Shown: one piece after another, positions 1-64,000 of the stretch
Layout: each line of letters begins with the position of its first letter
How positions within the stretch are numbered: position 1 is the first letter of the stretch
Sequence record: KX828711
Direction: 5' to 3' (one strand)
DNA: 64,000 nucleotides
From: Shigella phage SH7
Translations under genes and position numbers: made by a program
The notes under the pieces: generated by a model
The model's database searches: none
What the model was told of the DNA's origin: nothing
What the model saw: only the letters and a program-made list of their open reading frames with translations

Positions 1-11
1 TTTAAAATTCT

Positions 12-275
12 TCACAAAAGATTCCTTTTAATGTATCTTTTAGACCATTCTATCATATCATCATAATCTAAAAAGTATTCATCAAATTCAGCCATGCAAA
101 CAACACCTTGTGCTGCTTTTGATGTGATATAAATTATTCCAACATATCTAGAATCTTCTTCGGTGTAATCAATATTTGCTATGAATTCATCATTAATGTC
201 AAATGTCGAAAACTTCACAGTATGCATCCTTAATACAAGATACAGCCATATCTTGTAATGATTTAGGTGTGTCAT
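12..275 (-). CDS. hypothetical small early protein; start uncertain (internal Met at 227 possible)
   Basis: Minus-strand ORF downstream of gene 47, overlapping the next ORF as is typical for T4 early operons; no recognisable motif. Confidence 0.45.
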   Translation of the reverse strand: MTHLNHYKIWLYLVLRMHTVKFSTFDINDEFIANIDYTEEDSRYVGIIYITSKAAQGVVCMAEFDEYFLDYDDMIEWSKRYIKRNLL

Positions 276-462
276 TATCTAAAATGTTGAAGTTAAAAGA
301 TACAGCCCAGTCAGTGCAGACTGTAACCTTTTTAATACAATTATCTTCAACCTCTAGCGGTTCAAACCAATATTCAATAATTTCTTTATGCCCAATATCA
401 TCTTTTACTTCACATTCAAAATGCTGACTCATCATAACATTTTTAAATTCATCAAAAGTCAT
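199..462 (-). CDS. hypothetical small early protein
   Basis: 87-aa ORF; its start overlaps the gene 47 stop by 4 nt (ATGA-type coupling). Confidence 0.55.
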   Translation of the reverse strand: MTFDEFKNVMMSQHFECEVKDDIGHKEIIEYWFEPLEVEDNCIKKVTVCTDWAVSFNFNILDNDTPKSLQDMAVSCIKDAYCEVFDI

Positions 463-1478
463 TGTGTTGCCTCTACATATAGCTGATTTGCATATTGAAT
501 AAGTGCTTCACGATCAGAATCAGTGATGTCTGGAATTGCATTAATATACTCTTCCATTAATGTCTGAAGCGATTGAACTTCAACTTCTTCACTGTCATCT
601 GACTCGACAGAGTTATCAATCTTTGACACAACTCGTAATGAATGCACAACTTTCTCTAGTTCAGATTCGAACTTCGTCAGATTTTTGTCTACTTCAGTTA
701 CTATAACACGTACTGATAGATTTGTAAAATCTTTATAGTCAATTTTTCCTTTAAATGGATAATGAATTCTACGGTGCCAGGTAGTATTGTTTGGAATAAA
801 TTCCATTCGTTCTGTTTCTGTATCAAACATCCAGAACCCACGAGGGTCATTCTCGTCACCTGCAGTTAGTGTCCATGGTGTCCCAATATATCTGACGTTA
901 GCAGCCTCAGAGATAGTATGGAAGTGACCAGACCACACCTCTTTATAAGTCTTAAGGAAATCAGGTTCAAGACCGTGAGATTTCATTCCTTTATAAAAAT
1001 AAAATCCATTCAGCTCCCAGTGACCAACACAAAAAGAAGCAGATGAAGTTTTGATATGCTCAAGAATTTCACCAGTATTTTCTTCGCACATCCAAGGAAT
1101 TAAATCAATTAAACATCCGTCAAAATCTACTGTAGTAGGCTTATCATATACTTTAACATTAGGATATTTAGCCAAAAGCTCAGTAGAGGCATTTGGAGTT
1201 AAAGTATTTTTAAAGTGCATATCATGGTTTCCTACAACAGTATGTAGGGTAATACCAGCATCATCAAGCATTTGAACTATTTCACGAGCGAATTCCATAG
1301 TTTTATGCGTGATTGCTTTTCGCACATCAAAAATATCGCCATATTGAATCCAGGTAGTAATTCCATTTTTCTTAGAATATTCTATGGCTTGTTTAATTCC
1401 ATCCAACTGAATGGATTGAACCCACTCATCATCAGCTTTAACGCCTAAATGCCAATCACCTAAATTTAAAATTTTCAT
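459..1478 (-). CDS. 47: recombination nuclease subunit gp47 (Mre11/SbcD-like metallophosphoesterase)
   Basis: 339 aa; calcineurin-like phosphoesterase motifs GDWHLG, GDIFD, GNHD; size matches T4 gp47. Confidence 0.9.
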   Translation of the reverse strand: MKILNLGDWHLGVKADDEWVQSIQLDGIKQAIEYSKKNGITTWIQYGDIFDVRKAITHKTMEFAREIVQMLDDAGITLHTVVGNHDMHFKNTLTPNASTELLAKYPNVKVYDKPTTVDFDGCLIDLIPWMCEENTGEILEHIKTSSASFCVGHWELNGFYFYKGMKSHGLEPDFLKTYKEVWSGHFHTISEAANVRYIGTPWTLTAGDENDPRGFWMFDTETERMEFIPNNTTWHRRIHYPFKGKIDYKDFTNLSVRVIVTEVDKNLTKFESELEKVVHSLRVVSKIDNSVESDDSEEVEVQSLQTLMEEYINAIPDITDSDREALIQYANQLYVEATQ

Positions 1479-1638
1479 ATATCAAGAACCGTCATTGAAA
1501 TGCAAAATAAAATTATTGAAATAAATCCATCTGGAGTGCTAAAGAACCCAATCCAACATGCTCTAGTGAATAGATAAAATGCAAGAAAAAGTATCACATA
1601 TCCAAAAAATATCATTATATCAAACTCCGTATAAAGCT

Positions 1639-1656
1639 AAAGGGCCGAAGCCCTTT
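1639..1656 (-). terminator. UUCG-tetraloop hairpin terminator after a-gt
   Basis: AAAGGGC-CGAA-GCCCTTT; symmetric A/T flanks, overlaps the a-gt stop. Confidence 0.65.
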
Positions 1657-2857
1657 ATTTTGTAATAATGTCAAACTGTTCTTTAAAGCAGAAGCTTGAA
1701 TCTTGATGCTGATACAAAAATTCATATGCTTTTTCTCGCTCACGGTCATAAAGAGTTCGGTCAGATGACAGTTCTTTAATACGCTCGAATGTTGATTCCA
1801 TGTCATTTTCATCAAACCAAATGATACCGCTATCATGCGAGGTCAAAGGAGTATTATCAACACGGAATTTTAAATTTTCGCCAGTAGATTTCCAAAATAC
1901 CGGAATTGTTCCACATGCACCAAGCTCGAGATGAGTATATTCTAAAGAGCGCTGTAGATATTTTTTATCCAACTTACTCAACTGATAACCAAATCCGGAT
2001 TTACTCATGCGTTCAAGCATTTCGCTATTTACATAACGGTCAAGAATTTGCGTTGGCAAATTAGGAGCAATTTTAATTTGGTCTACTTGATGAAGACGAT
2101 AATACTCGTATGGAATTCCTTTTTCTTTAATAGGAATGAATGCTGGAGAACGTTCCAGACCTTCCATAATAGTACTTAGTCCTGCAGGTTTAAGATGTTT
2201 TTCGTGAAAATCAAACATCTGGTAAAAACCTTTCCATGTAGTCGTACGACCAATCCATCGATTGACATTCATGTTAATTTCAGAAACATCTTTCCAGTAG
2301 GTTGACCGAACCTTCGCAATATCCATAGGAGGCTGAAAGTTATATACGGTCGGCGCTTCTTCAATATCATCAAACAGAGAAACAGTTTCTGGATACCATT
2401 CTTTCATCAGAACTTTATTAAAATCACCATTATCAGAATGGCTAAAAATAACATCAGCTCGACGAACAGTTTCTTCTAATCCCAAATTTCGGCGCAAAGA
2501 AAGAGAAGAGTGGTCATGTTGATAAACTACAACACGAACCGAAGGTTTAATGTTATCAATAATTTTTTTATAGTTATTAATAGTGTCTTCTTCAACTGAA
2601 GTAGCAGGAACTGAATTGATAATTAGAATATCACAATCATTTACCAGCTTAAGTGTTTTATCGTATTCTTTTGCCAATAAAACCGGAATTGAAAATGATT
2701 TATAATCATGTGCACAGTTACGAGTAAATGATTTATCTTTAGCATAAACCAAAGTTACTTCATGACCATTTTTAATAAACCAATCACGTTGCTCAAGAGA
2801 AAATTTAGTTACACCACAACCTTCAAGACCCCGAGCCATAAAAATACATACTTTCAT
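1655..2857 (-). CDS. a-gt: DNA alpha-glucosyltransferase
   Basis: 400 aa; sequence agrees with my recollection of T4 AGT (N-terminus CIFMARGLEGCGVTKF, C-terminus FCFKEQFDIITK); position next to gene 47. Confidence 0.8.
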   Translation of the reverse strand: MKVCIFMARGLEGCGVTKFSLEQRDWFIKNGHEVTLVYAKDKSFTRNCAHDYKSFSIPVLLAKEYDKTLKLVNDCDILIINSVPATSVEEDTINNYKKIIDNIKPSVRVVVYQHDHSSLSLRRNLGLEETVRRADVIFSHSDNGDFNKVLMKEWYPETVSLFDDIEEAPTVYNFQPPMDIAKVRSTYWKDVSEINMNVNRWIGRTTTWKGFYQMFDFHEKHLKPAGLSTIMEGLERSPAFIPIKEKGIPYEYYRLHQVDQIKIAPNLPTQILDRYVNSEMLERMSKSGFGYQLSKLDKKYLQRSLEYTHLELGACGTIPVFWKSTGENLKFRVDNTPLTSHDSGIIWFDENDMESTFERIKELSSDRTLYDREREKAYEFLYQHQDSSFCFKEQFDIITK

Positions 2858-2908
2858 TTAATATCCTCATTGTTTTGGTTTATTTTACCAAAAATTTATA
2901 AAGCAATA

Positions 2909-2926
2909 TAGGAGCCGAAGCTCCTA
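2909..2926 (-). terminator. UUCG-tetraloop hairpin upstream of a-gt
   Basis: TAGGAGC-CGAA-GCTCCTA. Confidence 0.5.
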
Positions 2927-3100
2927 TCCGCATAATACGCCATACAAAGGCTCATTAGAGCTTCTAAATTTTCTGTGCTTATATGTTATAGTTCCTTCTG
3001 CTTTAGCTTTATCATGAGACTCTTTAAAGCGTCTCATCATTTCTACTTTAGAGGAACGAATTTTATTATAATCTATTTCAGAAGTCTGGGTGTTCATCTT

Positions 3101-3307
3101 TCATAACTGCCACCATTTTTTGACTTGATAAGAATCAACCCACACTTTCATATTAGGGTCTGCTCTTACAATAGGAGGATTAACTTCTTTAATTGAACTA
3201 TCATGGTATTCTTTTTCAGAAATTTTCACACAAAGATGACCATTCAAAGATTCAGTAAATCCTGCATTAATTTTAAGACGCTTGAATTTTACGTGTGTAA
3301 GCATCAA
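3101..3307 (-). CDS. hypothetical small protein
   Basis: 68-aa ORF, overlaps the next ORF by 35 nt; weak support. Confidence 0.35.
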   Translation of the reverse strand: MMLTHVKFKRLKINAGFTESLNGHLCVKISEKEYHDSSIKEVNPPIVRADPNMKVWVDSYQVKKWWQL

Positions 3308-3590
3308 TCATATCCTCAATTTGCGATCTAGTAGTCTTCCAAAGAATACTGATGAGTTCATCGTTATATGGCTGTTTTAGAATATCCCGACTTTTCTTGA
3401 TAGCATATTCGTATTGAGCAAAATTATTATTTTCAGCTGCGATCTGAGCGTGCTTATAAAGACGATTCAGTTCGCGTTTGTTTTTAGACAATAACTTATT
3501 TGCTTTTCTTTCTGCTTCAAGACGGTTCTTTTCTTCAATAGAAGAAATAAGCTTTTCCACTTCATCATTAATTTCGGGTTTATCAGTCAT
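3273..3590 (-). CDS. hypothetical protein, predicted coiled coil
   Basis: 105 aa, charged helical sequence; tightly packed downstream of gene 55. Confidence 0.55.
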   Translation of the reverse strand: MTDKPEINDEVEKLISSIEEKNRLEAERKANKLLSKNKRELNRLYKHAQIAAENNNFAQYEYAIKKSRDILKQPYNDELISILWKTTRSQIEDMIDAYTRKIQAS

Positions 3591-3591
3591 A

Positions 3592-3810
3592 TTATTTCTC
3601 TAATATAAAATAAAAATCATCATCTGTTAAATGATACCGATAATTTAATTCTACACCATTAGATTTAAAAGCGGTATCATACGGATTTTCTGGATCAATA
3701 TCAATGTCAAGAGCTAAAACTTCCCTGAGATACATTTTAAGTAAATAGGGAATAGCTTCAACTTCAGGTATTTCTTCCAAGAATCCGGAGAGGTTAATCG
3801 TTAGCCTCAT
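3592..3810 (-). CDS. hypothetical small protein
   Basis: 72-aa ORF overlapping the gene 55 stop. Confidence 0.5.
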
Positions 3811-4351
3811 ATAAAAAATCCAAACTAGGAGAATCGTCTACAACACTTTTCTTTTCAGCCCCCGGTGTTCTATAGGTTGATTCTTCGTAATGCGTCATTT
3901 TATCGTAGATGTCTTGAATAAAAGTTTCATCTACTAACGCAACCATATCGTCGTCACGACTGTCATAGACATTGTGAACGAAGTAACTATATTTCTTTGC
4001 AACTTCCTTACGTTCTTTTTTAATACGTTGGACGAATGCATTAAAACAAGCTTGAGTTATATACGCATGTGGGTTTTTATATTTCGTTTCATCAAAATTA
4101 TGAAGCCCCTTAATAGAAGCTTCTATACCATCTGCAATCATTTCTTGTTTCCAAGACTGGGTGTATCCTGAAAAGTTGAAACGTTTAGATAAGCCTTCTG
4201 CAATAAGCATAATGGCTAATCCGATAGTATCATTTTGACGAACTACTTTATTTGGGTCTTTATTATTTGCTAATTCTGTTTTCCAATCAATAATAGCTTG
4301 TAAAAGCTCTTTATTGTTTACGTAATTATATTTAGGCTTAGTTTCTGACAT
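3794..4351 (-). CDS. 55: late-transcription sigma factor gp55
   Basis: 185 aa from [20 protein letters not shown] (third Met of the ORF); matches T4 gp55 in size and sequence as recalled. Confidence 0.9.
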
Positions 4352-4429
4352 TTTCACCTCTTAGCTCAATTCATAGATCTATTATATCATAATATTTGAA
4401 GATCTATCTTAAAGCATAGAGGATATCAG

Positions 4430-4699
4430 TTATCTAAGTAAGCAGTATGCTTGGAACACTTTCTCCATCATCTTTTTAAATTCATGAATATCTATATAAT
4501 GACTAGTTAAATCAGCATGATATAAAAAGTCTAAAAACTTTTCATGCGTGCTAACATATTCACTTTCATTTAATTCAGAAACATGACTTTCCCAATATCC
4601 AACACCAGTCTTATTTGGGAAAAATGAAATTTTCATGTATTGGTCAACATAGAAAATGCCATAATTTTCAATAGTAATAGAAATATTAATAAATTTCAT
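4430..4699 (-). CDS. hypothetical protein
   Basis: 89-aa ORF in the gene 55 - nrdH interval, overlapping neighbours. Confidence 0.5.
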   Translation of the reverse strand: MKFINISITIENYGIFYVDQYMKISFFPNKTGVGYWESHVSELNESEYVSTHEKFLDFLYHADLTSHYIDIHEFKKMMEKVFQAYCLLR

Positions 4700-4917
4700 A
4701 CATTCATCAACTTAGCCGCTTCAAGAGCTGCATCTAGTGAATCAAATTGGTCAACATATTCAATCAATTCGCCATAATTGGCATATAACCACCATTGGCT
4801 AAATTCATACTCAAGGATGAATCCATTTCCTTCAATTTGAGTTAAACCAATGCCATTTGTATTTACTTCATATCCGGCAAGACGCAAATCGTTAATAAGA
4901 GCTTCGTTCATATTCAT
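4696..4917 (-). CDS. hypothetical protein
   Basis: 73-aa acidic ORF with 4-nt overlaps to both neighbours. Confidence 0.5.
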   Translation of the reverse strand: MNMNEALINDLRLAGYEVNTNGIGLTQIEGNGFILEYEFSQWWLYANYGELIEYVDQFDSLDAALEAAKLMNV

Positions 4918-5240
4918 ACCTTAGCAATTTTCAGGTCAGCAAATTTTTTCTTGCGTTGATTTTTCATACGACGAATAGTTTTATCGGAAATTTCATGCTT
5001 TTGATAAGCTTTAGATTCTACACCAAAAGCTTTAACATCAAATTCTGACAAGATATATTGAACCAACAATTCACGGACAGTATTGCGTCCAATCTTCTGA
5101 TCATTCTGTTTCATCGTCTGATGAAGCTCTTTTTCCCATTTATCCAAAATTTGAGGAGTTACAATATCGCCTTTTTCTAGCAAAGAAACTACTTTATCAT
5201 ATGCGTAAGAATTAATGACGTTTTTAATTTGAATAGTCAT
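4914..5240 (-). CDS. hypothetical protein with basic C-terminus
   Basis: 108 aa; C-terminal RRMKNQRKKKF basic tail. Confidence 0.55.
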   Translation of the reverse strand: MTIQIKNVINSYAYDKVVSLLEKGDIVTPQILDKWEKELHQTMKQNDQKIGRNTVRELLVQYILSEFDVKAFGVESKAYQKHEISDKTIRRMKNQRKKKFADLKIAKV

Positions 5241-5275
5241 ACATTATCCTCAATTACGTTAAAATTTTATTATCC

Positions 5276-5295
5276 AAAAAAGGGCCGAAGCCCTT
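5276..5295 (-). terminator. UUCG-tetraloop rho-independent terminator
   Basis: AGGGC-CGAA-GCCCT with an A-run giving UUUUU on the minus strand. Confidence 0.65.
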
Positions 5296-5494
5296 AGCTA
5301 AACTTTTTTGCACCCTTCCAGCCTTCATACATCATTGCGGCTGATATTAATATTGCTCCTGAGCAACTTGAATATTTGTGATTCCAAAACCAGTTTAGAA
5401 AAACTTCGTCATCAATACCTTGTGCTATCATATTTTCAAAGAATTGACGACGAGCTTCGGCAATTCGCTGCGATAATTTAGATTCAGGATTCAT
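5294..5494 (-). CDS. hypothetical small protein
   Basis: 66-aa ORF followed immediately by a hairpin terminator. Confidence 0.5.
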   Translation of the reverse strand: MNPESKLSQRIAEARRQFFENMIAQGIDDEVFLNWFWNHKYSSCSGAILISAAMMYEGWKGAKKFS

Positions 5495-5633
5495 TTAAAT
5501 TTCCCAATTGCCATTTTCATCAATAAATTTAATCCAGTCATTTACTGACCACTTAGTTGTATCGCCTTTTGGAGTAACATTTAAAGTGTATAATCCTTGC
5601 TTAAAAAGCATTCGTTTGATATTCATATTTTCC

Positions 5634-5927
5634 TCAGCTGTAACGATAACACTCGTTTGATTTACGTTTAGCAACTAGTTGAGAAGTATTATAATCAAAA
5701 TCGTCATCAATGTAAACTGATTTTTTCAACTTTCTTACTTCACCACGTAATTGACGATTTAACTCATCTTTAACTTCTGAATCAATGCCTTTCATTCTAC
5801 GCCATTTATCTGAGCGAAAAATGTTTTCAACCATATCTTTATGACTTACACCATCAGGAGCTTTACGCTTTCCGAAATAGTCATAATCACGAACTTTCAA
5901 GTCTTTACGACGATACGTTTTACCCAT
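5634..5927 (-). CDS. hypothetical basic protein
   Basis: Start placed at the internal Met (MGKTYRR) whose ATG overlaps the stop of the upstream small ORF. Confidence 0.5.
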   Translation of the reverse strand: MGKTYRRKDLKVRDYDYFGKRKAPDGVSHKDMVENIFRSDKWRRMKGIDSEVKDELNRQLRGEVRKLKKSVYIDDDFDYNTSQLVAKRKSNECYRYS

Positions 5928-6096
5928 GGAGTTTAATTTCCTTAGCAACTGAACTAAATACAGCACGATCGCAAATCATCTGTTTATTCCATTTAAGTAC
6001 AGTATAATGAACATCTAGATCATCTACTGCTGTAACAATAACAATATGTCCGTTAACACGATAATACTGATCTCTTTTAATCTCTTTATCAACCAT
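5920..6096 (-). CDS. hypothetical small protein (58 aa)
   Basis: Not in the supplied track (below 60 aa); found by manual translation; GAGGA RBS 6 nt upstream; early promoter just upstream. Confidence 0.4.
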   Translation of the reverse strand: MVDKEIKRDQYYRVNGHIVIVTAVDDLDVHYTVLKWNKQMICDRAVFSSVAKEIKLHG

Positions 6097-6126
6097 ATCA
6101 AATCCTCAAAGGCAATTCATATGTTA

Positions 6127-6156
6127 ATAATACCACAGTTTGAACTTGTTGTAAAC
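6127..6156 (-). promoter_or_regulatory. early-type promoter (GTTTAC -35, TATTAT -10)
   Basis: Reverse complement reads GTTTAC..18 nt..TATTAT upstream of the 5920-6096 ORF. Confidence 0.5.
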
Positions 6157-6237
6157 AACTTTGTGAAAATTATTTTAGGGAACGATAAGAAGGGAACGAT
6201 AGCTTAGAATGGTAATATACAGAATGTGAGAAAGAAA

Positions 6238-6250
6238 GGCCCAGAGGGCC
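6238..6250 (-). terminator. hairpin terminator downstream of nrdH-like gene
   Basis: GGCCC-AGA-GGGCC stem-loop followed by a U-rich run on the minus strand. Confidence 0.5.
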
Positions 6251-6254
6251 CGTC

Positions 6255-6563
6255 TTAATCTTCTATGATATCTCTATCATATCCAAGTGAAATGAGAGTT
6301 TCTTTGAAGTGTTTAATGTTCTTTTGTCTAGAATCATTAATGAAAATGACTGGATAACGAATGTTAAGAGATGTGAATCCAGCGCGTTTAGCAAGAGATA
6401 CAATCAGTGGACGATCATACTCAATCTTACCATTATTTGTAAGAACTTTATAGAAAGTAAAAGGAGCATTGAGCTCCTTTAGAAGTTTTGTAACTGATTG
6501 ACATCCAGGACAACGACCTACTTCATCTGGAATTCCATAGACTTCAATCTTGTTTTGTTTCAC
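6255..6563 (-). CDS. nrdH: glutaredoxin/NrdH-like redoxin
   Basis: 102 aa with CPGC dithiol motif near the N-terminus; sits next to nrdG/nrdD. Confidence 0.6.
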   Translation of the reverse strand: MKQNKIEVYGIPDEVGRCPGCQSVTKLLKELNAPFTFYKVLTNNGKIEYDRPLIVSLAKRAGFTSLNIRYPVIFINDSRQKNIKHFKETLISLGYDRDIIED

Positions 6564-6565
6564 AA

Positions 6566-6802
6566 CTATTCCTTACTAAGAGCAGCATTCAGCTTGTTAG
6601 TAATTTTATCCAGACGCTCATTAAACTCGCTAGAAGATAAGCCTTTTTCTGGAGAAATTAAGCTAATCACGAAAAATATAGCAATAAAAGGAATAAGAAA
6701 AATAGCACCAACTGCCATAAACAAAAAGAACGTTACAGTTGTAAGAAAATCAGCTAAACCTTTACGAAATTTATACATATTTACCCTTAATTGATTAACC
6801 AA
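6566..6802 (-). CDS. small membrane protein
   Basis: 78 aa with one long hydrophobic segment. Confidence 0.5.
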   Translation of the reverse strand: MVNQLRVNMYKFRKGLADFLTTVTFFLFMAVGAIFLIPFIAIFFVISLISPEKGLSSSEFNERLDKITNKLNAALSKE

Positions 6803-6892
6803 GCATTGATAAGCACTAAACTATACTGCGAATAAAATTCTGGACCAAAATGAAAAATCATATCATTTATAGTGTCCATAATATAATTCAAT

Positions 6893-7363
6893 TTAATCAT
6901 GTTTCCACACCCCATCGGTATTTGACCAAAGTCGCTGATTATCTGATCCTCGCCACAACTTTTTGGTCGGAAGATTTTTCTCATATTTCCCATCAATAAT
7001 AACATCAACATATTTAAGCATTTCTAGTTGTTTAATATCTTCAAACTTATATCCTGTCCACAACCAAATGCTTTTATTGGGATAAAGATTTTTTACTGTT
7101 TGAACAATGCAATGAACAACATCTCGGTTATCAGGATAGAGAGGGTCTCCTCCAGTTATAGTTAATCCTTCTATATAATCATTATTCAAACATTCAATTA
7201 ATTGTTCCAGTGTTTCACCAGTGAATGGAACGCCATTTCTAGCATTCCACGTTGATTTATTATAACACCCTTCGCATTTATGCAAACAACCTGTAACGAA
7301 AAGAACGACCCTGCATCCAGGGCCATTCACAAAATCGCAAGGATAAAATCTATCATAATTCAT
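6893..7363 (-). CDS. nrdG: anaerobic ribonucleotide reductase activating protein (radical SAM)
   Basis: 156 aa; CxxxCxxC radical-SAM cluster in GCLHKCEGCYN. Confidence 0.9.
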   Translation of the reverse strand: MNYDRFYPCDFVNGPGCRVVLFVTGCLHKCEGCYNKSTWNARNGVPFTGETLEQLIECLNNDYIEGLTITGGDPLYPDNRDVVHCIVQTVKNLYPNKSIWLWTGYKFEDIKQLEMLKYVDVIIDGKYEKNLPTKKLWRGSDNQRLWSNTDGVWKHD

Positions 7364-9177
7364 TGGTGTTTAACCCTATGCATGATTTCTTTATTTTTGC
7401 CGAGATTAAATCCGCGTTCGTTCGGATTTCCCAAATAACCACATGTTCTTCTTATTGTATTCATCTTTTTAGGATCAGTTTCTCCACAAATAGAACAAAC
7501 AAATCCGTTTTCAGTAGGAGTCATCTCATGGGTACTTCCACATGTAAAACATTTATCTACTGGCATATTAACACCAAAATAATCTAAATGTTGTGCAGCA
7601 TAATCCCATACAGCCTCAAGACCTTTTAAGTTATTTTTCATATCAGGAAGTTCAACATAAGAAATGTGACCACCTGTCGCAATGAAATGATATGGCGCTT
7701 CACGAGAAATCTTTTCAAACGGAGTAATATTTTCTTCTACTGAAACGTGGAAACTATTAGTGTACCATCCTTTATCGGTAACATCTTTTACACTTCCATA
7801 TTTTTCGGTATCAAGTTTACAGAAGCGATAGCACAGGTTTTCAGCAGGAGTAGAATACAAACTAAAAGCAAAACCAGTTCTTTCAGTCCACTGCTTAAGA
7901 CGAGCATTCATTTTAGTTAAAATTTCCTGTCCAATATCACGACCGACAAGAATATTCAATTCGTGAATACCAATGTATCCTAAGGACACTGAACTTCTAC
8001 CGTTTTTAAATAACTCAATTATATCATCATCGGGTTTAAGACGAACCCCGAATGCACCTTCTTGGTAAAGAATAGGAGCAACAGTAGCTTTAACTCCTTT
8101 TAAGGAACTAATTCTACACATCAAAGCTTCAAAACACAAATCCATTCGCTCATTGAATAATTCAGTAAATTTCTGTTCATTGAACTGTGTTCCAATATAA
8201 GAATCTAACGCAATGCGAGGAAGATTCAGTGTTACAACGCCAAGATTATTACGTCCATCAAGAATTTCATTACCAGTCGAATCTTTCCATACGCTCAAGA
8301 AACTACGACAACCCATTGGAGAAACAGGAATAGATGAGCCGGTGATAGCTTTATTGTTCTTAGCTGAAATAATATCAGGATACATTCTTTTGCTTGCGCA
8401 CTCTAGAGCAAGCTGCTTAATATCATAGTTCGGATCATCTTTATAAAGATTAACACCCTCTTCAACGAACATAACAAGCTTAGGGAAAATAGGAGTTATC
8501 CCATCGCGACCCAGGCCTTTAATACGATTTTTCAGAATTGCTTTCTGAATCATTCGTTCAGTCCAGTCAGTTCCCGTACCAAATGTAATTGTTACAAAAG
8601 GAGTTTGTCCGTTTGAACTAAAGAGAGTATTTACTTCATATTCATAAGCTTGGAATGCATCGTATACGTCTTTTTCTGTTTTAGATTGAGCATAATTCAA
8701 CGCATCGGCGATTTGCCATTTTTCTGCATCCTCAATGTGTTTTGCATAGGTGCGTTTAACATAAGGAGAAAGTACTTTATCTACATTCGCAAAAGTCGTT
8801 CCGCCGTATTGGTGAGAAGCAACCTGTGCAGTAATTTGTGCCATAATTGCAGTAGCAACGCCAATTGATTTAGGAGTTTCAATCTGTGCATTACCAAGCT
8901 TAAATCCGTTTTCAAGCATTCCTTTTAAATCTACTAAACAGCAATTAGTAAATGGAAGAGCAGGGGAATAATCAATATCATGGAAATGGATAATTCCGCT
9001 TTCATGCGCTTTCATAATAAAAGACGGGACCATATTTTTGGCAATGTGTTTAGACACAATACCAGCCATAAGGTCCCGTTGAGTTGGAAAAACACGAGAA
9101 TCTTTATTAGCATTCTCGTTTAAAAGGTCTTTATTAGTTTTATGAATTAATCCTTCAATTTCTTTTTCAATTGTCAT
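7360..9177 (-). CDS. nrdD: anaerobic ribonucleoside-triphosphate reductase
   Basis: 605 aa uninterrupted ORF; C-terminal zinc ribbon CFTCG..CSICG and glycyl-radical motif RRTCGYLG. Confidence 0.95.
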   Translation of the reverse strand: MTIEKEIEGLIHKTNKDLLNENANKDSRVFPTQRDLMAGIVSKHIAKNMVPSFIMKAHESGIIHFHDIDYSPALPFTNCCLVDLKGMLENGFKLGNAQIETPKSIGVATAIMAQITAQVASHQYGGTTFANVDKVLSPYVKRTYAKHIEDAEKWQIADALNYAQSKTEKDVYDAFQAYEYEVNTLFSSNGQTPFVTITFGTGTDWTERMIQKAILKNRIKGLGRDGITPIFPKLVMFVEEGVNLYKDDPNYDIKQLALECASKRMYPDIISAKNNKAITGSSIPVSPMGCRSFLSVWKDSTGNEILDGRNNLGVVTLNLPRIALDSYIGTQFNEQKFTELFNERMDLCFEALMCRISSLKGVKATVAPILYQEGAFGVRLKPDDDIIELFKNGRSSVSLGYIGIHELNILVGRDIGQEILTKMNARLKQWTERTGFAFSLYSTPAENLCYRFCKLDTEKYGSVKDVTDKGWYTNSFHVSVEENITPFEKISREAPYHFIATGGHISYVELPDMKNNLKGLEAVWDYAAQHLDYFGVNMPVDKCFTCGSTHEMTPTENGFVCSICGETDPKKMNTIRRTCGYLGNPNERGFNLGKNKEIMHRVKHQ

Positions 9178-9647
9178 TTTAAACTCTTTCTAAGCTGCTT
9201 CTTGAATGAAGCTATTAACTGTGTTTTGGTATCAGATTCATTATATTCAAATCCTCTTTGAAGCATCTCGGCCATCATTTCCTCTTTTCCTAAACGAGAA
9301 AATTCCTTTGATTTATCTCCAACAAAGTTAGGGTGAATATTATTTTGGGTGTAATCGGATTTTAAATAAGTAAGTAAATTTTCTAACCATTCAAGATAAT
9401 CAACACCTTGTCCCTTTAAGCCAGAACGATTAAATTTATGTTTCATTTGACCTTCTGCGGCATTACAGAGATTGCAAAGCAATCCACGCACCTTTCCTGC
9501 TTTTGGTCCATTTAATTCATGGTCATGGTCAAGATGATTAGCTTGAACATCAGGATTTAGTTCTCGTTGGCAAATTAAGCATTTACCGTTTTGTGCATCA
9601 TAAAATTTCTGTTTTTCTTCTTTATATAATTTGCCAGTCAATAACAT
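9174..9647 (-). CDS. 49: endonuclease VII (Holliday-junction resolvase)
   Basis: 157 aa; Cys cluster CLICQ..CNLCN and HLDHDH His-Me finger motif; size matches T4 gp49. Confidence 0.9.
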   Translation of the reverse strand: MLLTGKLYKEEKQKFYDAQNGKCLICQRELNPDVQANHLDHDHELNGPKAGKVRGLLCNLCNAAEGQMKHKFNRSGLKGQGVDYLEWLENLLTYLKSDYTQNNIHPNFVGDKSKEFSRLGKEEMMAEMLQRGFEYNESDTKTQLIASFKKQLRKSLK

Positions 9648-9689
9648 AATAAAACCCTTACCTTAAATAGATAAGGGTATTTATTATTT

Positions 9690-10175
9690 TCAAGTATTGT
9701 AAAACATTTGATTCAATCGCTTATATTGCCGAATCTTTTGGTCAGAAAAAGAAATTTGAGTTTCAAGCCATTCAATGTATTCTGCGGCAGCTTGCATCAA
9801 GTTACCTTCATAGCCATCGTTATTTTCTTGCGCAGCTAATTTAGCTAATGCGTATGGAATACGTTCACCTTGAAAATCGGCTTTAGGCTTCTGAACAACT
9901 TGATTAGTTCTCTCTACAACTTCCTCGATTTCACCATTTTCTACTGATTCAGTATTCCACAAGCACCAATACGTAATTGGCTTATCGTAGATGTTAATAA
10001 TCTTTCCATCAGAAAGTTCAATTTCAATAATTCCAGTATCAGGCTCTATATCATCTTCACATTCTTTTACAAGTTCACGAACTTTAAAGACAGTACCTGC
10101 ACTAAGTTCCGGCCAGTAATTACATAGCCCTGTATCAGCACGATTAATTCTAAACCACTTATCTACTGTAATCAT
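9690..10175 (-). CDS. pin: possible Lon protease inhibitor PinA-like protein
   Basis: 161 aa from the internal Met; assigned only by position after gene 49 and size match to T4 PinA. Confidence 0.4.
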   Translation of the reverse strand: MITVDKWFRINRADTGLCNYWPELSAGTVFKVRELVKECEDDIEPDTGIIEIELSDGKIINIYDKPITYWCLWNTESVENGEIEEVVERTNQVVQKPKADFQGERIPYALAKLAAQENNDGYEGNLMQAAAEYIEWLETQISFSDQKIRQYKRLNQMFYNT

Positions 10176-10298
10176 GTCCCATCTCCATATCAATTAAGTC
10201 ATTTATCGTTGGTTCATTATATACTGTTTCTTCATCAGTGTAAACCGGTTCTTCCGGCTCTGGCTCTACAGTTTCCCATCTAGCCGCCCACCAAGGTT

Positions 10299-10619
10299 TT
10301 ATAGCGTAATCCATTCTCGTACTGTCTGAGTTACTACACGTTCTCGAAGCTCAACCAGTTCAACAGTAGGAACTGCATAATACCAGTCAGAATGGTAAGA
10401 ACCTGAGCGAGATTCATTTACAGCCACATGAACGTTATGTTTTGGACTAAAATAAACACACTGACGATATTGACATTTACCATCTTGCACCCAGTCTTCT
10501 ATTTCGATAGGTTTAAGATAGTCGGAAAAATCGAAATCATAGTTTTCCGAAAATGCATCATGGTCTTCAATGATTTCGCTCAGAACTGCATCAACATCTA
10601 ATTTATTTTCAGTATTCAT
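10299..10619 (-). CDS. hypothetical acidic protein
   Basis: 106-aa ORF, no recognised motif. Confidence 0.5.
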   Translation of the reverse strand: MNTENKLDVDAVLSEIIEDHDAFSENYDFDFSDYLKPIEIEDWVQDGKCQYRQCVYFSPKHNVHVAVNESRSGSYHSDWYYAVPTVELVELRERVVTQTVREWITL

Positions 10620-10630
10620 TTTTTCACCAA

Positions 10631-11020
10631 TTAATTTCGCAATTTATTAAGTTCTTCATAATCAATCCAGGATTCTAATCCTGATGGCAAATCAGATTCA
10701 ATTTCCCAAAGAAGTTCTTCAATTTTATGAAGACGATCTAATTCTTCGGCTGGAATAGTAACCATTGACGGAGTTCTTGATACACTAATATCGTAAATCA
10801 TATTTACCCCCAGTTTGACCATACAATCGCCGTATTTCCACTTAGAAATAGACTTTTCACCATTAGAATAATAAACTTCGAGTTTAGCACGATTATTTTT
10901 AATTTGAATAACCTTGGCTGTCATCAAAGTTCCATACCCATAATAAACTGCAACTTCATCACCTACATATACCGCGCTTCCGCGGTAATCATGAATATAG
11001 TCAGTTCCTTCGAGCATCAT
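10631..11020 (-). CDS. hypothetical protein
   Basis: 129-aa ORF overlapping the nrdC stop by 4 nt. Confidence 0.55.
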   Translation of the reverse strand: MMLEGTDYIHDYRGSAVYVGDEVAVYYGYGTLMTAKVIQIKNNRAKLEVYYSNGEKSISKWKYGDCMVKLGVNMIYDISVSRTPSMVTIPAEELDRLHKIEELLWEIESDLPSGLESWIDYEELNKLRN

Positions 11021-11280
11021 TTAAAATATTCTCGCAGTTGGTCAAATCCACCAATATGACTTCCATCAGGAGCAAATACCTGGGGCATTGTCAAGCCGAT
11101 TTGAGTATCACGACCTAGTTTAGTCAGAAGCTCAGCGATTTTCTCATCATCAAAAACACCTTTTTCCGGCATAATGTTGATAAATTCAAACGGCTGTTTC
11201 TTCACGGTCAAAAGACGTTTTGCATTATCGCAATACACGCATTTATGGATGTTGCTATCATAACCATATACTTTAAACAT
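11017..11280 (-). CDS. nrdC: phage thioredoxin/glutaredoxin
   Basis: 87 aa with CVYC active site; matches T4 NrdC in size and sequence as recalled. Confidence 0.85.
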   Translation of the reverse strand: MFKVYGYDSNIHKCVYCDNAKRLLTVKKQPFEFINIMPEKGVFDDEKIAELLTKLGRDTQIGLTMPQVFAPDGSHIGGFDQLREYFK

Positions 11281-11281
11281 A

Positions 11282-11524
11282 TTATTCCTTAATTCCTAGT
11301 ACTTGTTTAAAAGTCTCGTCGTAATCAAGACTTTGGCCCGTTTGTTCTTTATGTTTGTATATAATATCACTTACTTCTGATAGCATATTTTTATATGAAC
11401 GAGTTAAAGCAGATTTAAGCACGCTGTATCTATCAGGAAATTTACCATGTTCATTATAATAAGCTATTGCTAATTCACGGACTGCCTTTTCAGCAGTCTC
11501 CATATATTCTTTACGCTTGGTCAT
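11282..11524 (-). CDS. hypothetical protein
   Basis: Start placed at the internal Met (MTKRKEY); the longer ORF extension overlaps the upstream gene in another frame. Confidence 0.5.
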
Positions 11525-11825
11525 TTTCTTCTCGGTCAAATCGGTGTTTACAATGACGACATTTATAACGAAGATTACTAGTCTGCCAATGGACCAATTG
11601 CACCTGTTCAGTTCCACATTCAGGGCAATTAGGAACGTTTTTAGAAGCACGTTCGCGGCGTTCAACCATGACCATTACAGAATCCCAATTAACAGGAGGG
11701 CTATAATCATCACAACCGTGAATCTTTCCACGCATTTCCAGATCGTCTTCTTCACCAGCCATAATAATTTTAATTAGACTAGAATTACTTGAAGCTGCAA
11801 TGTCTTCTAATAGACGCTTTTTCAT
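11511..11825 (-). CDS. zinc-ribbon protein
   Basis: 104 aa; CPECG..(17)..CRHCKH four-Cys ribbon. Confidence 0.55.
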
Positions 11826-12751
11826 TTCAATACCTCAATAGCATTACGTAAACCATTTGCTTTTGCATTAAGAGCTTTTAACAATTTGGTGTGTTCTGCA
11901 ATCTGGGCTTCAACTTCAACCAGTCGAGATTTGAGATATTCGCGTTCTTCGCTCAAGTTATCAACCTTTTCTACTTTAGGTTCTTTTACAACTGGCTTAT
12001 ACGTATTAGGGTCCTTCAGTTTAATTAGAATGCGTGAACTGTATAACATTGAACCATTATCTTCGGTTTCATCATACATTTCTACTACGTCCATAATTTT
12101 TAACATCATGCGAAGTTTATAAGACAACGAACGAATAGTTTTGTTGTGCTTATTAATTTCTCTAGCTGTCATGGTGCCGAGATTACGTGAGTAATAATAA
12201 GGAACCTGGATATTAATTAATACTGATGAACCACCCGGCTTGTGTGTTACTTCATCAGCAATAACCCAGTCCTTAACATGAACTGTATTTGTACGGTCAT
12301 CGCCTGCGGTAAATAGTTTACGAGCATGCTTAAAAAGCATATTCACTTGGTCATTGAATTGACAAGCGAATTTATCAGCAAATTTAGTTTCAGGAATGGT
12401 AGATAACCAATCAGCCAAATGGGTCTTTTTAACATCGTTAACAATAGTAAATTCAACCAAATCGGTTATAGATGTCGCAGATTTAATGAAGCTCGGCTTC
12501 ATAAAGTTTTCAATGTTATCACGAGCTACAGTAGAAGATAACATACGAGAACGTTTAAACCATTCAAGCAAATTGCCTAACGAATGAGAATAAGCGTTCT
12601 GTGTATCTTTACAGATATGATTTTCCTGGCCAACATATTGAAGGAAATCACGAAGAATATTATTGATTACTGCTCTGTGTCCGATCTGATAATTACGGTG
12701 TTTAGTAATAAGACTGTCAAAATAATCAATATAATGTTTACGAGTTTTCAT
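11822..12751 (-). CDS. coiled-coil-tailed protein, paralog family member 1
   Basis: 309 aa; C-terminal heptad-rich tail; shares NMLFKHARKLFTAGD-type block with the next three genes. Confidence 0.65.
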   Translation of the reverse strand: MKTRKHYIDYFDSLITKHRNYQIGHRAVINNILRDFLQYVGQENHICKDTQNAYSHSLGNLLEWFKRSRMLSSTVARDNIENFMKPSFIKSATSITDLVEFTIVNDVKKTHLADWLSTIPETKFADKFACQFNDQVNMLFKHARKLFTAGDDRTNTVHVKDWVIADEVTHKPGGSSVLINIQVPYYYSRNLGTMTAREINKHNKTIRSLSYKLRMMLKIMDVVEMYDETEDNGSMLYSSRILIKLKDPNTYKPVVKEPKVEKVDNLSEEREYLKSRLVEVEAQIAEHTKLLKALNAKANGLRNAIEVLK

Positions 12752-12784
12752 GTTCTTCTCACTTGGTTAATGATTTATACTCCG

Positions 12785-12798
12785 AGCCATCCTTGGCT
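12785..12798 (-). repeat. palindromic CCATCCTTGG-core hairpin element
   Basis: AGCCA-TCCT-TGGCT; the same 10-nt core recurs at 16236, 33592 and in variant form at 13841. Confidence 0.5.
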
Positions 12799-12803
12799 TT
12801 AAA

Positions 12804-13805
12804 TTACTTAATTAACTGTAAAGCTTGTTCCAAACGATCAAGGCGATTAACAGATTCTTCCCAAATCCTTTTAGCCTGCTCATATTCTTTCTGCGCTTTA
12901 TTAGAAATTTCTAGAACTTCTTTATAAGCTTTTTCTAGTGCAATAACTTCTGGACGAATTTCTACCGGTTCAGGTGAATCGTCAAGATTATCCATTAGTT
13001 CTTCAAGGGTAGTTTCTTCTTTAGGAGTATTCACAATTTCATCACATTTTTGCTGGTAAATTTCTTTATCAGTCGGTGAGTACGCACACTTTACTTCACG
13101 AAGACTAATTATAATTTTATATCCTTCCCAACCGCATATATTCTTAAAAGGATATGTATGAATATTTTCTACTGTTTCCATACAAAGTAATGCGGTCTCT
13201 AATTGACGAGTTATAGTGCTAGCAATTGAGAAAAATTTATTAATGTTCTTTTGGTTAGTTTCTGGTGTAAAAAATCCATAATTCACAAAAATAGCTACTT
13301 TATTTTTATCAAGTTCATATTCTTTTATGATAATCATATCAGAAGCCAAAGGATGAATTTGACGATAATCGCCATAACATAATTTAGAAGCTGATTTTAG
13401 AATTTGTTTCTTAAAAAGTCTGAAATTACTAATCCAACGACGAGTAAAAATATTCTCAGGGTCTTCTTTATTATTAAGATGATAAGAATTAACATCACCG
13501 AACCAATTATATCCTACTACATCTTTGGTTCGTTTAATTTCTTTCCCAAAATTACCAAGAATATCCCGATTAACCAAATATGAAAGAAGACGAGACTCTT
13601 TAAAGGTTTTCTTGATAACATCTTTATCTACACGGCTAGAAATTTTACGAATTTCATGAATAAATTTAGTAGAAGAAACAATACTTGCATCAACACTATT
13701 GAGCCATTGATTGATAATAGAAAGAACGATATTTTGACCAAACATCGGTATAGCTTTATCATCAATAACGCTATTGAATGATTTGATATATTCGTTACGA
13801 GTCAT
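12804..13805 (-). CDS. coiled-coil-tailed protein, paralog family member 2
   Basis: 333 aa from the Met preceded by a GAGGAG RBS; the upstream ORF extension is translated promoter sequence; motif FRLFKKQILKSASKL. Confidence 0.65.
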   Translation of the reverse strand: MTRNEYIKSFNSVIDDKAIPMFGQNIVLSIINQWLNSVDASIVSSTKFIHEIRKISSRVDKDVIKKTFKESRLLSYLVNRDILGNFGKEIKRTKDVVGYNWFGDVNSYHLNNKEDPENIFTRRWISNFRLFKKQILKSASKLCYGDYRQIHPLASDMIIIKEYELDKNKVAIFVNYGFFTPETNQKNINKFFSIASTITRQLETALLCMETVENIHTYPFKNICGWEGYKIIISLREVKCAYSPTDKEIYQQKCDEIVNTPKEETTLEELMDNLDDSPEPVEIRPEVIALEKAYKEVLEISNKAQKEYEQAKRIWEESVNRLDRLEQALQLIK

Positions 13806-13833
13806 ATTAATCTCCTCAGTAGAAAGTAAGAAC

Positions 13834-13863
13834 ATTATACCACATCCTTGTGGCAAAGTAAAC
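13834..13863 (-). promoter_or_regulatory. early-type promoter (GTTTAC..TATAAT) with a hairpin in the spacer
   Basis: Reverse complement GTTTACtttgCCACAaggaTGTGGTATAAT, then GAGGAG and the ATG. Confidence 0.6.
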
Positions 13864-14885
13864 TAGTTCAGTGCATTTAGTGCATTGTTCAGTTTAGAAC
13901 GTTGCTTTGTCAGATTTTGAACCCTTGACTGAGCTTGTTCTAACACCTTTTCAGCTTCTAGCACTTCATTAGTTGCTTTAACGAGTTCATCATCTACTGC
14001 CTTGATAGACTTCTCAATCGCATCCGCGTGCCATTTTTCAACAGGTTTAAGACTCGGATTTTCAACAGGAAGAAAATTCGCTTTATTGAATTTCCATGCA
14101 TCCTTATTACCTGAACTATACATCCAAAATTTAGGATCGTTTGATGAGTAATTGGATAAATTTAAAATATCTTGCACTTCCTGCTTTTTCTCTTGCGGGA
14201 TTTCGTCCTTTCTCAAAAAATCGTATTTAAATGAAACGATCATATCAAGTTCATATGTTGTTGTGTCTAATTTAAATCGTTCGAAATGCTGTGAAATCTT
14301 AGACTGAACTGCAGCAACAACATCCATATACTTAAATGCTTCTGTCAACTGCGATTTAAGGCATTCACAAATTGAAAGAGAATTTTTTGTATTAGGTTTA
14401 AAGCTAATTCGTGCAGTTCTATTATTTTCTTTTAATGGTCTTACTTCCATCTGAAGAGTATAACCATCAAATTTCAGATTCTTTAAGTTAATATCAGAAC
14501 CTTTTAATCGACTAGCCGTCGACAAAATTTGCTTTAATTGTTTACGGAATAGAGCAATAAATCTCCATTCAATACGATAATGATTTGGATTGAAAAATCC
14601 AGATGATAAATCGACCTTACTCTGACCAACGCCTTGAACAAATAGAGGATTTTTATAATCAATAGTTTTACAGAAATCGGTGAGCTGTTCACGAGCAGTC
14701 ATTTGCGTAATATACCCCGCTTTACTAAAATGACGTAACCATTCACTGCTATTCAGATGTTTAAAGGCGTGAATGGAACAATTAACTTTACCAAGGTCTA
14801 AATTATTTTCGCACAAAAATGTCATAGCATCACGAGTATAGCTGGCATTACGAACCATATCTTCAATTTGAGAACGAGTTTTCAT
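13863..14885 (-). CDS. coiled-coil-tailed protein, paralog family member 3
   Basis: 340 aa; motif WRFIALFRKQLKQILSTASRL shared with member 2; C-terminal coiled coil. Confidence 0.65.
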   Translation of the reverse strand: MKTRSQIEDMVRNASYTRDAMTFLCENNLDLGKVNCSIHAFKHLNSSEWLRHFSKAGYITQMTAREQLTDFCKTIDYKNPLFVQGVGQSKVDLSSGFFNPNHYRIEWRFIALFRKQLKQILSTASRLKGSDINLKNLKFDGYTLQMEVRPLKENNRTARISFKPNTKNSLSICECLKSQLTEAFKYMDVVAAVQSKISQHFERFKLDTTTYELDMIVSFKYDFLRKDEIPQEKKQEVQDILNLSNYSSNDPKFWMYSSGNKDAWKFNKANFLPVENPSLKPVEKWHADAIEKSIKAVDDELVKATNEVLEAEKVLEQAQSRVQNLTKQRSKLNNALNALN

Positions 14886-14893
14886 AGTGTTCC

Positions 14894-15799
14894 TTAAGAT
14901 TTAAGTAAATCAACAATTTTAATTAATTTTTCACGCTCAGATTTAGCTTTACTACTCAGTCCAGATAGTCTGAAAATTTCATCATCATATTGTTGAATAG
15001 AAATATTCAGCTCTTCAATTTGCTTATTAAAATAATCAATTTGCTCAGAATGTTTTTCGTTACTACGAACTGGTACAGGTTTTGTAGGCAATTTAGTTGA
15101 ACTGGATTCATCCGGGCGATAAATTAAAATACAACTTGAACCAATAGGGCATTTTGCACCAGATGAATATTCTAATGTTCCGGCTTCTTTTAAAACTTCA
15201 AAAGCTAAACAGAGATGATGCCCCATATTAACATAATCTGTAGAGCGAGCTCTGATATAATAATCATCTCCACGAGTACTAAATTTAAAGCATTTAAGGT
15301 CTTCTGTATTATTGGTCTTAAAAATCATTTGTTTATCTAGACCTTTAGCTAATCGAGCGCCTAATGCTAATAATCGTCGTTGATTTTCCCACAAATCTGC
15401 GATCATTTGGTCAAATGATAATTTCGGCATTAGTCGGCCATAAAGGTCATATCCTTTATTATAATTACGAAGAATTTCACTCGCGTTAATACGAGACAAT
15501 GCTCCAATTTTATTAAGGGCTTTCATAATGCGATTAGATAAACTCATTCCAGACCCGTTTGTTCGCTGTAAATGTTTTTCTAATCCAAATCCAATATCAA
15601 CTTTAAATTTATCTAAAATTTCTGCATGAACATCTCTGTCAATAACATTCAAATCCAAAGTTGAGTTAAATCTATGAAAAAATTTATCTGGCTCTCCACG
15701 ACGAAATACAGTCCATTCATTCATCATTTTTTTATTAACTAAAGATTTAATTACTGCATTGACATTATTAATTACTACTGACATATTTTCCTCACTCAA
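14894..15799 (-). CDS. coiled-coil-tailed protein, paralog family member 4
   Basis: 301 aa; C-terminal coiled coil; weaker similarity to members 1-3. Confidence 0.6.
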   Translation of the reverse strand: MSEENMSVVINNVNAVIKSLVNKKMMNEWTVFRRGEPDKFFHRFNSTLDLNVIDRDVHAEILDKFKVDIGFGLEKHLQRTNGSGMSLSNRIMKALNKIGALSRINASEILRNYNKGYDLYGRLMPKLSFDQMIADLWENQRRLLALGARLAKGLDKQMIFKTNNTEDLKCFKFSTRGDDYYIRARSTDYVNMGHHLCLAFEVLKEAGTLEYSSGAKCPIGSSCILIYRPDESSSTKLPTKPVPVRSNEKHSEQIDYFNKQIEELNISIQQYDDEIFRLSGLSSKAKSEREKLIKIVDLLKS

Positions 15800-16200
15800 T
15801 TTTCAATTTTACTAAATACGCAGAATATGATGGAAAAGACTATATAAGCACCGCACACAGATTGAACTAATACCATTCCAAAGAACCAAACAATATTATC
15901 AAACAATGTCTGTTTTACGTCGAAAGGACGTAAACTTACAGTAATATTATCACCTTTTTCTATTGAAGAATACATCTCTGGGGAAATATATTCACTAAAT
16001 CTATAACCGTCTTTTAGTTCATATACGGCAATAAACGATAAACTAGACCCTTTTCCTTGTGTTCCCGTAATGGTATTAACTACAGTAACATCATAATCTT
16101 TATAATGCATATAATCATTAATTGCGTAATAACCATATGCAACTACTGCACATAAACAACATATCAATAAATTCAATCTTTTAATTACCAACTGTTTCAT
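15796..16200 (-). CDS. membrane protein (N- and C-terminal hydrophobic segments)
   Basis: 134 aa; hydrophobic N-terminus LLICCLCAVVAYGYYAI and C-terminal TM. Confidence 0.6.
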   Translation of the reverse strand: MKQLVIKRLNLLICCLCAVVAYGYYAINDYMHYKDYDVTVVNTITGTQGKGSSLSFIAVYELKDGYRFSEYISPEMYSSIEKGDNITVSLRPFDVKQTLFDNIVWFFGMVLVQSVCGAYIVFSIIFCVFSKIEN

Positions 16201-16255
16201 AATAATCTCAATTAAAAGGGCTTAGAACCATTATACCATCCTTGGTATAAAGCGG

Positions 16256-16783
16256 TTATGCGAGTACCGTCTTTAACCGTTCTTCAAACTTCCGAAGAGT
16301 ATTCTGGCGTTCAGCTCTTTGCTTTTTGTAAGTTTCAATACGCTCTGAAATGAGAGTGTATCGTTCATTTACTGATTCTTTCATAAAATCAGGAATTTCA
16401 CGAGAAGCTTTAATCTCATCAAATTTATCAATAACAGCTTGCTCTTCAGCAATTAAGTTATCATACATCAAAATATCTTTCTTGATGAACTCAATATCTT
16501 CTTGAGTTACACGAGATAATTTAGATGCTTTATCCTTTTTGTACTGTTCGTTAGTATCACGAGACCAGTGTAATGTACGATTTTTATTCGTATTCTTATA
16601 AATTTCTACAATACCAATCTCATCAATAATAACGATCCAATTCCAACGGGATTTGTAAATTTGTCCTCCATCAACAGTGATTTCACCTCCGATTGAGATG
16701 TCATTAAAGAACTTGCTTTGTGCTTCAGATTTAAATTTACCATCGTTGTAATTTACCAGGTTGAAAATATCTTTAGCGTTCAT
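16256..16783 (-). CDS. hypothetical coiled-coil protein
   Basis: 175 aa from MNAKDIF; GGAGG RBS; the ORF N-terminal extension (GTIQLSTT) is translated promoter sequence. Confidence 0.6.
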   Translation of the reverse strand: MNAKDIFNLVNYNDGKFKSEAQSKFFNDISIGGEITVDGGQIYKSRWNWIVIIDEIGIVEIYKNTNKNRTLHWSRDTNEQYKKDKASKLSRVTQEDIEFIKKDILMYDNLIAEEQAVIDKFDEIKASREIPDFMKESVNERYTLISERIETYKKQRAERQNTLRKFEERLKTVLA

Positions 16784-16811
16784 TTTGTGTTCCTCCGTAG
16801 TTGATAGTTGT

Positions 16812-16841
16812 ATAGTACCACAGAGGAACGGTCTTGTAAAC
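16812..16841 (-). promoter_or_regulatory. early-type promoter (GTTTACA..17 nt..TACTAT)
   Basis: Reverse complement GTTTACAagaccgttcctctgtggTACTAT upstream of the 16256-16783 gene. Confidence 0.6.
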
Positions 16842-16843
16842 AA

Positions 16844-17158
16844 CTAAAAGAAACTTCTTTCACAATTTTTTCCACTGAACCACGCACTCACTGCTTTCTT
16901 AGTCTCAGGAGCAGTGTTATCCATAAACCATTCAAAGGCAGCCTTTTTATGATTCTGGAGGGCTTCTCGGGCTTTAATCTGCTCACGGTCTATTAACACT
17001 AACATATGAGCCTTTCTTGTCACCAGGGGCTTCTTATGATTTTTTGAATACTCCCAATCATTTGTCCATCGCATCGTTGTTGCGAATTGAAGTACAGCTT
17101 CCTTAATCTTAGTTTCGTAAATTTCACGAGCCTTTGAGTATAACATCACTACCTCCAT
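16844..17158 (-). CDS. hypothetical protein
   Basis: 104-aa ORF between the ATPase gene and the downstream promoter. Confidence 0.5.
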   Translation of the reverse strand: MEVVMLYSKAREIYETKIKEAVLQFATTMRWTNDWEYSKNHKKPLVTRKAHMLVLIDREQIKAREALQNHKKAAFEWFMDNTAPETKKAVSAWFSGKNCERSFF

Positions 17159-17247
17159 TTACCAGTTTAATTCTAATCATCTTTTTGATGGCAGTCCATA
17201 TAATCTATTTCTGAACTGCCTTTTTGTCATAGAAGGCCTCTTATGAA

Positions 17248-18216
17248 TTATTTCAGAAGAGTAACCTCAGCAATTTCTTCCCAACCGTTTTTGTCGGTCA
17301 TAATAAAGTCAGCAAGATAAAGTGCAGTACGCAGTGAAACATTGCGTAAACGATTAACATTAACTTTCATCCATGATAATGCTTTATAAGTTTCTTCATC
17401 AGAAAGACCACGTTTTTGCATCATGTCAGTTGAAAGAATAACATCTTCAACCCTGACCATAATTTCTTCATTAGTGTGAACACCCAAATCTAAATAAACT
17501 GAGCGGGACACTAATGCTTGTAAATGTGGAGCAAGTTTAGTACCACGGTCTAATTCGCGGTCAATGTCAACGTTTGTGATAAAAACAATCGTTCCTTTAA
17601 ATTCAAACTCACGCTCAATGCCTTTTTCTTCTAAGTAAGAAGATGCGGTGCTCCAGCAGACTTTACGGGTCTCTCCAGTGTCCAGAGCAGCTTTCAGAAG
17701 ATTAAGAATGTCCATATCAGAGAAAACATCCACATCATCAATCAAAAGGACAGAATTCTCTTCACGATTATTCCAAAGCTGTTCATAAAGACCGATACCA
17801 GAGATTTTACCATTAATGCTTTTATACTCAATGTATCCAATATCATTTGCTTTATTTAAAGCTTTATCTAAAGAATACGTTTTACCAATACCTGCTGCTC
17901 CCGAGATAATTAATGAACGAATGTTTCCGTTAATAATACCATTCGTCATCATTCCCATAACATTAAATCTTTTATTAATGCGGGTTTTCATATCTTCATA
18001 CGATTCTTTAACTTCTTCAACTTTTACACCATCATATGAAATGTCTGATTTGTAAACCCAAACACCGCGACGTTTACCGTCAATTTCAACAAAAACTTTA
18101 CCATCTCCTTGTGCATCTACCGGAGCATTATCTGGGAACCATTCGCCTAAGAGCTCAAAAGTTCCAGAGATTTCTTTACCGAAGTAGATACCCTTATTGA
18201 TAGTTACAGTTTTCAT
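17248..18216 (-). CDS. P-loop (AAA+-like) ATPase
   Basis: 322 aa; Walker A GAAGIGKT, Walker B VLLIDDVD, sensor-like IVFITN. Confidence 0.7.
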   Translation of the reverse strand: MKTVTINKGIYFGKEISGTFELLGEWFPDNAPVDAQGDGKVFVEIDGKRRGVWVYKSDISYDGVKVEEVKESYEDMKTRINKRFNVMGMMTNGIINGNIRSLIISGAAGIGKTYSLDKALNKANDIGYIEYKSINGKISGIGLYEQLWNNREENSVLLIDDVDVFSDMDILNLLKAALDTGETRKVCWSTASSYLEEKGIEREFEFKGTIVFITNVDIDRELDRGTKLAPHLQALVSRSVYLDLGVHTNEEIMVRVEDVILSTDMMQKRGLSDEETYKALSWMKVNVNRLRNVSLRTALYLADFIMTDKNGWEEIAEVTLLK

Positions 18217-18243
18217 TTTATTCTCCTTTGATTTGATAGGACT

Positions 18244-18273
18244 ACTATAACATAGTCCTATCAGTTTGTATAC
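18244..18273 (-). promoter_or_regulatory. early-type promoter with -10 inside a 9-bp inverted repeat
   Basis: Reverse complement GTATAC..18 nt..TATAGT; arms GATAGGACT/AGTCCTATC (18236-18262) bracket the -10. Confidence 0.45.
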
Positions 18274-18474
18274 TTATTTTGACATTTCTTCGATGTCACG
18301 ACGATACCCGTCACGAACTTCACGAAGAGCTTCAAGGCCACACATAGGCTCGATACCTGTAATGTGAACTTGATTAATCTGATACTCTACATCTTCTAAC
18401 TGAGCGAAAACATAACGACGTTCAGCTGCACAACCAGATTTAGCTTTACCGAAACGTTTATTCAAAGTAGTCAT
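18274..18474 (-). CDS. hypothetical small protein
   Basis: 66-aa ORF preceded by an early-type promoter. Confidence 0.45.
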   Translation of the reverse strand: MTTLNKRFGKAKSGCAAERRYVFAQLEDVEYQINQVHITGIEPMCGLEALREVRDGYRRDIEEMSK

Positions 18475-18512
18475 TTTGTATCTCCAATTTACTCATTTGT
18501 TTTGATAGGTCT

Positions 18513-18542
18513 ATAGTATCAACAACTACAGACCATGTAAAC
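18513..18542 (-). promoter_or_regulatory. early-type promoter (GTTTAC..TACTAT)
   Basis: Reverse complement GTTTAC..18 nt..TACTAT, immediately downstream of the 18573-18590 terminator. Confidence 0.55.
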
Positions 18543-18572
18543 CGTTTTGTGAAAAATTTTTGAAATAAAAAA

Positions 18573-18590
18573 GGGAGCCCGAAGGCTCCC
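18573..18590 (-). terminator. rho-independent terminator with UUCG tetraloop
   Basis: GGGAGCC-CGAA-GGCTCCC flanked by an A-run; on the minus strand a hairpin followed by UUUUUUAUUU. Confidence 0.75.
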
Positions 18591-18592
18591 TA

Positions 18593-19606
18593 TCATTTAT
18601 AATAACTTCGATGGTTTTCAAGATAGACCTTCTCAAGGAAGTCATCCCAAAAACCCATGTCCACTTTTTGCTGCATACCGTTCTTAGAAGCTTCAGTAGA
18701 TGCTGCTTCTACTTGATCGACCACATCTTCCAAAAACTCTTGAACGGTTTTAAATGGATGTTTACCCAACTTCACGTCGAGAATAAATGGAGCATCTTGG
18801 AGTGGATAAACCAAGTCACCAGTTTTGTAAATTTCCAATAGTTGAAGTCCACCACGACAGGCATGGCTCAGAGCTTTCCAGTCAATGCCTTCGTTGGCTT
18901 CGGCCTTACGAGCACGTTCACCATATTCAGCATCTAATTTGTTCAGTGACTGCTTAAGCTCAATAAGAGAAAGCGTTGTCTGATATTTACGACCCAACAC
19001 AGTGTAAAACGTTTGTGGGCCTGTTTTCTCATGATTATGGAACACCCATTCACAGAATTCGTTTTCTGGAAGACGATGCTTAATATCTTCAACTTTGGTG
19101 TGACGCTGCTTAATAGAACCATCTTCTTGGTAATCAATCCACTGCTCAGGGATTTGATTAACTATTTTCAATACATCGCGTAATGCAGCCAAACGAGAAC
19201 CCTTGACACCGTATTTAGAAGCTTGCTTGCGAACATATCCTAAATAGGATTTCATGTTAGTCGTATAAAAACGAGAACGGTTGTCTTGAATAAACTTCCA
19301 CACATCAGGCAAATCAGATTTAACCACTAGTTCAGGTGGAGTGTGAAGCATATCCAATGCTACAGTTTCACCATCTGCTGCTAATTTAAAGAAATATTTA
19401 AGACTGTATAGTTCATGGTCAATATCATCTTTAGTGTTTTTAGATGATGTGTTGTTAGTGTTTTTACTCATGTGCTCTTTAACATTTCCAATAAGAATAT
19501 CACGAGCAGGAGGAACAAAAATTTCTTTAAAATCTACATCAGATTCTGGGGTAGAAGTTCCATAAAGATGACTACCAAAATAGCTTTTCATTACTGTTTT
19601 CATCAT
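18593..19606 (-). CDS. Pol-beta-superfamily nucleotidyltransferase-like protein
   Basis: 337 aa; N-terminal hG[GS]..(10)..DhD signature FGSHLYGTSTPESDVDF; substrate unknown. Confidence 0.6.
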   Translation of the reverse strand: MMKTVMKSYFGSHLYGTSTPESDVDFKEIFVPPARDILIGNVKEHMSKNTNNTSSKNTKDDIDHELYSLKYFFKLAADGETVALDMLHTPPELVVKSDLPDVWKFIQDNRSRFYTTNMKSYLGYVRKQASKYGVKGSRLAALRDVLKIVNQIPEQWIDYQEDGSIKQRHTKVEDIKHRLPENEFCEWVFHNHEKTGPQTFYTVLGRKYQTTLSLIELKQSLNKLDAEYGERARKAEANEGIDWKALSHACRGGLQLLEIYKTGDLVYPLQDAPFILDVKLGKHPFKTVQEFLEDVVDQVEAASTEASKNGMQQKVDMGFWDDFLEKVYLENHRSYYK

Positions 19607-20064
19607 TCAGCCTTATATTCAATAACAGGACATACTTTAGCTTTACGAGATTTTAAAAATTCAACGATAATCGATTTCTTGGGTTGAATAGGAGGTAAAC
19701 CTTTATACGCTCTATCAATATTTTCTACGTGTAAAGCATAATCCTTTTTCCATTTATAATCTTTATATTTTTCACGCAAATGTGCAGGAATAACAAATGA
19801 ACCGATAATAAGTAAAACAACCAAAAGCGCAAGTATAAATGCTGATGGAAGCAAAGTCCATAAACTACCAAAAATAAGCCAACGTTGTAGGCTTTCTGCA
19901 CAAATAATTGTTAGCCCTACGAGTATAGCACATCCAAAAATAGAAACGAAAAATGTAGGAATGGCAATAGACCAAAAATATGCGCATAGTGTCTTAGGTC
20001 GTTGCCATTCATCGTTAAACAATTTGAATAATTTATAGTGCCAAGAGTTTTCATTAATAATCAT
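19603..20064 (-). CDS. membrane protein (2-3 TM)
   Basis: 153 aa with long hydrophobic segments; 4-nt overlap with the nucleotidyltransferase gene start. Confidence 0.6.
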   Translation of the reverse strand: MIINENSWHYKLFKLFNDEWQRPKTLCAYFWSIAIPTFFVSIFGCAILVGLTIICAESLQRWLIFGSLWTLLPSAFILALLVVLLIIGSFVIPAHLREKYKDYKWKKDYALHVENIDRAYKGLPPIQPKKSIIVEFLKSRKAKVCPVIEYKAE

Positions 20065-20066
20065 AA

Positions 20067-20588
20067 TTATCCTTTCATTGAAGGCGTAACAGTTGTTAAA
20101 TACTTAATCATAGCTTCAGCTTCTGATTTTGATAATGAAATTTCTCCATTGTTTTGACGAATAGAAATAAAATCCGGATGACGGTCACCACCAGCTTTTA
20201 AAACACACATATAAGTATCAACTTCATCTTCAATATTTGAAATGATTGAAGCAGTTCCACATGAATGCGGTTTTTGATAAATCAATGCAGCTTTTCTTCC
20301 GCCATTTGACTGTTCATAAACTTTTAATACATCAAACAAATCACTTCTTTTATCAATAGCTAAAATGTTATTTTCATCTTCAATGTTAAATCCTTCGGAT
20401 ACTTCATAAAGTGTCACCCATAAATCGCCAATATCAATAACAGCGTTCACTTTTCCATGACTTTCAAGAGCATGACAAATTTTCTTGATTTCGTCATAAC
20501 TCATTTTAATAATATCATCTCCTTGAATAAGAAAGATGTCATTTTTAAATTCAACACGAATTAAACCACTTCCACTTGAAATAAACAT
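20067..20588 (-). CDS. hypothetical protein, tandem paralog A
   Basis: 173 aa; shares GFNIE and C-terminal KxYLxxVxPxM blocks with the next gene. Confidence 0.6.
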   Translation of the reverse strand: MFISSGSGLIRVEFKNDIFLIQGDDIIKMSYDEIKKICHALESHGKVNAVIDIGDLWVTLYEVSEGFNIEDENNILAIDKRSDLFDVLKVYEQSNGGRKAALIYQKPHSCGTASIISNIEDEVDTYMCVLKAGGDRHPDFISIRQNNGEISLSKSEAEAMIKYLTTVTPSMKG

Positions 20589-20594
20589 ATTTCC

Positions 20595-21140
20595 TCACTT
20601 TGAAATCATAGTTGGAATGACAGAATCAAGATAAGTCTTTAGTGCAATAGCTTCGTCTTTGGTAAATGTGACAATATGTGCTCGAAAATCATCAATTTGA
20701 CGAATAGTTAAGACATCTCCATCTTCATAACATTTTGATACGTTTAAAACAGTTTCATCATTCTGATCGCAAGCGTTAGTAATAATAGCATTGCAATTTT
20801 TAAACCATTTTAAACTATGTTTTCTTTCATTAGAATAATAAAAATATTTAATCTTATCTATAAAACTATCCCAATGGATAACTGATAAGCATATTGACTC
20901 GCTTTCAATATTAAATCCTGGGCATGAAGAATAAAAATGAATTTTATGCTCATCATTAATGCTTACAATTTTATCAGTATAAGGATTTTCAATTTTGGTT
21001 AAATGAATGATTTCACTAGGCGTAAAATACAGCATATCGTCTTCTTGTGTCAAACGATACATATTATTTACTTTTTCTATAGCCAATTCACCAAAAAGTG
21101 AACTAACTTCTAATACTAATCGTTTCGCCGCTACCGTCAT
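20595..21140 (-). CDS. hypothetical protein, tandem paralog B
   Basis: 181 aa; paralog of 20067-20588. Confidence 0.6.
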   Translation of the reverse strand: MTVAAKRLVLEVSSLFGELAIEKVNNMYRLTQEDDMLYFTPSEIIHLTKIENPYTDKIVSINDEHKIHFYSSCPGFNIESESICLSVIHWDSFIDKIKYFYYSNERKHSLKWFKNCNAIITNACDQNDETVLNVSKCYEDGDVLTIRQIDDFRAHIVTFTKDEAIALKTYLDSVIPTMISK

Positions 21141-21272
21141 TACATACTCCTCTGAATCATATCAATAATGTTGTTCACCAGATTATAAGTAAACATTGGG
21201 TAATTATATTGAATCACCACATACACAACAAACAAAACTTTCATTCTCTTCTCCTTGGCAGTTGACAAGATT

Positions 21273-21302
21273 ACTATACCATAACCTTGCCAACTTGTAA
21301 AC
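21273..21302 (-). promoter_or_regulatory. early-type promoter (GTTTACA..TATAGT)
   Basis: Reverse complement GTTTACAagttggcaaggttatggTATAGT; flanked by imperfect inverted repeat TTGGCAG/TTGCCAA. Confidence 0.55.
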
Positions 21303-21467
21303 CATTAAATGACGTTTTCGATAAAATTCTGAAGCTTTGTATGAGCATCAACCATGATTTTCATTTCTTCCTTTGCGAAAGCTGTACCTCTTTCACGAGA
21401 AGAACATTCATAGTCAGAAACTGCATTAGCATATTCTTCAATTAGCTTCATTAAAAACATCTGCTTT

Positions 21468-21662
21468 TCAGTTTTCATTATTCCACCTAATCATTTCAAG
21501 ATATTGAACTAACTTAGCTTTGGATTTATCCAAATCCTTTTTAGCTGCTTCTATACCGTCGTATGAATATCCTTCACAATGCTCAACTGCTAATTGATAT
21601 GAATCTATTTCAATATCACGTGCTAATTTAATGATTTTTTCAAACTGTTCGCGTGTTAGCAT
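21468..21662 (-). CDS. hypothetical small acidic protein
   Basis: 64-aa ORF. Confidence 0.45.
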   Translation of the reverse strand: MLTREQFEKIIKLARDIEIDSYQLAVEHCEGYSYDGIEAAKKDLDKSKAKLVQYLEMIRWNNEN

Positions 21663-21664
21663 AC

Positions 21665-21868
21665 TTAAACTCTCGTATTATGATCGATAATTTCATCAAG
21701 AAACATATCTAACGCTTCTACAGCATTATTAACTTTATCTTCAAGTTCTTCAATACTTTTATTTGCAATGCCTGACGAAAACCAAGCAAAGTCACTAAGT
21801 TCCTCATCTGCTTTACGAATTAAAGCTACCAATTCCTTAATTTTATCCGCTTGTTCGATACTAATCAT
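21665..21868 (-). CDS. hypothetical small acidic protein
   Basis: Start at the internal Met (MISIEQ) with TAATG overlap to the upstream stop. Confidence 0.45.
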   Translation of the reverse strand: MISIEQADKIKELVALIRKADEELSDFAWFSSGIANKSIEELEDKVNNAVEALDMFLDEIIDHNTRV

Positions 21869-22056
21869 TATTCCACCACATATGAAAGAGAGAATATTGC
21901 ACACGCCATGTGAGTTGCAACTTCATCACACATATTATAACGTTTCTTAAGAAATTCTACAAGTTCTTCACTAGTAACTTCATCCATGTCGACGAAAAAA
22001 TCACCATTAATGATGACGTAGATATTTCCTTCTTGATTAAGTGCTTCAATTTTCAT
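21868..22056 (-). CDS. hypothetical small protein
   Basis: 62 aa from MKIEALNQ; the ORF extension GTIQLS is promoter sequence. Confidence 0.45.
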
Positions 22057-22084
22057 GATGTTCTCCTCTTTATCCGATAGTTGT

Positions 22085-22114
22085 ATAGTACCACAGCTCA
22101 AACGGAAAGTAAAC
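22085..22114 (-). promoter_or_regulatory. early-type promoter (GTTTAC..TACTAT)
   Basis: Same ~20-nt core (gatagttgtatagtacc) as the promoters at 16812 and 33922. Confidence 0.55.
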
Positions 22115-22130
22115 CGGTAAAATGAAAAAA

Positions 22131-22146
22131 GTCTCCCGAAGGAGAC
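22131..22146 (-). terminator. rho-independent terminator with UUCG tetraloop
   Basis: GTCTCC-CGAA-GGAGAC followed by UUUUUU on the minus strand, just after the 22152 stop. Confidence 0.7.
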
Positions 22147-22151
22147 TAATG

Positions 22152-22538
22152 TTATTCGAGGGAAAGAAGATACTTACTCTGGTAAAACATTCCAGTAATA
22201 TCATCTATCGTGCTTTGGATGGCTGGAGGCATTTCTTTATAAATGCTGTTAGATTGGTCTAGTATGTGATCAATCATTTTAATTGTGTCGGTAGGAAGTT
22301 TACTGGCATCTGGAATTGAAGGTGTGTATTTTCTACCAGAATACCCCAAATATTGCTCACCAAATTTATCAATCAAATCTGGCAACTCGGAGAAAATAAA
22401 ATCGTATGCTTTGTGTCTAGCATAACTTTTAGTTTCAAAATGTGCAGAATGAAAATAAGCTTGTGCAGCCATTAATAAACCTAAGTATTCATCTGCCTTT
22501 GAAGGTTTTCCACTTTGTGAAAAGTCGCTGAATTTCAT
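22152..22538 (-). CDS. hypothetical protein
   Basis: 128-aa ORF overlapping the rI-like gene stop by 4 nt. Confidence 0.55.
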
Positions 22539-22828
22539 TCAGTCTCCAATTTAATGTTCATAATTCTAGCGTATGATTGTGCCATCTCCGCGCCTCGTTC
22601 TATACATTCAAAATCAGAAGAGCACGGGTCATTTTTATAGGTCGTTCTCATAAAACTATAGAATTGTTCAGACGATTCTACGCTTTTATTTTCAAAAAGC
22701 ATATAAACGTGCCTAATACCAGATTCCATAAATTTATCAAAATGAGGATCGACATTCGCTTCAATCGATGGAGATAAAACAAATGACAATCCTAGCATGG
22801 CAAATAGTGCCGTTGCTTTTAAGGCCAT
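22535..22828 (-). CDS. rI: lysis-inhibition antiholin RI-like periplasmic protein
   Basis: 97 aa with N-terminal signal/SAR-like segment ALFAMLGLSFVLSPSIEA; adjacent to tk as rI is in T4. Confidence 0.65.
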   Translation of the reverse strand: MALKATALFAMLGLSFVLSPSIEANVDPHFDKFMESGIRHVYMLFENKSVESSEQFYSFMRTTYKNDPCSSDFECIERGAEMAQSYARIMNIKLETE

Positions 22829-22840
22829 AAAGGCCTCCTA

Positions 22841-23053
22841 TCATTTTTGTCCTGTATTTACTTTATGCCGATGCACGGCCTTAACTTTATCAAGGTATTT
22901 TTCAAAATTTCGCAATCTAGTATAGTCTGCCGGAGATTGGTTGAGTGATACTTCTCGACGCAAAGCTGAAATAACATTTCCAACTTCCCTACGAATTTCA
23001 TCTAATTGAAGCACAGTAAGATTGCGAAGTTGCTTTTCAGTTAATTGTAACAT
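22841..23053 (-). CDS. hypothetical small protein
   Basis: 70-aa ORF between rI and tk. Confidence 0.5.
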
Positions 23054-23095
23054 ATATACCCCTTTAGTTAGATAAACCTATTTATAACTTTTGCA

Positions 23096-23677
23096 CTAAC
23101 CGAGCTTTTTAGTTAATTCATTCCAATGTTTTCTACACAAAGAAACATAAATTTCATCGCCAATACAGATTTGATTACCCTCTTTAACTGGTGTTCCATC
23201 TTCCATTAATCGAGCTGTCATAATCGCTTTTTTACCACAATGACAAACTGCCTTTAGTTCAATAAGTTTATCTGCAATCGCTAAAAGTTCTTTAGAACCT
23301 TCAAACAATTTTCCAGCGAAATCAGTCCTTAATCCATAAGCCATAACAGGAACATTATATGTATCAACAATTCGGCTCAATTGATGCACCTGTTCAGTTT
23401 TTAAAAACTGAGCTTCATCTACAAATACGCAATGAATATCTTTTTGTGCTTCAGCCCATTTATAGAACTCGAAAATATCCATATCATCTGTAATAATATT
23501 CGCTTCCTGCTTAATTCCAATGCGAGAAACGACTTCACAGACAGAATCGCGAGTATCAATAGCAGGCTTAAGAACTAATACACTCATTCCACGTTCTTTA
23601 TAATTATGTGCAGCAGTCAAAAGAGAAGCAGATTTTCCAGCATTCATTGCTGCATAAGTAAAAATTAAACTCGCCAT
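23096..23677 (-). CDS. tk: thymidine kinase
   Basis: 193 aa; P-loop MNAGKS and zinc-binding Cys pairs (CHCG..CRKH) typical of TK1-type kinases. Confidence 0.9.
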   Translation of the reverse strand: MASLIFTYAAMNAGKSASLLTAAHNYKERGMSVLVLKPAIDTRDSVCEVVSRIGIKQEANIITDDMDIFEFYKWAEAQKDIHCVFVDEAQFLKTEQVHQLSRIVDTYNVPVMAYGLRTDFAGKLFEGSKELLAIADKLIELKAVCHCGKKAIMTARLMEDGTPVKEGNQICIGDEIYVSLCRKHWNELTKKLG

Positions 23678-23678
23678 C

Positions 23679-23867
23679 TTAGTCCTTAGTTAAATTTTCT
23701 AAATATGTTTCTAAATCATTTTCAACTTTATCGATAGATTTTACTAATTCGTAATATGTTTCGGCATCTCCATATTCAGAAGATATTTCAAAAGACAAAT
23801 CCTTTTCTAAACTAATAATTTCACCAACTAAAAATAATATTTCGTTCTTTTGTTCGCGAGTAATCAT
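23679..23867 (-). CDS. hypothetical small acidic protein
   Basis: 62-aa ORF. Confidence 0.5.
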   Translation of the reverse strand: MITREQKNEILFLVGEIISLEKDLSFEISSEYGDAETYYELVKSIDKVENDLETYLENLTKD

Positions 23868-24049
23868 AAGGAATTTATATAATTAATAAGTTCTTGTTCT
23901 TTATTATCGAATTCTTTAGAAAGTTCTTCGTACTCGTTTGCACTAAAAGGACCGCATTCATTACAAACTTTTTCCAATTCACTATTTTTATCCATAACTT
24001 CGTGGATAAGAGAAAAGAGTTTGTCTTTTTGTTCTTTGCTTAGGCTCAT
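23864..24049 (-). CDS. hypothetical small acidic protein
   Basis: 61-aa ORF, weakly similar to the preceding one. Confidence 0.5.
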   Translation of the reverse strand: MSLSKEQKDKLFSLIHEVMDKNSELEKVCNECGPFSANEYEELSKEFDNKEQELINYINSL

Positions 24050-24215
24050 ATATTAATTTCCAGAAGTTTTAAAATAATTCGCTTTTGCTTAAATATTTCC
24101 ACAGTTAAATGATCAGTATCTTTTTGACCAATTCCAATGGCAAAACCTTTATTAACAGCGAGTTCAATTAAATTATCAAGTTCACGTAACACTTCATATT
24201 GTAACTCAGAACTAT

Positions 24216-24428
24216 TCATTTCGGTTTACCTTCTTTAACGAAATCTGGATAAGGATAAAATCCCGAATAAAATCCTTCACCTTTATGATTGATGCATCCT
24301 TTATTAGAACAATAGCACCAATAATCGAAATCACAAACCATTTCATCGTTGCATAAAGCAAAAACAACCGGCCATTTACACTTTTCACAGTGGGCATTTT
24401 TAAGAATACTAGTTTGGCTCATAACCAT
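24216..24428 (-). CDS. Cys-rich small protein (probable zinc binding)
   Basis: 70 aa with 9 Cys including CEKC and CYCSNKGC. Confidence 0.5.
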   Translation of the reverse strand: MVMSQTSILKNAHCEKCKWPVVFALCNDEMVCDFDYWCYCSNKGCINHKGEGFYSGFYPYPDFVKEGKPK

Positions 24429-24646
24429 GTCACCTTTAAGCAGTATTCTTCTACATGCTGTTTACGACCTTTCTTATCAATAAAGGTATATTCAACGAAT
24501 GTTCCAATGTAGTCTTTATCTACATCATGTGGACTATTAATTGGACATTTAGTACGGCAAATGCGTTCCCATTGACGAATAATTACTGCCTTATTCTTTG
24601 GGTCATACGGATGTGGATAATGTATATTCATAATAACGGTTCCCAA
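24419..24646 (-). CDS. hypothetical small protein
   Basis: 75-aa ORF with Cys pair CRTKC. Confidence 0.5.
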   Translation of the reverse strand: MGTVIMNIHYPHPYDPKNKAVIIRQWERICRTKCPINSPHDVDKDYIGTFVEYTFIDKKGRKQHVEEYCLKVTWL

Positions 24647-25095
24647 TCAACAATCACAATTTCTAATTTAGAGGAATATGTATCTAAAATCCCCTCAATA
24701 ATATCCCAGTTCCCTTTACCTATGCCTGCTCCAATCCTAGGCATATAAATTGTAGGTTTAATCAGTTTATTTTCACCAAACTCATTTAATTCTAACATAC
24801 AATTCATTAAAGCGGAATACTCAAAATTTGGCCCTGGTTGAAATTGAGTATAAAGATTAAAGCAATACGCTTTATGAGTCCTAAAGTATTTTTCATAGAC
24901 TGAGTAAGAACCGAGTTTAGTTACATCACCCCATTCAGTCTGTAATTTATCAGCTTCCAAAATTTTAGGGAAAGCTTTGGTTAATTGACCTGCGACTCCA
25001 GCTTTCATCGCGTGAAAACAATTACATCCATGCGCAATATTTTTACCTTCAGCGAAAAGGGCGACAATATCGCCCTTGATATATTTTACAATCAT
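24628..25095 (-). CDS. macro-domain (ADP-ribose binding/processing) protein
   Basis: 155 aa; GDI..AHGCNCFHAMKAGVAG and IGAGIGKG blocks resemble macro-domain signatures. Confidence 0.55.
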   Translation of the reverse strand: MIVKYIKGDIVALFAEGKNIAHGCNCFHAMKAGVAGQLTKAFPKILEADKLQTEWGDVTKLGSYSVYEKYFRTHKAYCFNLYTQFQPGPNFEYSALMNCMLELNEFGENKLIKPTIYMPRIGAGIGKGNWDIIEGILDTYSSKLEIVIVDWEPLL

Positions 25096-25439
25096 CTAGT
25101 ACTCAATCCTCGATTATAAGAATCTACCAAACGGTCAACCATTGAATGACAAGCGGCTTTATCTTTCTCCTCCGCAACTGAACATTCTAAGGTATTCCAC
25201 TTTTTAGCATATCGTTTTAATAATGTATCGTTTTTGTATCTACTTGATTTATCTCTTTCTCCGTCTTTATATGCATATATTAATTTCTGTGCAAATTCAG
25301 CTTGACATGCTTTATTTTTCCCACAATAATCTGCCGCAGTGCGGTTTACATATTCTCTAATTTCAGTATATGATGTATCTGCTGATGCAGAAGCAGAAAA
25401 TGAAATTAATCCTATACATAAAACCAAAATTTTAGTCAT
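25092..25439 (-). CDS. secreted small protein (signal peptide)
   Basis: 115 aa; N-terminal signal peptide ending ASASA; 4 Cys. Confidence 0.6.
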   Translation of the reverse strand: MTKILVLCIGLISFSASASADTSYTEIREYVNRTAADYCGKNKACQAEFAQKLIYAYKDGERDKSSRYKNDTLLKRYAKKWNTLECSVAEEKDKAACHSMVDRLVDSYNRGLSTR

Positions 25440-25977
25440 TTACTATTTCCAAAAGTTTATTATTTTTAAGGTAATTAGCCTTTTCTAGGACTTCAGAAGC
25501 ATATTTAGAACCAGCTTTAACATTCCATCCCGAATTATAAGAGGATATTGCTTTTCTTATATCGCCCTTATGTATATTTAACCAATAAGAAAGTTCAATG
25601 TACGCCCAGGAAGCTGAATTGGATCGTTTATTCAACATTCTTTTTATTTCAGCATCGGTCATATTATAACCAAGTTCCTTAACTCTTGCTCGCATAGTAG
25701 GCAAATAATTTTGGAACATTCCGTAGGCGTGATGCTTTGGTTTAGATTTTAAATTAACTCCGCCAGAGCTTTCTTGCCATAAAATAGCAGCCATTATATG
25801 ACCTAATCCGCTCTTGTGGATATTTTTGTGTGTTTTATATTTTCCATCCTTAGAAAATTGTTCCCCGAATTGATACGCGTAACGCATGTTATCGAGTTGG
25901 ACATTACTGAAAGTATGCTCGGAGCTATGTGCCATCATTGAAATGGCCAATAGACCAGCGAGTAGTGCTTTTCTCAT
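25432..25977 (-). CDS. secreted lytic transglycosylase-like protein (SLT domain)
   Basis: 181 aa; signal peptide; family-1 motifs E-S (ILWQESSG), GMFQ, YNSG. Confidence 0.7.
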   Translation of the reverse strand: MRKALLAGLLAISMMAHSSEHTFSNVQLDNMRYAYQFGEQFSKDGKYKTHKNIHKSGLGHIMAAILWQESSGGVNLKSKPKHHAYGMFQNYLPTMRARVKELGYNMTDAEIKRMLNKRSNSASWAYIELSYWLNIHKGDIRKAISSYNSGWNVKAGSKYASEVLEKANYLKNNKLLEIVND

Positions 25978-25984
25978 GCTTACC

Positions 25985-26446
25985 TCATTGAGTTTTAATT
26001 ACTGCTTTAGAAGCCTTTCCTGGTAAACGACGACTGTTGATAATTGCCATCCTACATTGAAGTGACGGGTCTTTGAACTTCTCGTTAGGTTTACAAACTG
26101 TAAATCCAAGCCAAAGATTTCCATCTGTGATTTCTAAACGTCCAGGACGATATTCAACCCCATCAATAAAATCCTCGTCAATGTCAGGACGCGGAGGCAT
26201 TCTCAGGAATTCATTAACTTCTAAAACATGGTCTTTTATTTTATGGAATAATTCAAAAACGTATGTCTCATCAATCTCCCGTTGAATTGCACGATCAAGA
26301 AGATGTTGAGAATATTTTAGATGAAACGATGAGACCCCTGCTGCTTTTGATGCCTCACGAATCTCATTGTTAATTTGACGAAACTCCGACTCAAAGTGAC
26401 GACGAAGCTTATTTCGACGGATAAAAACTTCAGTGTTGATAGTCAT
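25985..26446 (-). CDS. regB: RegB site-specific endoribonuclease
   Basis: 153 aa; size and position match T4 RegB; sequence agrees with recollection. Confidence 0.8.
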   Translation of the reverse strand: MTINTEVFIRRNKLRRHFESEFRQINNEIREASKAAGVSSFHLKYSQHLLDRAIQREIDETYVFELFHKIKDHVLEVNEFLRMPPRPDIDEDFIDGVEYRPGRLEITDGNLWLGFTVCKPNEKFKDPSLQCRMAIINSRRLPGKASKAVIKTQ

Positions 26447-26473
26447 GTTATTCTCCTCTTAACTGATAGAAAA

Positions 26474-26503
26474 ATTATACCACAGTCAAGAGGAAAAGTA
26501 AAC
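26474..26503 (-). promoter_or_regulatory. early-type promoter (GTTTAC..TATAAT)
   Basis: Reverse complement GTTTACttttcctcttgactgtggTATAAT upstream of regB. Confidence 0.55.
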
Positions 26504-26505
26504 AG

Positions 26506-26784
26506 TTATTCTTTAAATCTAATCAATTTATTCATAGACTTTGAAACTTCGGCACGAACCTCATGTAGATTTTTGAGCTGTTCAAGACGCTGCGTATAGT
26601 AAGCAATTTCATCTTCTTCGAGACAGTCCTGCGAATCTTCTTTAAGATAACGTGCATAGTCCTGGAAAGCGTTACGGATTACTTCCTGGAAGTCATCAAG
26701 ACTTTGAATTTTCTTAGGAGCAGCAGATACACGACGAGGGGCAGTATAATACTCATAACCAAACCCTGCGCTTAATTGAGCCAT
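26506..26784 (-). CDS. hypothetical protein
   Basis: 92 aa from the Met whose ATG overlaps the upstream stop (TAATG). Confidence 0.5.
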
Positions 26785-27050
26785 TAGTATTTTTCCTCTG
26801 GTTGGAACACTGCACGACAAGCCCACATACTGGCTTCTTTGAGTTTCGTTTTAGCAATAGTTAACTGATCGAGGCTTTCAGCATAATTCTTCGCGAATTC
26901 ACAGTCTTCACAATTATCTAGTGCTTCCCAGAATTCATCGTATAAAGCGTCAAAGATAAGTCCTAAACGAACTTCAGCGTCTTTGATAGCATTCACTTTA
27001 CCGATTTTCTCTTCAGTATGTGGCTTATAACCCTTAATGTCTTCAATCAT
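26784..27050 (-). CDS. small acidic helical protein; possible Vs.4/Acb2-position protein
   Basis: 88 aa from the Met with GAGGAAG RBS; second gene upstream of regB, where T4 vs.4 lies; assignment by synteny only. Confidence 0.4.
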
Positions 27051-27264
27051 ATTTAACTTCCTCACCAGTACATAAATCATATTCAACTAAACGAATAGGT
27101 TCATGAATGCCATATCCCTGAACAGAAATTTCTGTCGTAGGATAAATTCCACTAATATCACCCATATTCCACGCTTCATTAAATTGCTGTTCGCCTGAAT
27201 TACTAAACCATTCTGCGAAAGCATTTAGCACATCTTTAGAACCTTCAATAATTATCTTTGCCAT
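27043..27264 (-). CDS. hypothetical small protein
   Basis: 73-aa ORF; start overlaps the upstream stop. Confidence 0.5.
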   Translation of the reverse strand: MAKIIIEGSKDVLNAFAEWFSNSGEQQFNEAWNMGDISGIYPTTEISVQGYGIHEPIRLVEYDLCTGEEVKYD

Positions 27265-27626
27265 TACAGACTCTCAGTAAAGGTACGAGCGATAACGTCG
27301 CGCTGCTGTTCCGGAGTCAGAGAGTTAAAGCGAACTGCATAACCGGATACACGGATGGTCAGCTGCGGATATTTTTCCGGATGCTTAACTGCATCTTCCA
27401 GAGTTTCACGACGCAGAACGTTAACGTTCAGGTGTTGACCACCTTCAATTTTAACTGTAGGTTGTGTTTCAATTTCAATTTCACGGGCGTGCAAACCATA
27501 GAAAATTTCTGGGTCTACAAAAGAGTCCTCTTTAAAGGTTTTAGAGACAATAATTCGCGCTTGAATACCATCTTCAAAATAAATAGTACCTTTATGCGTG
27601 CCTTCAAGAATTTGATATGCTTTCAT
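27264..27626 (-). CDS. autonomous glycyl-radical cofactor (GrcA/YfiD-like spare-part protein)
   Basis: 120 aa; C-terminal glycyl-radical fingerprint [17 protein letters not shown]. Confidence 0.8.
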
Positions 27627-27633
27627 ATAAACC

Positions 27634-27963
27634 TCAATTAGAAAATAAATTTATCCAAGATTGTTCTTTAATTAAAAATGGCTCAGAATCATATGCCATT
27701 AAACTTTGCGTAATTAATCCTTTAAAAGGTCCATCAATAAATTCCATGGTAAAATATGGAATTTTATTCATTAGCCGTGCATTAGGAGCCGTGCACAAAA
27801 CTCTGCATCCTTTGAATACGCCTTTTTGTAATTTGTATTGCTTAGGATAAAATTCACTTAAAATGTTATTTTTTGCCAAAATTTCAAAATGATTCACCAA
27901 TTTATTTTTAATAGTTTTTGGTGAAAAATAAAGATATTCAAAAAGTTGCGCATCTGTCATCAT
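27634..27963 (-). CDS. hypothetical protein
   Basis: Start at internal Met pair with ATGA overlap to the upstream stop. Confidence 0.5.
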
Positions 27964-28499
27964 TGCATTCCGATTACGAAAAACTGTGGACGAGTAATAC
28001 CACCAATACAACATTTAATATTACAGCAGCAGTGTACAGTGTCAATATGGACGCTATAAATCTTATCCATATCAGGAGATTTGACAGGCTCATCAATTAT
28101 ATACAAAATTCGCGAAAGCGATAAACCTCTGAACTTGCTTCCTTTATTACCAATAAAACTGCGCACAGAATCAGTAAATAAACGAAAACGTATATCATCA
28201 TTAGAATAACGCGAAAATTCCTTTTTAATGTTATTTGCAGAAATTTTAGCGTAAGCTGAAGTATTAGAAAGAACAATAACTGTTCCGCCATCATACAGCC
28301 AATTAGCAGCAAAGTTAGTCACAGCAATTGATTTACCGGATTGACGTCCACCATCTAGTCGAAGTGTGCAATACTGTTTAAGTAATTCTTCAAATGGCGG
28401 AATATATTCGTTTTTACAAATTTCTTCTACTCTAGCATCAGAATGGTGTGTAAAAGCATTCATCAGGGATAGATAAGGACCAGTTAAAAATGTTCTCAT
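27960..28499 (-). CDS. small P-loop NTPase with Cys-rich C-terminus
   Basis: 179 aa; Walker A GGRQSGKS, Walker B ILYIIDEP, C-terminal HCCCNIKCC. Confidence 0.55.
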   Translation of the reverse strand: MRTFLTGPYLSLMNAFTHHSDARVEEICKNEYIPPFEELLKQYCTLRLDGGRQSGKSIAVTNFAANWLYDGGTVIVLSNTSAYAKISANNIKKEFSRYSNDDIRFRLFTDSVRSFIGNKGSKFRGLSLSRILYIIDEPVKSPDMDKIYSVHIDTVHCCCNIKCCIGGITRPQFFVIGMQ

Positions 28500-28639
28500 T
28501 TCTTCTCTCTAAGTTTGGGCCATTCCGTGGCGCATGAATTGTCCATTTCTGTATTTACCCATTACCGCGCTTGGGCTCGACCTTATTACAGGTTGGCGGG
28601 AATCCCTCATAGAATCATGAGGTCCAGGTTGTTCCCATA

Positions 28640-29113
28640 TTATTTGAACGATTTAACGTACTGAATAGAACCTTTACTATTCACAAAGGCAATTTTACCA
28701 TTTTTGTTATACATAGTAGCAGTACGTTGATAGCCATAAGTTTGTTTACCAGATTGATAACCAACTAATGCGAAATTATCTTCACCCATTTTATTCTGTT
28801 TAGCGCGAATGCGTTCATGACCATGTGCCATAAGAACCTTAGCATCACCGGTTGCAATGGATCGACGAGTTTTTTCATCTTCAACTGTATTAACAAAGTC
28901 GTCAAATGAATCAAATTTAGCATGAGATTTATTATACAGTTTTCCATCTACTGCATAATTATATCCCTGTACATCCATCTCAACTTCTGTACCATCATCC
29001 AGTACAGCAGTGATTTTCTGTCCTTTTTTAAATTTCAAAAGATCAGTAAAAGATTCAGCAATAATTTGAGAATTAATAGCTGCTTCAGTAATAAATTCTT
29101 GATAGGTTTTCAT
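28640..29113 (-). CDS. internal head protein (capsid-targeting-sequence protein), IP locus
   Basis: 157 aa; N-terminal MKTYQEFITEA matches the T4 IP capsid-targeting sequence with an LxE protease site. Confidence 0.7.
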   Translation of the reverse strand: MKTYQEFITEAAINSQIIAESFTDLLKFKKGQKITAVLDDGTEVEMDVQGYNYAVDGKLYNKSHAKFDSFDDFVNTVEDEKTRRSIATGDAKVLMAHGHERIRAKQNKMGEDNFALVGYQSGKQTYGYQRTATMYNKNGKIAFVNSKGSIQYVKSFK

Positions 29114-29129
29114 GTGTTTCCTTTAATTT

Positions 29130-29447
29130 TTATTCTTTAGGGAAGTTTTTAGAATATGCATCATAAAGCTTATTTCCAATACGGCGGAAAACTCTAGCCG
29201 CAAAACGATTTTCTGGGTTTTTAATCATGATTTGCATCATATAAGTACCCGCGTCAGAAAGAGCTTCTTCATAGTACCCGTTAATTTCTTTAAGAGTCCT
29301 ACGTTTACCACCAGGACCATCAACAGTGATTTTCCATTTACCTGTAGAAGTGCGACTTGGCGGCTCAACTTGTTCAATCCAGATATAACCGCCTTCTACA
29401 CGTTGTCCTGCAGCAGATTCTGCAATAAATTCTTGATAGGTTTTCAT
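29130..29447 (-). CDS. internal head protein (capsid-targeting-sequence protein), IP locus
   Basis: 105 aa; N-terminal MKTYQEFIAES capsid-targeting sequence; between the IP gene and lysozyme e. Confidence 0.7.
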   Translation of the reverse strand: MKTYQEFIAESAAGQRVEGGYIWIEQVEPPSRTSTGKWKITVDGPGGKRRTLKEINGYYEEALSDAGTYMMQIMIKNPENRFAARVFRRIGNKLYDAYSKNFPKE

Positions 29448-29501
29448 GTGTTTCCTTTAAATATTTTAATTAGTAATTTATCTATTCAAGTAACTGTGAA
29501 T

Positions 29502-29531
29502 ATACTATCACAATTCCAAGAGAAAGTAAAC
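29502..29531 (-). promoter_or_regulatory. early-type promoter (GTTTAC..TAGTAT)
   Basis: Reverse complement GTTTAC..18 nt..TAGTAT upstream of the IP genes. Confidence 0.5.
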
Positions 29532-29535
29532 AGCT

Positions 29536-30504
<969 letters not shown>

Positions 30505-30508
<4 letters not shown>

Positions 30509-30993
30509 TTTAATTTCCTGCATTCAGTGATAAAGTTATTTAAATTTTGAGTATATTTCTTTTCATCAAAAATCTTTTGTTGTCTGCGTAGCCGCCATGG
30601 CATTTCAATGAACGTGTACCATATCCCAGATAATATTGCTGCTGTAAAAATATTAACAAGTATGGTTAAAAGAATCCAATCTCCTATTCTGTCCATTGGA
30701 TTTTTTATAAAAAAGTAAAATACGAATGATGTCACAGGAAGACTAATAATATACCACAGAATCATAATTTTATCTGTGAACCAATCAGCGTTCGTTAACT
30801 TAGCGCGACCATTATGAATACACACGAATTTATCATCTGTTATAATAGATGGCTTAGCTGCTTGATATCCCATTCTAAACTCCCTAATCAACAAATTTTT
30901 CATATCTTCGGAACAACCATTCCAGTCAACTCTATCAACTGAAATGCCATCATCCCCATCATCTAAATCATACCAGCGAGTTTTTAAAATCAT
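30505..30993 (-). CDS. membrane protein, junction-motif family member
   Basis: 162 aa; two C-terminal TM segments; ends FITECRKLK. Confidence 0.6.
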
Positions 30994-31352
30994 TTAATTT
31001 TCCTACAATCACTCACAAACTCTTCCATTGATTCTTTTTCAATATAAGACATGTAGCTATTATATTCTTTTAATTGTATTTTGTAATCTTTTTTTCTTTG
31101 CCAATTTATTTTAAAATTATCATAATGAAAATATAACATAGTACCAAAGAATGAAAATAATGAAATAATTTTAGTATAGTGAAGTTCACTCCAAACTTCT
31201 ATTATATCTACTGTGCCGTCAATGTTTAAAATAAGACAGTCAATTAACAATCCAAAAAGACTACCCGCAAGAGCTGCTGCCAACGCCACAGCAAAAATTA
31301 AAAATGACTCAGGAAGCGAATATTTGACTTTATTTAGTTTTGGCTTTTGCAT
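30990..31352 (-). CDS. membrane protein, junction-motif family member
   Basis: 120 aa; N-terminal TM; ends FVSDCRKIK. Confidence 0.6.
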   Translation of the reverse strand: MQKPKLNKVKYSLPESFLIFAVALAAALAGSLFGLLIDCLILNIDGTVDIIEVWSELHYTKIISLFSFFGTMLYFHYDNFKINWQRKKDYKIQLKEYNSYMSYIEKESMEEFVSDCRKIK

Positions 31353-31726
31353 CGTGATTCCTTAACAAATTTCATAATTTCATCAAATTCATACGCAGCA
31401 AGTTTAAGCTGATGTTCCCTTTTAATCTTTTTACACTGTGCTTTCCAATCACGTACGCGTTTACGATAATGTCTTCCTTGATACCAGTATCCTACCCAAT
31501 TTACAGGTACTAATAAAAGTGGAACTATTAATGGAAGAATTAGCATTAACACAAGTATTTCGCCAGAATCAATATCAGTCATAACATCTAAAACACCTCC
31601 AATAATCAATAGAATTACAAATGATATGAGTATAACAGGACCTATTAATACATCAGTAGAAATTAGCTGGCGCTTTAATTCATACTTTAAGGGTTTACTT
31701 GGAAGGTATAGTGATGGCTTTGACAT
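31334..31726 (-). CDS. membrane protein, junction-motif family member
   Basis: Start at MSKPSLY (second ATG, better RBS); TM-rich; ends FVKESRCK. Confidence 0.55.
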   Translation of the reverse strand: MSKPSLYLPSKPLKYELKRQLISTDVLIGPVILISFVILLIIGGVLDVMTDIDSGEILVLMLILPLIVPLLLVPVNWVGYWYQGRHYRKRVRDWKAQCKKIKREHQLKLAAYEFDEIMKFVKESRCKSQN

Positions 31727-32309
31727 ATTCTCTACATTCCTTAACAAATTTTTCTAATAATAAATCGCTTTCAAAATTGGGATTTTCTACGAATTTATCA
31801 AAAAGATCATCAACAATAGTTAAGATATTCTTTTTACTAAGAATACGTTTATTTTCATGCTTCGTTTCAGAATCAACTATAAGAGTAAAGAAATATTTCT
31901 TGCCCTGAAATTTTACAGTAGTATCAATATAGAATAAATTTGATTTTTGTAAATTACGTTTAAACCATGCATCACTTAAACTATAAACGCCAAGATAATC
32001 ATAATCGTCGTTTAAATAACAGACCGTCCATTCAGGAGAAACAAAATCAGTAAATTCAACGTCAAAATCGCATGTTAATAAATGAATTGATTCAATACTG
32101 TTAATAAGTATTCCAGGACGTATTAAAGATTTTTTACCTCTAGAAAATCTTCCAGAAAGACTTTCATCAGTTTCATATGAAGAACCCCAATAATAATTAC
32201 GTCCTTCTGCCATACGTTTAAGAGCATTTAATAATTGGTCTGGAACATCAACCTGTCTTTGGAACTCTTCAAACATTGAATTGAAATCACTTTGCATTTT
32301 CATTTTCAT
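31695..32309 (-). CDS. hypothetical protein, junction-motif family member
   Basis: 204 aa; ends FVKECREY; GGAG RBS; preceded by a terminator hairpin. Confidence 0.6.
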   Translation of the reverse strand: MKMKMQSDFNSMFEEFQRQVDVPDQLLNALKRMAEGRNYYWGSSYETDESLSGRFSRGKKSLIRPGILINSIESIHLLTCDFDVEFTDFVSPEWTVCYLNDDYDYLGVYSLSDAWFKRNLQKSNLFYIDTTVKFQGKKYFFTLIVDSETKHENKRILSKKNILTIVDDLFDKFVENPNFESDLLLEKFVKECREYVKAITIPSK

Positions 32310-32330
32310 TCCTATTTACTCCAAGTAATA

Positions 32331-32344
32331 GGGGCCGAAGCCCC
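32331..32344 (-). terminator. UUCG-tetraloop hairpin (terminator or stabiliser)
   Basis: GGGGC-CGAA-GCCCC between the 32351 stop and the 32309 start. Confidence 0.55.
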
Positions 32345-32350
32345 TTATCA

Positions 32351-32944
32351 TTATTTCAGAGAATTAATGTATTCCTGAACATCAGCAGAGGTAGTTTCAA
32401 CCCCAGAAATATTACCGTTAAAGGTTTCAACTCGAGCAAGAGTATCTTCAATATCAACCTTAGTCAGTGCTGCAATTTCAACTACATCATCAGCAGTACT
32501 AATTCCGAGGGCATTCGCGGCGCGAGTTTCACGGATATATTCCAATTTAACTGCAAGTTCTTGGCGAGCATCATCTAACTCAACTACTTTCTTGGCGATT
32601 TCAATTCGCATTTCAGCATAACCATCAGCTTTAGTAGTTAACTGCTCAGCTGTTCGACGATATAGTAAACCGAGTTTAGCATGCATTGTTACATCTTGAC
32701 CTTCGGAAAGAAGCTTGCGAATTTCACGCTCTTTTGATTCGGCCTGTCGATTCTTTTCGACAATAAGTTCACGAATACGCTTTTCTTCATTAATAGATTT
32801 AACAGAAGCAGTTTTTAGATCTTTAATCTTATCAAGTAGTTTTGCTGCCGCAGCAGTATACTGTTCTTCAACAGATAGATTTTTAGCCATAGCAGAACCA
32901 AGTTTAGTGCGAATAAACTCAACAATTTTCTTCAGTGTGTTCAT
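32351..32944 (-). CDS. coiled-coil protein
   Basis: 197 aa, largely helical/charged; no enzymatic motif. Confidence 0.6.
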
Positions 32945-33001
32945 AGTATTTCCTTAGGTTGGTATAATTAGATAATATCACGTTTCTAATAGATTGTAAA
33001 C

Positions 33002-33337
33002 TTATTCTTCGTCTAGCTCGTCGATAAAGGCGTCGATGGCCTCGACAACGGCATCATTGATAGCCAATAAAATAAAATCATCGTCAGTACCTTTAGAAGA
33101 TTCTAAAGCATTGATATATGCTTGGTTGGCGAGTTCCCAAGCCTTTTTAAAATAAGGAGCTTCATCATCGGGGCCAACGAAACGCACGCCTTCAAAGATA
33201 CGGTTAGCATAATCCAATACCCACTGTACAGGCATGTTTTGAGAACGTTCGTTAAACTCTTTAAATTCCTTAGATTCAAAAAGCTCTTCAGGATAATCAT
33301 TTCTATTACAAAAAGCTTTACTAAAGTTACGTTTCAT
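33002..33337 (-). CDS. hypothetical acidic protein
   Basis: 111-aa ORF with an early promoter upstream. Confidence 0.55.
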   Translation of the reverse strand: MKRNFSKAFCNRNDYPEELFESKEFKEFNERSQNMPVQWVLDYANRIFEGVRFVGPDDEAPYFKKAWELANQAYINALESSKGTDDDFILLAINDAVVEAIDAFIDELDEE

Positions 33338-33363
33338 AATGTTTTCCTTGTGATGATAAGTCT

Positions 33364-33393
33364 ATAGTAACGCCTTCATACTTAGATGTAAAC
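33364..33393 (-). promoter_or_regulatory. early-type promoter (GTTTACA..TACTAT)
   Basis: Reverse complement GTTTACAtctaagtatgaaggcgtTACTAT. Confidence 0.55.
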
Positions 33394-33546
33394 TATTTCA
33401 ACATCGCCTTTTGCTGCTTTATAACCTTCAGCCCAAGATACAACCGAGTTTTTATCTGAAGATTCAAATTCTGGCATTGGGCTTTCGCCAATGTTCACGC
33501 AGTATGTTTCTTCATTTTCGTCGAACCAAATAATTAAAGTAGTCAT
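33379..33546 (-). CDS. hypothetical small protein (55 aa)
   Basis: Manual translation MTTLIIWFDENEETYC..; not in the track (below 60 aa). Confidence 0.35.
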
Positions 33547-33582
33547 TTATTTCTCCGTTTCTGTATTTGTTTTGATAAGTCT

Positions 33583-33612
33583 ATAATAACACCATCCTTG
33601 GTGTTTGTACAC
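33583..33612 (-). promoter_or_regulatory. early-type promoter with CCATCCTTGG hairpin in the spacer
   Basis: Reverse complement GTGTACaaaCACCAaggaTGGTGtTATTAT. Confidence 0.5.
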
Positions 33613-33614
33613 AA

Positions 33615-33878
33615 TTATTTCATATTATTGAAATATTCTTCTGCGATTTCGTCGTTATCATGGTAAACTTTAGAAGACAGTTTAACATAACCTTCAGCAG
33701 TGAACATGTTAATCACAACCTTTACAGTATACCACTGACCGTCTTCATTACCCATTACTGCGTAAGTTTCAAACATCGGATGATCAGGACCGATAACTTT
33801 AATATCATTCACTGTACGACCGAAATCTTCTGAAACGCATTTCATAAAGAAGTTGAACAGTTCGCCGTAATTATCCAT
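33615..33878 (-). CDS. hypothetical protein
   Basis: 87 aa from MDNYGELF (GGAG RBS); the upstream ORF extension is promoter sequence. Confidence 0.5.
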   Translation of the reverse strand: MDNYGELFNFFMKCVSEDFGRTVNDIKVIGPDHPMFETYAVMGNEDGQWYTVKVVINMFTAEGYVKLSSKVYHDNDEIAEEYFNNMK

Positions 33879-33921
33879 TTCGTTCTCCAAGTTGTTTTCT
33901 GTATCAGTAGTTGATAGTTGT

Positions 33922-33951
33922 ATAGTACCATGGAAGAACAGGGATGTAAAC
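33922..33951 (-). promoter_or_regulatory. early-type promoter (GTTTAC..TACTAT)
   Basis: Shares the gatagttgtatagtacc core with the promoters at 16812 and 22085. Confidence 0.55.
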
Positions 33952-34074
33952 AGTTTTGTGAAAAAATTTTTAGGGAATTCTAGGGCGGAGAGGGGCAATT
34001 AAAAGGTAGGATAATATATTATAAAGGGTATAAACTAAATGATGCTTAGAGAGGCCCGGAAAGGCCTAGATACC

Positions 34075-34102
34075 AAAAAGCCCCAACCTTTCGGTCGGGG
34101 CT
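34075..34102 (-). terminator. rho-independent terminator with GAAA loop; copy 1 of a 33-nt direct repeat
   Basis: Minus strand AGCCCCGACCGAAAGGUUGGGGCUUUUU just after the 34110 stop. Confidence 0.7.
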
Positions 34103-34109
34103 AAGAATG

Positions 34110-34583
34110 TTATTTGATTTGTTTAGCAGACCAAATGCGGTCTTTAATAATTTTTTGGATGTCTTCAACATACTCAAGAGAGTGAGCATGTGGGTTATCT
34201 TTGAAACTATAAGCACGAGCTAGCTTTTGGCCTTCAGTTTTGATTACTAAAAGCTCTTTAAGGATAGCTTCATATTTGGAGATAATTCCTTTAACAATAT
34301 TTTTTTCTTGTGCAGCTTTAGGATCTGCTTTAGGAGCAGGTTTACCCGAAGCCTTTGCAAAAGCAGCGCCAGTAGCAACTAGACTTTTCCAGGCCATACT
34401 AACCGCATTTCCTGTAAATCCTTCTGCTTTCATGTCGCGAGCAAATTGGAATCGCGATTCGTCAGAAGCATCTTTATAGGAATATTTACCCGCGGCAATG
34501 GCAGCTTTTGCAACAGCTTGAATTTCAGTGCTAGATGCTTCATTTAACACCGCTTCATTTAAAAATTGAGCATATGATTTCAT
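34110..34583 (-). CDS. internal-protein-like protein with capsid-targeting sequence, outside the canonical ip loci
   Basis: 157 aa; N-terminal MKSYAQFLNEA matches the IP capsid-targeting consensus with an LxE cleavage site; Ala/Lys-rich body. Confidence 0.6.
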   Translation of the reverse strand: MKSYAQFLNEAVLNEASSTEIQAVAKAAIAAGKYSYKDASDESRFQFARDMKAEGFTGNAVSMAWKSLVATGAAFAKASGKPAPKADPKAAQEKNIVKGIISKYEAILKELLVIKTEGQKLARAYSFKDNPHAHSLEYVEDIQKIIKDRIWSAKQIK

Positions 34584-34628
34584 CTTATTTCCTGTTTTAA
34601 TTCGTGGTTTTAATATACTTATTTATAC

Positions 34629-34657
34629 TAAAAAGCCCCAACCTTTCGGCTGGGGCT
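34629..34657 (-). terminator. rho-independent terminator with GAAA loop; copy 2 of the 33-nt direct repeat
   Basis: Near-identical to 34075-34102 (3 mismatches); hairpin followed by UUUUU on the minus strand. Confidence 0.7.
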
Positions 34658-34708
34658 AAGCCTTGCGGCAACCTTGTCGGGGTTCCACCTGCTAAGGCAA
34701 GTGTTTGT

Positions 34709-34800
34709 ACGAAACGCCGGGATTCGAACCCGGTTACCAAGCAGTTGACGCTACTCAATATTTTTAAAAGGCCATATCTCGACCATATCCGAACGTTCCG
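34709..34800 (-). ncRNA. tRNA-like stable RNA candidate (acceptor stem plus T-arm, no anticodon arm, no CCA)
   Basis: Minus-strand CGGAACG pairs with CGUUUCG around a canonical T-arm CCGGG-UUCGAAU-CCCGG; lies in a 315-nt ORF-free interval. Confidence 0.35.
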
Positions 34801-34968
34801 TCAAAAACGCTACTCGGCTTACGGCAAAGATATTTCCTCGAATCGATAATTCGGTGCGCCGTTTCTGCTGTGATATAAGGGGACATTAACAGATCGTAAA
34901 GATTTGTTAATGCCAGTCCTTAAACAGGGAACATCAGTCCGACGACTTACCGGTAGCGACCCGGTTTC

Positions 34969-35319
34969 TTAATATTCTTTTAAAGCATCAATCTGTTCAC
35001 GACGTTTACGCCATAAATCAATTGCTTCATACGCAGATTCAGCATTTCGAATTGGACGGCATTTATATAAAGACTTGTGATTTTGATATTGCGTAGATAA
35101 CGGAATTTTATCTAAAAGGTCTTTACGTTCAAAGTATTCGTAACCATCTAAGCCAAATGAACGATTTTTGAGAAATTGCCAATGACCATATTCGTTTTCG
35201 ACATAAACATAATCCGCGTGTTGATAAAGCAAATTAATTACACGTTCAGAAATAATAGTGTCATTGTGATTAAAATAAAATGTTAAATCATGAACTACTA
35301 AATAAACATTACCTTTCAT
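34969..35319 (-). CDS. hypothetical protein downstream of tRNA-Arg
   Basis: 116-aa ORF beginning 17 nt after tRNA-Arg with a GAGGA RBS. Confidence 0.5.
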   Translation of the reverse strand: MKGNVYLVVHDLTFYFNHNDTIISERVINLLYQHADYVYVENEYGHWQFLKNRSFGLDGYEYFERKDLLDKIPLSTQYQNHKSLYKCRPIRNAESAYEAIDLWRKRREQIDALKEY

Positions 35320-35335
35320 ATTTTCCTCACTTAAT

Positions 35336-35411
35336 TGGTCGAGGCAGTAGGGATCGAACCTACGACCTAGGACTTAGAAGGTCCTTGCTCTTCCTTCTGA
35401 GCTATGCCCCG
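35336..35411 (-). tRNA. tRNA-Arg (anticodon UCU)
   Basis: Hand-folded cloverleaf: 7-bp acceptor, anticodon loop CUUCUAA, T-loop TTCGATC, encoded CCA. Confidence 0.8.
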
Positions 35412-35415
35412 TAAT

Positions 35416-35491
35416 TGGGGTGACCGATGGGAGTCGAACCCATGACTACGAGAATCACAATCTCGAGTTCTACCAACTGAACTACGGCCAC
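35416..35491 (-). tRNA. tRNA-His (anticodon GUG), tentative
   Basis: Cloverleaf with anticodon loop UUGUGAU and discriminator C73, but no encoded G-1. Confidence 0.55.
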
Positions 35492-35605
35492 ATTAATACC
35501 TACTCCAACAATCAAGATGTCTTCACACGAAATTAAGAGAAGAGTGATCAGTTCAACCCCGATAATCGCGTCAAGTAGATATTAATGTGACAGTTGTCAC
35601 AAATT

Positions 35606-35680
35606 TGGCGGACGTGATAGGATTCGAACCTATAACCAATCGCTTAACAGGCGATCGCTCTGCCATTGAGCTACACATCC
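35606..35680 (-). tRNA. tRNA-Asn (anticodon GUU)
   Basis: Cloverleaf, anticodon loop CUGUUAA, T-loop TTCGAAT, discriminator G, CCA encoded. Confidence 0.65.
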
Positions 35681-35684
35681 AAAT

Positions 35685-35771
35685 TGGTGGGGAGTGATGG
35701 AGTCGAACCACCCGAGTCGCAATGACAATGGATTTACAGTCCACACCGCTACCTCTACGGGATAACTCCCC
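35685..35771 (-). tRNA. tRNA-Tyr (anticodon GUA), long variable arm
   Basis: 87 nt; perfect 7-bp acceptor, anticodon loop CUGUAAA, extra arm, discriminator A, CCA. Confidence 0.6.
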
Positions 35772-35784
35772 TTAATTCTTAATT

Positions 35785-35859
35785 TGGTGGCCCTAGGTGG
35801 AATTGAACCACCATCTGGCGATTATGAGTCGCTTGCTTGAACCTTCCAGCTACAGGGCC
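35785..35859 (-). tRNA. tRNA with CAU anticodon (Ile2-type or Met)
   Basis: Cloverleaf, anticodon loop CUCAUAA; occupies the position of T4 tRNA-Ile. Confidence 0.7.
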
Positions 35860-35860
35860 T

Positions 35861-35936
35861 TGGTGCTGATTGACGGAATCGAACCGCCGACCTTCTCATT
35901 ACAAGTGAGTTGCTCTACCTACTGAGCTAAATCAGC
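35861..35936 (-). tRNA. tRNA-Thr (anticodon UGU)
   Basis: Matches my recollection of T4 tRNA-Thr (GCTGATTTAGCTCAGTAGG...); anticodon loop CUUGUAA. Confidence 0.85.
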
Positions 35937-35941
35937 AAAAC

Positions 35942-36031
35942 TGGCGGAGGCAATAGGATTTGAACCTATGAGTCGCCGGAGCGACTGCCGGTTTTCAAGA
36001 CCGGTGCATTAAACCACTCTGCCACGCCTCC
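35942..36031 (-). tRNA. tRNA-Ser (anticodon UGA), long variable arm
   Basis: 90 nt; anticodon loop CUUGAAA, discriminator G, CCA encoded. Confidence 0.8.
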
Positions 36032-36033
36032 AG

Positions 36034-36107
36034 TCTCCATACAAGGATTTGAACCTTGGACCTCCTGATCCCAAATCAGGCGCTCTACCAAACTGAGCTA
36101 CACGGAG
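36034..36107 (-). tRNA. tRNA-Pro (anticodon UGG), CCA not encoded
   Basis: Anticodon loop UUUGGGA; 3 end abuts tRNA-Ser with a 2-nt spacer. Confidence 0.8.
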
Positions 36108-36117
36108 TAAATTAAAT

Positions 36118-36191
<74 letters not shown>

Positions 36192-36196
36192 AAATT

Positions 36197-36283
36197 TGGT
36201 GCGAGAAGTGGGACTCGAACCCACAAGGAAATCATTCCGCAGCATTTTAAGTGCTGTGCCTTTACCAATTTGACCATTCTCGC
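36197..36283 (-). tRNA. tRNA-Leu (anticodon UAA), long variable arm
   Basis: 87 nt; anticodon loop CUUAAAA; CCA encoded. Confidence 0.8.
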
Positions 36284-36284
36284 G

Positions 36285-36357
36285 CTGGGAATAAAGGACT
36301 CGAACCTTTGCATCCTGGAATCAAAATCCAGTGCCTTACCAACTTGGCTAATTCCCA
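36285..36357 (-). tRNA. tRNA-Gln (anticodon UUG), CCA not encoded
   Basis: Anticodon loop UUUUGAU; 1-nt spacer to tRNA-Leu. Confidence 0.8.
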
Positions 36358-36370
36358 ATTATTAACAAAG

Positions 36371-36389
36371 GCTCTTAAGCAAGAGCCCT
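36371..36389 (-). terminator. hairpin upstream of the tRNA cluster
   Basis: GGGCTCTTGCTTAAGAGCC followed by UUUGUUAAUAA on the minus strand. Confidence 0.45.
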
Positions 36390-36454
36390 TGATGATAGAG
36401 GGTATTAATCAGTGCGATATGAGTTAATAATAACAAATAATTCTTAAAGCATAT

Positions 36455-36748
36455 TTACCATTTATGATAATACATATTTACGATGCATTCAAGACCCAAA
36501 GGATTTTTGAAAATATCATATTCAAGAGGACCTTTTTCTGTTTCGATAAAGAAATCAAAATTTACTGTATTAAATTTACGGTCTTCCTTCACTAATTTAA
36601 CTTGTGAAGATGAACGGTCAATGTAAACCTTTTCAACTTCAAAATATGTTAAAATGCCATAATCATCAATCAAGGCTTTAGCTGCTTCTTGATCATATTT
36701 ATATCCATTTTCAATGGATGATACTTTCGCATAAAGAATCATTATCAA
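36455..36748 (-). CDS. hypothetical protein
   Basis: 97-aa ORF. Confidence 0.5.
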   Translation of the reverse strand: MIMILYAKVSSIENGYKYDQEAAKALIDDYGILTYFEVEKVYIDRSSSQVKLVKEDRKFNTVNFDFFIETEKGPLEYDIFKNPLGLECIVNMYYHKW

Positions 36749-37164
36749 CCTTCATCAACAATAGTATGCGTATTGGCATTTACAATTTGCCACCAATCAA
36801 AGCGATTAGAACCATAATCTGGTTTGTTTTCATTTTCTTTGATAATGTCACGGAGTTCATCTTCGGTAGCGGCTTTCGCTATTAAATCAGCATATCCACC
36901 ACGAGGATAATAATTATCACCTGCAAAAAGTAAAAAGTTTGGTTTAATGTTATTGAACTCTTCAAGAGTAATAACTTTTCCTGACGGTTGAACAATCTCT
37001 ACATATTTATATCCCAATTTTTGAGCAGCATCTACTGCTTCAAGCAAAGTATCATGAGCCCATCCAATTTGACAACCTGGCTTTTCAGATGGATTAGCCT
37101 GATAATCCGCATACACTTTATACATTCTATTCACCTTTAGAAATTTTATCCATAACGATAGCAA
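36745..37164 (-). CDS. hypothetical protein
   Basis: 139-aa ORF; start may be the internal Met MYKVYADY. Confidence 0.5.
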   Translation of the reverse strand: MLSLWIKFLKVNRMYKVYADYQANPSEKPGCQIGWAHDTLLEAVDAAQKLGYKYVEIVQPSGKVITLEEFNNIKPNFLLFAGDNYYPRGGYADLIAKAATEDELRDIIKENENKPDYGSNRFDWWQIVNANTHTIVDEG

Positions 37165-37312
37165 TTAAACCAATTAAAAATGCTACTACAAGTGAAAAAA
37201 CATTTTCTGCTGTAGTCAATAATCCGCATATAAATCCAACAAACATTGAAAAACTAAAAGCGGAAGCAGAAATTGCAATAGCAACATTTCGAATTAATTC
37301 ACAACGTTTCAT
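37127..37312 (-). CDS. small membrane protein
   Basis: 61 aa, almost entirely hydrophobic; early promoter upstream. Confidence 0.45.
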   Translation of the reverse strand: MKRCELIRNVAIAISASAFSFSMFVGFICGLLTTAENVFSLVVAFLIGLIAIVMDKISKGE

Positions 37313-37340
37313 TTTATTCTCCTCGGTAGTTGATAGGGTA

Positions 37341-37370
37341 ATAGTATCACTACTAAAACCCTATGTAAAC
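37341..37370 (-). promoter_or_regulatory. early-type promoter (GTTTAC..TACTAT)
   Basis: Reverse complement GTTTACatagggttttagtagtgaTACTAT; -10 inside an inverted repeat. Confidence 0.55.
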
Positions 37371-37388
37371 AACTTTGTGAAATATTTA

Positions 37389-37676
37389 TTACAAAAGATT
37401 TTTAGCAATAATCTTGAGATGTGCCGCAGAAATGTGTTTAGCTTTAAACAACGCAGTTTCTTCAGCAGGAGAGATAATGATTGTAGCACCATCCTTTTTA
37501 GCAGACCACCCATCACCTAGGTAAACAGTACCTTTGATTTCTTCGCCATCAACCAAGCTAATCATTGGTTTACCTTCTCGTCCTTTATTTGCTTTAATAA
37601 CTTCAGAAGTAAGAGTAGCTTCAGTAATAGTAGAAACCGGGGTAGTTGTAGAAGTAAACTCTTTGAAAGTTTTCAT
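37389..37676 (-). CDS. ipI: internal protein I (injected anti-restriction protein)
   Basis: 95 aa; MKTFKEFTSTTTPVSTITEA capsid-targeting sequence; matches T4 IPI as recalled. Confidence 0.85.
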   Translation of the reverse strand: MKTFKEFTSTTTPVSTITEATLTSEVIKANKGREGKPMISLVDGEEIKGTVYLGDGWSAKKDGATIIISPAEETALFKAKHISAAHLKIIAKNLL

Positions 37677-37708
37677 TTTTTATTTTCCTAATTAATTTTG
37701 ATGAGATA

Positions 37709-37738
37709 ATAGTATCACTACCTCATCAGCATGTAAAC
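37709..37738 (-). promoter_or_regulatory. early-type promoter (GTTTAC..TACTAT) inside inverted repeat TGATGAG/CTCATCA
   Basis: Upstream of ipI; inverted repeat arms at 37699-37705 and 37722-37728. Confidence 0.55.
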
Positions 37739-37750
37739 AACTTTGTGAAA

Positions 37751-38447
<697 letters not shown>

Positions 38448-38448
<1 letters not shown>

Positions 38449-39161
38449 TATAGTACCTTTAGTGTATTTTTAATTTTAGAAAAAAGTTCTTCAAGAGAAC
38501 CGTCGTTTGTAATTACTAAATCGCCATCACGAATTGGCAATCCAGCTTCTGTAATATGTGTATCATTGGATTTTTGACCAGGACGAACTACATGAATTAC
38601 TGTAGCACCCATCGCCCTAGCCGCATCCATTTCATGATCTTGACGAGTATCAGGAACGATATAATAATCATAACCTGAGTTAAATTTATCAAGATAATCT
38701 AAAGCAAATAATTTTACCCAATACATGCGGTCGAAGTTATTAACAATCAAATCCGTACCTAGGGCTTGCATCAGACGACGGACTGACCATTGATCTTCAA
38801 TATTATTTATAACGTCAGTAATCTTGTTAAATGCTACGAAATTAACTGCGTCATCAAAAACAAACACACCTTTAATTGGGCTTTTACTATTAAGATAGCA
38901 AAATGCTTGTTCCATAATCGTAATTACTTCTAATTTAGTCAGATTTAAATTAGTCTCACGATCATAGTTAATTCCTTCAAACTCTTTACGAGTTAAGCAA
39001 GGATAGTCAGTGTTTGCTGCAAATACACCCCATGCATAAGCCAATGCATCCTTAATAGGACCAGCAAGTTGATATTTAACTGCAGAATAATTATTCATGA
39101 TAAAATCTGCAGTAGTATCTTTTCCACTACGCTTTACACCACTTAAAAAGATTAGTTTCAT
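38448..39161 (-). CDS. 1: deoxynucleoside monophosphate kinase
   Basis: 237 aa; P-loop GVKRSGKDT. Confidence 0.9.
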
Positions 39162-39210
39162 ATGTTTCTCCTCAAATTTAGTTAAGATTATAACACATGA
39201 AACTGAAGCA

Positions 39211-39741
39211 TTAAACTTCTGCTATAATTTTGCCATCTTTTTCTACTTGAAAATACGTATAAGGAATCGTTGCTGTGCATACTAAGGCTGGGTCTGAATC
39301 TTCTGTGTAGCTAAATTCTACTTCAGACAGGTCAGAAACCCAAGGCTTATAAAAGTTTATTGACATCACGATTTCAGTTTTACTATTATCTAAAATGTAA
39401 AGTGTAATGTATTCAGGACCTGTTTTTTGGGCAGTATTTTCGCCTGTAAGATAGTTACTAGTTCCTAGCATCCATTCATACATTCCTATCCATGACTTAA
39501 GCTCTTCATCAACTATAAATCTCACGATGAGTGGATCGTACTCAAATGTAACTCCTGGACGTTGTGCTCTGCCTAGTCCAAACGGCCCAGTCACGGTATC
39601 AGTAACAGGTATTCTAATTCCCGGAATAGGAACTGACTGAGCATTTAAAGTAAAAGCAGATGTAGTATTACTATGTGGTATTGATACTACAAAGTTAGTT
39701 GTATTTGCTTGGTTAAAAATTTGTTGCAGTGCTTGCGACAT
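39211..39741 (-). CDS. 3: tail completion/sheath stabiliser gp3
   Basis: 176 aa from MSQALQQIF (GAGGAA RBS), matching T4 gp3 length; the ORF extension upstream is not used. Confidence 0.8.
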   Translation of the reverse strand: MSQALQQIFNQANTTNFVVSIPHSNTTSAFTLNAQSVPIPGIRIPVTDTVTGPFGLGRAQRPGVTFEYDPLIVRFIVDEELKSWIGMYEWMLGTSNYLTGENTAQKTGPEYITLYILDNSKTEIVMSINFYKPWVSDLSEVEFSYTEDSDPALVCTATIPYTYFQVEKDGKIIAEV

Positions 39742-39847
39742 ATATTCCTCATAATGCTTTATAAATGTTGGTGGTATAATGGGTCTAAGTCCCTTCCATT
39801 CAATTCCAATTAGAACAAACAATAGAAAAGAATGGAAGATAATAGAA

Positions 39848-40672
39848 TTAGATATTTGACCAGACTTTGTTTGCAGAGAAACGTTTTCCTTTTGAAACGA
39901 ACTGCTGAAGTGGCATTAACACAACGTTCGCCCAGTCTTTCGGGGCGATTTCAACAAGGCTACCCATAATATTACCGGGTATATATGCCTTGATCATTTG
40001 GTCTGCACCCCTAAATCCTTTCACTTGACTCCAATCAATTTTTAATTTCGTTTTATTAGTAATAGTAGGTGTATTTGCATATTGCTTTAAAAGCTCTTCT
40101 AGAAATTGCTGACGAGCTTTAGGTGGAATATAGTGCAAGTTTAATCCGTACATTAAATTATGCTTACCTAAGCCAAGGTAAATTATCAAAGGAAATTTAT
40201 CCCAGTAAGGAAGAGTTTCCTTGTGTTTAGCATCATAAGCAAAAGCATATATTCGCCCCGGCTGCAGGCGAACAACTTTATGTCCTTTTACTTGCTTAAT
40301 AGTTTCAGCAAACCACTTTCTGGTTTTATTATTAATTGCTGCGCCTTCATTACGAATTTTATCGCGCAATGTTTGTCTGAATGAATTTATCATAAGCAGT
40401 TGTCTTTCTTGCTTATTGAGTTTATTCATTGGTTTTGATTCAAGCTTTTGAATCTTTTCAGCCGTTTTAATTCCTGAAGCATATTTTGACATTGCTGAAG
40501 TAAACGTAGAGTATTTGATTCCTCTTTCTTCAGCAAATTGCTTTCCTGTCATTCCTTTTGCTTTGGCCTTTTTATATTCAAGACCTATCTGAATCCATTT
40601 CTTTTCGTTTAATGATTGCTTAACCTTTGGAACTTGGGGAGTGCTTTCATTAATTATTTGAAAAATAGCCAT
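39848..40672 (-). CDS. 2: DNA end-protector protein gp2
   Basis: 274 aa; size and position as in T4. Confidence 0.85.
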
Positions 40673-41124
40673 TATGCCCCCTTAAAGCCAAGAGCTCGTA
40701 ATCCATCTTCTGTTAGAATTCTAAATTTTATTCCACGTTTTTCAGCTAAAGCTTGCGCTGCTTTCCATTTGTCGGTATTAACAGAATATGTATAAATTTC
40801 ATTCATAAATCTTTTCTTCGCTGCAGTTGTTAGATGTGCTGGTTTAACTGGTGGTTGTGTTTCTTTTTTAGGTTTTATTTCAATAAAAAATTCTTGCCCA
40901 GAAGAATCTTTCATCCAAATATCCATGAAGTATCTACGTTTTTTCCCTTCTGCATTACAAAAATAAGGAATTACTGCTGTTTCACTACCCCATGCAATAA
41001 TTTCTGGATTTTTATCTAACCATTCAAAAAAGAATTTTTCCCAATTTGATCTATACGTAATTTTTTTAGGGTCACCTCTATACTTTGATATATTTTTAGG
41101 AACCCATTTTCCAGAATATGCCAT
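40672..41124 (-). CDS. 4: head completion protein gp4
   Basis: 150 aa; size and position as in T4. Confidence 0.85.
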
Positions 41125-41135
41125 TGGATTCTCCT

Positions 41136-41143
41136 TATAAATA
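41136..41143 (+). promoter_or_regulatory. late promoter TATAAATA for gene 53
   Basis: Exact TATAAATA 28 nt upstream of the gene 53 ATG. Confidence 0.7.
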
Positions 41144-41150
41144 GATAATA

Positions 41151-41158
41151 TATTTATA
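41151..41158 (-). promoter_or_regulatory. late promoter TATAAATA (minus strand) for gene 4
   Basis: Plus-strand tatttata; divergent from the gene 53 promoter. Confidence 0.6.
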
Positions 41159-41171
41159 AACAGGAGGGCCC

Positions 41172-41762
41172 ATGCTCTTTACATTTTTTGATCCGATTGA
41201 ATATGCGGCCAAAACGGTGAATAAAAACGCGCCGACTATTCCTATGACAGATATTTTTAGAAACTATAAAGACTATTTTAAACGCGCTCTTGCGGGATAC
41301 CGCTTACGTACTTATTATATTAAAGGTTCACCACGCCCGGAAGAATTAGCAAATACTATATATGGAAATCCACAGTTGTATTGGGTTTTATTGATGTGTA
41401 ATGATAATTATGATCCGTATTATGGATGGATTACTTCGCAAGAAGCTGCTTATCAAGCATCTATACAAAAATACAAAAATGTAGGTGGAGACCAAATAGT
41501 ATATCATGTAAATGAGAACGGTGAAAAATTTTATAATTTAGTATCATATGATGATAATCCATATGTTTGGTATGACAAAGGTGATAAAGCTAGAAAATAT
41601 CCTCAATATGAAGGAGCACTTGCTGCGGTCGATACGTATGAAGCTGCTGTTCTTGAAAATGAAAAACTTCGTCAAATAAAAATAATAGCAAAATCAGACA
41701 TCAATTCATTTATGAACGACCTTATACGTATAATGGAGAAATCTTATGGAAATGATAAGTAA
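41172..41762 (+). CDS. 53: baseplate wedge protein gp53
   Basis: 196 aa; size and position as in T4. Confidence 0.85.
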   Translation: MLFTFFDPIEYAAKTVNKNAPTIPMTDIFRNYKDYFKRALAGYRLRTYYIKGSPRPEELANTIYGNPQLYWVLLMCNDNYDPYYGWITSQEAAYQASIQKYKNVGGDQIVYHVNENGEKFYNLVSYDDNPYVWYDKGDKARKYPQYEGALAAVDTYEAAVLENEKLRQIKIIAKSDINSFMNDLIRIMEKSYGNDK

Positions 41763-43473
41763 TAACCTTAATTGGTTTGTTGGTGTTGTTGAAGATAGAA
41801 TGGACCCATTAAAATTAGGTCGTGTTCGTGTTCGTGTTGTTGGTCTGCATCCACCTCAAAGAGCACAAGGTGATGTAATGGGTATTCCAACTGAAAAATT
41901 ACCATGGATGTCAGTTATTCAACCTATAACTTCTGCAGCAATGTCAGGAATTGGAGGTTCTGTTACTGGACCGGTAGAAGGAACTAGAGTTTATGGTCAT
42001 TTTTTAGACAAATGGAAAACTAACGGAATTGTCCTTGGCACGTATGGTGGAATAGTTCGCGAAAAACCGAATAGACTTGAAGGATTTTCTGACCCAACTG
42101 GACAGTATCCTAGACGTTTAGGAAATGATACTAACGTACTAAACCAAGGCGGAGAAGTAGGATATGATTCCTCTTCTAATATTATCCAAGATAGTAATCT
42201 AGACACCGCAATAAATCCCGATGATAGACCGTTATCAGAAATTCCAACTGATGATAATCCAAATATGTCAATGGCTGAAATGCTTCGCCGCGATGAAGGA
42301 TTAAGACTAAAAGTTTATTGGGATACCGAAGGATATCCGACAATTGGTATTGGTCATCTTATCATGAAGCAGCCAGTTCGTGATATGGCTCAAATTAATA
42401 AAGTTTTATCAAAACAAGTTGGTCGTGAAATTACTGGAAACCCAGGTTCTATTACAATGGAAGAGGCGACAGCTTTATTTGAGCGTGATTTGGCTGATAT
42501 GCAACGTGACATTAAATCACATTCTAAAGTAGGACCAGTCTGGCAAGCTGTTAACCGTTCTCGTCAAATGGCGTTAGAAAATATGGCATTTCAGATGGGT
42601 GTTGGTGGTGTAGCTAAATTTAACACAATGTTAACTGCTATGTTAGCCGGAGATTGGGAAAAAGCATATAAAGCCGGTCGTGATTCATTGTGGTATCAAC
42701 AAACAAAAGGCCGTGCATCCCGTGTTACTATGATTATTCTTACGGGAAATTTGGAATCATATGGTGTTGAAGTGAAAACCCCAGCTAGATCTCTATCAGC
42801 AATGGCTGCTACTGTAGCTAAATCTTCTGACCCTGCTGACCCTCCTATTCCAAATGACTCGAGAATTTTATTCAAAGAACCAGTTTCTTCATATAAAGGT
42901 GAATATCCATATGTTCACACAATGGAAACTGAAAGCGGTCATATTCAAGAATTTGATGATACCCCTGGGCAAGAACGATACAGATTAGTTCATCCGACAG
43001 GAACATATGAGGAAGTATCACCGTCAGGAAGAAGAACAAGAAAAACTGTTGATAATTTGTATGATATAACCAACGCTGATGGTAATTTTTTGGTAGCCGG
43101 TGATAAAAAGACTAACGTCGGTGGATCAGAAATTTATTACAACATGGATAATCGTCTTCACCAAATAGATGGAAGCAATACAATATTTGTACGTGGAGAC
43201 GAAACTAAGACGGTTGAAGGTAATGGAACTATCCTAGTTAAAGGTAATGTTACTATTATAGTTGAAGGCAATGCTGACATTACAGTTAAAGGAGATGCTA
43301 CCACTTTAGTTGAAGGTAATCAAACTAATACAGTAAATGGAAACCTTTCTTGGAAAGTTGCTGGGACAGTTGATTGGGACGTTGGTGGTGATTGGACAGA
43401 AAAAATGGCATCTATGAGTTCTATTTCATCTGGTCAATACACAATTGATGGATCGAGGATTGACATTGGCTAA
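41746..43473 (+). CDS. 5: baseplate hub and tail lysozyme gp5
   Basis: 575 aa; central lysozyme domain (MAEMLRRDEGLRLKVYWDTEGYPTIGIGHL) and C-terminal VxGxxxxx beta-helix repeats. Confidence 0.95.
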   Translation: MEMISNNLNWFVGVVEDRMDPLKLGRVRVRVVGLHPPQRAQGDVMGIPTEKLPWMSVIQPITSAAMSGIGGSVTGPVEGTRVYGHFLDKWKTNGIVLGTYGGIVREKPNRLEGFSDPTGQYPRRLGNDTNVLNQGGEVGYDSSSNIIQDSNLDTAINPDDRPLSEIPTDDNPNMSMAEMLRRDEGLRLKVYWDTEGYPTIGIGHLIMKQPVRDMAQINKVLSKQVGREITGNPGSITMEEATALFERDLADMQRDIKSHSKVGPVWQAVNRSRQMALENMAFQMGVGGVAKFNTMLTAMLAGDWEKAYKAGRDSLWYQQTKGRASRVTMIILTGNLESYGVEVKTPARSLSAMAATVAKSSDPADPPIPNDSRILFKEPVSSYKGEYPYVHTMETESGHIQEFDDTPGQERYRLVHPTGTYEEVSPSGRRTRKTVDNLYDITNADGNFLVAGDKKTNVGGSEIYYNMDNRLHQIDGSNTIFVRGDETKTVEGNGTILVKGNVTIIVEGNADITVKGDATTLVEGNQTNTVNGNLSWKVAGTVDWDVGGDWTEKMASMSSISSGQYTIDGSRIDIG

Positions 43474-44002
43474 TATACTTCCAATGAGCGCTGATTTAGG
43501 AGAATCCATGGAAGGTTCTTCTATCGACGTCACCTTTACCGCTCAATTAGAAACAGGTGAAACGTTAGTATCTATAAATATAACTAGTTACGAAGAAACT
43601 CCTGGGGTTTTAGTAGAAGAAAATCGCTTATATGGAACATATGAATCTGTATTTGGTTTCGGAAATGACGCGTTGAAATATCGTTTAGGCGATGAATTTA
43701 AAACTGCTGCTTCATGGGAAGAACTTCCTACTGATTCTGATACTCAGCTGTATTTGTGGAAAGCTCCTCAAAATCTCCAGAAGACATTCACTTACGAAGT
43801 AACATTAATATATGACTACCAAGAACAAAGTGAATCTGGGGGTTCTGGCAGTAATTCTAGGTCATCTTCTGATACTACTGAACCGACGGATCCTCCTGCT
43901 CCAGTAAGAAAAACTCTCGTTAAAAATTATACTAAAACTATAGTTGGAAATTGGAGTCGTTGGGCTAATAAACTGAGAAGCTATGTATATGAGAGGCCAT
44001 AA
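43445..44002 (+). CDS. hypothetical protein between genes 5 and 5.4
   Basis: 185-aa ORF; start ambiguous (several Met codons in the first 25 residues). Confidence 0.55.
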
Positions 44003-44296
44003 ATGTCAGGATTAAGTTATGATAAGTGTGTTACTGCTGGCCATGAAGCGTGGCCTCCAACAGTTGTGAATGCTACACAAAGTAAAGTATTCACTGGAGG
44101 AATTGCTGTTTTAGTAGCAGGCGATCCAATTACAGAACACACAGAAATTAAAAAGCCATATGAAACACATGGCGGAGTGACACAACCTAGAACTTCTAAG
44201 GTATATGTCACTGGAAAGAAAGCTGTTCAAATGGCTGATCCAATATCATGCGGTGATACTGTGGCTCAGGCATCATCTAAAGTATTCATTAAATAG
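44003..44296 (+). CDS. 5.4: PAAR-repeat spike-tip protein gp5.4
   Basis: 97 aa; size and position as T4 gp5.4. Confidence 0.8.
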
Positions 44297-44304
44297 GATT
44301 TAAA

Positions 44305-46287
44305 ATGGCAAATACCCCTGTAAATTATCAATTAACAAGAACAGCAAATGCTATTCCCGAGATATTCGTCGGGGGTACGTTTGCTGAAATAAAACAAAAC
44401 CTCATTGAATGGCTTAATGGCCAAAATGAATTTTTGGATTATGATTTTGAAGGCTCAAGATTAAACGTTCTGTGCGACCTTTTGGCTTATAATACATTAT
44501 ACATTCAGCAGTTTGGTAATGCTGCTGTGTATGAAAGCTTTATGCGTACTGCTAACTTACGAAGTTCAGTTGTTCAAGCTGCGCAAGATAACGGATATTT
44601 ACCTACTTCAAAATCCGCTGCGCAGACCGAAATTATGTTAACATGCACCGACGCATTGAATAGGAATTACATTACAATTCCTCGCGGAACTCGCTTTTTA
44701 GCATATGCAAAAGATACTTCTGTTAATCCATATAACTTCGTTTCTACCGAAGACGTTATTGCTATTCGTGATAAAAATAACCAATATTTTCCACGTTTAA
44801 AATTGGCCCAGGGACGTATAGTAAGAACTGAAATCATTTATGATAAATTAACACCTATTATCATTTATGATAAAAATATTGATAGAAACCAGGTTAAATT
44901 ATATGTTGATGGAGCGGAATGGATTAACTGGACGAGAAAGTCAATGGTTCATGCTGGTTCTACATCAACAATTTATTATATGCGTGAAACTATTGATGGA
45001 AACACTGAATTCTATTTTGGTGAAGGTGAAATTTCTGTTAATGCTTCTGAAGGAGCTTTGACTGCTAATTATATTGGAGGTCTTAAACCTACTCAGAACT
45101 CTACGATTGTTATTGAGTACATTAGTACTAATGGTGCTGACGCGAACGGCGCAGTCGGATTTTCATACGCAGATACATTAACAAATATAACTGTCATCAA
45201 TATTAATGAAAATCCAAACGGTGATCCAGATTTTGTTGGGGCAGATGGCGGCGGTGATCCAGAAGATATTGAGCGTATCCGCGAATTGGGTACTATTAAA
45301 CGCGAAACCCAACAACGATGCGTAACTGCGACTGACTATGATACATTCGTTTCAGAGAGATTCGGTTCTATTATTCAAGCTGTTCAGACTTTCACTGATT
45401 CTACTAAACCTGGGTACGCATTTATTGCTGCTAAACCTAAATCAGGATTGTATTTAACTACTGTACAACGTGAAGATATTAAAAATTATCTCAAAGACTA
45501 TAATTTAGCTCCTATTACACCATCAATTATTTCTCCTAATTATCTTTTTATTAAGACTAATTTAAAAGTCACATATGCTTTAAATAAACTACAAGAATCT
45601 GAGCAGTGGCTTGAAGGTCAAATAATTGATAAAATTGATCGCTATTATACCGAAGATGTAGAAATTTTTAACTCGTCTTTCGCTAAATCTAAGATGTTGA
45701 CATATGTAGATGATGCAGATCATTCTGTCATTGGTTCATCAGCGACTATTCAAATGGTTCGTGAAGTACAAAACTTCTATAAAACACCTGAAGCAGGTAT
45801 TAAATACAATAATCAAATAAAAGATCGTTCTATGGAATCTAATACGTTTTCATTTAATTCTGGACGAAAGGTTGTAAATCCTGATACTGGTTTAGAAGAA
45901 GATGTATTATATGACGTTCGTATAGTATCAACAGACCGAGATTCTAAAGGAATTGGTAAAGTTATTATTGGTCCATTTGCTTCTGGCGATGTTACAGAAA
46001 ATGAAAACATTCAGCCATATACAGGCAATGATTTTAATAAATTAGCAAATTCTGATGGACGCGACAAATACTATGTTATCGGTGAAATAAATTATCCGGC
46101 TGACATGATTTATTGGAATATCGCTAAAATTAATTTAACATCTGAAAAATTTGAGGTTCAGACTATTGAATTATATTCTGACCCAACCGATGATGTTATC
46201 TTTACTCGCGATGGTTCACTGATTGTATTTGAAAATGACTTACGTCCACAATACTTAACTATCGATTTGGAGCCTATATCACAATGA
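44305..46287 (+). CDS. 6: baseplate wedge protein gp6
   Basis: 660 aa as in T4. Confidence 0.9.
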   Translation: MANTPVNYQLTRTANAIPEIFVGGTFAEIKQNLIEWLNGQNEFLDYDFEGSRLNVLCDLLAYNTLYIQQFGNAAVYESFMRTANLRSSVVQAAQDNGYLPTSKSAAQTEIMLTCTDALNRNYITIPRGTRFLAYAKDTSVNPYNFVSTEDVIAIRDKNNQYFPRLKLAQGRIVRTEIIYDKLTPIIIYDKNIDRNQVKLYVDGAEWINWTRKSMVHAGSTSTIYYMRETIDGNTEFYFGEGEISVNASEGALTANYIGGLKPTQNSTIVIEYISTNGADANGAVGFSYADTLTNITVININENPNGDPDFVGADGGGDPEDIERIRELGTIKRETQQRCVTATDYDTFVSERFGSIIQAVQTFTDSTKPGYAFIAAKPKSGLYLTTVQREDIKNYLKDYNLAPITPSIISPNYLFIKTNLKVTYALNKLQESEQWLEGQIIDKIDRYYTEDVEIFNSSFAKSKMLTYVDDADHSVIGSSATIQMVREVQNFYKTPEAGIKYNNQIKDRSMESNTFSFNSGRKVVNPDTGLEEDVLYDVRIVSTDRDSKGIGKVIIGPFASGDVTENENIQPYTGNDFNKLANSDGRDKYYVIGEINYPADMIYWNIAKINLTSEKFEVQTIELYSDPTDDVIFTRDGSLIVFENDLRPQYLTIDLEPISQ

Positions 46288-49200
46288 CAGTAAAAGCACC
46301 TTCAGTCACTAGTCTCAGAATTTCCAAGTTATCCGCAAATCAGGTGCAAGTACGCTGGGATGACGTTGGTGCTAATTTCTACTATTTTGTAGAAATCGCT
46401 GAGACAAAAACAGACTCGGGGGAAAATCTCCCGAGCGATCAATATCGTTGGATTAATTTAGGATATACAGCAAACAATAGTTTCTTTTTTGATGATGCTG
46501 ATCCACTAACATCATACATCATTAGAGTAGCTACAGCTGCACAAGATTTTGAGCAATCTGATTGGGTTTATACAGAAGAGTTTGAAACTTTTGCTACGAA
46601 TGCTTACACATTTCAAAACATGATTGAAATGCAATTAGCCAATAAATTCATTCAGGAAAAATTTACTCTTAACAATTCTAATTATGTCAATTTTAATAAT
46701 GACACTATAATGGCTGCATTGATGAATGAATCGTTCCAATTCAGCCCATCATATGTTGATGTTTCATCAATCAGTAATTTTATTATTGGTGAAAATGAGT
46801 ATCATGAAATACAAGGTTCCATTCAGCAAGTATGTAAGGATATTAACCGAGTTTATTTGATGGAATCAGAAGGGATTCTATATCTTTTTGAGCGCTATCA
46901 ACCCGTAGTTAAAGTATCTAATGATAAAGGACAAACCTGGAAAGCTGTAAAGCTCTTCAATGACCGTGTAGGATATCCTTTATCTAAGACAGTATATTAC
47001 CAATCTGCAAACACGACATACGTTCTAGGATACGACAAGATTTTCTACGGCCGCAAATCTACTGATGTTAGATGGTCAGCTGATGATGTCAGATTTAGTT
47101 CACAGGATATAACATTTGCTAAACTTGGTGACCAATTGCATCTAGGATTTGATGTAGAAATTTTTGCCACTTATGCGACTTTACCAGCTAATGTATACCG
47201 CATTGCAGAAGCTATTACTTGCACCGATGATTACATTTACGTTGTCGCCAGAGACAAAGTTAGATACATAAAAACGAGTAATGCACCTATAGATTCTGAT
47301 CCATTATCTCCGACATATTCGGAAAGACTTTTTGAACCTGATACAATGACTATAACTGGAAATCCTAAAGCAGTATGCTATAAAATGGATTCTATCGGTG
47401 ATAAAGTTTTTGCTCTTATTATTGGTGAAGTTGAAACATTAAATGCTAATCCTAGAACATCAAAAATAATTGATTCTGCTGATAAAGGAATATATGTTTT
47501 AAATCATGACACGAAAACATGGAAAAGAGTTTTTGGCAACACTGAAGAAGAAAGAAGACGTATTCAACCCGGATATGCGAATATGTCAACTGACGGTAAA
47601 TTAGTTTCTCTGTCTTCGAGTAATTTTAAATTTTTAAGTGATAATGTTGTTAATGACCCTGAAACTGCAGCAAAATATCAGTTAATTGGCGCTGTTAAAT
47701 ATGAATTTCCTCGTGAATGGTTAGCTGATAAGCATTATCATATGATGGCATTTATAGCGGATGAAACATCTGATTGGGAGACTTTTACTCCTCAACCAAT
47801 GAAATACTACGCAGAACCGTTCTTTAACTGGTCTAAAAAATCTAACACACGTTGTTGGATAAACAACTCTGATAGAGCTGTAGTAGTTTATGCTGATTTA
47901 AAATACACTAAAGTTATAGAAAATATTCCGGAAACATCACCAGATAGATTAGTTCATGAATACTGGGATGATGGTGATTGCACTATAGTAATGCCAAATG
48001 TTAAATTCACTGGATTTAAAAAATATGCATCAGGAATGCTTTTCTACAAATCCTCTGGTGAAATAATTTCTTACTATGATTTTAACTATCGTGTGAGAGA
48101 TACAGTAGAAATTATTTGGAAGCCAACTGGTGTATTTTTAAAAGCATTTTTACAAAACCAAGAGCATGAGACTCCTTGGTCACCAGAAGAAGAGCATGGA
48201 TTAGCTGATCCTGATTTAAGACCATTGATTGGCACAATGATGCCTGATTCTTATTTGCTACAGGATTCGAATTTTGAGGCATTTTGCGAAGCATATATTC
48301 AGTATCTTTCTGATGGATATGGAACTCAGTACAATAATTTACGAAATTTAATTCGTAATCAGTATCCTAGAGAAGAACATGCGTGGGAATATCTGTGGTC
48401 AGAGATATATAAAAGAAACATTTATTTGAACGCGGATAAGCGAGATGCTGTAGCAAGATTTTTTGAATCACGCAGTTATGATTTTTATTCTACCAAAGGA
48501 ATTGAAGCATCATACAAATTTCTTTTTAAAGTTCTTTATAATGAAGAAGTTGAAATTGAAATTGAATCTGGGGCTGGTACTGAATATGACATAATCGTTC
48601 AATCTGATTCTTTGACTGAAGATTTAGTAGGACAAACGATTTATACAGCCACAGGAAGATGTAATGTTACTTATATAGAAAGAAGTTATTCTAATGGTAA
48701 ATTGCAATGGACCGTAACTATTCATAATCTTTTGGGAAGATTAATTGCTGGTCAAGAAGTTAAAGCAGAAAGACTTCCTAGTTTTGAAGGCGAAATTATT
48801 CGTGGGGTTAAAGGAAAGGATTTGCTTCAAAACAATATAGACTATATTAATAGAAGTAGATCATACTATGTAATGAAAATTAAATCCAATTTACCTTCTT
48901 CCCGCTGGAAATCTGACGTTATTCGTTTTGTTCATCCAGTAGGATTTGGATTTATAGCAATTACTCTTTTAACAATGTTTATTAATGTTGGTTTAACTCT
49001 TAAACATACAGAGACTATAATTAATAAATACAAAAACTATAAATGGGATTCTGGATTGCCTACTGAATATGCTGATAGAGTAGCTAAATTAACTCCAACT
49101 GGTGAAATTGAGCATGATTCAGTAACAGGCGAAGCAATTTATGAGCCTGGCCCAATGGCTGGTGTAGAATATCCTCTTCCTGATGACTATAATGCTGAAA

Positions 49201-49382
49201 ATAATAATTCAATATTTCAAGGTCAATTGCCGTCTGAACGACGTAAATTAATGAGTCCTCTATTTGATGCTTCTGGAACAACATTTGCGCAATTTAGAGA
49301 TTTAGTTAATAAACGTCTAAAAGATAATATAGGAAATCCAAGAGACCCTGAAAATCCAACACAGGTTAAAATAGATGAATGA
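46284..49382 (+). CDS. 7: baseplate wedge protein gp7
   Basis: 1032 aa as in T4. Confidence 0.9.
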   Translation: MTVKAPSVTSLRISKLSANQVQVRWDDVGANFYYFVEIAETKTDSGENLPSDQYRWINLGYTANNSFFFDDADPLTSYIIRVATAAQDFEQSDWVYTEEFETFATNAYTFQNMIEMQLANKFIQEKFTLNNSNYVNFNNDTIMAALMNESFQFSPSYVDVSSISNFIIGENEYHEIQGSIQQVCKDINRVYLMESEGILYLFERYQPVVKVSNDKGQTWKAVKLFNDRVGYPLSKTVYYQSANTTYVLGYDKIFYGRKSTDVRWSADDVRFSSQDITFAKLGDQLHLGFDVEIFATYATLPANVYRIAEAITCTDDYIYVVARDKVRYIKTSNAPIDSDPLSPTYSERLFEPDTMTITGNPKAVCYKMDSIGDKVFALIIGEVETLNANPRTSKIIDSADKGIYVLNHDTKTWKRVFGNTEEERRRIQPGYANMSTDGKLVSLSSSNFKFLSDNVVNDPETAAKYQLIGAVKYEFPREWLADKHYHMMAFIADETSDWETFTPQPMKYYAEPFFNWSKKSNTRCWINNSDRAVVVYADLKYTKVIENIPETSPDRLVHEYWDDGDCTIVMPNVKFTGFKKYASGMLFYKSSGEIISYYDFNYRVRDTVEIIWKPTGVFLKAFLQNQEHETPWSPEEEHGLADPDLRPLIGTMMPDSYLLQDSNFEAFCEAYIQYLSDGYGTQYNNLRNLIRNQYPREEHAWEYLWSEIYKRNIYLNADKRDAVARFFESRSYDFYSTKGIEASYKFLFKVLYNEEVEIEIESGAGTEYDIIVQSDSLTEDLVGQTIYTATGRCNVTYIERSYSNGKLQWTVTIHNLLGRLIAGQEVKAERLPSFEGEIIRGVKGKDLLQNNIDYINRSRSYYVMKIKSNLPSSRWKSDVIRFVHPVGFGFIAITLLTMFINVGLTLKHTETIINKYKNYKWDSGLPTEYADRVAKLTPTGEIEHDSVTGEAIYEPGPMAGVEYPLPDDYNAENNNSIFQGQLPSERRKLMSPLFDASGTTFAQFRDLVNKRLKDNIGNPRDPENPTQVKIDE

Positions 49383-50379
49383 TTCAAGTGTTATCTATCG
49401 TGCGATAGTTACTTCAAAATTTAGAACAGAAAAAATGTTGAATTTTTATAATTCAATTGGAAGTGGTCCGGATAAAAACACTATCTTTATCACATTTGGA
49501 AGATCAGAACCGTGGTCATCAAATGAAAATGAGGTGGGCTTTGCTCCACCTTATCCTACCGATTCTGTATTAGGTGTAACTGACATGTGGACTCATATGA
49601 TGGGAACCGTAAAGGTTCTTCCATCTATGCTTGATGCAGTTATTCCTCGTAGAGATTGGGGAGATACTAGATATCCGGATCCATACACATTTAGAATTAA
49701 CGATATTGTAGTGTGTAACTCAGCTCCTTACAATGCTACTGAATCAGGCGCAGGCTGGTTAGTATATCGTTGTTTAGATGTTCCTGATACCGGAATGTGT
49801 TCAATAGCATCTTTAACTGATAAAGATGAATGCCTTAAGTTAGGTGGAAAATGGACTCCTTCTGTTAGGTCAATGACTCCTCCTGAAGGTCGAGGAGACG
49901 CGGAAGGAACAATCGAACCCGGCGACGGATATGTTTGGGAATATCTTTTTGAGATTCCGCCTGATGTATCTATAAATAGATGCACGAATGAATATATCGT
50001 GGTTCCTTGGCCTGAGGAATTAAAAGAAGACCCGGCTAGATGGGGGTATGAAGATAATCTCACTTGGCAACAAGATGATTTTGGATTAATTTACCGTGTT
50101 AAGGCAAATACTATCCGTTTTAAAGCATATTTAGATTCAGTTTATTTTCCTGAGGCTGCATTGCCGGGAAATAAAGGATTTAGACAAATATCAATAATCA
50201 CGAATCCTCTTGAAGCTAAAGCTCATCCAAATGACCCAAACGTTAAAGCTGAAAAGGATTATTATGATCCGGAAGATTTAATGAGGCATTCGGGCGAAAT
50301 GATTTATATGGAAAATAGGCCACCTATTATCATGGCAATGGATCAAACAGAAGAAATCAATATTCTGTTTACATTTTAA
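49375..50379 (+). CDS. 8: baseplate wedge protein gp8
   Basis: 334 aa as in T4. Confidence 0.9.
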   Translation: MNDSSVIYRAIVTSKFRTEKMLNFYNSIGSGPDKNTIFITFGRSEPWSSNENEVGFAPPYPTDSVLGVTDMWTHMMGTVKVLPSMLDAVIPRRDWGDTRYPDPYTFRINDIVVCNSAPYNATESGAGWLVYRCLDVPDTGMCSIASLTDKDECLKLGGKWTPSVRSMTPPEGRGDAEGTIEPGDGYVWEYLFEIPPDVSINRCTNEYIVVPWPEELKEDPARWGYEDNLTWQQDDFGLIYRVKANTIRFKAYLDSVYFPEAALPGNKGFRQISIITNPLEAKAHPNDPNVKAEKDYYDPEDLMRHSGEMIYMENRPPIIMAMDQTEEINILFTF

Positions 50380-50384
50380 CTTAA

Positions 50385-50408
50385 GGGAGCCCATGGGCTC
50401 CCTTTTTC
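50385..50408 (+). terminator. rho-independent terminator after gene 8
   Basis: GGGAGCCCATGGGCTCCC hairpin followed by TTTTTCTTT. Confidence 0.75.
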
Positions 50409-50410
50409 TT

Positions 50411-50418
50411 TATAAATA
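50411..50418 (+). promoter_or_regulatory. late promoter TATAAATA for gene 9
   Basis: Exact TATAAATA 25 nt upstream of the gene 9 ATG. Confidence 0.7.
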
Positions 50419-50442
50419 CTATAAACTCATAAGGAAACCGCT

Positions 50443-51309
50443 ATGTTCATTCAAGAACCAAAGAAATTGATTGATACCGGCGAAATTGGTAACGCTTCTA
50501 CTGGTGATATCTTATTCGACGGTGGTAATAAAATTAATAGTGATTTTAACGCAATTTATAATGCGTTTGGCGATCAGCGTAAAATGGCAGTAGCAAATGG
50601 TACTGGTGCTGACGGCCAAATTATCCATGCTACTGGATATTATCAAAAGCATTCTATCACAGAGTACGCAACTCCGGTGAAAGTTGGTACTAGGCATGAT
50701 ATTGATACCTCTACTGTAGGTGTTAAAGTTATCATTGAAAGAGGCGAACTTGGCGACTGTGTTGAATTTATTAACTCAAATGGATCAATATCAGTTACTA
50801 ATCCTTTAACGATTCAGGCTATTGATTCAATTAAAGGTGTTTCAGGTAATTTGGTAGTAACTGCTCCATATAGTAAAGTTACTTTACGCTGCATTTCATC
50901 TGATAATTCTACGTCGGTTTGGAATTATTCTATTGAAAGCATGTTTGGTCAAAAGGAATCACCGGTTGAAGGTACATGGAATGTTTCTACATCCGGATCA
51001 GTTGATATTCCACTATTTCATCGCACTGAATACAATATGGCTAAATTGCTAGTTACGTGCCAATCTGTAGATGGAAGAAAAATTAAAACAGCAGAAATAA
51101 ATATTCTTGTGGATACTGTTAATTCAGAGGTCATTTCTTCTGAATATGCTGTCATGCGAGTTGGGAATGAAACCGAAGAAGACGAAATCGCTAATATTGC
51201 ATTTAGTATTAAAGAAAATTATGTAACGGCGACTATAAGTTCTTCAACTGTCGGTATGAGAGCAGCAGTTAAAGTTATCGCTACGCAGAAAATCGGGGTG
51301 GCTCAATAA
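50443..51309 (+). CDS. 9: baseplate wedge / long-tail-fibre socket protein gp9
   Basis: 288 aa as in T4. Confidence 0.9.
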   Translation: MFIQEPKKLIDTGEIGNASTGDILFDGGNKINSDFNAIYNAFGDQRKMAVANGTGADGQIIHATGYYQKHSITEYATPVKVGTRHDIDTSTVGVKVIIERGELGDCVEFINSNGSISVTNPLTIQAIDSIKGVSGNLVVTAPYSKVTLRCISSDNSTSVWNYSIESMFGQKESPVEGTWNVSTSGSVDIPLFHRTEYNMAKLLVTCQSVDGRKIKTAEINILVDTVNSEVISSEYAVMRVGNETEEDEIANIAFSIKENYVTATISSSTVGMRAAVKVIATQKIGVAQ

Positions 51310-53114
51310 TGAAACAAAATATTAATATCGGTAATGTTGTAGATGATGGTACCGGTGACTACCTGCGTAAAGGTGGTATAAAAATAAATGAAAACTTTGA
51401 TGAGCTTTATTATGAACTCGGTGATGGTGATGTTCCATATTCAGCCGGTGCCTGGAAAACTTATAATGCTTCATCAGGACAAACATTAACAGCAGAATGG
51501 GGAAAATCATATGCCATTAACACTTCATCTGGAAGAGTAACTCTGCAACTTCCTAAAGGAACCGTTAATGATTATAATAAAGTAATTAAAGCTAGGGATG
51601 TATTTGCAACATGGAATGTTAATCCAGTTACTCTAGTAGCCGCTTCTGGTGATACTATTAAAGGATCATCGTCATCAGTTGAAATTAATGTCCAATTTAG
51701 CGATTTAGAGTTAGTTTATTGTGCTCCAGGACGTTGGGAATATGTCAAAAACAAGCAAATTGACAAAATTATTAGTTCAGATATTAGTAATGTAGCACGT
51801 AAAGAATTTTTAGTCGAAGTTCAAGGACAAACAGACTTTTTAGATGTTTTCCGTGGAACTAGCTATAATGTTAATAACATCCGAGTAAAACACCGCGGTA
51901 ATGAATTATATTATGGCGATGTATTTAGTGAAAACAGTGACTTTGGCTCTCCTGGGGAAAATGAAGGAGAATTGATTCCTCTTGATGGATTTAATATTAG
52001 GTTAAGACAGCCTTGTAATATTGGTGACACTGTTCAAATTGAAACATTTATGGATGGTGTATCACAATGGAGAAGTTCATATACAAGACGCCAAATAAAA
52101 GTATTAGATTCAAAATTAACGTCAAAAACTTCTTTAGAAGGAAGTATTTACGTTACTGATTTATCAACAATGAAATCAATTCCATTCTCTGCATTTGGAT
52201 TAATTCCTGGAGAACCTATTAATCCTAATTCTCTTGAAGTTCGTTTTAATGGAATTTTACAACAACAAGCTGGAACAGCCGGATATCCTCTGTTTTTGTG
52301 TGAAGGTGCTAATTCAGATACGCAAGCAGGATGTATATCTCTTGGTGGTGAATGGAAAGAATCGAATACAGATTATTCTATAGAATATGAAGATGGAAAA
52401 CCTGTCAGTCTTTTATTTGATAGAAAATTTGAATCCGGCGATATAATCGTTATAACATGGTTCAATAATGATTTAGGAACTCTTTTAGAAAAAGATGACA
52501 TTATTGAATTAACTGATGACCGTTATGTTAGTAAAGGATCATCTACTGAAGTTACTGGTGATGTAGCCTTAACAGATTTTGATAAAATCGGTTGGCCAAA
52601 TGTTGAAAAAGTTGATTCTTATACTAGAACGTATAATTCAATATCATCTATTTTCGACAGCATTTATCCTGTTGGTTCAATTTATGAAAATGCTATAAAC
52701 CCAAATAATCCGGTGACTTATATGGGATTTGGTTCATGGAAATTATTTGGTAAAGGGCAGGTTTTAGTAGGATGGAATGATGATGTTACAGATCCAAACT
52801 TTGCATTGAACAATAATGATTTAGATTCTAGCGGAAATCCTTCACATACCGCCGGTGGAACAGTTGGTACAACATCAGTAACGCTTGAAAACGCAAATCT
52901 TCCTGCGACTAAAACTGATGAAAGAGTTTTAATTGAAGACGAAAATGGATCAGTTATTATTGGAGGATGTCAATATGACCCAGACGAAACTGGTCCTATA
53001 TATACAAAATATCGTGAAGACTACGCAACAACAAACTCTTCACATACTCCTCCTACTAATATTAGTAATATTCAACCGTCTATTACTGTATACCGTTGGA
53101 TAAGGATTGCATAA
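51309..53114 (+). CDS. 10: baseplate wedge protein gp10
   Basis: 601 aa (T4 602); position. Confidence 0.9.
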
Positions 53115-53773
53115 TGAGTTTACTTAATAATAAAGCGGGAGTTATTTCCCGCTTAGCAGATTTTCTTGGTTTTAGAACTAAGAAAAATGATATTTCGGTT
53201 ATGAATAATCAGCCGGTAGGCGCTGTAACAATTTCACAAATAGCAAAAGGTTTTTATGACCCAAATGTAGAATCTGCTATCAACGATGTTAGAAATATGG
53301 CAGAGCAACAGGTTGGAGCTGTATTAATTAATATAAGCGGCGTATCTCCTACTGGCGTACAACAAACCGACTATTGGTCATTTGAAGGAACTGTTACTGA
53401 TACTTCAGCCAAACCAGGTGACCCAGTTATTGTTAACATGTTTGGTATTCCAGTTAAAGCTACTAACGGAATGACTTCAATTGAATTTACCAGTGCCGTT
53501 AGAATAGCTCTACAGGAAATGGTTGCAAAATTTATTGCAATTGATTCATTTGAAGACCATCCTACCATAGGAAATAAAATACAAGTTAAGTATTTAGATA
53601 ACCAAGAACATATCTTAGAGCAATACTCTGATAAAGGAATTACTTTCAAACAAGAAATAATTTCTCCTTCTAAACCTGGATATGGAACTTGGCAATTATT
53701 AGGTGCGCAAACTGTCACGTTAGATAGTCACACACAACCTACAGTATTTTATTATTTTGAGAGAATAGCATGA
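53114..53773 (+). CDS. 11: baseplate wedge protein gp11
   Basis: 219 aa from MSLLNNKAG (TAATG overlap with the gene 10 stop). Confidence 0.85.
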
Positions 53774-55320
53774 GTAATAATACATATCAGCACGTATCAA
53801 ATGAATCAAAATATGTTAAATTCGATCCAGTTGGATCGAATTTTCCTGACACTGTTACGACGGTGCAGTCTGCATTATCAAAAATAAGTAATATCGGCGT
53901 AAATGGTATTCCTGATGCAACTATGGAAGTTAAAGGAATAGCAATGATTGCATCAGAGCAAGAGGTTTTAGATGGAACAAATAATTCTAAAATCGTTACA
54001 CCAGCTACATTAGCAACAAGATTATTGTATCCAAATGCTACTGAAACTAAATATGGTTTAACACGTTATTCATCAAATGAAGAAACATTAGAAGGCTCAG
54101 ATAATAATTCATCAATAACACCGCAAAAACTGAAATACCATACTGATGATGTGTTTCAAAATAGATATTCGTCTGAGTCATCAAACGGGGTTATTAAAAT
54201 ATCATCTACGCCTGCAGCTTTGGCTGGTGTCGATGATACTACGGCGATGACTCCGCTGAAAACCCAAAAACTTGCAATAAAATTAATTTCACAAATAGCT
54301 CCTTCAGAAGACACTGCAACAGAATCTGTGAGAGGAGTAGTTCAATTATCTACTGTTGCACAAACTCGTCAAGGAACTCTCCGCGAAGGATATGCAATTT
54401 CCCCGTATACCTTTATGAATTCTGTTGCAACACAAGAATATAAGGGTGTTATACGTCTAGGAACACAAGCAGAAATTAATAATAATTTGGGGGATGTTGC
54501 AGTAACAGGTGAAACACTAAATGGTCGAGGAGCTACCGGTTCTATGCGTGGGGTAGTAAAATTAACGACGCAAGCTGGTATTGCTCCTGAAGGTGATAGC
54601 TCTGGGGCATTAGCCTGGAACGCAGATGTAATTAATACTCGTGGTGGACAAACTATTAATGGTTCTTTAAATTTAGATCATCTCACAGCAAATGGAATTT
54701 GGTCGCGCGGTGGAATGTGGAAAAATGGCGATCAACCTGTTGCCACTGAAAGATATGCGTCCGAAAGGGTTCCGGTTGGAACTATTATGATGTTTGCGGG
54801 TGATTCAGCACCTCCAGGTTGGATTATGTGTCATGGTGGAACTGTGTCAGGAGACCAATATCCTGATTATAGAAACACTGTTGGAACAAGATTTGGTGGG
54901 GATTGGAATAATCCAGGGATTCCTGATATGCGAGGTCTTTTTGTTAGAGGAGCGGGCACCGGTGGTCATATTTTAAATCAACGAGGACAAGATGGTTATG
55001 GGAAGGATAGACTTGGTGTAGGATGTGATGGAATGCATGTTGGCGGTGTTCAAGCACAACAAATGTCATACCATAAACATGCTGGTGGTTGGGGAGAATA
55101 TAACAGAAGTGAAGGTCCATTTGGCGCGTCTGTTTATCAAGGATATCTTGGAACTAGAAAATATTCCGACTGGGATAACGCTTCATACTTCACCAATGAT
55201 GGATTTGAATTAGGTGGACCGAGAGATGCCCTTGGTACACTTAATCGTGAAGGATTAATTGGTTATGAAACTAGACCATGGAATATATCATTAAACTATA
55301 TTATTAAAATTCATTACTAA
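53770..55320 (+). CDS. 12: short tail fibre gp12
   Basis: 516 aa; position between genes 11 and wac. Confidence 0.9.
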
Positions 55321-55329
55321 GGATTACAA

Positions 55330-56787
55330 ATGATTGAATTAAAAGAGTTACCTTTTGTTGATAGCGTTCCTGGCGAAGGTCAGGAGCGTATTTCATGGAT
55401 TAAAAATGGTGAAGAAATATTAGGAGCTAGTACTAAGTATGGAAACGATGGATCAATGAATAGACCAACTGTTTCCGTGTTTAAAAATGTTGAGGTTCTT
55501 GACGAAAATATAGGAATTCTTAAAACAGCATTAGAAACATCCCAGGAAGATATTAAAACCATTCAGGGTATCTTAGATGTATCTGGTGATATAGAAGCTT
55601 TATCGCAAATAAGTATCAATAAAAAGGATATCACTGATCTTAAAACGCTTACGAGTGAACATACCGAAATATTAAATGGAACTAATAATACTGTCGATAG
55701 CATTCTTGCTGACATTGGTCCATTTAATTCGCAAGCAAATTCAGTTTATAGAACGATTAGAAATGATTTGTTATGGATTAAAAGGGAATTAGGACAATAT
55801 GCTGGGCAAGACATTAACGGTCTTCCTGTTGTAGGAAATAGCAGCACGGGTATGAAGCACCGTATCATTAATAATACAGATGCTATAACTTCCCAAGGAA
55901 TGCGTCTAAGTGATTTGGAAGAAAAATTTATTGAATCTGATGTAGGTTCACTGACAATTGAAGTCGGAAATCTTAGACAAGAACTTGGACAAAGACCATC
56001 TTCATTTAGTGAAAGCATATATTCACGTGTGCATAATTTAGATCAATCACAGATTAATCTTAGTTCCGAAATTAAATCTATCAAAACTTCTATTGGATAT
56101 CCAGGAAATACTTCAATAATCACAGATGTTAACACTAATACACGAGAAATTTCAGCTTTAAATGATGAACTAAATAAAAGCGGAGGTGTTAAACAACGAT
56201 TAACTATTATTGAAACATCGATTGGTTCAGATGATATTCCTTCTAGTATTAAAGGTCAAATTAAAGATAATACCACATCAATCGAGTTTTTAAATGGAAT
56301 TGTTGGTGAAAACACTTCATCTGGACTACGAGCAAATGTTTCATGGTTAAACCAAATTGTTGGAACTGATTCTAGCGGTGGACAACCTTCTCCTCCTGGG
56401 TCTCTTTTAAATAGAATTTCAACAGTTGAAACATCCGTTAATAGATTGAACAATGATGTTCAAAACTTACAAGTTGAAATTGGTAATAACAATTCCGGAA
56501 TTAAAGGACAAGTTGTAGCATTAAATAAATTAGTAAATGGAACAAATCCAAATGGCTCAACTGTCGAAGAACGCGGATTGACTAATTCAATAAAAGCTAA
56601 TGAGACTAACATTGCTTCAATTAATCAAGAGATTCGTAGCATTAAAAGCGATGTATCTTCATTACAAAGGGATGTCCAGACTTTACAGGAAGCCGGTTAT
56701 ATTCCTGAAGCTCCAAGAGATGGGCAAGCTTACGTTCGTAAAGACGGCGAATGGGTATTGCTTTCTACCTTTTTATCACCAGCATAA
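55330..56787 (+). CDS. wac: fibritin (whisker antigen control)
   Basis: 485 aa coiled coil ending in the foldon [27 protein letters not shown]. Confidence 0.95.
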
Positions 56788-56790
56788 CAT

Positions 56791-56806
56791 GGGGCCGCAA
56801 GGCCCC
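56791..56806 (+). terminator. GCAA-loop hairpin after wac
   Basis: GGGGCC-GCAA-GGCCCC; no clear U-run, so possibly a stability hairpin rather than a terminator. Confidence 0.4.
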
Positions 56807-56818
56807 AAAGGATTTTAA

Positions 56819-58520
<1,702 letters not shown>

Positions 58521-58561
58521 TAAATATTATAAACTAATTAAAGCCCAGATTAGGAGAAATC

Positions 58562-61702
<3,141 letters not shown>

Positions 61703-61730
61703 TATTAAAGCATATTAAAGAGGATTAAAA

Positions 61731-63710
61731 ATGACTTTATTATCTCCGGGCATTGAGCTCAAAGAAACTACGGTTCAAAGCACCGTGGTTAATAACTCTA
61801 CTGGTACAGCAGCTTTGGCCGGTAAATTCCAGTGGGGTCCTGCTTTTCAGATTAAACAGGTTACAAATGAAGTAGATTTAGTTAATACTTTTGGTCAACC
61901 AACCGCTGAAACTGCTGACTATTTTATGTCTGCGATGAATTTCTTGCAGTACGGAAATGACTTACGAGTAGTTCGTGCTGTTGATAGAGATACCGCTAAA
62001 AACTCATCACCAATCGCTGGTAATATTGAATACACAATTTCTACCCCAGGTAGTAACTATGCGGTTGGAGATAAAATCACGGTCAAATATGTTTCAGATG
62101 ATATTGAAACTGAAGGTAAAATTACTGAAGTAGACGCAGATGGAAAAATTAAGAAAATTAATATTCCTACTGCAAAAATTATCGCTAAAGCGAAAGAAGT
62201 AGGTGAATATCCAACACTAGGTTCTAACTGGACTGCGGAAATTTCTTCGTCTTCATCTGGTTTAGCTGCGGTAATAACTCTTGGAAAAATTATTACTGAT
62301 TCTGGTATTTTATTAGCTGAAATTGAAAATGCTGAAGCTGCTGTGACAGCGGTTGACTTTCAAGCAAATCTCGAAAAATACGGAATTCCAGGAGTAGTAG
62401 CTCTTTATCCAGGCGAATTAGGCGATAAAATTGAAATTGAAATCGTATCTAAAACTGACTATGCAAAAGGAGCTTCTGCATTACTCCCAATTTATCCAGG
62501 TGGTGGTACTCGTGCATCTACTGCCAAAGCAGTGTTTGGATATGGACCGCAAACTGATTCACAGTACGCTATTATAGTTCGTCGTAATGATGCTATTGTT
62601 CAAAGCGTTGTTCTTTCAACTAAGCGTGGTGAAAAAGATATTTACGATAGTAACATCTATATCGATGACTTTTTCGCAAAAGGCGGCTCAGAATATATTT
62701 TTGCAACTGCACAAAACTGGCCAGAAGGCTTCTCTGGAATTTTAACTCTGTCTGGTGGATTATCATCAAATGCTGAAGTAACAGCAGGAGATTTGATGGA
62801 AGCTTGGGACTTCTTTGCTGACCGTGAATCCGTTGATGTTCAACTGTTTATTGCGGGTTCTTGTGCCGGTGAATCTTTAGAAACAGCATCTACTGTCCAA
62901 AAACACGTCGTTTCAATTGGGGATGCTCGCCAAGATTGCTTAGTATTGTGCTCTCCTCCGCGTGAAACTGTAGTTGGAATTCCTGTAACTCGTGCTGTTG
63001 ATAACTTAGTCAATTGGAGAACTGCAGCAGGTTCATACACTGATAATAACTTTAATATCAGTTCAACCTACGCAGCAATTGATGGTAACTACAAGTATCA
63101 GTATGACAAATATAATGATGTGAATCGTTGGGTTCCATTAGCAGCTGATATTGCTGGTTTATGCGCGAGAACCGATAACGTTTCTCAGACTTGGATGTCT
63201 CCAGCTGGTTATAATCGTGGTCAGATTCTTAACGTTATTAAACTGGCTATTGAAACTCGCCAGGCTCAGCGCGACCGTTTATACCAAGAAGCTATCAACC
63301 CAGTAACTGGTACAGGTGGCGATGGTTACGTATTGTATGGTGATAAAACAGCTACTTCTGTTCCTTCTCCGTTTGATCGTATTAACGTTCGTCGTCTGTT
63401 TAATATGTTGAAAACGAATATCGGACGTAGTTCAAAATATCGTTTGTTCGAATTAAACAACGCGTTTACTCGTTCATCATTCCGCACAGAAACTGCCCAG
63501 TACTTACAGGGAATTAAAGCTCTCGGTGGAATTTATGAATATCGTGTAGTTTGCGATACAACAAATAATACTCCGTCAGTAATTGATAGAAATGAGTTTG
63601 TTGCAACATTCTACATCCAACCGGCTAGAAGCATTAACTACATTACCTTAAACTTCGTAGCAACTGCTACTGGTGCAGATTTCGATGAGTTAACTGGTCT
63701 TGCAGGTTAA
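61731..63710 (+). CDS. 18: tail sheath protein gp18
   Basis: 659 aa as in T4. Confidence 0.95.
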   Translation: MTLLSPGIELKETTVQSTVVNNSTGTAALAGKFQWGPAFQIKQVTNEVDLVNTFGQPTAETADYFMSAMNFLQYGNDLRVVRAVDRDTAKNSSPIAGNIEYTISTPGSNYAVGDKITVKYVSDDIETEGKITEVDADGKIKKINIPTAKIIAKAKEVGEYPTLGSNWTAEISSSSSGLAAVITLGKIITDSGILLAEIENAEAAVTAVDFQANLEKYGIPGVVALYPGELGDKIEIEIVSKTDYAKGASALLPIYPGGGTRASTAKAVFGYGPQTDSQYAIIVRRNDAIVQSVVLSTKRGEKDIYDSNIYIDDFFAKGGSEYIFATAQNWPEGFSGILTLSGGLSSNAEVTAGDLMEAWDFFADRESVDVQLFIAGSCAGESLETASTVQKHVVSIGDARQDCLVLCSPPRETVVGIPVTRAVDNLVNWRTAAGSYTDNNFNISSTYAAIDGNYKYQYDKYNDVNRWVPLAADIAGLCARTDNVSQTWMSPAGYNRGQILNVIKLAIETRQAQRDRLYQEAINPVTGTGGDGYVLYGDKTATSVPSPFDRINVRRLFNMLKTNIGRSSKYRLFELNNAFTRSSFRTETAQYLQGIKALGGIYEYRVVCDTTNNTPSVIDRNEFVATFYIQPARSINYITLNFVATATGADFDELTGLAG

Positions 63711-63726
63711 TACGGTGCATTCTAAA

Positions 63727-63744
63727 GGCCTGTTTCGGCAGGCC
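63727..63744 (+). terminator. hairpin after gene 18
   Basis: GGCCTG-TTTCGG-CAGGCC; no strong U-run. Confidence 0.4.
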
Positions 63745-63745
63745 A

Positions 63746-63753
63746 TATAAATA
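63746..63753 (+). promoter_or_regulatory. late promoter TATAAATA (first of two before gene 19)
   Basis: Exact TATAAATA. Confidence 0.6.
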
Positions 63754-63804
63754 CACTATATCCTTAATTCTTTAATTCTATATGCCCTAGGTTAAACATA
63801 GGGA

Positions 63805-63812
63805 TATAAATA
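63805..63812 (+). promoter_or_regulatory. late promoter TATAAATA for gene 19
   Basis: Exact TATAAATA 15 nt upstream of the gene 19 ATG. Confidence 0.7.
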
Positions 63813-63826
63813 CTACAGAGGCTAAT

Positions 63827-64000
63827 ATGTTTGTAGATGATGTAACACGAGCGTTTGAATCTGGTGATTTTGCTCGACCTAACTTATTCCAAGTAGAAAT
63901 TTCTTATCTTGGACAAAATTTTACGTTCCAATGTAAAGCTACTGCTCTACCAGCTGGTATTGTAGAAAAAATTCCAGTCGGATTTATGAACCGTAAAATT
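63827..64000 (+). CDS. 19: tail tube protein gp19 (5-prime partial, continues past the window)
   Basis: ATG at 63827 after the late promoter; N-terminus MFVDDVTRAFESGDFARPNLFQVEISYLGQNF. Confidence 0.85.
   Translation, partial: MFVDDVTRAFESGDFARPNLFQVEISYLGQNFTFQCKATALPAGIVEKIPVGFMNRKI

Follow-up and report, generated by a model that had tools for sequence, protein, structure and literature searches.

A short C-terminal peptide encoded across successive gene overlaps as the probable basis of a repeated junction sequence in a T4-like phage

Why do four successive gene junctions of a T4-like phage carry variants of one short sequence, and for what is that sequence kept? The question is raised by a 64,000-nt stretch of DNA from Shigella phage SH7 (KX828711; hereafter the window), which belongs to a Tequatrovirus. 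An earlier note had pointed there to a repeat that overlaps the start of each downstream gene while encoding the end of each upstream protein, and had proposed for it the role of a translational operator or of a recombination hotspot.

The genes concerned are e.5, e.4, e.3 and e.2, in that order, upstream of nudE on the minus strand; the ORF coordinates first proposed for them were borne out (Table 1). From e.5 through nudE they form an unbroken chain in which each gene overlaps the next start, by 32 nt, 19 nt and then twice by 4 nt (ATGA). The chain begins downstream of the terminator-like hairpin that follows e.6 (32330-32345), the sole one found. The L13089 annotation gives msp4-msp8 without a promoter, and a scan with the promoter consensus returned only weak sigma-70-like matches, which lie inside gene bodies and never coincide with a junction. 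A Shine-Dalgarno (SD) sequence, AAGGA or AGGA, stands 7-8 nt before the ATG of e.3, e.2 and nudE and 11 nt before that of e.4. Stop/start overlap and an SD placed within the upstream coding sequence, both found here, are the features of a translationally coupled overlapping operon; on this arrangement, the genes from e.5 to nudE are candidates for such coupling.

Table 1. Location in the window of the genes, tails and repeats discussed in the text
Feature	Position	Strand	Description
e.5	31695..32309	-	204 aa, soluble, without TM segment; T4 msp4; Pfam PF26876
e.4	31334..31726	-	130 aa; TM helices 31-49 and 57-75; basic C-terminal region; Pfam PF26873 Phage_T4_Y06O
e.3	30990..31352	-	120 aa, membrane protein
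e.2	30505..30993	-	162 aa; soluble N-terminal part, then two TM helices; Pfam PF26896
nudE	30068..30508	-	Nudix hydrolase (Pfam NUDIX, E 3.9e-13); ATG at 30508; downstream of the last junction
e.5 tail motif codons	31731..31748	-	TTT GTT AAG GAA TGT AGA (F V K E C R); e.4 ATG at 31726-31724
e.4 tail motif codons	31352..31369	-	TTT GTT AAG GAA TCA CGA (F V K E S R); AAGGAA is the e.3 SD; e.3 ATG at 31352-31350
e.3 tail and e.2 start	30990..31019	-	TTTGTGAGTGATTGTAGGAAAATTAAATGA; AGGA is the SD, ATGA the stop/start overlap
e.2 tail and nudE start	30505..30534	-	TTTATCACTGAATGCAGGAAATTAAAATGA; nudE ATG at 30508
16-nt repeat, copy 1	31736..31751	-	AAATTTGTTAAGGAAT; in e.5 tail
16-nt repeat, copy 2	31357..31372	-	AAATTTGTTAAGGAAT; in e.4 tail
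TGYAGGAAA crossover repeat, upstream copy	31007-30999	-	in e.3 tail
TGYAGGAAA crossover repeat, downstream copy	30522-30514	-	in e.2 tail

Three of the four products had been described as small membrane proteins, and this holds for E.4, E.3 and E.2, E.5 being the soluble one. Hydropathy analysis gave two segments above threshold for both e.4 and e.2 and a clear first segment for e.3, the second helix of which (residues 61-76) is below threshold and was assigned by eye. The C-terminal regions of all three are basic. They are predicted to be small two-pass membrane proteins with C-termini that, by the positive-inside rule, would be cytoplasmic. For e.2 to e.6, nothing informative, i.e. no homologue of known function or structure, came out of sequence searches of Pfam, NCBIfam and the PDB, and PHROGs places these genes in families without informative function ('membrane protein' for e.2). 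A literature search for the genes returned nothing relevant, and we found no support for the labels 'sulfurtransferase' and 'host specificity protein' that GenBank attaches to them. The AlphaFold2 models of e.5 and e.2 are of low confidence (pLDDT 57.6 and 52.8), as are the tails, modelled as helical with a pLDDT of 50-60. Comparison of the e.5 model with the PDB by Foldseek yielded non-significant matches only, the best being to small alarmone synthetases (E at least 5e-3, TM 0.2).

Each of the four proteins ends in F-[VI]-x-[ED]-[C/S]-R, within a longer consensus L-x-x-F-[VI]-x-[ED]-C-R-[KE], and the corresponding codons overlap the SD and start codon of the next gene; the nudE protein is without the motif. 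The e.5 tail ends in ...EKFVKECREYVKAITIPSK (motif-bearing part, LLLEKFVKECREYVKAITIPSK), the e.4 tail reads MKFVKESRCKSQN and the e.3 tail ends in ...EEFVSDCRKIK (MEEFVSDCRKIK). The nucleotide core common to the four junctions is TTT RTN NNN GAN TGY/TCA MGN. ORFs and sequence thus agree that the repeated junction, as claimed, encodes a common C-terminal tail in all four genes. The form proposed for that tail, F-V/I-x-E/D-C-R-K, is right in general but not in two particulars, the Ser of e.4 at the Cys position and the Glu of e.5 where the others have Lys. The e.5 protein also extends 11 residues past the six-residue core. The e.4 tail is of the form F-V-K-E-x-R, the position of the Cys being taken by Ser in the window and by Ile or Val in relatives. 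A Cys follows two residues later in T4-type phages and Mosigvirus, and is absent in a distant homologue (P0101). Because e.4 has no Cys at the motif position, that residue cannot be universally required.

The motif is short and the region AT-rich (35% GC in the window), so that the first explanation to consider is a chance likeness of AT-rich gene ends, which the earlier note had itself named as fatal to its proposal. The counts show a strong excess over chance. When the last 20 residues of the 100 window ORFs were compared all against all (4,950 pairs), pairs within these four genes ranked 1, 2, 3 and 5. Six-frame translation of the window gives five matches to the pattern F[VI]x[ED][CS]R where shuffled sequence leads one to expect 0.375, and four of the five are the C-termini described here; the strict motif occurs nowhere else in the 64 kb, and a further 72.5 kb of the T4 genome has none. 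The longest exact repeat of the 2.6-kb region is a direct repeat of 16 nt, AAATTTGTTAAGGAAT, with one copy in the e.5 tail and one in the e.4 tail. Since the motif is moreover kept in orthologues of 28-51% protein identity, we regard a chance likeness as practically negligible.

Common ancestry of whole genes may account for part of the likeness. The view of the locus as a four-gene family is overstated: in hhalign comparisons (shallow alignments, Neff about 1.7), e.4 and e.3 align full length (probability 81%, E 1e-5, 108 columns), but e.2 and e.5 match the others over 12-15 tail columns only (E 3e-4 to 3e-3). The four genes fall into four different PHROG families. Judged from these comparisons, only e.4 and e.3 look like full-length paralogues, and e.2 and e.5 appear to have nothing detectable in common with the others but the tail.

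The next point is whether relatives keep the motif and, if so, as peptide or as nucleic acid. The locus is carried by only three lineages, a small comparative depth. A phmmer search with e.4 against 1.84 billion representative proteins gave six matches, one of which led to the metagenomic contig L024, and a scan of IMG/VR with the same protein gave five loci only. Word-indexed protein searches returned mostly close relatives (at least 67% identity for e.3, at least 86% for e.2) and, for e.5, also two Mosigvirus-type proteins at 46-48%. Absence of the motif from the loci of related phages would likewise have undone the proposal; it is kept both in Mosigvirus and in a distant metagenomic phage. 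The tails of Mosigvirus JS09 are FIMECRE (e.5), FVKEIRCKS (e.4) and FIKECRK (e.3), and the e.2 orthologue of BEU50, 28% identical overall, has FITECR, with all six positions kept. On L024, e.4 is 30% identical and has an e.4-like tail, FIKEVR; the e.3-like protein stops at the contig edge in ...ETFIK; and the protein at the e.5 position matches T4 e.5 only in LNRFIAECREYAKG (BLASTP E 1e-4). The codons of this last tail, TTT ATT GCT GAA TGT CGT GAA TAT (FIAECREY), contain no SD: here the peptide is kept without a ribosome-binding role.

The orthologues in Mosigvirus and in the distant phage keep F, V/I, E/D, C and R while codons change. Synonymous variation in the tails includes TTT/TTC, TGT/TGC, ACT/ACC, AGT/AGC, ATT/ATC and, for Arg, AGA/AGG/CGA/CGT, and the x position is free (S, I, N, K, T, M or A). 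By comparison, F, D, C, R and K of e.3 do not vary among 36 cluster representatives, nor do F, E, C, R, E, Y, V and K of e.5 among 13 or the motif residues of e.2 among 42. Since the variation is either synonymous or at the free position, selection appears to be on the protein, and the substitution pattern suggests that the repeat is conserved mainly as protein and not as an RNA operator. This separation of protein from RNA draws mainly on the one distant contig and on synonymous variation; every tail in Tequatrovirus and Mosigvirus falls on the ribosome-binding site of the next gene, and there the two constraints are not fully separable.

That a second constraint exists is suggested by the DNA itself. 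Among 10 Tequatrovirus genomes, nucleotide diversity at the four junctions was 0.014, 0.000, 0.068 and 0.018 versus a locus mean of 0.071, the 35-nt e.4/e.3 junction being invariant (diversity 0.0). At e.5/e.4, Mosigvirus JS09 has the same 26 nt, GGAATGTAGAGAATATGTCAAAGCCA, without a single difference, whereas identity in the flanking genes is no more than 57-60%. The DNA is unusually invariant at three of the four junctions, which is what overlapping frames together with a ribosome-binding site would lead one to expect. Could the ribosome-binding site explain everything? Tails would then be alike only through coding for an SD and an A/U-rich spacer (AAGGAA gives K-E and AGGAAA gives R-K), and the peptide would be functionless. 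The low junction diversity agrees with such convergence, as does the placing of the SDs of e.3, e.2 and nudE inside tail codons at a good distance (7-8 nt); on L024, the K-E-V of the e.4 tail is AAGGAGG, six nt before the e.3-like ATG. However, F, V/I and C, which are the most conserved residues, are not SD codons; the SD falls on different motif residues, K-E in e.4 and R-K in e.3 and e.2; the e.5 tail of L024 is still FIAECREY although it contains no SD; and SD-like sequences precede about 70 other gene starts in the window while the proteins upstream of them lack such tails. We consider it quite improbable that convergence is the whole story.

The reading that we favour, and hold to be probable on the sequence comparisons, is that the sequence repeated at the junctions encodes a short conserved C-terminal peptide, and that ribosome binding imposes a second constraint on the same nucleotides. 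The comparisons indicate that selection acts first on the peptide, which forms the tail of the products of four consecutive, overlapping early genes, one soluble (E.5) and three membrane (E.4, E.3 and E.2). As the tail is written over the next SD and start (K-E as AAGGAA, R-K as AGGAAA, then ATGA), its nucleotides are constrained a second time, which accounts for three of the four junctions being islands of DNA conservation. The repeat probably originated by tandem duplication, supported for e.4/e.3 only, and, where neighbouring genes became joined, by renewed use of the junction. As for the peptide, it would most likely serve the four proteins as a shared motif for interaction or assembly, placed where a cytoplasmic helix ends.

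The earlier suggestion of a RegA-type translational operator is not supported. It supposes that RegA or a similar repressor binds each junction and jointly shuts off e.4, e.3, e.2 and nudE, so that binding would be expected at all four junction RNAs and would depend on the TTTGTNNNNGANTGY bases. RegA sites cover the AUG or the segment between it and the SD (PMC3014915). The e.3/e.2 and e.2/nudE junctions (AGGAAAAUUAAAUGAUU and AGGAAAUUAAAAUGAAA) do resemble the sites of gene 44 (AAAUUAUGAUU) and dexA (AAAAUUUAAUGUUU), AAAUUUGUUA, present in the tails of e.5 and e.4, is similar to the 5' portion of the SELEX consensus aaAAUUGUUAUGUAA (PMC3014915), and the junctions, A/U-rich and at early-gene starts, are unstructured, as RegA sites are. 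But the shared core lies 5' of the SD or over it, upstream of the segment that RegA occupies, and is conserved as codons. The A/U-only spacer with its A-run is found at e.3/e.2 and e.2/nudE only, not at e.5/e.4 or e.4/e.3, so that two of the four junctions are RegA-like; the same spacer property is seen at 11 of 70 crudely called gene starts in the window (16%); and it is not kept in BEU50 (GGAAUUUGAGAUG) or L024 (AAGGAGGUUCGUAAUG). The RNA of the junctions gave no Rfam match and no shared fold (folding z-scores 1.1, 0.4, -2.0 and 0.5). With a substitution pattern that is one of protein-coding constraint, a repressor acting at these sites seems to us very unlikely.

Recombination at the repeat has left clearer traces. 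In 55 phage records, T2, RB32, RB33, PST and PP01 among them, e.3 is joined directly to nudE and e.2 is missing exactly; the gene is present in 446 of about 512 records with the locus. The e.2-less records have a hybrid tail, made of the ...GATTGCAGG of e.3 and the AAATTAAAATGA of e.2. In PP01 and T2-type genomes the junction reads ...GAGTTTGTGAGTGATTGCAGGAAATTAAAATGAAAAC, with e.3 sequence up to TGCAGGAAA followed by e.2/nudE sequence and 485 nt removed, which would place the crossover inside the TG(C/T)AGGAAA repeat. The ends of the deletion thus fall in two repeat copies, of which one hybrid copy is left, as expected of deletion between short direct repeats. The gene that follows the e.3 tail differs from one configuration to another (e.2 in T4-type phages, nudE in T2-type, RB69ORF139c in Mosigvirus), and in BEU50 an unrelated ORF of 83 aa comes after the e.2 tail. 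Records named 'T4_ev' without e.2 were considered as de novo deletions and rejected, being 94% identical to T4 and not T4 derivatives.

Is the repeat, then, kept mainly for in-frame excision, insertion or swapping of genes by homologous recombination, with the peptide secondary? It would then correspond, within coding sequence, to the PeSL elements that hyperplastic regions of T4-type phages carry. The precise presence or absence of e.2 through a crossover in the repeat, the change of gene behind the e.3 and BEU50 e.2 tails and the 16-nt exact repeat joining the e.5 and e.4 tails fit this proposal, and so does the tendency of position 2 (V or I) to match from tail to tail in one lineage, a possible effect of gene conversion. 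On the other hand, the e.3 alleles of the five e.2-less genomes sampled are mutual nearest neighbours (0.3-2.4% divergence) with mosaic flanks, a pattern that fits one old event spread by recombination and not recurrent events. Other rearrangements occurred at unrelated microhomologies (UFV06 at TCCTGT in the TM region, Shigella A2 within e.5), and no contiguous e.4-less junction was evident with a synthetic query, whose halves are also joined in e.4-containing genomes. Synonymous change keeps amino acids that pure DNA homology does not need, and erodes that homology: with TGT in one copy and TGC in the other, as in the window, identity is reduced to AGGAAA. Where genes are tightly packed, moreover, viable indels must end at gene junctions anyway. 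No new cassette inserted between repeats was seen. A role of the repeat primarily in cassette exchange is therefore unlikely, if less so than the operator. As to the hotspot first proposed, the loss of e.2 with a crossover inside the repeat stands, but since the e.3 alleles cluster together, one or a few events suffice and a hotspot is not called for. Under the favoured reading recombination would be a by-product: direct repeats are substrates for short-homology recombination, and an exchange between the e.3 and e.2 copies would remove e.2 exactly, leave both the hybrid tail and the nudE start intact and produce the T2-type state.

Several T4 systems offer comparisons. The internal proteins IPI, IPII and IPIII carry an N-terminal capsid-targeting sequence (CTS) that directs their packaging into the core of the prohead and is removed by the gp21 protease; the CTS was reportedly described by Mullaney and Black in 1996, and Repoila et al. 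are said to have reported the polymorphism of the ip loci in 1994. As with the CTS, a short terminal peptide is common to adjacent, otherwise dissimilar accessory products and is encoded by a repeated DNA block with a ribosome-binding site. Unlike the CTS, the e.x motif is C-terminal, belongs to early proteins (three of them membrane proteins) and is encoded across a gene overlap instead of at a free 5' end. The CTS core E-F-I-x-E resembles the tail core [EKN]-F-[VI]-x-E, a four-residue likeness too short to be significant. Cleavage of the tails by the prohead protease (L/I-x-E) was set aside, given this four-residue likeness and carriers that are early cytoplasmic or membrane proteins. A CTS block is present in the window itself, where two ip-type genes located just downstream of e have in common 37 nt, TTAAAGGAAACACATGAAAACCTATCAAGAATTTATT, encoding MKTYQEFI(A/T)E.

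PeSLs are intergenic, consist of a strong sigma-70-like promoter and a terminator stem-loop, and form mini-circles. The e.x junctions share with them a repeated short sequence that bounds non-essential genes in a variable T4-type region, and recombination that removes or adds a gene: two copies flank e.2, which is gained or lost between close relatives. They differ in being coding, in having neither a promoter match nor a gene-strand terminator nor a shared stem-loop, and in an exact identity of 9-16 nt only. Deletions between short repeats in T4 were reportedly studied in rII and the e region by Pribnow et al. (1981), Owen et al. (1983) and Singer and Westlye (1988). The e.2-less genomes are as expected from recombination between 9-12-nt repeats 485 nt apart, but the repeat in this case belongs to a functional coding element under conservation, the deletion yields a hybrid gene and a downstream start that are both intact, and the loss is a natural polymorphism (T2 versus T4 and T6), not a laboratory mutant. 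As in translational coupling, each SD of the chain lies in the preceding tail; ordinary coupling, however, needs no common C-terminal peptide, and the e.x peptide is conserved beyond the SD codons. No new mechanism is involved, since terminal shared peptides, translational coupling and short-repeat deletion all have precedents in T4.

To conclude, one stretch of DNA would carry three loads, namely a conserved peptide, the ribosome-binding site of the next gene and recombination homology, and the difference in gene content between T2 and T4/T6 would be explained at the nucleotide level. A more ambitious version, which we find rather doubtful, makes the tail a docking or assembly peptide that binds the E.5-E.2 proteins to each other or to one partner, with boundary recombination regenerating tail and start; if it were true, the locus would be a system embedded in coding sequence by which accessory genes are gained, lost or exchanged in frame, and would in this differ from the PeSL cassettes, which are intergenic. 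E.2 to E.5 belong to the large group of uncharacterised early 'msp/e.x' proteins of T4, the best studied of phages. For them the shared tail would be a first concrete handle: it predicts a common partner or complex and names the residues to mutate.

The window phage is a T4-like Tequatrovirus, and 512 phage records match positions 30000-32400 with 90-99% identity. In the old T4 GenBank entry L13089 the genes of this region (see table) bear the names msp3-msp8. Genes e.5, e.4, e.3 and e.2 form with nudE a chain in which successive genes overlap by 32, 19, 4 and 4 nt. Each of the four ends in a conserved C-terminal peptide, F-[VI]-x-[ED]-[C/S]-R, which is written over the start region of the next gene. 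The earlier note had described this as a four-gene family sharing a repeated junction sequence that also encodes a common C-terminal motif; the junction sequences it quoted match the window, and the similarity exceeds chance on four counts. Translated in six frames, the 64-kb window has five matches to F[VI]x[ED][CS]R where 0.375 are expected, and four of them are the C-termini of e.5, e.4, e.3 and e.2. A second test needed no motif defined post hoc: the C-terminal 20 residues of 100 non-overlapping ORFs were compared all against all by their best ungapped 7-mer (BLOSUM62), and pairs among the four genes occupied ranks 1, 2, 3 and 5 of 4,950. A 16-nt exact repeat, longer than any other in the region, is common to the e.5 and e.4 tails. 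Finally, a further 72.5 kb of T4 early-gene DNA contains no copy of the strict motif.

Features of the e.6-e region and of rearranged loci (window coordinates, unless another phage is named)
Feature	Coordinates	Strand	Remarks
e.6	32351-32944	minus	
Terminator-like GC-rich hairpin AGGGGCCGAAGCCCCT	32330-32345		between e.6 and e.5; stem-loop in L13089 annotation
e.5	31695-32309	minus	204 aa; tail ...LLLEKFVKECREYVKAITIPSK
e.4	31334-31726	minus	130 aa; tail ...DEIMKFVKESRCKSQN
e.3	30990-31352	minus	120 aa; tail ...ESMEEFVSDCRKIK
e.2	30505-30993	minus	162 aa
nudE	30068-30508	minus	Pfam NUDIX, E 3.9e-13
e (lysozyme)		minus	after nudE in gene order
ip-type ORF	29130-29447	minus	just downstream of e; 5' block at 29447
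ip-type ORF	28640-29113	minus	just downstream of e; 5' block at 29113
UFV06 (L002)	1166-1486		in-frame e.4N::e.2C hybrid, e.3 removed; crossover at TCCTGT
Shigella phage A2 (L019)	2207-2950		in-frame e.5N::e.4C fusion
Metagenomic protein P0098			e.4 without both TM helices
BEU50 (L020), unverified genome	2507-3713		rearranged e.5-nudE region
Mosigvirus JS09 (L004)	2857-3651		RB69ORF139c, 137c and 136c after e.3; also in L009, L022 and L023

The motif is also present at the homologous loci of more distant phages. In Mosigvirus JS09 and its relatives the tails read ...EQFIMECREYVKA... (e.5), ...MEFVKEIRCKSLNS (e.4) and ...ENFIKECRK (e.3), and in the e.2 orthologue of the Mosigvirus-labelled BEU50, which is 28% identical overall, FITECR is among the longest identical runs. 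A phmmer search with e.4 against 1.84 billion representative proteins returned six proteins only. Through one of these, 30% identical, a 2.25-kb metagenomic contig with unchanged gene order, L024, was reached. There, similarity of the e.5-position protein to T4 e.5 is confined to LNRFIAECREYAKG (BLASTP E 1e-4), the e.4-like protein ends in EEFIKEVRNGTA, and the e.3-like protein (25% identical, E 1e-10) is cut by the contig edge at ...LETFIK. Across 24 loci the conserved residues are written with alternative codons (TTT/TTC, TGT/TGC, ATC/ATT, ACT/ACC, AGT/AGC, and AGA/AGG/CGA/CGT for Arg), and the x position varies freely. The e.5 tail of L024 (TTT ATT GCT GAA TGT CGT GAA TAT) contains no Shine-Dalgarno (SD) sequence, a good one, AAAGGGG, lying further downstream; the peptide is therefore kept without that role. 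Among cluster representatives, F/D/C/R/K are invariant in 36 e.3 clusters, F/I/E/C/R/K/L/K in 42 e.2 clusters and F/E/C/R/E/Y/V/K in 13 e.5 clusters. Orthologues, codons and cluster representatives all point to an element of the protein, not of the nucleic acid, and show selection on the peptide. Motif position 2 tends to agree within a lineage (Tequatrovirus V, V, V, I; Mosigvirus I, V, I; L024 I, I, I); for these few lineages, either gene conversion between junctions or co-evolution of tails that interact could account for this.

The junctions are under an added constraint at the DNA level. Among 10 Tequatrovirus genomes, diversity was 0.014 at e.5/e.4, 0.000 at e.4/e.3, 0.068 at e.3/e.2 and 0.018 at e.2/nudE, for a locus mean of 0.071. 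At the e.5/e.4 junction, GGAATGTAGAGAATATGTCAAAGCCA is a 26-nt island of exact identity between Tequatrovirus and Mosigvirus, in genes otherwise 57-60% identical. Such constraint would be the expected product of overlapping frames plus a ribosome-binding site: the SD sequence of e.3 (AAGGAA, encoding K-E) and those of e.2 and nudE (AGGAAA, encoding R-K) lie inside tail codons, 7-8 nt 5' of the ATG. No RNA secondary structure common to the four junctions was found (z-scores 1.1, 0.4, -2.0 and 0.5), nor any Rfam match. The earlier note had suggested that the repeat could be a translational operator of the type bound by the repressor RegA, whose sites are A+U-rich, unstructured and placed over the AUG or just 5' of it (SELEX consensus aaAAUUGUUAUGUAA; natural site of gene 44 AAAUUAUGAUU; Uzan and Miller review, PMC3014915). 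The e.3/e.2 and e.2/nudE junctions do resemble known sites, but e.5/e.4 and e.4/e.3 do not, 11 of 70 gene starts in the window share that crude property, and the RegA-like feature is not retained in BEU50 and L024. Moreover, the stretch that all four junctions share sits upstream of the RegA-type segment. The RegA reading is not supported for the repeat as such, even if individual start regions may be RegA-sensitive, like many T4 early genes.

The family proposed earlier probably holds for two genes out of four. In profile-profile comparisons of alignments built from the 24 loci, e.4 matched e.3 over 108 columns (probability 81%, E 1e-5); the two are probably paralogues and also have the N-terminus M-x-K-P in common. 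The e.3/e.2, e.5/e.2 and e.5/e.3 matches are confined to 12-15 tail residues (E 3e-4 to 3e-3) and PHROGs assigns the four genes to four different families. Apart from this short module at their ends, the proteins are therefore not detectably related.

The other reading of the earlier note, a recombination hotspot shuffling gene cassettes, stands in part. The e.3 tail is followed by e.2 in T4-type phages, by nudE in T2-type phages and by RB69ORF139c in Mosigvirus. Of about 512 records, 446 carry e.2. In PP01 and 54 other records, including T2, RB32, RB33 and Yersinia phage PST, e.3 is joined directly to nudE. In these, e.3 ends in ...FV(S/I)DCRKLK, not ...CRKIK, and the junction DNA reads ...GATTGCAGG|AAATTAAAATGAAAAC; the crossover therefore fell within TG(C/T)AGGAAA, common to the e.3 and e.2 tails, removing 485 nt. 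At least one precise gene loss was mediated by the repeat; deletions of this kind, between short direct repeats, are well known from classical T4 genetics. Several points speak against a hotspot. In the five e.2-less genomes sampled, the e.3 alleles are mutual nearest neighbours within mosaic e.4 and nudE flanks, which fits a single old event spread by recombination. The other rearrangements (UFV06, Shigella phage A2 and P0098; see table) used different microhomologies, and the e.2-less 'T4_ev' phages are not derivatives of T4. Recombination would be a by-product of the repeat. BEU50 has unrelated sequence in place of the C-terminal half of e.5 and lacks e.4 and e.3; its e.2, highly divergent, follows directly, and an 83-aa ORF separates e.2 from nudE.

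All four deletion or fusion variants examined, the e.2 deletion included, are in frame and keep the tail, and those of UFV06, A2 and P0098 keep both N-terminus and tail, a hint that selection favours an open frame up to the junction. Alleles with frameshifts do exist, however: e.2 of T4 (L003, L011) is split into ORFs of 102 and 63 aa, and since the 162-aa gene is intact in the window phage and most relatives, T4 may be a natural e.2 mutant. As to expression, no promoter is annotated between e.6 and nudE in L13089; a consensus scan gave several weak sigma-70-like matches on the gene strand inside e.5-e.2, none of which coincides with a junction. Should all of them be non-functional, expression of e.5-nudE would depend on read-through and the chain of overlapping starts.

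Three of the four products are membrane proteins, as noted earlier: e.4 and e.2 each have two TM segments that exceed the hydropathy threshold, e.3 has a clear first segment and a second helix (residues 61-76, below threshold) assigned by eye, and e.5 has none. Because the C-terminal regions are basic, the positive-inside rule predicts that the tails should be cytoplasmic; they are helical in low-confidence AlphaFold2 models. No family or structural match pointing to function was found for the locus proteins, and nothing in Pfam, NCBIfam, PHROGs or PDB backs the 'sulfurtransferase' (e.3, e.4) and 'host specificity protein' (e.6) labels of many GenBank records, which are unsupported. The best Foldseek PDB matches of the low-confidence e.5 model (pLDDT 57.6, pTM 0.60) were all small alarmone synthetases (RelP/RelQ, FaRel2), curious beside a Nudix hydrolase but not significant (E >= 5e-3, TM about 0.2); no conclusion is drawn from them.

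In the T4 internal proteins, the products of dissimilar neighbouring genes share a short terminal peptide, the capsid-targeting sequence, which is encoded within a repeated block that includes the ribosome-binding site. By analogy this peptide is the nearest precedent for the tail, although it is N-terminal, cleaved and of known function, whereas the tail is C-terminal. The two ip-type genes share a 37-nt 5' block, TTAAAGGAAACACATGAAAACCTATCAAGAATTTATT, comprising the ribosome-binding site and the N-terminus MKTYQEFI(A/T)E, which we take to resemble that sequence; its core E-F-I-x-E recalls the tail core [EKN]-F-[VI]-x-E, too short a likeness for significance. A second instance of conserved tails at gene junctions is found in the same region of Mosigvirus, where the small genes RB69ORF139c, 137c and 136c form a mini-family ending in W-V-[SA]-S-S-x-x-C and a stop. 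The TAA of ORF139c and ORF137c directly adjoins the GGA(A) SD sequence of the next gene; ORF136c ends in TGCTAAAACAG, without such a fusion. PeSL cassettes are likewise gene-boundary repeats but, unlike the present junctions, intergenic promoter-terminator elements (PMC2839356).

We suggest that the tail is the end of a cytoplasmic helix and serves E.5, E.4, E.3 and E.2 alike in interaction or assembly, that the repeat may have arisen by tandem duplication (e.4/e.3) and reuse of junctions, and that the genes may be translationally coupled. The main value of the tail lies in offering a way into the study of four uncharacterised T4 proteins.

Follow-up and report, generated by a model that had tools for sequence, protein, structure and literature searches.

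Between e.8 and rnaC of the window (the whole 64,000-nt stretch of Shigella phage SH7 DNA analysed here, record KX828711) lies a 157-codon gene that is best explained, at a probability of about two in three, as a late cassette for an internal protein (IP) with a capsid-targeting sequence (CTS), a cassette that is gained and lost at terminator repeats and whose product may act against host defence. Its product is very probably packaged in phage heads and enters the host together with the DNA. The gene is found in some T-even phages and is absent from others, with a pair of near-identical terminator hairpins marking exactly the limits of the segment that comes and goes. From these features we infer packaging, processing and an anti-defence role for what would be a new family of CTS-bearing internal proteins, occupying a third, unannotated IP slot. 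In the records examined the slot carries no ip annotation, and the ORF, in contrast to the IPs, bears no Ip name and is known here from its sequence; an earlier mention in the literature is possible.

The 157-codon gene and its transcription unit

The region of the window that contains the gene matches several hundred Tequatrovirus genomes at 95-97% identity and has the gene order of T4. From left to right, and all on the minus strand, it comprises an ORF in the position of PST IpIV, an ipII-like gene, e, nudE and e.2 to e.8, and, past e.8, rnaC, rnaD, the tRNA cluster, trna.2-4, ipI and 57B. The 157-codon ORF has e.8 (33615-33878) and rnaC (34708-34846) as its neighbours, and its stop codon is separated from the downstream repeat by 4 nt. 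An initial reading of the letters by themselves, which we call the sequence-only reading, had placed the gene away from the canonical ip loci, between nudE and the tRNA genes, and the e.8/rnaC interval agrees with this. The features of the locus are collected in Table 1.

Table 1. Features of the cassette and of the flanks of its slot, in the order in which they are read on the minus strand
Feature	Positions	Strand	Remarks
Conserved trailer	34663..34707	(-)	45 nt, from rnaC to the upstream terminator; right flank of the slot
Upstream 36-nt repeat	34625..34660	(-)	Intrinsic terminator after rnaC and trailer; stem-loop 34634-34657
Late promoter TATAAATA	34620..34627	(-)	36 nt upstream of the ATG
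Shine-Dalgarno AGGA	34590..34593	(-)	6 nt 5' of the ATG, read from the sequence
157-aa ORF, phrog_2280	34110..34583	(-)	Start MKSYAQFLNEAVLNEA
Putative CTS MKSYAQFLNE	34554..34583	(-)	Codons 1-10; ends in an L-x-E prohead-protease site
Downstream 36-nt repeat	34070..34105	(-)	Cassette terminator; stem-loop 34079-34102
Early-type promoter (G)TTTACA-17-TACTAT of e.8	33922..33950	(-)	Left flank of the slot; also at the empty T4 site

The two repeats are in direct orientation and are identical at 33 of 36 nt (92%). Read on the minus strand, both copies have the sequence AGCCCC(GA/AG)CC-GAAA-GGTTGGGGCT and then U5, and the two hairpins fold with -20.3 and -20.6 kcal/mol, at a z-score of roughly -4, a stability equalled by 0 of 200 shuffles. 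The stem differences, GA in one copy and AG in the other, lie opposite UU, where G·U and A-U are swapped, and 10 of 10 pairs are retained. Both copies thus have the 10-bp stems, GAAA loops, U5 tails and positions at the ends of transcription units that characterise intrinsic terminators; the unit closed by the upstream copy is that of the tRNAs, rnaD and rnaC. Identity reaches past the stem-loop, into CUUA upstream and UUUUU(A/G)GUAU downstream. The sequence-only reading had described the pair as minus-strand GAAA-loop terminators of 33 nt; the terminators stand, but the length has to be corrected to 36 nt. A chance match between the copies was ruled out, as 0 of 100 shuffles contained any match; a search of the 64-kb window at up to 3 mismatches returned these 2 copies and no further one elsewhere.

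The promoter sequence TATAAATA comes directly after the U-run of the upstream copy and overlaps the end of the repeat (GCUUUUUAG-TATAAATA). It occurs 15 times in the window against 10.5 expected in DNA so rich in AT, and a single occurrence is not significant; it carries weight because its position is conserved, not because it is rare. Exact copies are found 0-7 nt past the terminator tail in Kha5h, ime09, fD1, HP3, FL18, KpV477 and vB_Cdu_VP8, and Shf125875 has a 7/8 match at the same position. The layout of terminator plus TATAAATA is present in Tequatrovirus, Mosigvirus (FL18), Jiaodavirus (KpV477) and Cronobacter phage VP8, and in these relatives the units are always located just downstream of tRNA genes, next to rnaC in those genomes that have this RNA. 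Reading further downstream, an early-type promoter, GTTTAC-17-TACTAT, then follows in the window, at T4-type sites and in Shf125875, FL18, KpV477 and VP8. Whereas ipI and the ipII-like gene of the window have early-type promoters immediately upstream, the 157-codon gene has a late promoter of its own joined to a terminator; this difference in layout counts against the favoured explanation. Late synthesis of the protein is predicted from this promoter, and the cassette appears to form a self-contained late transcription unit between the terminator and the early promoter. That it was self-contained had been proposed from the outset, and late promoter, Shine-Dalgarno sequence, ORF and terminator are indeed all present.

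The whole length of the 157-aa protein aligns with phrog_2280 ("unknown function"), and the same holds for two relatives of different size. One, of 187 aa, starts with MKTYAEFLTE followed by AAK and is found in ime09, IME340 and HP3, and in a frameshifted form in RB69; the other, of 208 aa, starts with MYTFNEFLAE followed by TEVITE and A, and is found in FL18. The family is thus divided into at least three types, of 157, 187 and 208 aa, that have diverged from one another and occupy one slot across Tevenvirinae genera. In tblastn searches the three types were found in 510, 165 and 144 phage records respectively, and among the matches listed all three are labelled hypothetical. With 510 conserved homologues and detection by mass spectrometry (below), a spurious ORF is ruled out.

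When 1.84 billion representative proteins were searched with a profile HMM, 14 hits were obtained in total and no distant relationship to any known family emerged; the hits that were inspected are small proteins that have the same motif at the N-terminus and are encoded in T4-like phage genomes or on short metagenome contigs. The Pfam search of the 157-aa protein returned no domain, only sub-threshold noise, and comparison of the profile with PDB sequences gave one spurious designer-PPR match and no passing domain. Foldseek searches of PDB and BFVD retrieved members of the family itself and nothing else. The AlphaFold model (mean pLDDT 75) is all-helical and elongated: a small N-domain of helices (residues ~18-71) is connected by a Pro/Ala/Lys linker to a long helical hairpin at the C-terminus. 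The mature product is predicted to have 142-147 aa and a mass of 15.5-16 kDa, and to be lysine-rich with a pI of 9.5, like the IPs of the window.

Putative targeting sequence, proposed packaging and role

In T4 the prohead protease gp21 cleaves after L/I-x-E, and in the IPIII CTS (MKTYQEFIAE) the mutants of Mullaney & Black assign residues 4 and 7 mainly to targeting and residues 8 and 10 to processing, as summarised in PMC9026906. The 157-aa protein conforms at all four of these experimentally critical positions (Y4, F7, L8 and E10), in line with the suggestion of the sequence-only reading that its N-terminus is CTS-like; positions 5-6 are AQ, compared with QE in IPIII. A second LNE is formed by residues 13-15, ending at 34539. 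The residues after E10 begin at A11 (AVLNEASSTEIQAVAK) and those after E15 at A16 (ASSTEIQAVAK).

A strict form of the motif, MK[ST][YF]x[EQ]F[ILVT]xE, has 3 occurrences when the window is translated in all six frames, and all are at ORF starts: at 34110-34583, at the ipII-like gene (29447) and at a second 157-aa ORF (29113), whose positional counterpart in PST is annotated IpIV. The gene ipI (37676) matches a looser form. An N-terminal pattern common to the IP genes, as had been claimed, is thus found at three loci in the strict form and at ipI in the looser one. Homologues down to ~35% identity keep an aromatic residue at position 4 together with F-L-x-E, with N-termini such as MLEYSEFLKE, MKFKEFLAE, MLKFNEFLAE, MINFSDFLNE and MKSFSSFLNE. 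Since the motif is kept in homologues of 35-40% identity and in three paralogous types, the N-terminus itself is probably under selection.

Judged by sequence, the ORF has every feature by which CTS-bearing internal proteins of T4 are recognised. Like the T4 IPs the protein is small and basic, with an N-terminal CTS of ~10 residues ending in L/I-x-E, and like theirs its gene is non-essential and polymorphic and lies on the same strand within a hyperplastic region; it is dispensable in that T4, T2, T6 and PST do not have it. The mature parts of different IPs are mutually dissimilar, and the same is true of the 157-aa protein. It differs from the IPs of the window in its assignment (phrog_2280, against phrog_3155, 3966 and 4363) and in its location downstream of the tRNA/rnaC genes, as opposed to the ipI and ipII/III loci.

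In the explanation that we favour, the gene would be transcribed late from TATAAATA, and MKSYAQFLNE would act as a CTS that takes the protein into the prohead scaffolding core. There gp21 would cut after LNE, at E10 and/or E15, and the basic mature protein of ~15.5-16 kDa would stay in the head and be ejected with the DNA. This proposed behaviour is that of T4 IPI, IPII and IPIII, each of which blocks a distinct GmrSD-type Type IV restriction enzyme (PMC12373910, PMC9391042). Bas37_0260, a protein recognised only by its CTS, blocks McrBC (10.1101/2025.11.20.689424). All four CTS-bearing internal proteins with targets identified in the literature consulted (IPI, IPII, IPIII and Bas37_0260) therefore inhibit Type IV restriction, and on this precedent an anti-defence role is the most likely one for the 157-aa protein; by analogy, and within the best explanation, we would give about even odds that it neutralises host defence at DNA entry. 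No homology to a characterised restriction inhibitor was found by PHROG comparison with the IPs of the window or by sequence and fold comparison with PDB. As the known inhibitors are mutually unrelated, this is no argument against inhibition. Bas37_0260 is the nearest parallel in kind, being likewise a protein of a T4 relative that is recognised by its N-terminal packaging signal, is unrelated to IPI-III and is absent from T4. It differs in having a demonstrated phenotype and target (HIDEN-SEQ preprint, 10.1101/2025.11.20.689424) and in its place at the classical ipI locus, whereas the 157-codon ORF lies at another locus and is a candidate.

Alternatively, the protein might be packaged through its CTS and yet have a structural or physical role in the head, as an accessory of the scaffolding core, in charge neutralisation or condensation of the DNA, or in ejection. 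The lysine-rich mature protein, with its pI of 9.5, would suit such a role, as internal-protein lysines contact DNA phosphates in T4 heads (PMC3012670), and the elongated helical shape of the model, with its linker and hairpin, is predicted to be nearer to that of core or scaffold proteins than to that of a compact inhibitor. Sequence conservation within Tequatrovirus is also high: the 157-codon gene is 95-100% identical in ~365 records, and is not hypervariable as a locus in a rapid arms race would be, which counts against the best explanation as well as in favour of a structural role. However, T2, T4, T6 and PST do without the gene, so that it is unnecessary for head assembly, and those CTS-bearing proteins for which the literature consulted identifies a target are restriction inhibitors without exception. 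Moreover, the three types of the family replace one another or are stacked at a single site, which is typical of host-range accessory genes. We consider a purely structural role unlikely.

Virion proteomics is available for a close homologue. Yersinia phage fD1 g140 encodes a protein of 157 aa that is 99% identical to the window ORF, with two substitutions, and Gp140 was marked "PPAP" by virion LC-MS/MS (Table S3, PMC8309999), the stricter category, defined by at least 2 peptides and a mean spectral count of at least 2. The fD1 preparation had only been pelleted by ultracentrifugation and contained 113-137 of the 277 phage proteins, DenV, lysozyme and NudE among them, together with 672 host proteins (PMC8309999). 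No product of the neighbouring genes e.8 (g139) and g138 was detected in that dataset. The listing proves that Gp140 is expressed and co-sediments with particles, and does not prove that it is packaged. Mass spectrometry of virions had been put forward as a check on packaging; on that score the homologue is particle-associated, but in a dataset whose specificity is low. Separately, a major virion band of HY01 is reported as an unnamed "hypothetical" protein.

The composition of the fD1 particles bears on a further alternative, in which the gene product is a late protein that is not packaged, its resemblance to a CTS being ip-ancestral or fortuitous and now non-functional, and its detection in fD1 being due to contamination. 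The abundance of non-structural proteins in the particle proteome is in keeping with this, and so is AQ in place of QE at positions 5-6. Against it, the motif has been kept across homologues of 35-40% identity and three paralogous types, the four positions that matter in the IPIII work all conform, and e.8 and g138 escaped detection in the very dataset in which Gp140 was found. We regard this alternative as quite unlikely, and retain packaging through the CTS as the preferred reading.

Four states of one slot and the proposed role of the repeats

The site between rnaC and e.8 was compared among relatives. In T4, T2, T6 and PST it is empty, and consists exactly of the right flank, one repeat and the left flank; the single hairpin of T4 is identical to the left copy of the window. 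The window, Kha5h and fD1 have the 157-aa cassette only, and the 157-codon gene is also carried by RB32, RB68 and Bas42. IME340 has the 187-aa cassette only; the junction is again at this hairpin, and another terminator closes the cassette. The relatives ime09, HP3 and two IMG/VR contigs (L006 and L007) have both cassettes in tandem. All four states of the slot (none, 157 only, 187 only and both) thus exist among relatives. In a further contig (L004) the same hairpin and TATAAATA precede the gene of a membrane protein that lacks a CTS; the slot can thus hold other kinds of protein, which counts against the favoured explanation.

Exact-pattern scanning of IMG/VR for the rnaC trailer gave only 6 loci, and for this reason a census was drawn from megablast matches, as a spread sample of 60 of the 682 matching records; HP3 and EC.W14-2 were resolved separately. 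The 157-aa cassette was present alone in 21 of the 60 and together with the 187-aa cassette in 13, while one record had the cassette cut by the record end and five had a Mosigvirus-type allele of 77% nt identity; the 157-aa cassette or its Mosigvirus allele is therefore carried by 40 of the 60 sampled records. The 187-aa cassette was alone in three records and the site was empty in seven. Nine records had homology only from the right hairpin onwards, and one was a fragment. In the megablast alignments homology breaks off at query positions 186-196 and 737, which coincide with the two hairpins.

Presence/absence variation bounded by the repeats, which the sequence-only reading had suggested looking for across T-even genomes, is thus found, with breakpoints exactly at the repeat and a single hairpin in T4, T2, T6 and PST. 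Its description of the cassette as mobile holds for gain and loss at one fixed slot but not for other loci: movement between loci was considered and rejected, as each genome examined has one copy of each type and it is always in the same slot. The repeat copies also co-vary within genomes, both stems having CCCCTTCC in Mosigvirus Shf125875 and GACC/AGCC in Tequatrovirus; in HP3 and L006 the two copies do not differ.

T4-type phages recombine freely through flanking homology. This, and the presence of just two copies in the window with no dispersed repeat family of the PeSL (promoter-early stem-loop) kind, might suggest that the hairpins are independent look-alike terminators and that the polymorphism comes from ordinary exchange of flanks, the repeats having no role, but such a view is very improbable given the identity beyond the stem-loop (36 nt in all), the exact structure of the empty sites, the joining of the ORF187 cassette at the hairpin (IME340 and ime09), the breakpoints at the hairpins in other lineages, and the co-variation of the copies, with CCCCTTCC in Mosigvirus and identical pairs in HP3 and L006.

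With the repeats taken as the points of gain and loss, the distribution of the family suggests how the present states arose. Since family members are found at this site in Mosigvirus and Jiaodavirus as well as in a Cronobacter phage, the simplest history would be that the family was present ancestrally and was lost in the T2, T4 and T6 lineages by recombination between the direct repeats. Re-acquisition during co-infection, through the repeats or the flanks, is equally possible. Deletions between short direct repeats in T4 are known from the classical rII deletion studies. Similarly, the 36-nt repeats here are 555 bp apart and the empty alleles keep one copy; the classical rII repeats are chance repeats, whereas those of the 157-aa cassette function as terminators and are conserved, with co-variation, across genera.

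A second parallel is provided by PeSL and PmSL (promoter-middle stem-loop) elements, for which a recombination (mini-circle) model exists (Arbiol 2010, PMC2839356; Comeau 2014, PMC4122927). As with PeSLs, a composite of stem-loop terminator and promoter flanks small accessory ORFs, and an ORF with two elements, in the window, corresponds to a single element in close relatives, namely T4, T2, T6 and PST. The PeSL early promoter, TTTACW-N17-TAYWAT right after the stem-loop, is not seen here; the upstream copy has the late promoter TATAAATA instead. The downstream copy is also unlike a PeSL, with the early promoter ~130 nt away and no second late promoter. PeSLs occur as many dispersed copies, whereas here there are two copies at one locus. 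Late promoters are not mentioned in either of the two PeSL papers (PMC2839356, PMC4122927). Gain and loss of the cassette by repeat recombination fits the logic of PeSLs, as a late-promoter variant. A bolder proposal is that the slot is a third, ancestral Tevenvirinae IP locus, lost by T2, T4 and T6 alike, that its products would be injected and inhibit a defence other than the GmrSD and McrBC variants assigned to IPI-III and Bas37_0260, and that the hairpin, with its fused late promoter, would serve as a "late" PeSL-like module for swapping alternative injected proteins; this we put forward tentatively, as possible but doubtful.

Implications for T-even phages

The site is empty in T2, T4 and T6, and for this reason the family never received a name. 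PST, the source of the names IpIV-IpVI, has an empty site too. The lack of the gene in T2, T4 and T6 makes these phages natural negative controls and gain-of-function recipients. The four-state slot, bounded by terminator repeats, offers a compact natural case in which repeat-mediated gain and loss of a cassette could be measured. For the annotation of injected proteins in other genomes we suggest as a rule the combination of a terminator, TATAAATA and M-x-x-[YF]-x-x-F-L-x-E. In view of the results obtained in 2022-2025 with IPI, IPII, IPIII and Bas37_0260, each new CTS-bearing family, this one included, is a candidate for an unknown phage-host interaction.

Promoters of the internal head protein genes and of the 157-aa ORF

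The 157-aa ORF differs from two genes for T4-type internal head proteins (IPs) in the window in how it is likely to be transcribed. The ipII-like gene and ipI are each preceded by an early-type promoter, whereas a dedicated late promoter is predicted for the 157-aa ORF. Beside the left terminator lies another short inverted repeat, of sequence AGGCC-(6 nt)-GGCCT, that is also found in fD1 and is degenerate in T4, T2 and T6. In phage HY01 virions, one of the five major bands on SDS-PAGE was described only as 'a hypothetical protein' (PMC5201272), and this band could correspond to an IP-like protein.

Features of the window and of related loci
Feature	Sequence	Position	Strand	Remark
Early-type promoter, ipII-like gene	window	29448-29560	(-)	GTTTAC-17-TAGTAT/TACTAT; directly upstream of gene
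Early-type promoter, ipI	window	37677-37750	(-)	GTTTAC-17-TAGTAT/TACTAT; directly upstream of gene
Second small inverted repeat	window	34046-34061		adjoins left terminator tail, downstream on minus strand
116-aa ORF	window	34969-35319	(-)	phrog_3355 ('unknown function'); 'RB69ORF150c'; between rnaD and tRNA-Arg
tRNA cluster	window	35336-36357	(-)	11 genes, including His, Asn, Tyr, Met; segB absent
P0028 counterparts	window	36745-37164 and 34110-34210
Variant slot layout	L004 (IMG/VR UViG_2706795408)	3523-4223
Tandem CTS-type ORFs	L017 (Cronobacter phage vB_Cdu_VP8)	2786-3510		two ORFs
KpV477 family member	L013	3000-3530		in-frame TAA in deposited sequence
RB69 family member	L022	7429-7991		ORF148c and ORF149c each cover one half of a 187-aa homologue split by a frameshift

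Variant and apparently disrupted occupants of the slot

The IMG/VR contig lacks rnaC; the interval separating rnaD from the conserved 45-nt trailer holds a late promoter and a 127-aa ORF. This ORF begins MLTYAEFLNRNTITE, possibly an ipI-like long capsid-targeting sequence (CTS). The next hairpin, together with TATAAATA (a predicted late promoter), precedes a 184-aa membrane-protein ORF with no CTS. In VP8 a single terminator/late promoter lies ahead of both CTS-type ORFs, of 72 aa (MKSFTEFLTE..) and 169 aa (MKSFSSFLNE..), whose stop and start codons overlap as ATGA. Going by the deposited sequences, the family members of KpV477 and RB69 look inactivated; an intact form of the former is present in phage KP01.

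Polymorphism of the stable-RNA region

The tRNA cluster of the window lacks segB and is larger than that of T4, which has 8 tRNAs, including Ile, as well as segB. Locus comparison identified the 116-aa ORF as a second indel-polymorphic ORF, lying within the stable-RNA region: it is also carried by T2, ime09 and RB69, and in T4, T6 and PST rnaD directly adjoins tRNA-Arg.

A 2.9-kb Logan contig encodes a 94-aa protein (P0028) in which the N-terminal part of a trna.3-like protein continues, with the reading frame kept, into the final ~34 residues encoded by the 157-aa ORF. Such a fusion implies that some phage has undergone a deletion of ~2.6 kb, with the loss of all tRNA genes, rnaC and rnaD.

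Follow-up and report, generated by a model that had tools for sequence, protein, structure and literature searches.

What lies between a small open reading frame and a terminator on the minus strand of Shigella phage SH7 (sequence record KX828711), and why does it resemble part of a tRNA? The window analyzed here is a stretch of 64,000 nucleotides from that record. A preliminary description, made from the letters alone, saw one structured element with a tRNA-like acceptor/T-arm module and suggested that it may correspond to the stable species 1/2 RNAs of phage T4. Alignment with T4 rnaC and rnaD in the reference genome NC_000866 bears this suggestion out. As identified by sequence comparison, the minus-strand region forms the 3' end of a tRNA operon of the T-even type and holds two RNAs, rnaD and rnaC, with a spacer between them, a structured trailer and the operon terminator, where a single element had been described. 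Both RNAs are already known, having been discovered in T4 during the 1970s, and both carry annotations in its reference genome. We consider it highly probable that the window copies are orthologues of T4 rnaD and rnaC, that they are excised as stable RNAs, and that rnaC adopts a cloverleaf-like fold. The features are collected in Table 1.

Table 1. Features of the rnaD/rnaC locus in the 64,000-nt window, in order of transcription
Feature	Position	Strand	Remarks
rnaD (species 2 RNA) orthologue, ~120 nt	34853..34972	(-)	T4 rnaD (NC_000866, 71171-71053) maps here; ends inferred from T4 annotation
rnaD hairpin 1, A-CCGG [GUCGCUA] CCGG-U	34949..34965	(-)	RNAalifold
rnaD long-range stem, 5' strand GUCGUCG	34940..34946	(-)	partner 34861-34854
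rnaD variable central hairpin, CAUUAACA...UGUUAAUG	34882..34914	(-)	
rnaD long-range stem, 3' strand CGGCG(C)AC	34854..34861	(-)	adjoins rnaD 3' end
A/U-rich spacer GAAUUA, rnaD/rnaC	34847..34852	(-)	gap between T4 annotations
rnaC (species 1 RNA) orthologue, 139 nt	34708..34846	(-)	T4 rnaC (NC_000866, 71046-70908) maps here; predicted ends follow T4 annotation
rnaC P1 5' strand CGAUUCG (acceptor-like)	34839..34845	(-)	partner 34716-34710, two central U.U mismatches
rnaC P2-P3 arm: P2a AGG/CCU, AA/GG internal loop, P2b AUAUCU/AGAUAU, P2c, P3 hairpin	34769..34838	(-)	
rnaC P3 hairpin CCG[AGU]AGCGUUU-UUGACG-GAACGUU-CGG	34789..34817	(-)	includes CGGAACG (34800-34794)
P3 hexaloop UUGACG	34799..34804	(-)	proposed kissing partner of 34750-34745
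rnaC P4 arm, 8-bp stem UUGAGUAG/CUGCUUGG, hexaloop CGUCAA (34750-34745)	34737..34758	(-)	anticodon/variable-arm position
rnaC T arm, CCGGG-UUCGAAU-CCCGG, tRNA-type T loop	34717..34733	(-)	
rnaC P1 3' strand CGUUUCG	34710..34716	(-)	abuts T stem as in tRNA; then U-ACA-A, not N-CCA
3' trailer: hairpin CACUUGC-CUUA-GCAGGUG + hairpin GCC-GCAA-GGC	34658..34707	(-)	
Intrinsic terminator of tRNA/rnaD/rnaC operon: 10-bp stem, GAAA loop, U tract	34629..34657	(-)	hairpin 34657-34634, then U tract

The order tRNA cluster, rnaD, rnaC, terminator is common to the window and T4. ARAGORN places 11 tRNAs at 36357-35336, upstream of both RNAs and of the terminator, which is found where it had been claimed. In T4 the primary transcript of the tRNA cluster is ~1.75 kb long and terminates after the species I gene (PMC2330249). 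The two operons differ at the entrance to rnaD. While T4 rnaD begins 2 nt past the CCA of tRNA-Arg, in the window a 116-aa ORF is inserted between the tRNA-Arg gene and rnaD and its stop codon (34971-34969) is overlapped by the 5' end of rnaD, so that formation of this end may differ from that in T4. For the flanking ORFs, Pfam gave no match, and the PHROG families that they did match all lack an assigned function. The spacer between rnaD and rnaC is 6 nt in both phages, and short A/U-rich spacers are also seen upstream of rnaC after tRNA-Trp or tRNA-Met in other genera. It is presumed to be an endonucleolytic processing site, the identity of the enzyme being a matter of inference. The 5' terminus of species 1 is a product of RNase E cleavage. 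A local hairpin described earlier, CGAAUUAUCGAUUCG (34852-34838), spans this spacer and takes the 5' strand of rnaC helix P1 as its 3' strand; it is specific to the window, its second base being different in T4, ATK47, L009 and L010.

Window rnaC is identical to T4 rnaC at 135 of 139 positions over the full length and scores 163.5 bits with CM R1. That the region is structured is confirmed for both RNAs, as the minimum free energy (MFE) is -48.8 kcal/mol for rnaC (z -3.06 vs shuffled sequence) and -36.0 kcal/mol for rnaD (z -2.80). The fold of rnaC was compared among 31 distinct homologues, which represent at least eight phage lineages; the comparison thus covers ~30 distinct sequences among ~800 GenBank homologues. 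When 25 sequences are aligned with MAFFT, pairing holds in 90.6% of cells compared with 34-44% in slid controls, and 22 pairs have changes on both sides compared with 11.3 in shuffles (0/500). With 31 sequences and the kissing helix described below included, the corresponding figures are 27 and 17.0 (0/500). The unconstrained MFE structure of window rnaC is the same as the comparative model. Covariation supports a predicted cloverleaf-like four-way junction where the acceptor-like P1 meets three arms: the long P2-P3 arm, P4 (8 bp) and a canonical T arm.

The T arm and the CGUUUCG that directly follows it lie where the preliminary description had them, and the lack of a CCA holds as well: none is encoded in window rnaC, whose tail reads CGUUUCG-UACAA. 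The 24-mer of T arm plus CGUUUCG is unique in the window, with no chance match expected even at three mismatches. The T stem covaries (middle pair GC in 14 sequences, UA in 14, AU in 1, UG in 1), and the T loop varies only at the equivalents of tRNA positions 57 and 59. The acceptor/T-arm module is real, but its 5' strand had been mis-assigned. Comparison supports pairing of CGUUUCG with CGAUUCG at the 5' end of rnaC, not with the internal CGGAACG. The third pair of this predicted P1 is AU in 14 sequences and GC in 17, with no exception (n = 31); no change is seen in four pairs or in the two U.U mismatches, and 30 of the 31 sequences have C-G as a fifth pair. P1 consists of five Watson-Crick pairs and the two U.U, with covariation in one pair, effectively a single event. 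It is present in the MFE structure, and the annotated 5' end of T4 rnaC falls 1 nt upstream of the stem. The CGGAACG segment is indeed complementary to CGUUUCG (six Watson-Crick pairs and one G.U), but it finds no comparative support as an acceptor strand, and the span 34709-34800 given for that stem was off by one. A pairing of the rnaC 5' end with the T loop (AUUCGA/UCGAAU) was also considered and dropped: C7 is invariant, and a G-to-A change in the loop is uncompensated in four sequences.

In the P2-P3 arm of rnaC, helix 2 is 90.5% paired, with changes on both sides in 8 of 12 pairs, and the GG of the AA/GG internal loop in this arm is invariant. The inner helix of P3 (93-96% paired) has both-side changes in six of seven pairs, and its sequence is wholly different in the VPA32, L013, Marfavirus and Gelderlandvirus copies. 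In the P4 stem (94-95% paired) all eight pairs have such changes. The earlier statement that an anticodon arm is missing holds for the anticodon loop, but the position is occupied by the P4 arm with its 6-nt loop. The hexaloops of P3 and P4 are complementary at six of six positions in every one of the 31 sequences, and in the three Marfavirus copies both have changed together, to UUGGCG and CGCCAA. This complementarity and joint change suggest a kissing loop, whose helix is 100% paired with one double change (n = 31). Most likely, the two hexaloops pair over 6 bp as a kissing loop and so lock the body of the molecule; the proposal draws on one lineage-level double change plus invariance. The fold of rnaC, kissing loop included, may be undescribed: there is no Rfam family for it, and the structure papers of the 1970s lie outside our comparison.

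rnaD, which scores 136 bits with CM R2, is a separate module made of a 5' hairpin, a long stem that closes beside the 3' end and a variable central hairpin. The first of these, CCGG-GUCGCUA-CCGG at 34964-34950, is one of the local hairpins reported earlier and is real: RNAalifold finds four invariant pairs and a closing pair that covaries (AU 9, GC 5, GU 2). At this position Moon has CCAUGA[GACG]UCAUGG instead. The long-range stem shows no variation among 16 T4-type sequences, and Moon and L013 have GUCGUCC with GGGCG.CA, in which one G-C pair is turned into C-G. The sequence of the central hairpin varies by lineage and the hairpin itself is retained. A pairing between the loop of hairpin 1 and UAGCG of rnaC was dropped, the loop being different in the rnaD-like copy of Moon.

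Matches to the region occur in 805 phage records, and in 677 of these they cover 80% or more of the query. At the homologous place rnaC is annotated in the GenBank records of T4, RB3, RB59 and ATK47; in many other phage records the locus is mis-annotated, with hypothetical proteins or with spurious genes for tRNA-Lys or tRNA-Met. Neither RNA is indispensable, since rnaC is absent from SHP1 and TH44 and rnaD from Karamvirus. The trailer is retained even in the phages without rnaC: in SHP1 rnaD joins it directly, and TH44 also has it. The Karamvirus and Gelderlandvirus copies of rnaC are placed as a further tRNA gene would be, with tRNA-Trp on one side and tRNA-Gly on the other; the presence of rnaC without rnaD in these arrays, and of rnaD without rnaC elsewhere, argues that the two are independent modules. 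Two motif scans of bacterial and archaeal genomes returned no cellular homologue of rnaC. In viral contigs, the loose motif TTCGAGGA...GGTTCRAATCC gave 75 loci, nearly all of them chance matches on ordinary tRNAs, and among these the CM scored T4-like loci only. A metagenome scan added just 17 loci, mostly near-identical copies. An apparent second rnaC-like element in Moon (L012 1073-1188) is tRNA-Gln plus part of tRNA-Asn.

Could the locus encode something more conventional? In a model built on the acceptor of the preliminary description, to which ARAGORN likewise leads, rnaC would contain a degenerate tRNA of 93-94 nt closed by CGGAACG/CGUUUCG. Besides the T arm, this tRNA would have a D arm and, around CCUUUUAAAA, an anticodon arm, both weak, and P4 would serve as its long variable arm; RNase P could then remove the first 46 nt of rnaC as a leader. 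T4-type sequences do have the 7-bp complementarity, ARAGORN calls a tRNA-Lys(ttt) on such a structure in G4500 and, at a relaxed threshold, an 8-nt-loop 'tRNA-?' with poor stems on the window copy, the annotation is carried in GenBank records, and the Rfam tmRNA match used CGGAACG as its 5' strand. We nevertheless regard this model as very improbable. Its acceptor has no both-side pair change, and the VPA32, fGh-Ecl04, L013 and Marfavirus copies disrupt it. At pair 49-135 (T4 numbering), a U-to-C change in the 3' strand leaves an A.C mismatch in 9 of 25 sequences, a change for which position 4, in P1, compensates in all 25. The model further leaves out the covarying P3, its D and anticodon stems are poor, forcing it on the window copy costs 13.3 kcal/mol (-35.5 vs -48.8), and the annotated T4 RNA is 139 nt long, not 93. 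The other conventional answer, small proteins, we find barely credible. The stretch had been called free of ORFs on the transcribed strand, which is not strictly so: the minus strand mechanically yields two ORFs, one of 40 aa (34886-34764) and one of 53 aa (34758-34597), and many GenBank records annotate a 'hypothetical protein' at the locus. Their start codons, however, are lost in homologues, with ATA in the ATK47 type and TGG in the L007 type, the Karamvirus copies start right after a tRNA and read AUG UAG, and the changes are compensatory within helices and do not follow codon positions.

If the products are RNAs, they may still act only in cis, as processing or stability punctuation at the operon 3' end that guides RNase E or RNase P entry or blocks 3' exonucleases, the excised RNAs being by-products. 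This would suit the constant location of rnaD and rnaC within or at the end of tRNA clusters, the loss of one or the other in some relatives, and the use of tRNA-like elements as processing signals elsewhere. We think it unlikely, however, given that Karamvirus rnaC lies mid-array, where the flanking tRNAs already give processing sites, that the trailer and terminator already give 3' protection, and that the hexaloops and the GG of the P2 arm are invariant across at least eight lineages, which exceeds the needs of a punctuation signal. RNAC has, moreover, been confirmed by northern blot in T4, and late in infection it builds up enough for such blots to detect (PMC9697503). One or both RNAs, rnaD especially, might instead regulate host or phage mRNAs by base pairing in trans, for example through GUUCCCUG in rnaD. 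Invariant, predicted-unpaired stretches in rnaD and the conservation of its 5' and 3' core in the distant Moon and L013 copies are consistent with such a role, and so is the adaptation of phage BW1 to the semi-permissive host ECOR34, in which every line gained the same SNP, located in rnaD (PMC12685909). With no target identified, and with rnaC hexaloops that are complementary to each other and so point to an internal contact rather than to an external target, we rate regulation by base pairing as quite unlikely.

In the mechanism that we propose instead, rnaD and rnaC would be excised from the long transcript of the tRNA cluster and build up as stable molecules of ~120 and 139 nt, as the T4 literature suggests. 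P1, formed from the two ends of rnaC itself, would stack on the canonical T arm, with the long P2-P3 arm in the place of the tRNA D arm and the 8-bp P4 in that of the anticodon arm; the locked body would confer nuclease resistance. rnaC may then mimic the tRNA 'top half', made up of acceptor and T arm, in a form that can be neither charged nor used for decoding and that serves as a decoy, sponge or scaffold, a possibility we put forward tentatively. Its target would be a host or phage factor that reads the tRNA top half, for instance an enzyme of tRNA processing or modification, or a defence factor directed at tRNA. The narrower version, a dedicated mimic whose body is locked by the covarying 6-bp kissing loop and which acts in trans on a host reader of the acceptor/T-arm minihelix, is speculative and, as specified, rather doubtful; candidate readers would be a tRNA-directed anti-phage nuclease or transferase, RNase P, TruB, TrmA and the CCA-adding enzyme. 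Whether as substrate or decoy, an encounter of rnaC with RNase P is a hypothesis raised in the preliminary description that we retain as such. Since window rnaC lacks a CCA, CCA-dependent partners are unlikely; the Marfavirus copies read U-CCA-A, with CCA in the tRNA register.

If rnaC is such a mimic acting in trans, then rnaC and rnaD would be host-range accessory RNAs, a role that would fit their patchy presence in Tevenvirinae and the convergent rnaD SNP on ECOR34 adaptation, itself a hint of a host-related role. T4 deletions of the tRNA region grow on laboratory hosts. The function of rnaC and rnaD is called unknown in the literature of 2010, 2022 and 2025 (PMC12685909 and PMC9697503 among these), and has been so for ~50 years. 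The comparative fold now supplies concrete mutable targets: besides the true partner of the acceptor strand, these are the covarying helices P2, P3 and P4, the invariant complementary hexaloops and the CCA-bearing Marfavirus variant. As the outcome of a genome scan, the rediscovery of two T4 RNAs is ordinary; its modest value lies in the fold, the annotation and the distribution.

By comparison with known RNAs, rnaC is tRNA-like. At default settings ARAGORN called the 11 tRNAs in the window, none at rnaC, and no tmRNA. An Infernal/Rfam scan, proposed earlier as a check, gave at gathering score those 11 tRNAs only; neither rnaD nor rnaC has a fitting family. At E up to 10, the scan returned noise and a weak tmRNA match that aligned only the acceptor and T arm (E 7e-4). 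This best Rfam match, RF00023, reached 14.7 bits vs a gathering score of 47. Like the tRNA-like domain of tmRNA, rnaC has its termini in a predicted acceptor-like stem beside a T arm and a large non-tRNA domain inserted; unlike tmRNA, it has no G3.U70 alanine identity pair (its third pair is A-U or G-C), no CCA, no tag reading frame and no tmRNA-type pseudoknots. In YrlA (bacterial Y-RNA-like), the plant-virus 3' tRNA-like structures and mascRNA, acceptor/T-arm geometry engages tRNA-binding enzymes without decoding. Their topologies are unlike that of rnaC, the YrlA termini forming a Ro-binding stem and the viral structures being 3'-terminal with pseudoknotted acceptors. In the Rfam scan at E up to 10 no other tRNA mimic rose above noise, with only a 17-nt mascRNA-menRNA match on the T arm (E 6.8).

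With the canonical tRNA (RF00005), rnaC has in common a T arm with a GGUUCGAAUCC-type loop (a 5-bp stem and UUCRANY), a predicted 7-position acceptor-like stem contiguous with the T stem, a four-way junction and a location in tRNA arrays. It differs in having no D arm, no 7-nt anticodon loop, two U.U in the acceptor and no CCA, and in its length of 139 nt, its large P2-P3 insertion and its putative loop-loop contact. In searches with the rnaC CM, the next-best matches after true homologues are nearly all genuine tRNAs, and all three that we checked with ARAGORN were tRNAs. Descent of rnaC from a co-resident tRNA was considered and set aside, its similarity to the 11 window tRNAs being limited to the T loop and within the shuffle range.

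T4 itself provides the known counterparts. T4 rnaD (species 2 or band D RNA; T4s002) and window rnaD are nearly identical over the 5' ~47 nt and the 3' ~22 nt and have the 5' hairpin and the long-range closing stem in common, while the sequence of the central hairpin is different, with compensating changes. T4 rnaC (species 1 or band C RNA; T4s001) occupies the same slot between rnaD and the operon terminator and has the same predicted fold. Of the four substitutions that separate it from window rnaC, one falls in P2 (C66 for U) and three in P4, where pairing is retained via G.U.

The region is the known rnaD and rnaC locus of T4-type phages, encoding the species 2 and species 1 RNAs, respectively. 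In the T4 reference (NC_000866), tRNA-Arg is followed by rnaD (71171-71053) and then by rnaC (71046-70908), and both align to the window in the same order. The identity of the two RNAs, their operon context and the terminator are established; the preliminary description was thus right in its leading suggestion, that the structured region corresponds to species 1 and 2 RNAs, and the locus is not a new feature. BLAST matched the 401-nt region in 805 GenBank phage records (677 at no less than 80% of its length), nearly all from T4-like phages of Escherichia, Shigella, Yersinia, Salmonella and Enterobacter; the rnaC annotation of the ATK47 record falls within the match. T4 has no ORF between tRNA-Arg and rnaD, which begins 2 nt past the tRNA-Arg CCA, whereas the window carries there a 116-aa ORF without a Pfam match. 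Its stop codon overlaps the rnaD 5' end as we infer it. The trailer holds CCCCGAC, a direct repeat of the terminator 5' strand CCCCAGCC (T4 version CCCCGACC, T4 locus L002, ~340-405), and the terminator 3' strand might instead pair with this upstream copy.

Features of the locus in the window and helices of rnaC (P1 to T arm in T4 numbering, nt 1 = window 34846)
Feature	Position	Strand	Remark
11 tRNA genes (Gln, Leu, Gly, Pro, Ser, Thr, Met, Tyr, Asn, His, Arg)	36357-35336	-	
116-aa ORF	35319-34969	-	between tRNA-Arg and rnaD; phrog_3355, unknown function
rnaD orthologue	34972-34853	-	aligned to T4 species 2 RNA
rnaD hairpin 1	34965-34949	-	consensus part
rnaD long-range stem	GUCGUCG 34946-34940 with CGGCG(C)AC 34861-34854	-	adjoins 3' end
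rnaD variable central hairpin			third consensus part
6-nt A/U-rich spacer	34852-34847	-	between rnaD and rnaC
rnaC orthologue	34846-34708	-	135/139 identical to T4 species 1 RNA
P1	nt 2-8 with 131-137		Model A
P2	nt 9-11 with 76-78, 14-19 with 68-73, 22-24 with 63-65		Model A
P3	nt 30-58		Model A
P4	nt 89-110		Model A
T arm	nt 114-130		Model A
Trailer, conserved	34707-34658	-	3' of rnaC
Intrinsic terminator	34657-34634 + U tract	-	3' of trailer
157-aa ORF	34583-34110		downstream of terminator; phrog_2280

Comparison of 31 distinct rnaC homologues (Tequatrovirus/Mosigvirus-type, Karamvirus, Moonvirus, Kanagawavirus, Gelderlandvirus, Marfavirus, Citrobacter phage Ursula and metagenomic contigs) bears on the fold of this RNA. 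Model B takes up the acceptor CGGAACG/CGUUUCG of the preliminary description and carries D and anticodon arms that are both weak; ARAGORN builds it too, as a 94-nt 'tRNA-Lys(ttt)' call in phage G4500. Model A comprises five elements (P1, P2, P3, P4 and the T arm), and the evidence favours it. In a plain MAFFT alignment (n=25), 90.6% of its cells are paired versus 34-44% with slid partners, and 22 pairs are changed on both sides versus 11.3 in shuffles (0/500); compensatory change is almost absent from Model B's own helices (acceptor, D and anticodon). On these alignments we regard nt 135, in the acceptor 3' strand, as the decisive position: wherever it changes from U to C, nt 4 has gone from A to G without exception (AU 14 and GC 11 at n=25, later AU 14 and GC 17), while the pair with nt 49 would be A.C, a mismatch, in 9 of 25.

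The first description is exact for the T arm CCGGG-UUCGAAU-CCCGG (34733-34717) and for CGUUUCG (34716-34710) next to it; the 24-mer they form is unique within the window, with 0 chance matches expected. The complementarity of CGGAACG (34800-34794) to CGUUUCG is likewise real. The T arm and 3' strand of the acceptor-like module stand, but CGGAACG does not as the 5' partner, a place that Model A gives to nt 2-8 in P1. CGGAACG itself belongs to P3, partly to its loop and partly to its 3' strand; the inner helix of P3 is changed on both sides at 6 of 7 pairs, and the helix sequence is wholly different in the VPA32, PEi20-like phage (L013), Marfavirus and Gelderlandvirus copies. The Model B acceptor is broken in five divergent rnaC copies; the unconstrained MFE structure of the window rnaC is Model A, and forcing that acceptor costs 13.3 kcal/mol. 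The nt 4/135 covariation, the P3 covariation and the MFE all rule against it, and it is quite improbable that the Model B cloverleaf is the functional conformer. For P1 the caveat is that a single pair covaries, in essence through one evolutionary event, and that two U.U mismatches never vary. The covariation-supported fold has a tRNA-type T arm and an acceptor-like geometry. As modeled, rnaC would be a four-way junction of tRNA topology with P1 stacked on the canonical T arm, the long P2-P3 arm in the D-arm place, P4 in the anticodon-arm place and the distal loops tied together.

This tie is probably a kissing loop. All six bases are complementary between the P3 hexaloop UUGACG (34804-34799) and the hexaloop of P4, CGUCAA (34750-34745), for which the chance, counting Watson-Crick pairs only, is about 1 in 4,096. 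Both are invariant in 28 of the 31 sequences; in the other three, from Marfavirus, they read UUGGCG and CGCCAA, with both sides changed and pairing retained. Because this double change is one lineage-level event, the contact is suggestive, not proven.

Both RNAs of the window are more stable than shuffled sequence (rnaC, MFE -48.8 kcal/mol, z -3.06; rnaD, -36.0 kcal/mol, z -2.80). Among T4-type phages the 5' ~47 nt and 3' ~22 nt of rnaD are near-invariant, and the central hairpin varies in sequence with its pairing kept. The previously noted hairpin CCGG-GUCGCUA-CCGG (34964-34950) is real and has a covarying closing pair; CGAAUUAUCGAUUCG, which spans the rnaD/rnaC spacer, is present but window-specific, its second base differing in other phages. 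Divergent rnaD-like elements lie inside tRNA arrays, adjoining tRNA genes, in Citrobacter phage Moon (L012, 791-888 (-); 26 bits, E 9e-5) and the PEi20-like phage (L013, 5997-6091 (-); 17 bits, E 0.02), the latter stopping 2 nt before the tRNA-Asp 5' end. They have another hairpin 1 and one long-range-stem G-C pair changed to C-G. The distribution of rnaD thus extends beyond what BLAST indicates.

Each of the two RNAs can occur without the other. Salmonella phage SHP1 (Dhakavirus; L005, ~815-830) precisely lacks rnaC, the rnaD 3' end ..GGCGCACCGAA running straight into the trailer CACUUGCC.. Escherichia virus TH44 (Gaprivervirus; L006, 813-1330) retains rnaD, trailer and terminator, with ~120 nt of unrelated sequence and a 127-aa ORF (935-1318) in place of rnaC; the N-terminus of this ORF resembles the window's 157-aa ORF. 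Karamvirus has rnaC only; in this genus and in Gelderlandvirus, rnaC is flanked by tRNA-Trp and tRNA-Gly across short A/U-rich spacers, and rnaD is absent from the vicinity. rnaC is annotated in only a few records (T4, RB3, RB59 and ATK47). Widely, the locus is entered as one or two 'hypothetical protein' CDSs, some with a ribosome-binding site, as in Marfa, EI (L111, 316-453), HMGUkp2 (L101), NM4.3 (L105, 242-415) and Ursula (L106). TRNA finders also place a spurious 94-nt tRNA-Lys(ttt) inside rnaC in G4500 (L104, 473-566) and G4507, and a 95-nt tRNA-Met(cat) in L014 (8491-8585); such calls are now part of GenBank annotation.

In T4, both RNAs are known to be transcribed together with the tRNAs and to accumulate in stable form: a ~1.75-kb transcript spans the tRNA cluster and stops past the species I gene (PMC2330249), and RNAC and RNAD accumulate late, RNAC being validated by northern blot (PMC9697503). 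Their roles were stated as unknown in 2010, 2022 and 2025 (PMC3014915, PMC9697503, PMC12685909). Experiment gives a single hint of a role: when phage BW1 was evolved on ECOR34, every line gained the same SNP, in rnaD (PMC12685909).

We tentatively propose that rnaC mimics the top half of a tRNA without decoding, and that it might engage a factor that reads the acceptor/T-arm helix while the kissing-loop-locked body confers stability. Both RNAs may be excised by the host tRNA-processing machinery, with RNase E, according to older literature, presumably cutting the species 2/species 1 precursor within the AU-rich spacer. A purely cis role, in processing or stability, is doubtful, and regulation by base pairing, by rnaD especially, is unlikely. 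The preliminary description saw the transcribed strand as free of ORFs; two mechanical ones, of 40 and 53 aa, are in fact found there, with start codons not conserved among homologues, and it is extremely improbable that the locus encodes small peptides. What is new here is the corrected, comparatively supported secondary structure of rnaC and the candidate kissing loop, together with the notes on mis-annotation and distribution.

rnaD, which is without a T arm, does not resemble a tRNA; rnaC lacks a D arm, a 7-nt anticodon loop and, in the window, CCA. rnaC was reported neither by ARAGORN at default settings nor by Rfam at gathering score; its best Rfam match is the tmRNA model, over acceptor and T arm only (14.7 bits versus a gathering score of 47). 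It resembles the tRNAs of the window only in the T loop, and its motifs were not found in either of two scans of 185,579 bacterial and archaeal genomes. The CIP9 copy (Enterobacter phage, Kanagawavirus; L103, 318-460) is the only rnaC with a broken T loop (UGCAUGC) and also the only one in which the GG adjoining P2a, invariant elsewhere, shows a G74-to-C change; this could reflect a tRNA-elbow-like GG/T-loop contact or simply a decaying copy. The 3' end is U-ACA-A in the window and T4-type rnaC and CGUUCCG-U-CCA-A in Marfavirus (L100, L101, L111), with CCA in exact tRNA register, which raises the question of whether the ancestral RNA, or that of Marfavirus, is a substrate of CCA-dependent enzymes. 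With the rnaC covariance model, true homologues score 103-168 bits and the next matches, at 17-25 bits, are nearly all ordinary tRNAs; as in these, the T stem is directly followed by the acceptor 3' strand, and T-loop variation is confined to positions variable in real tRNAs.
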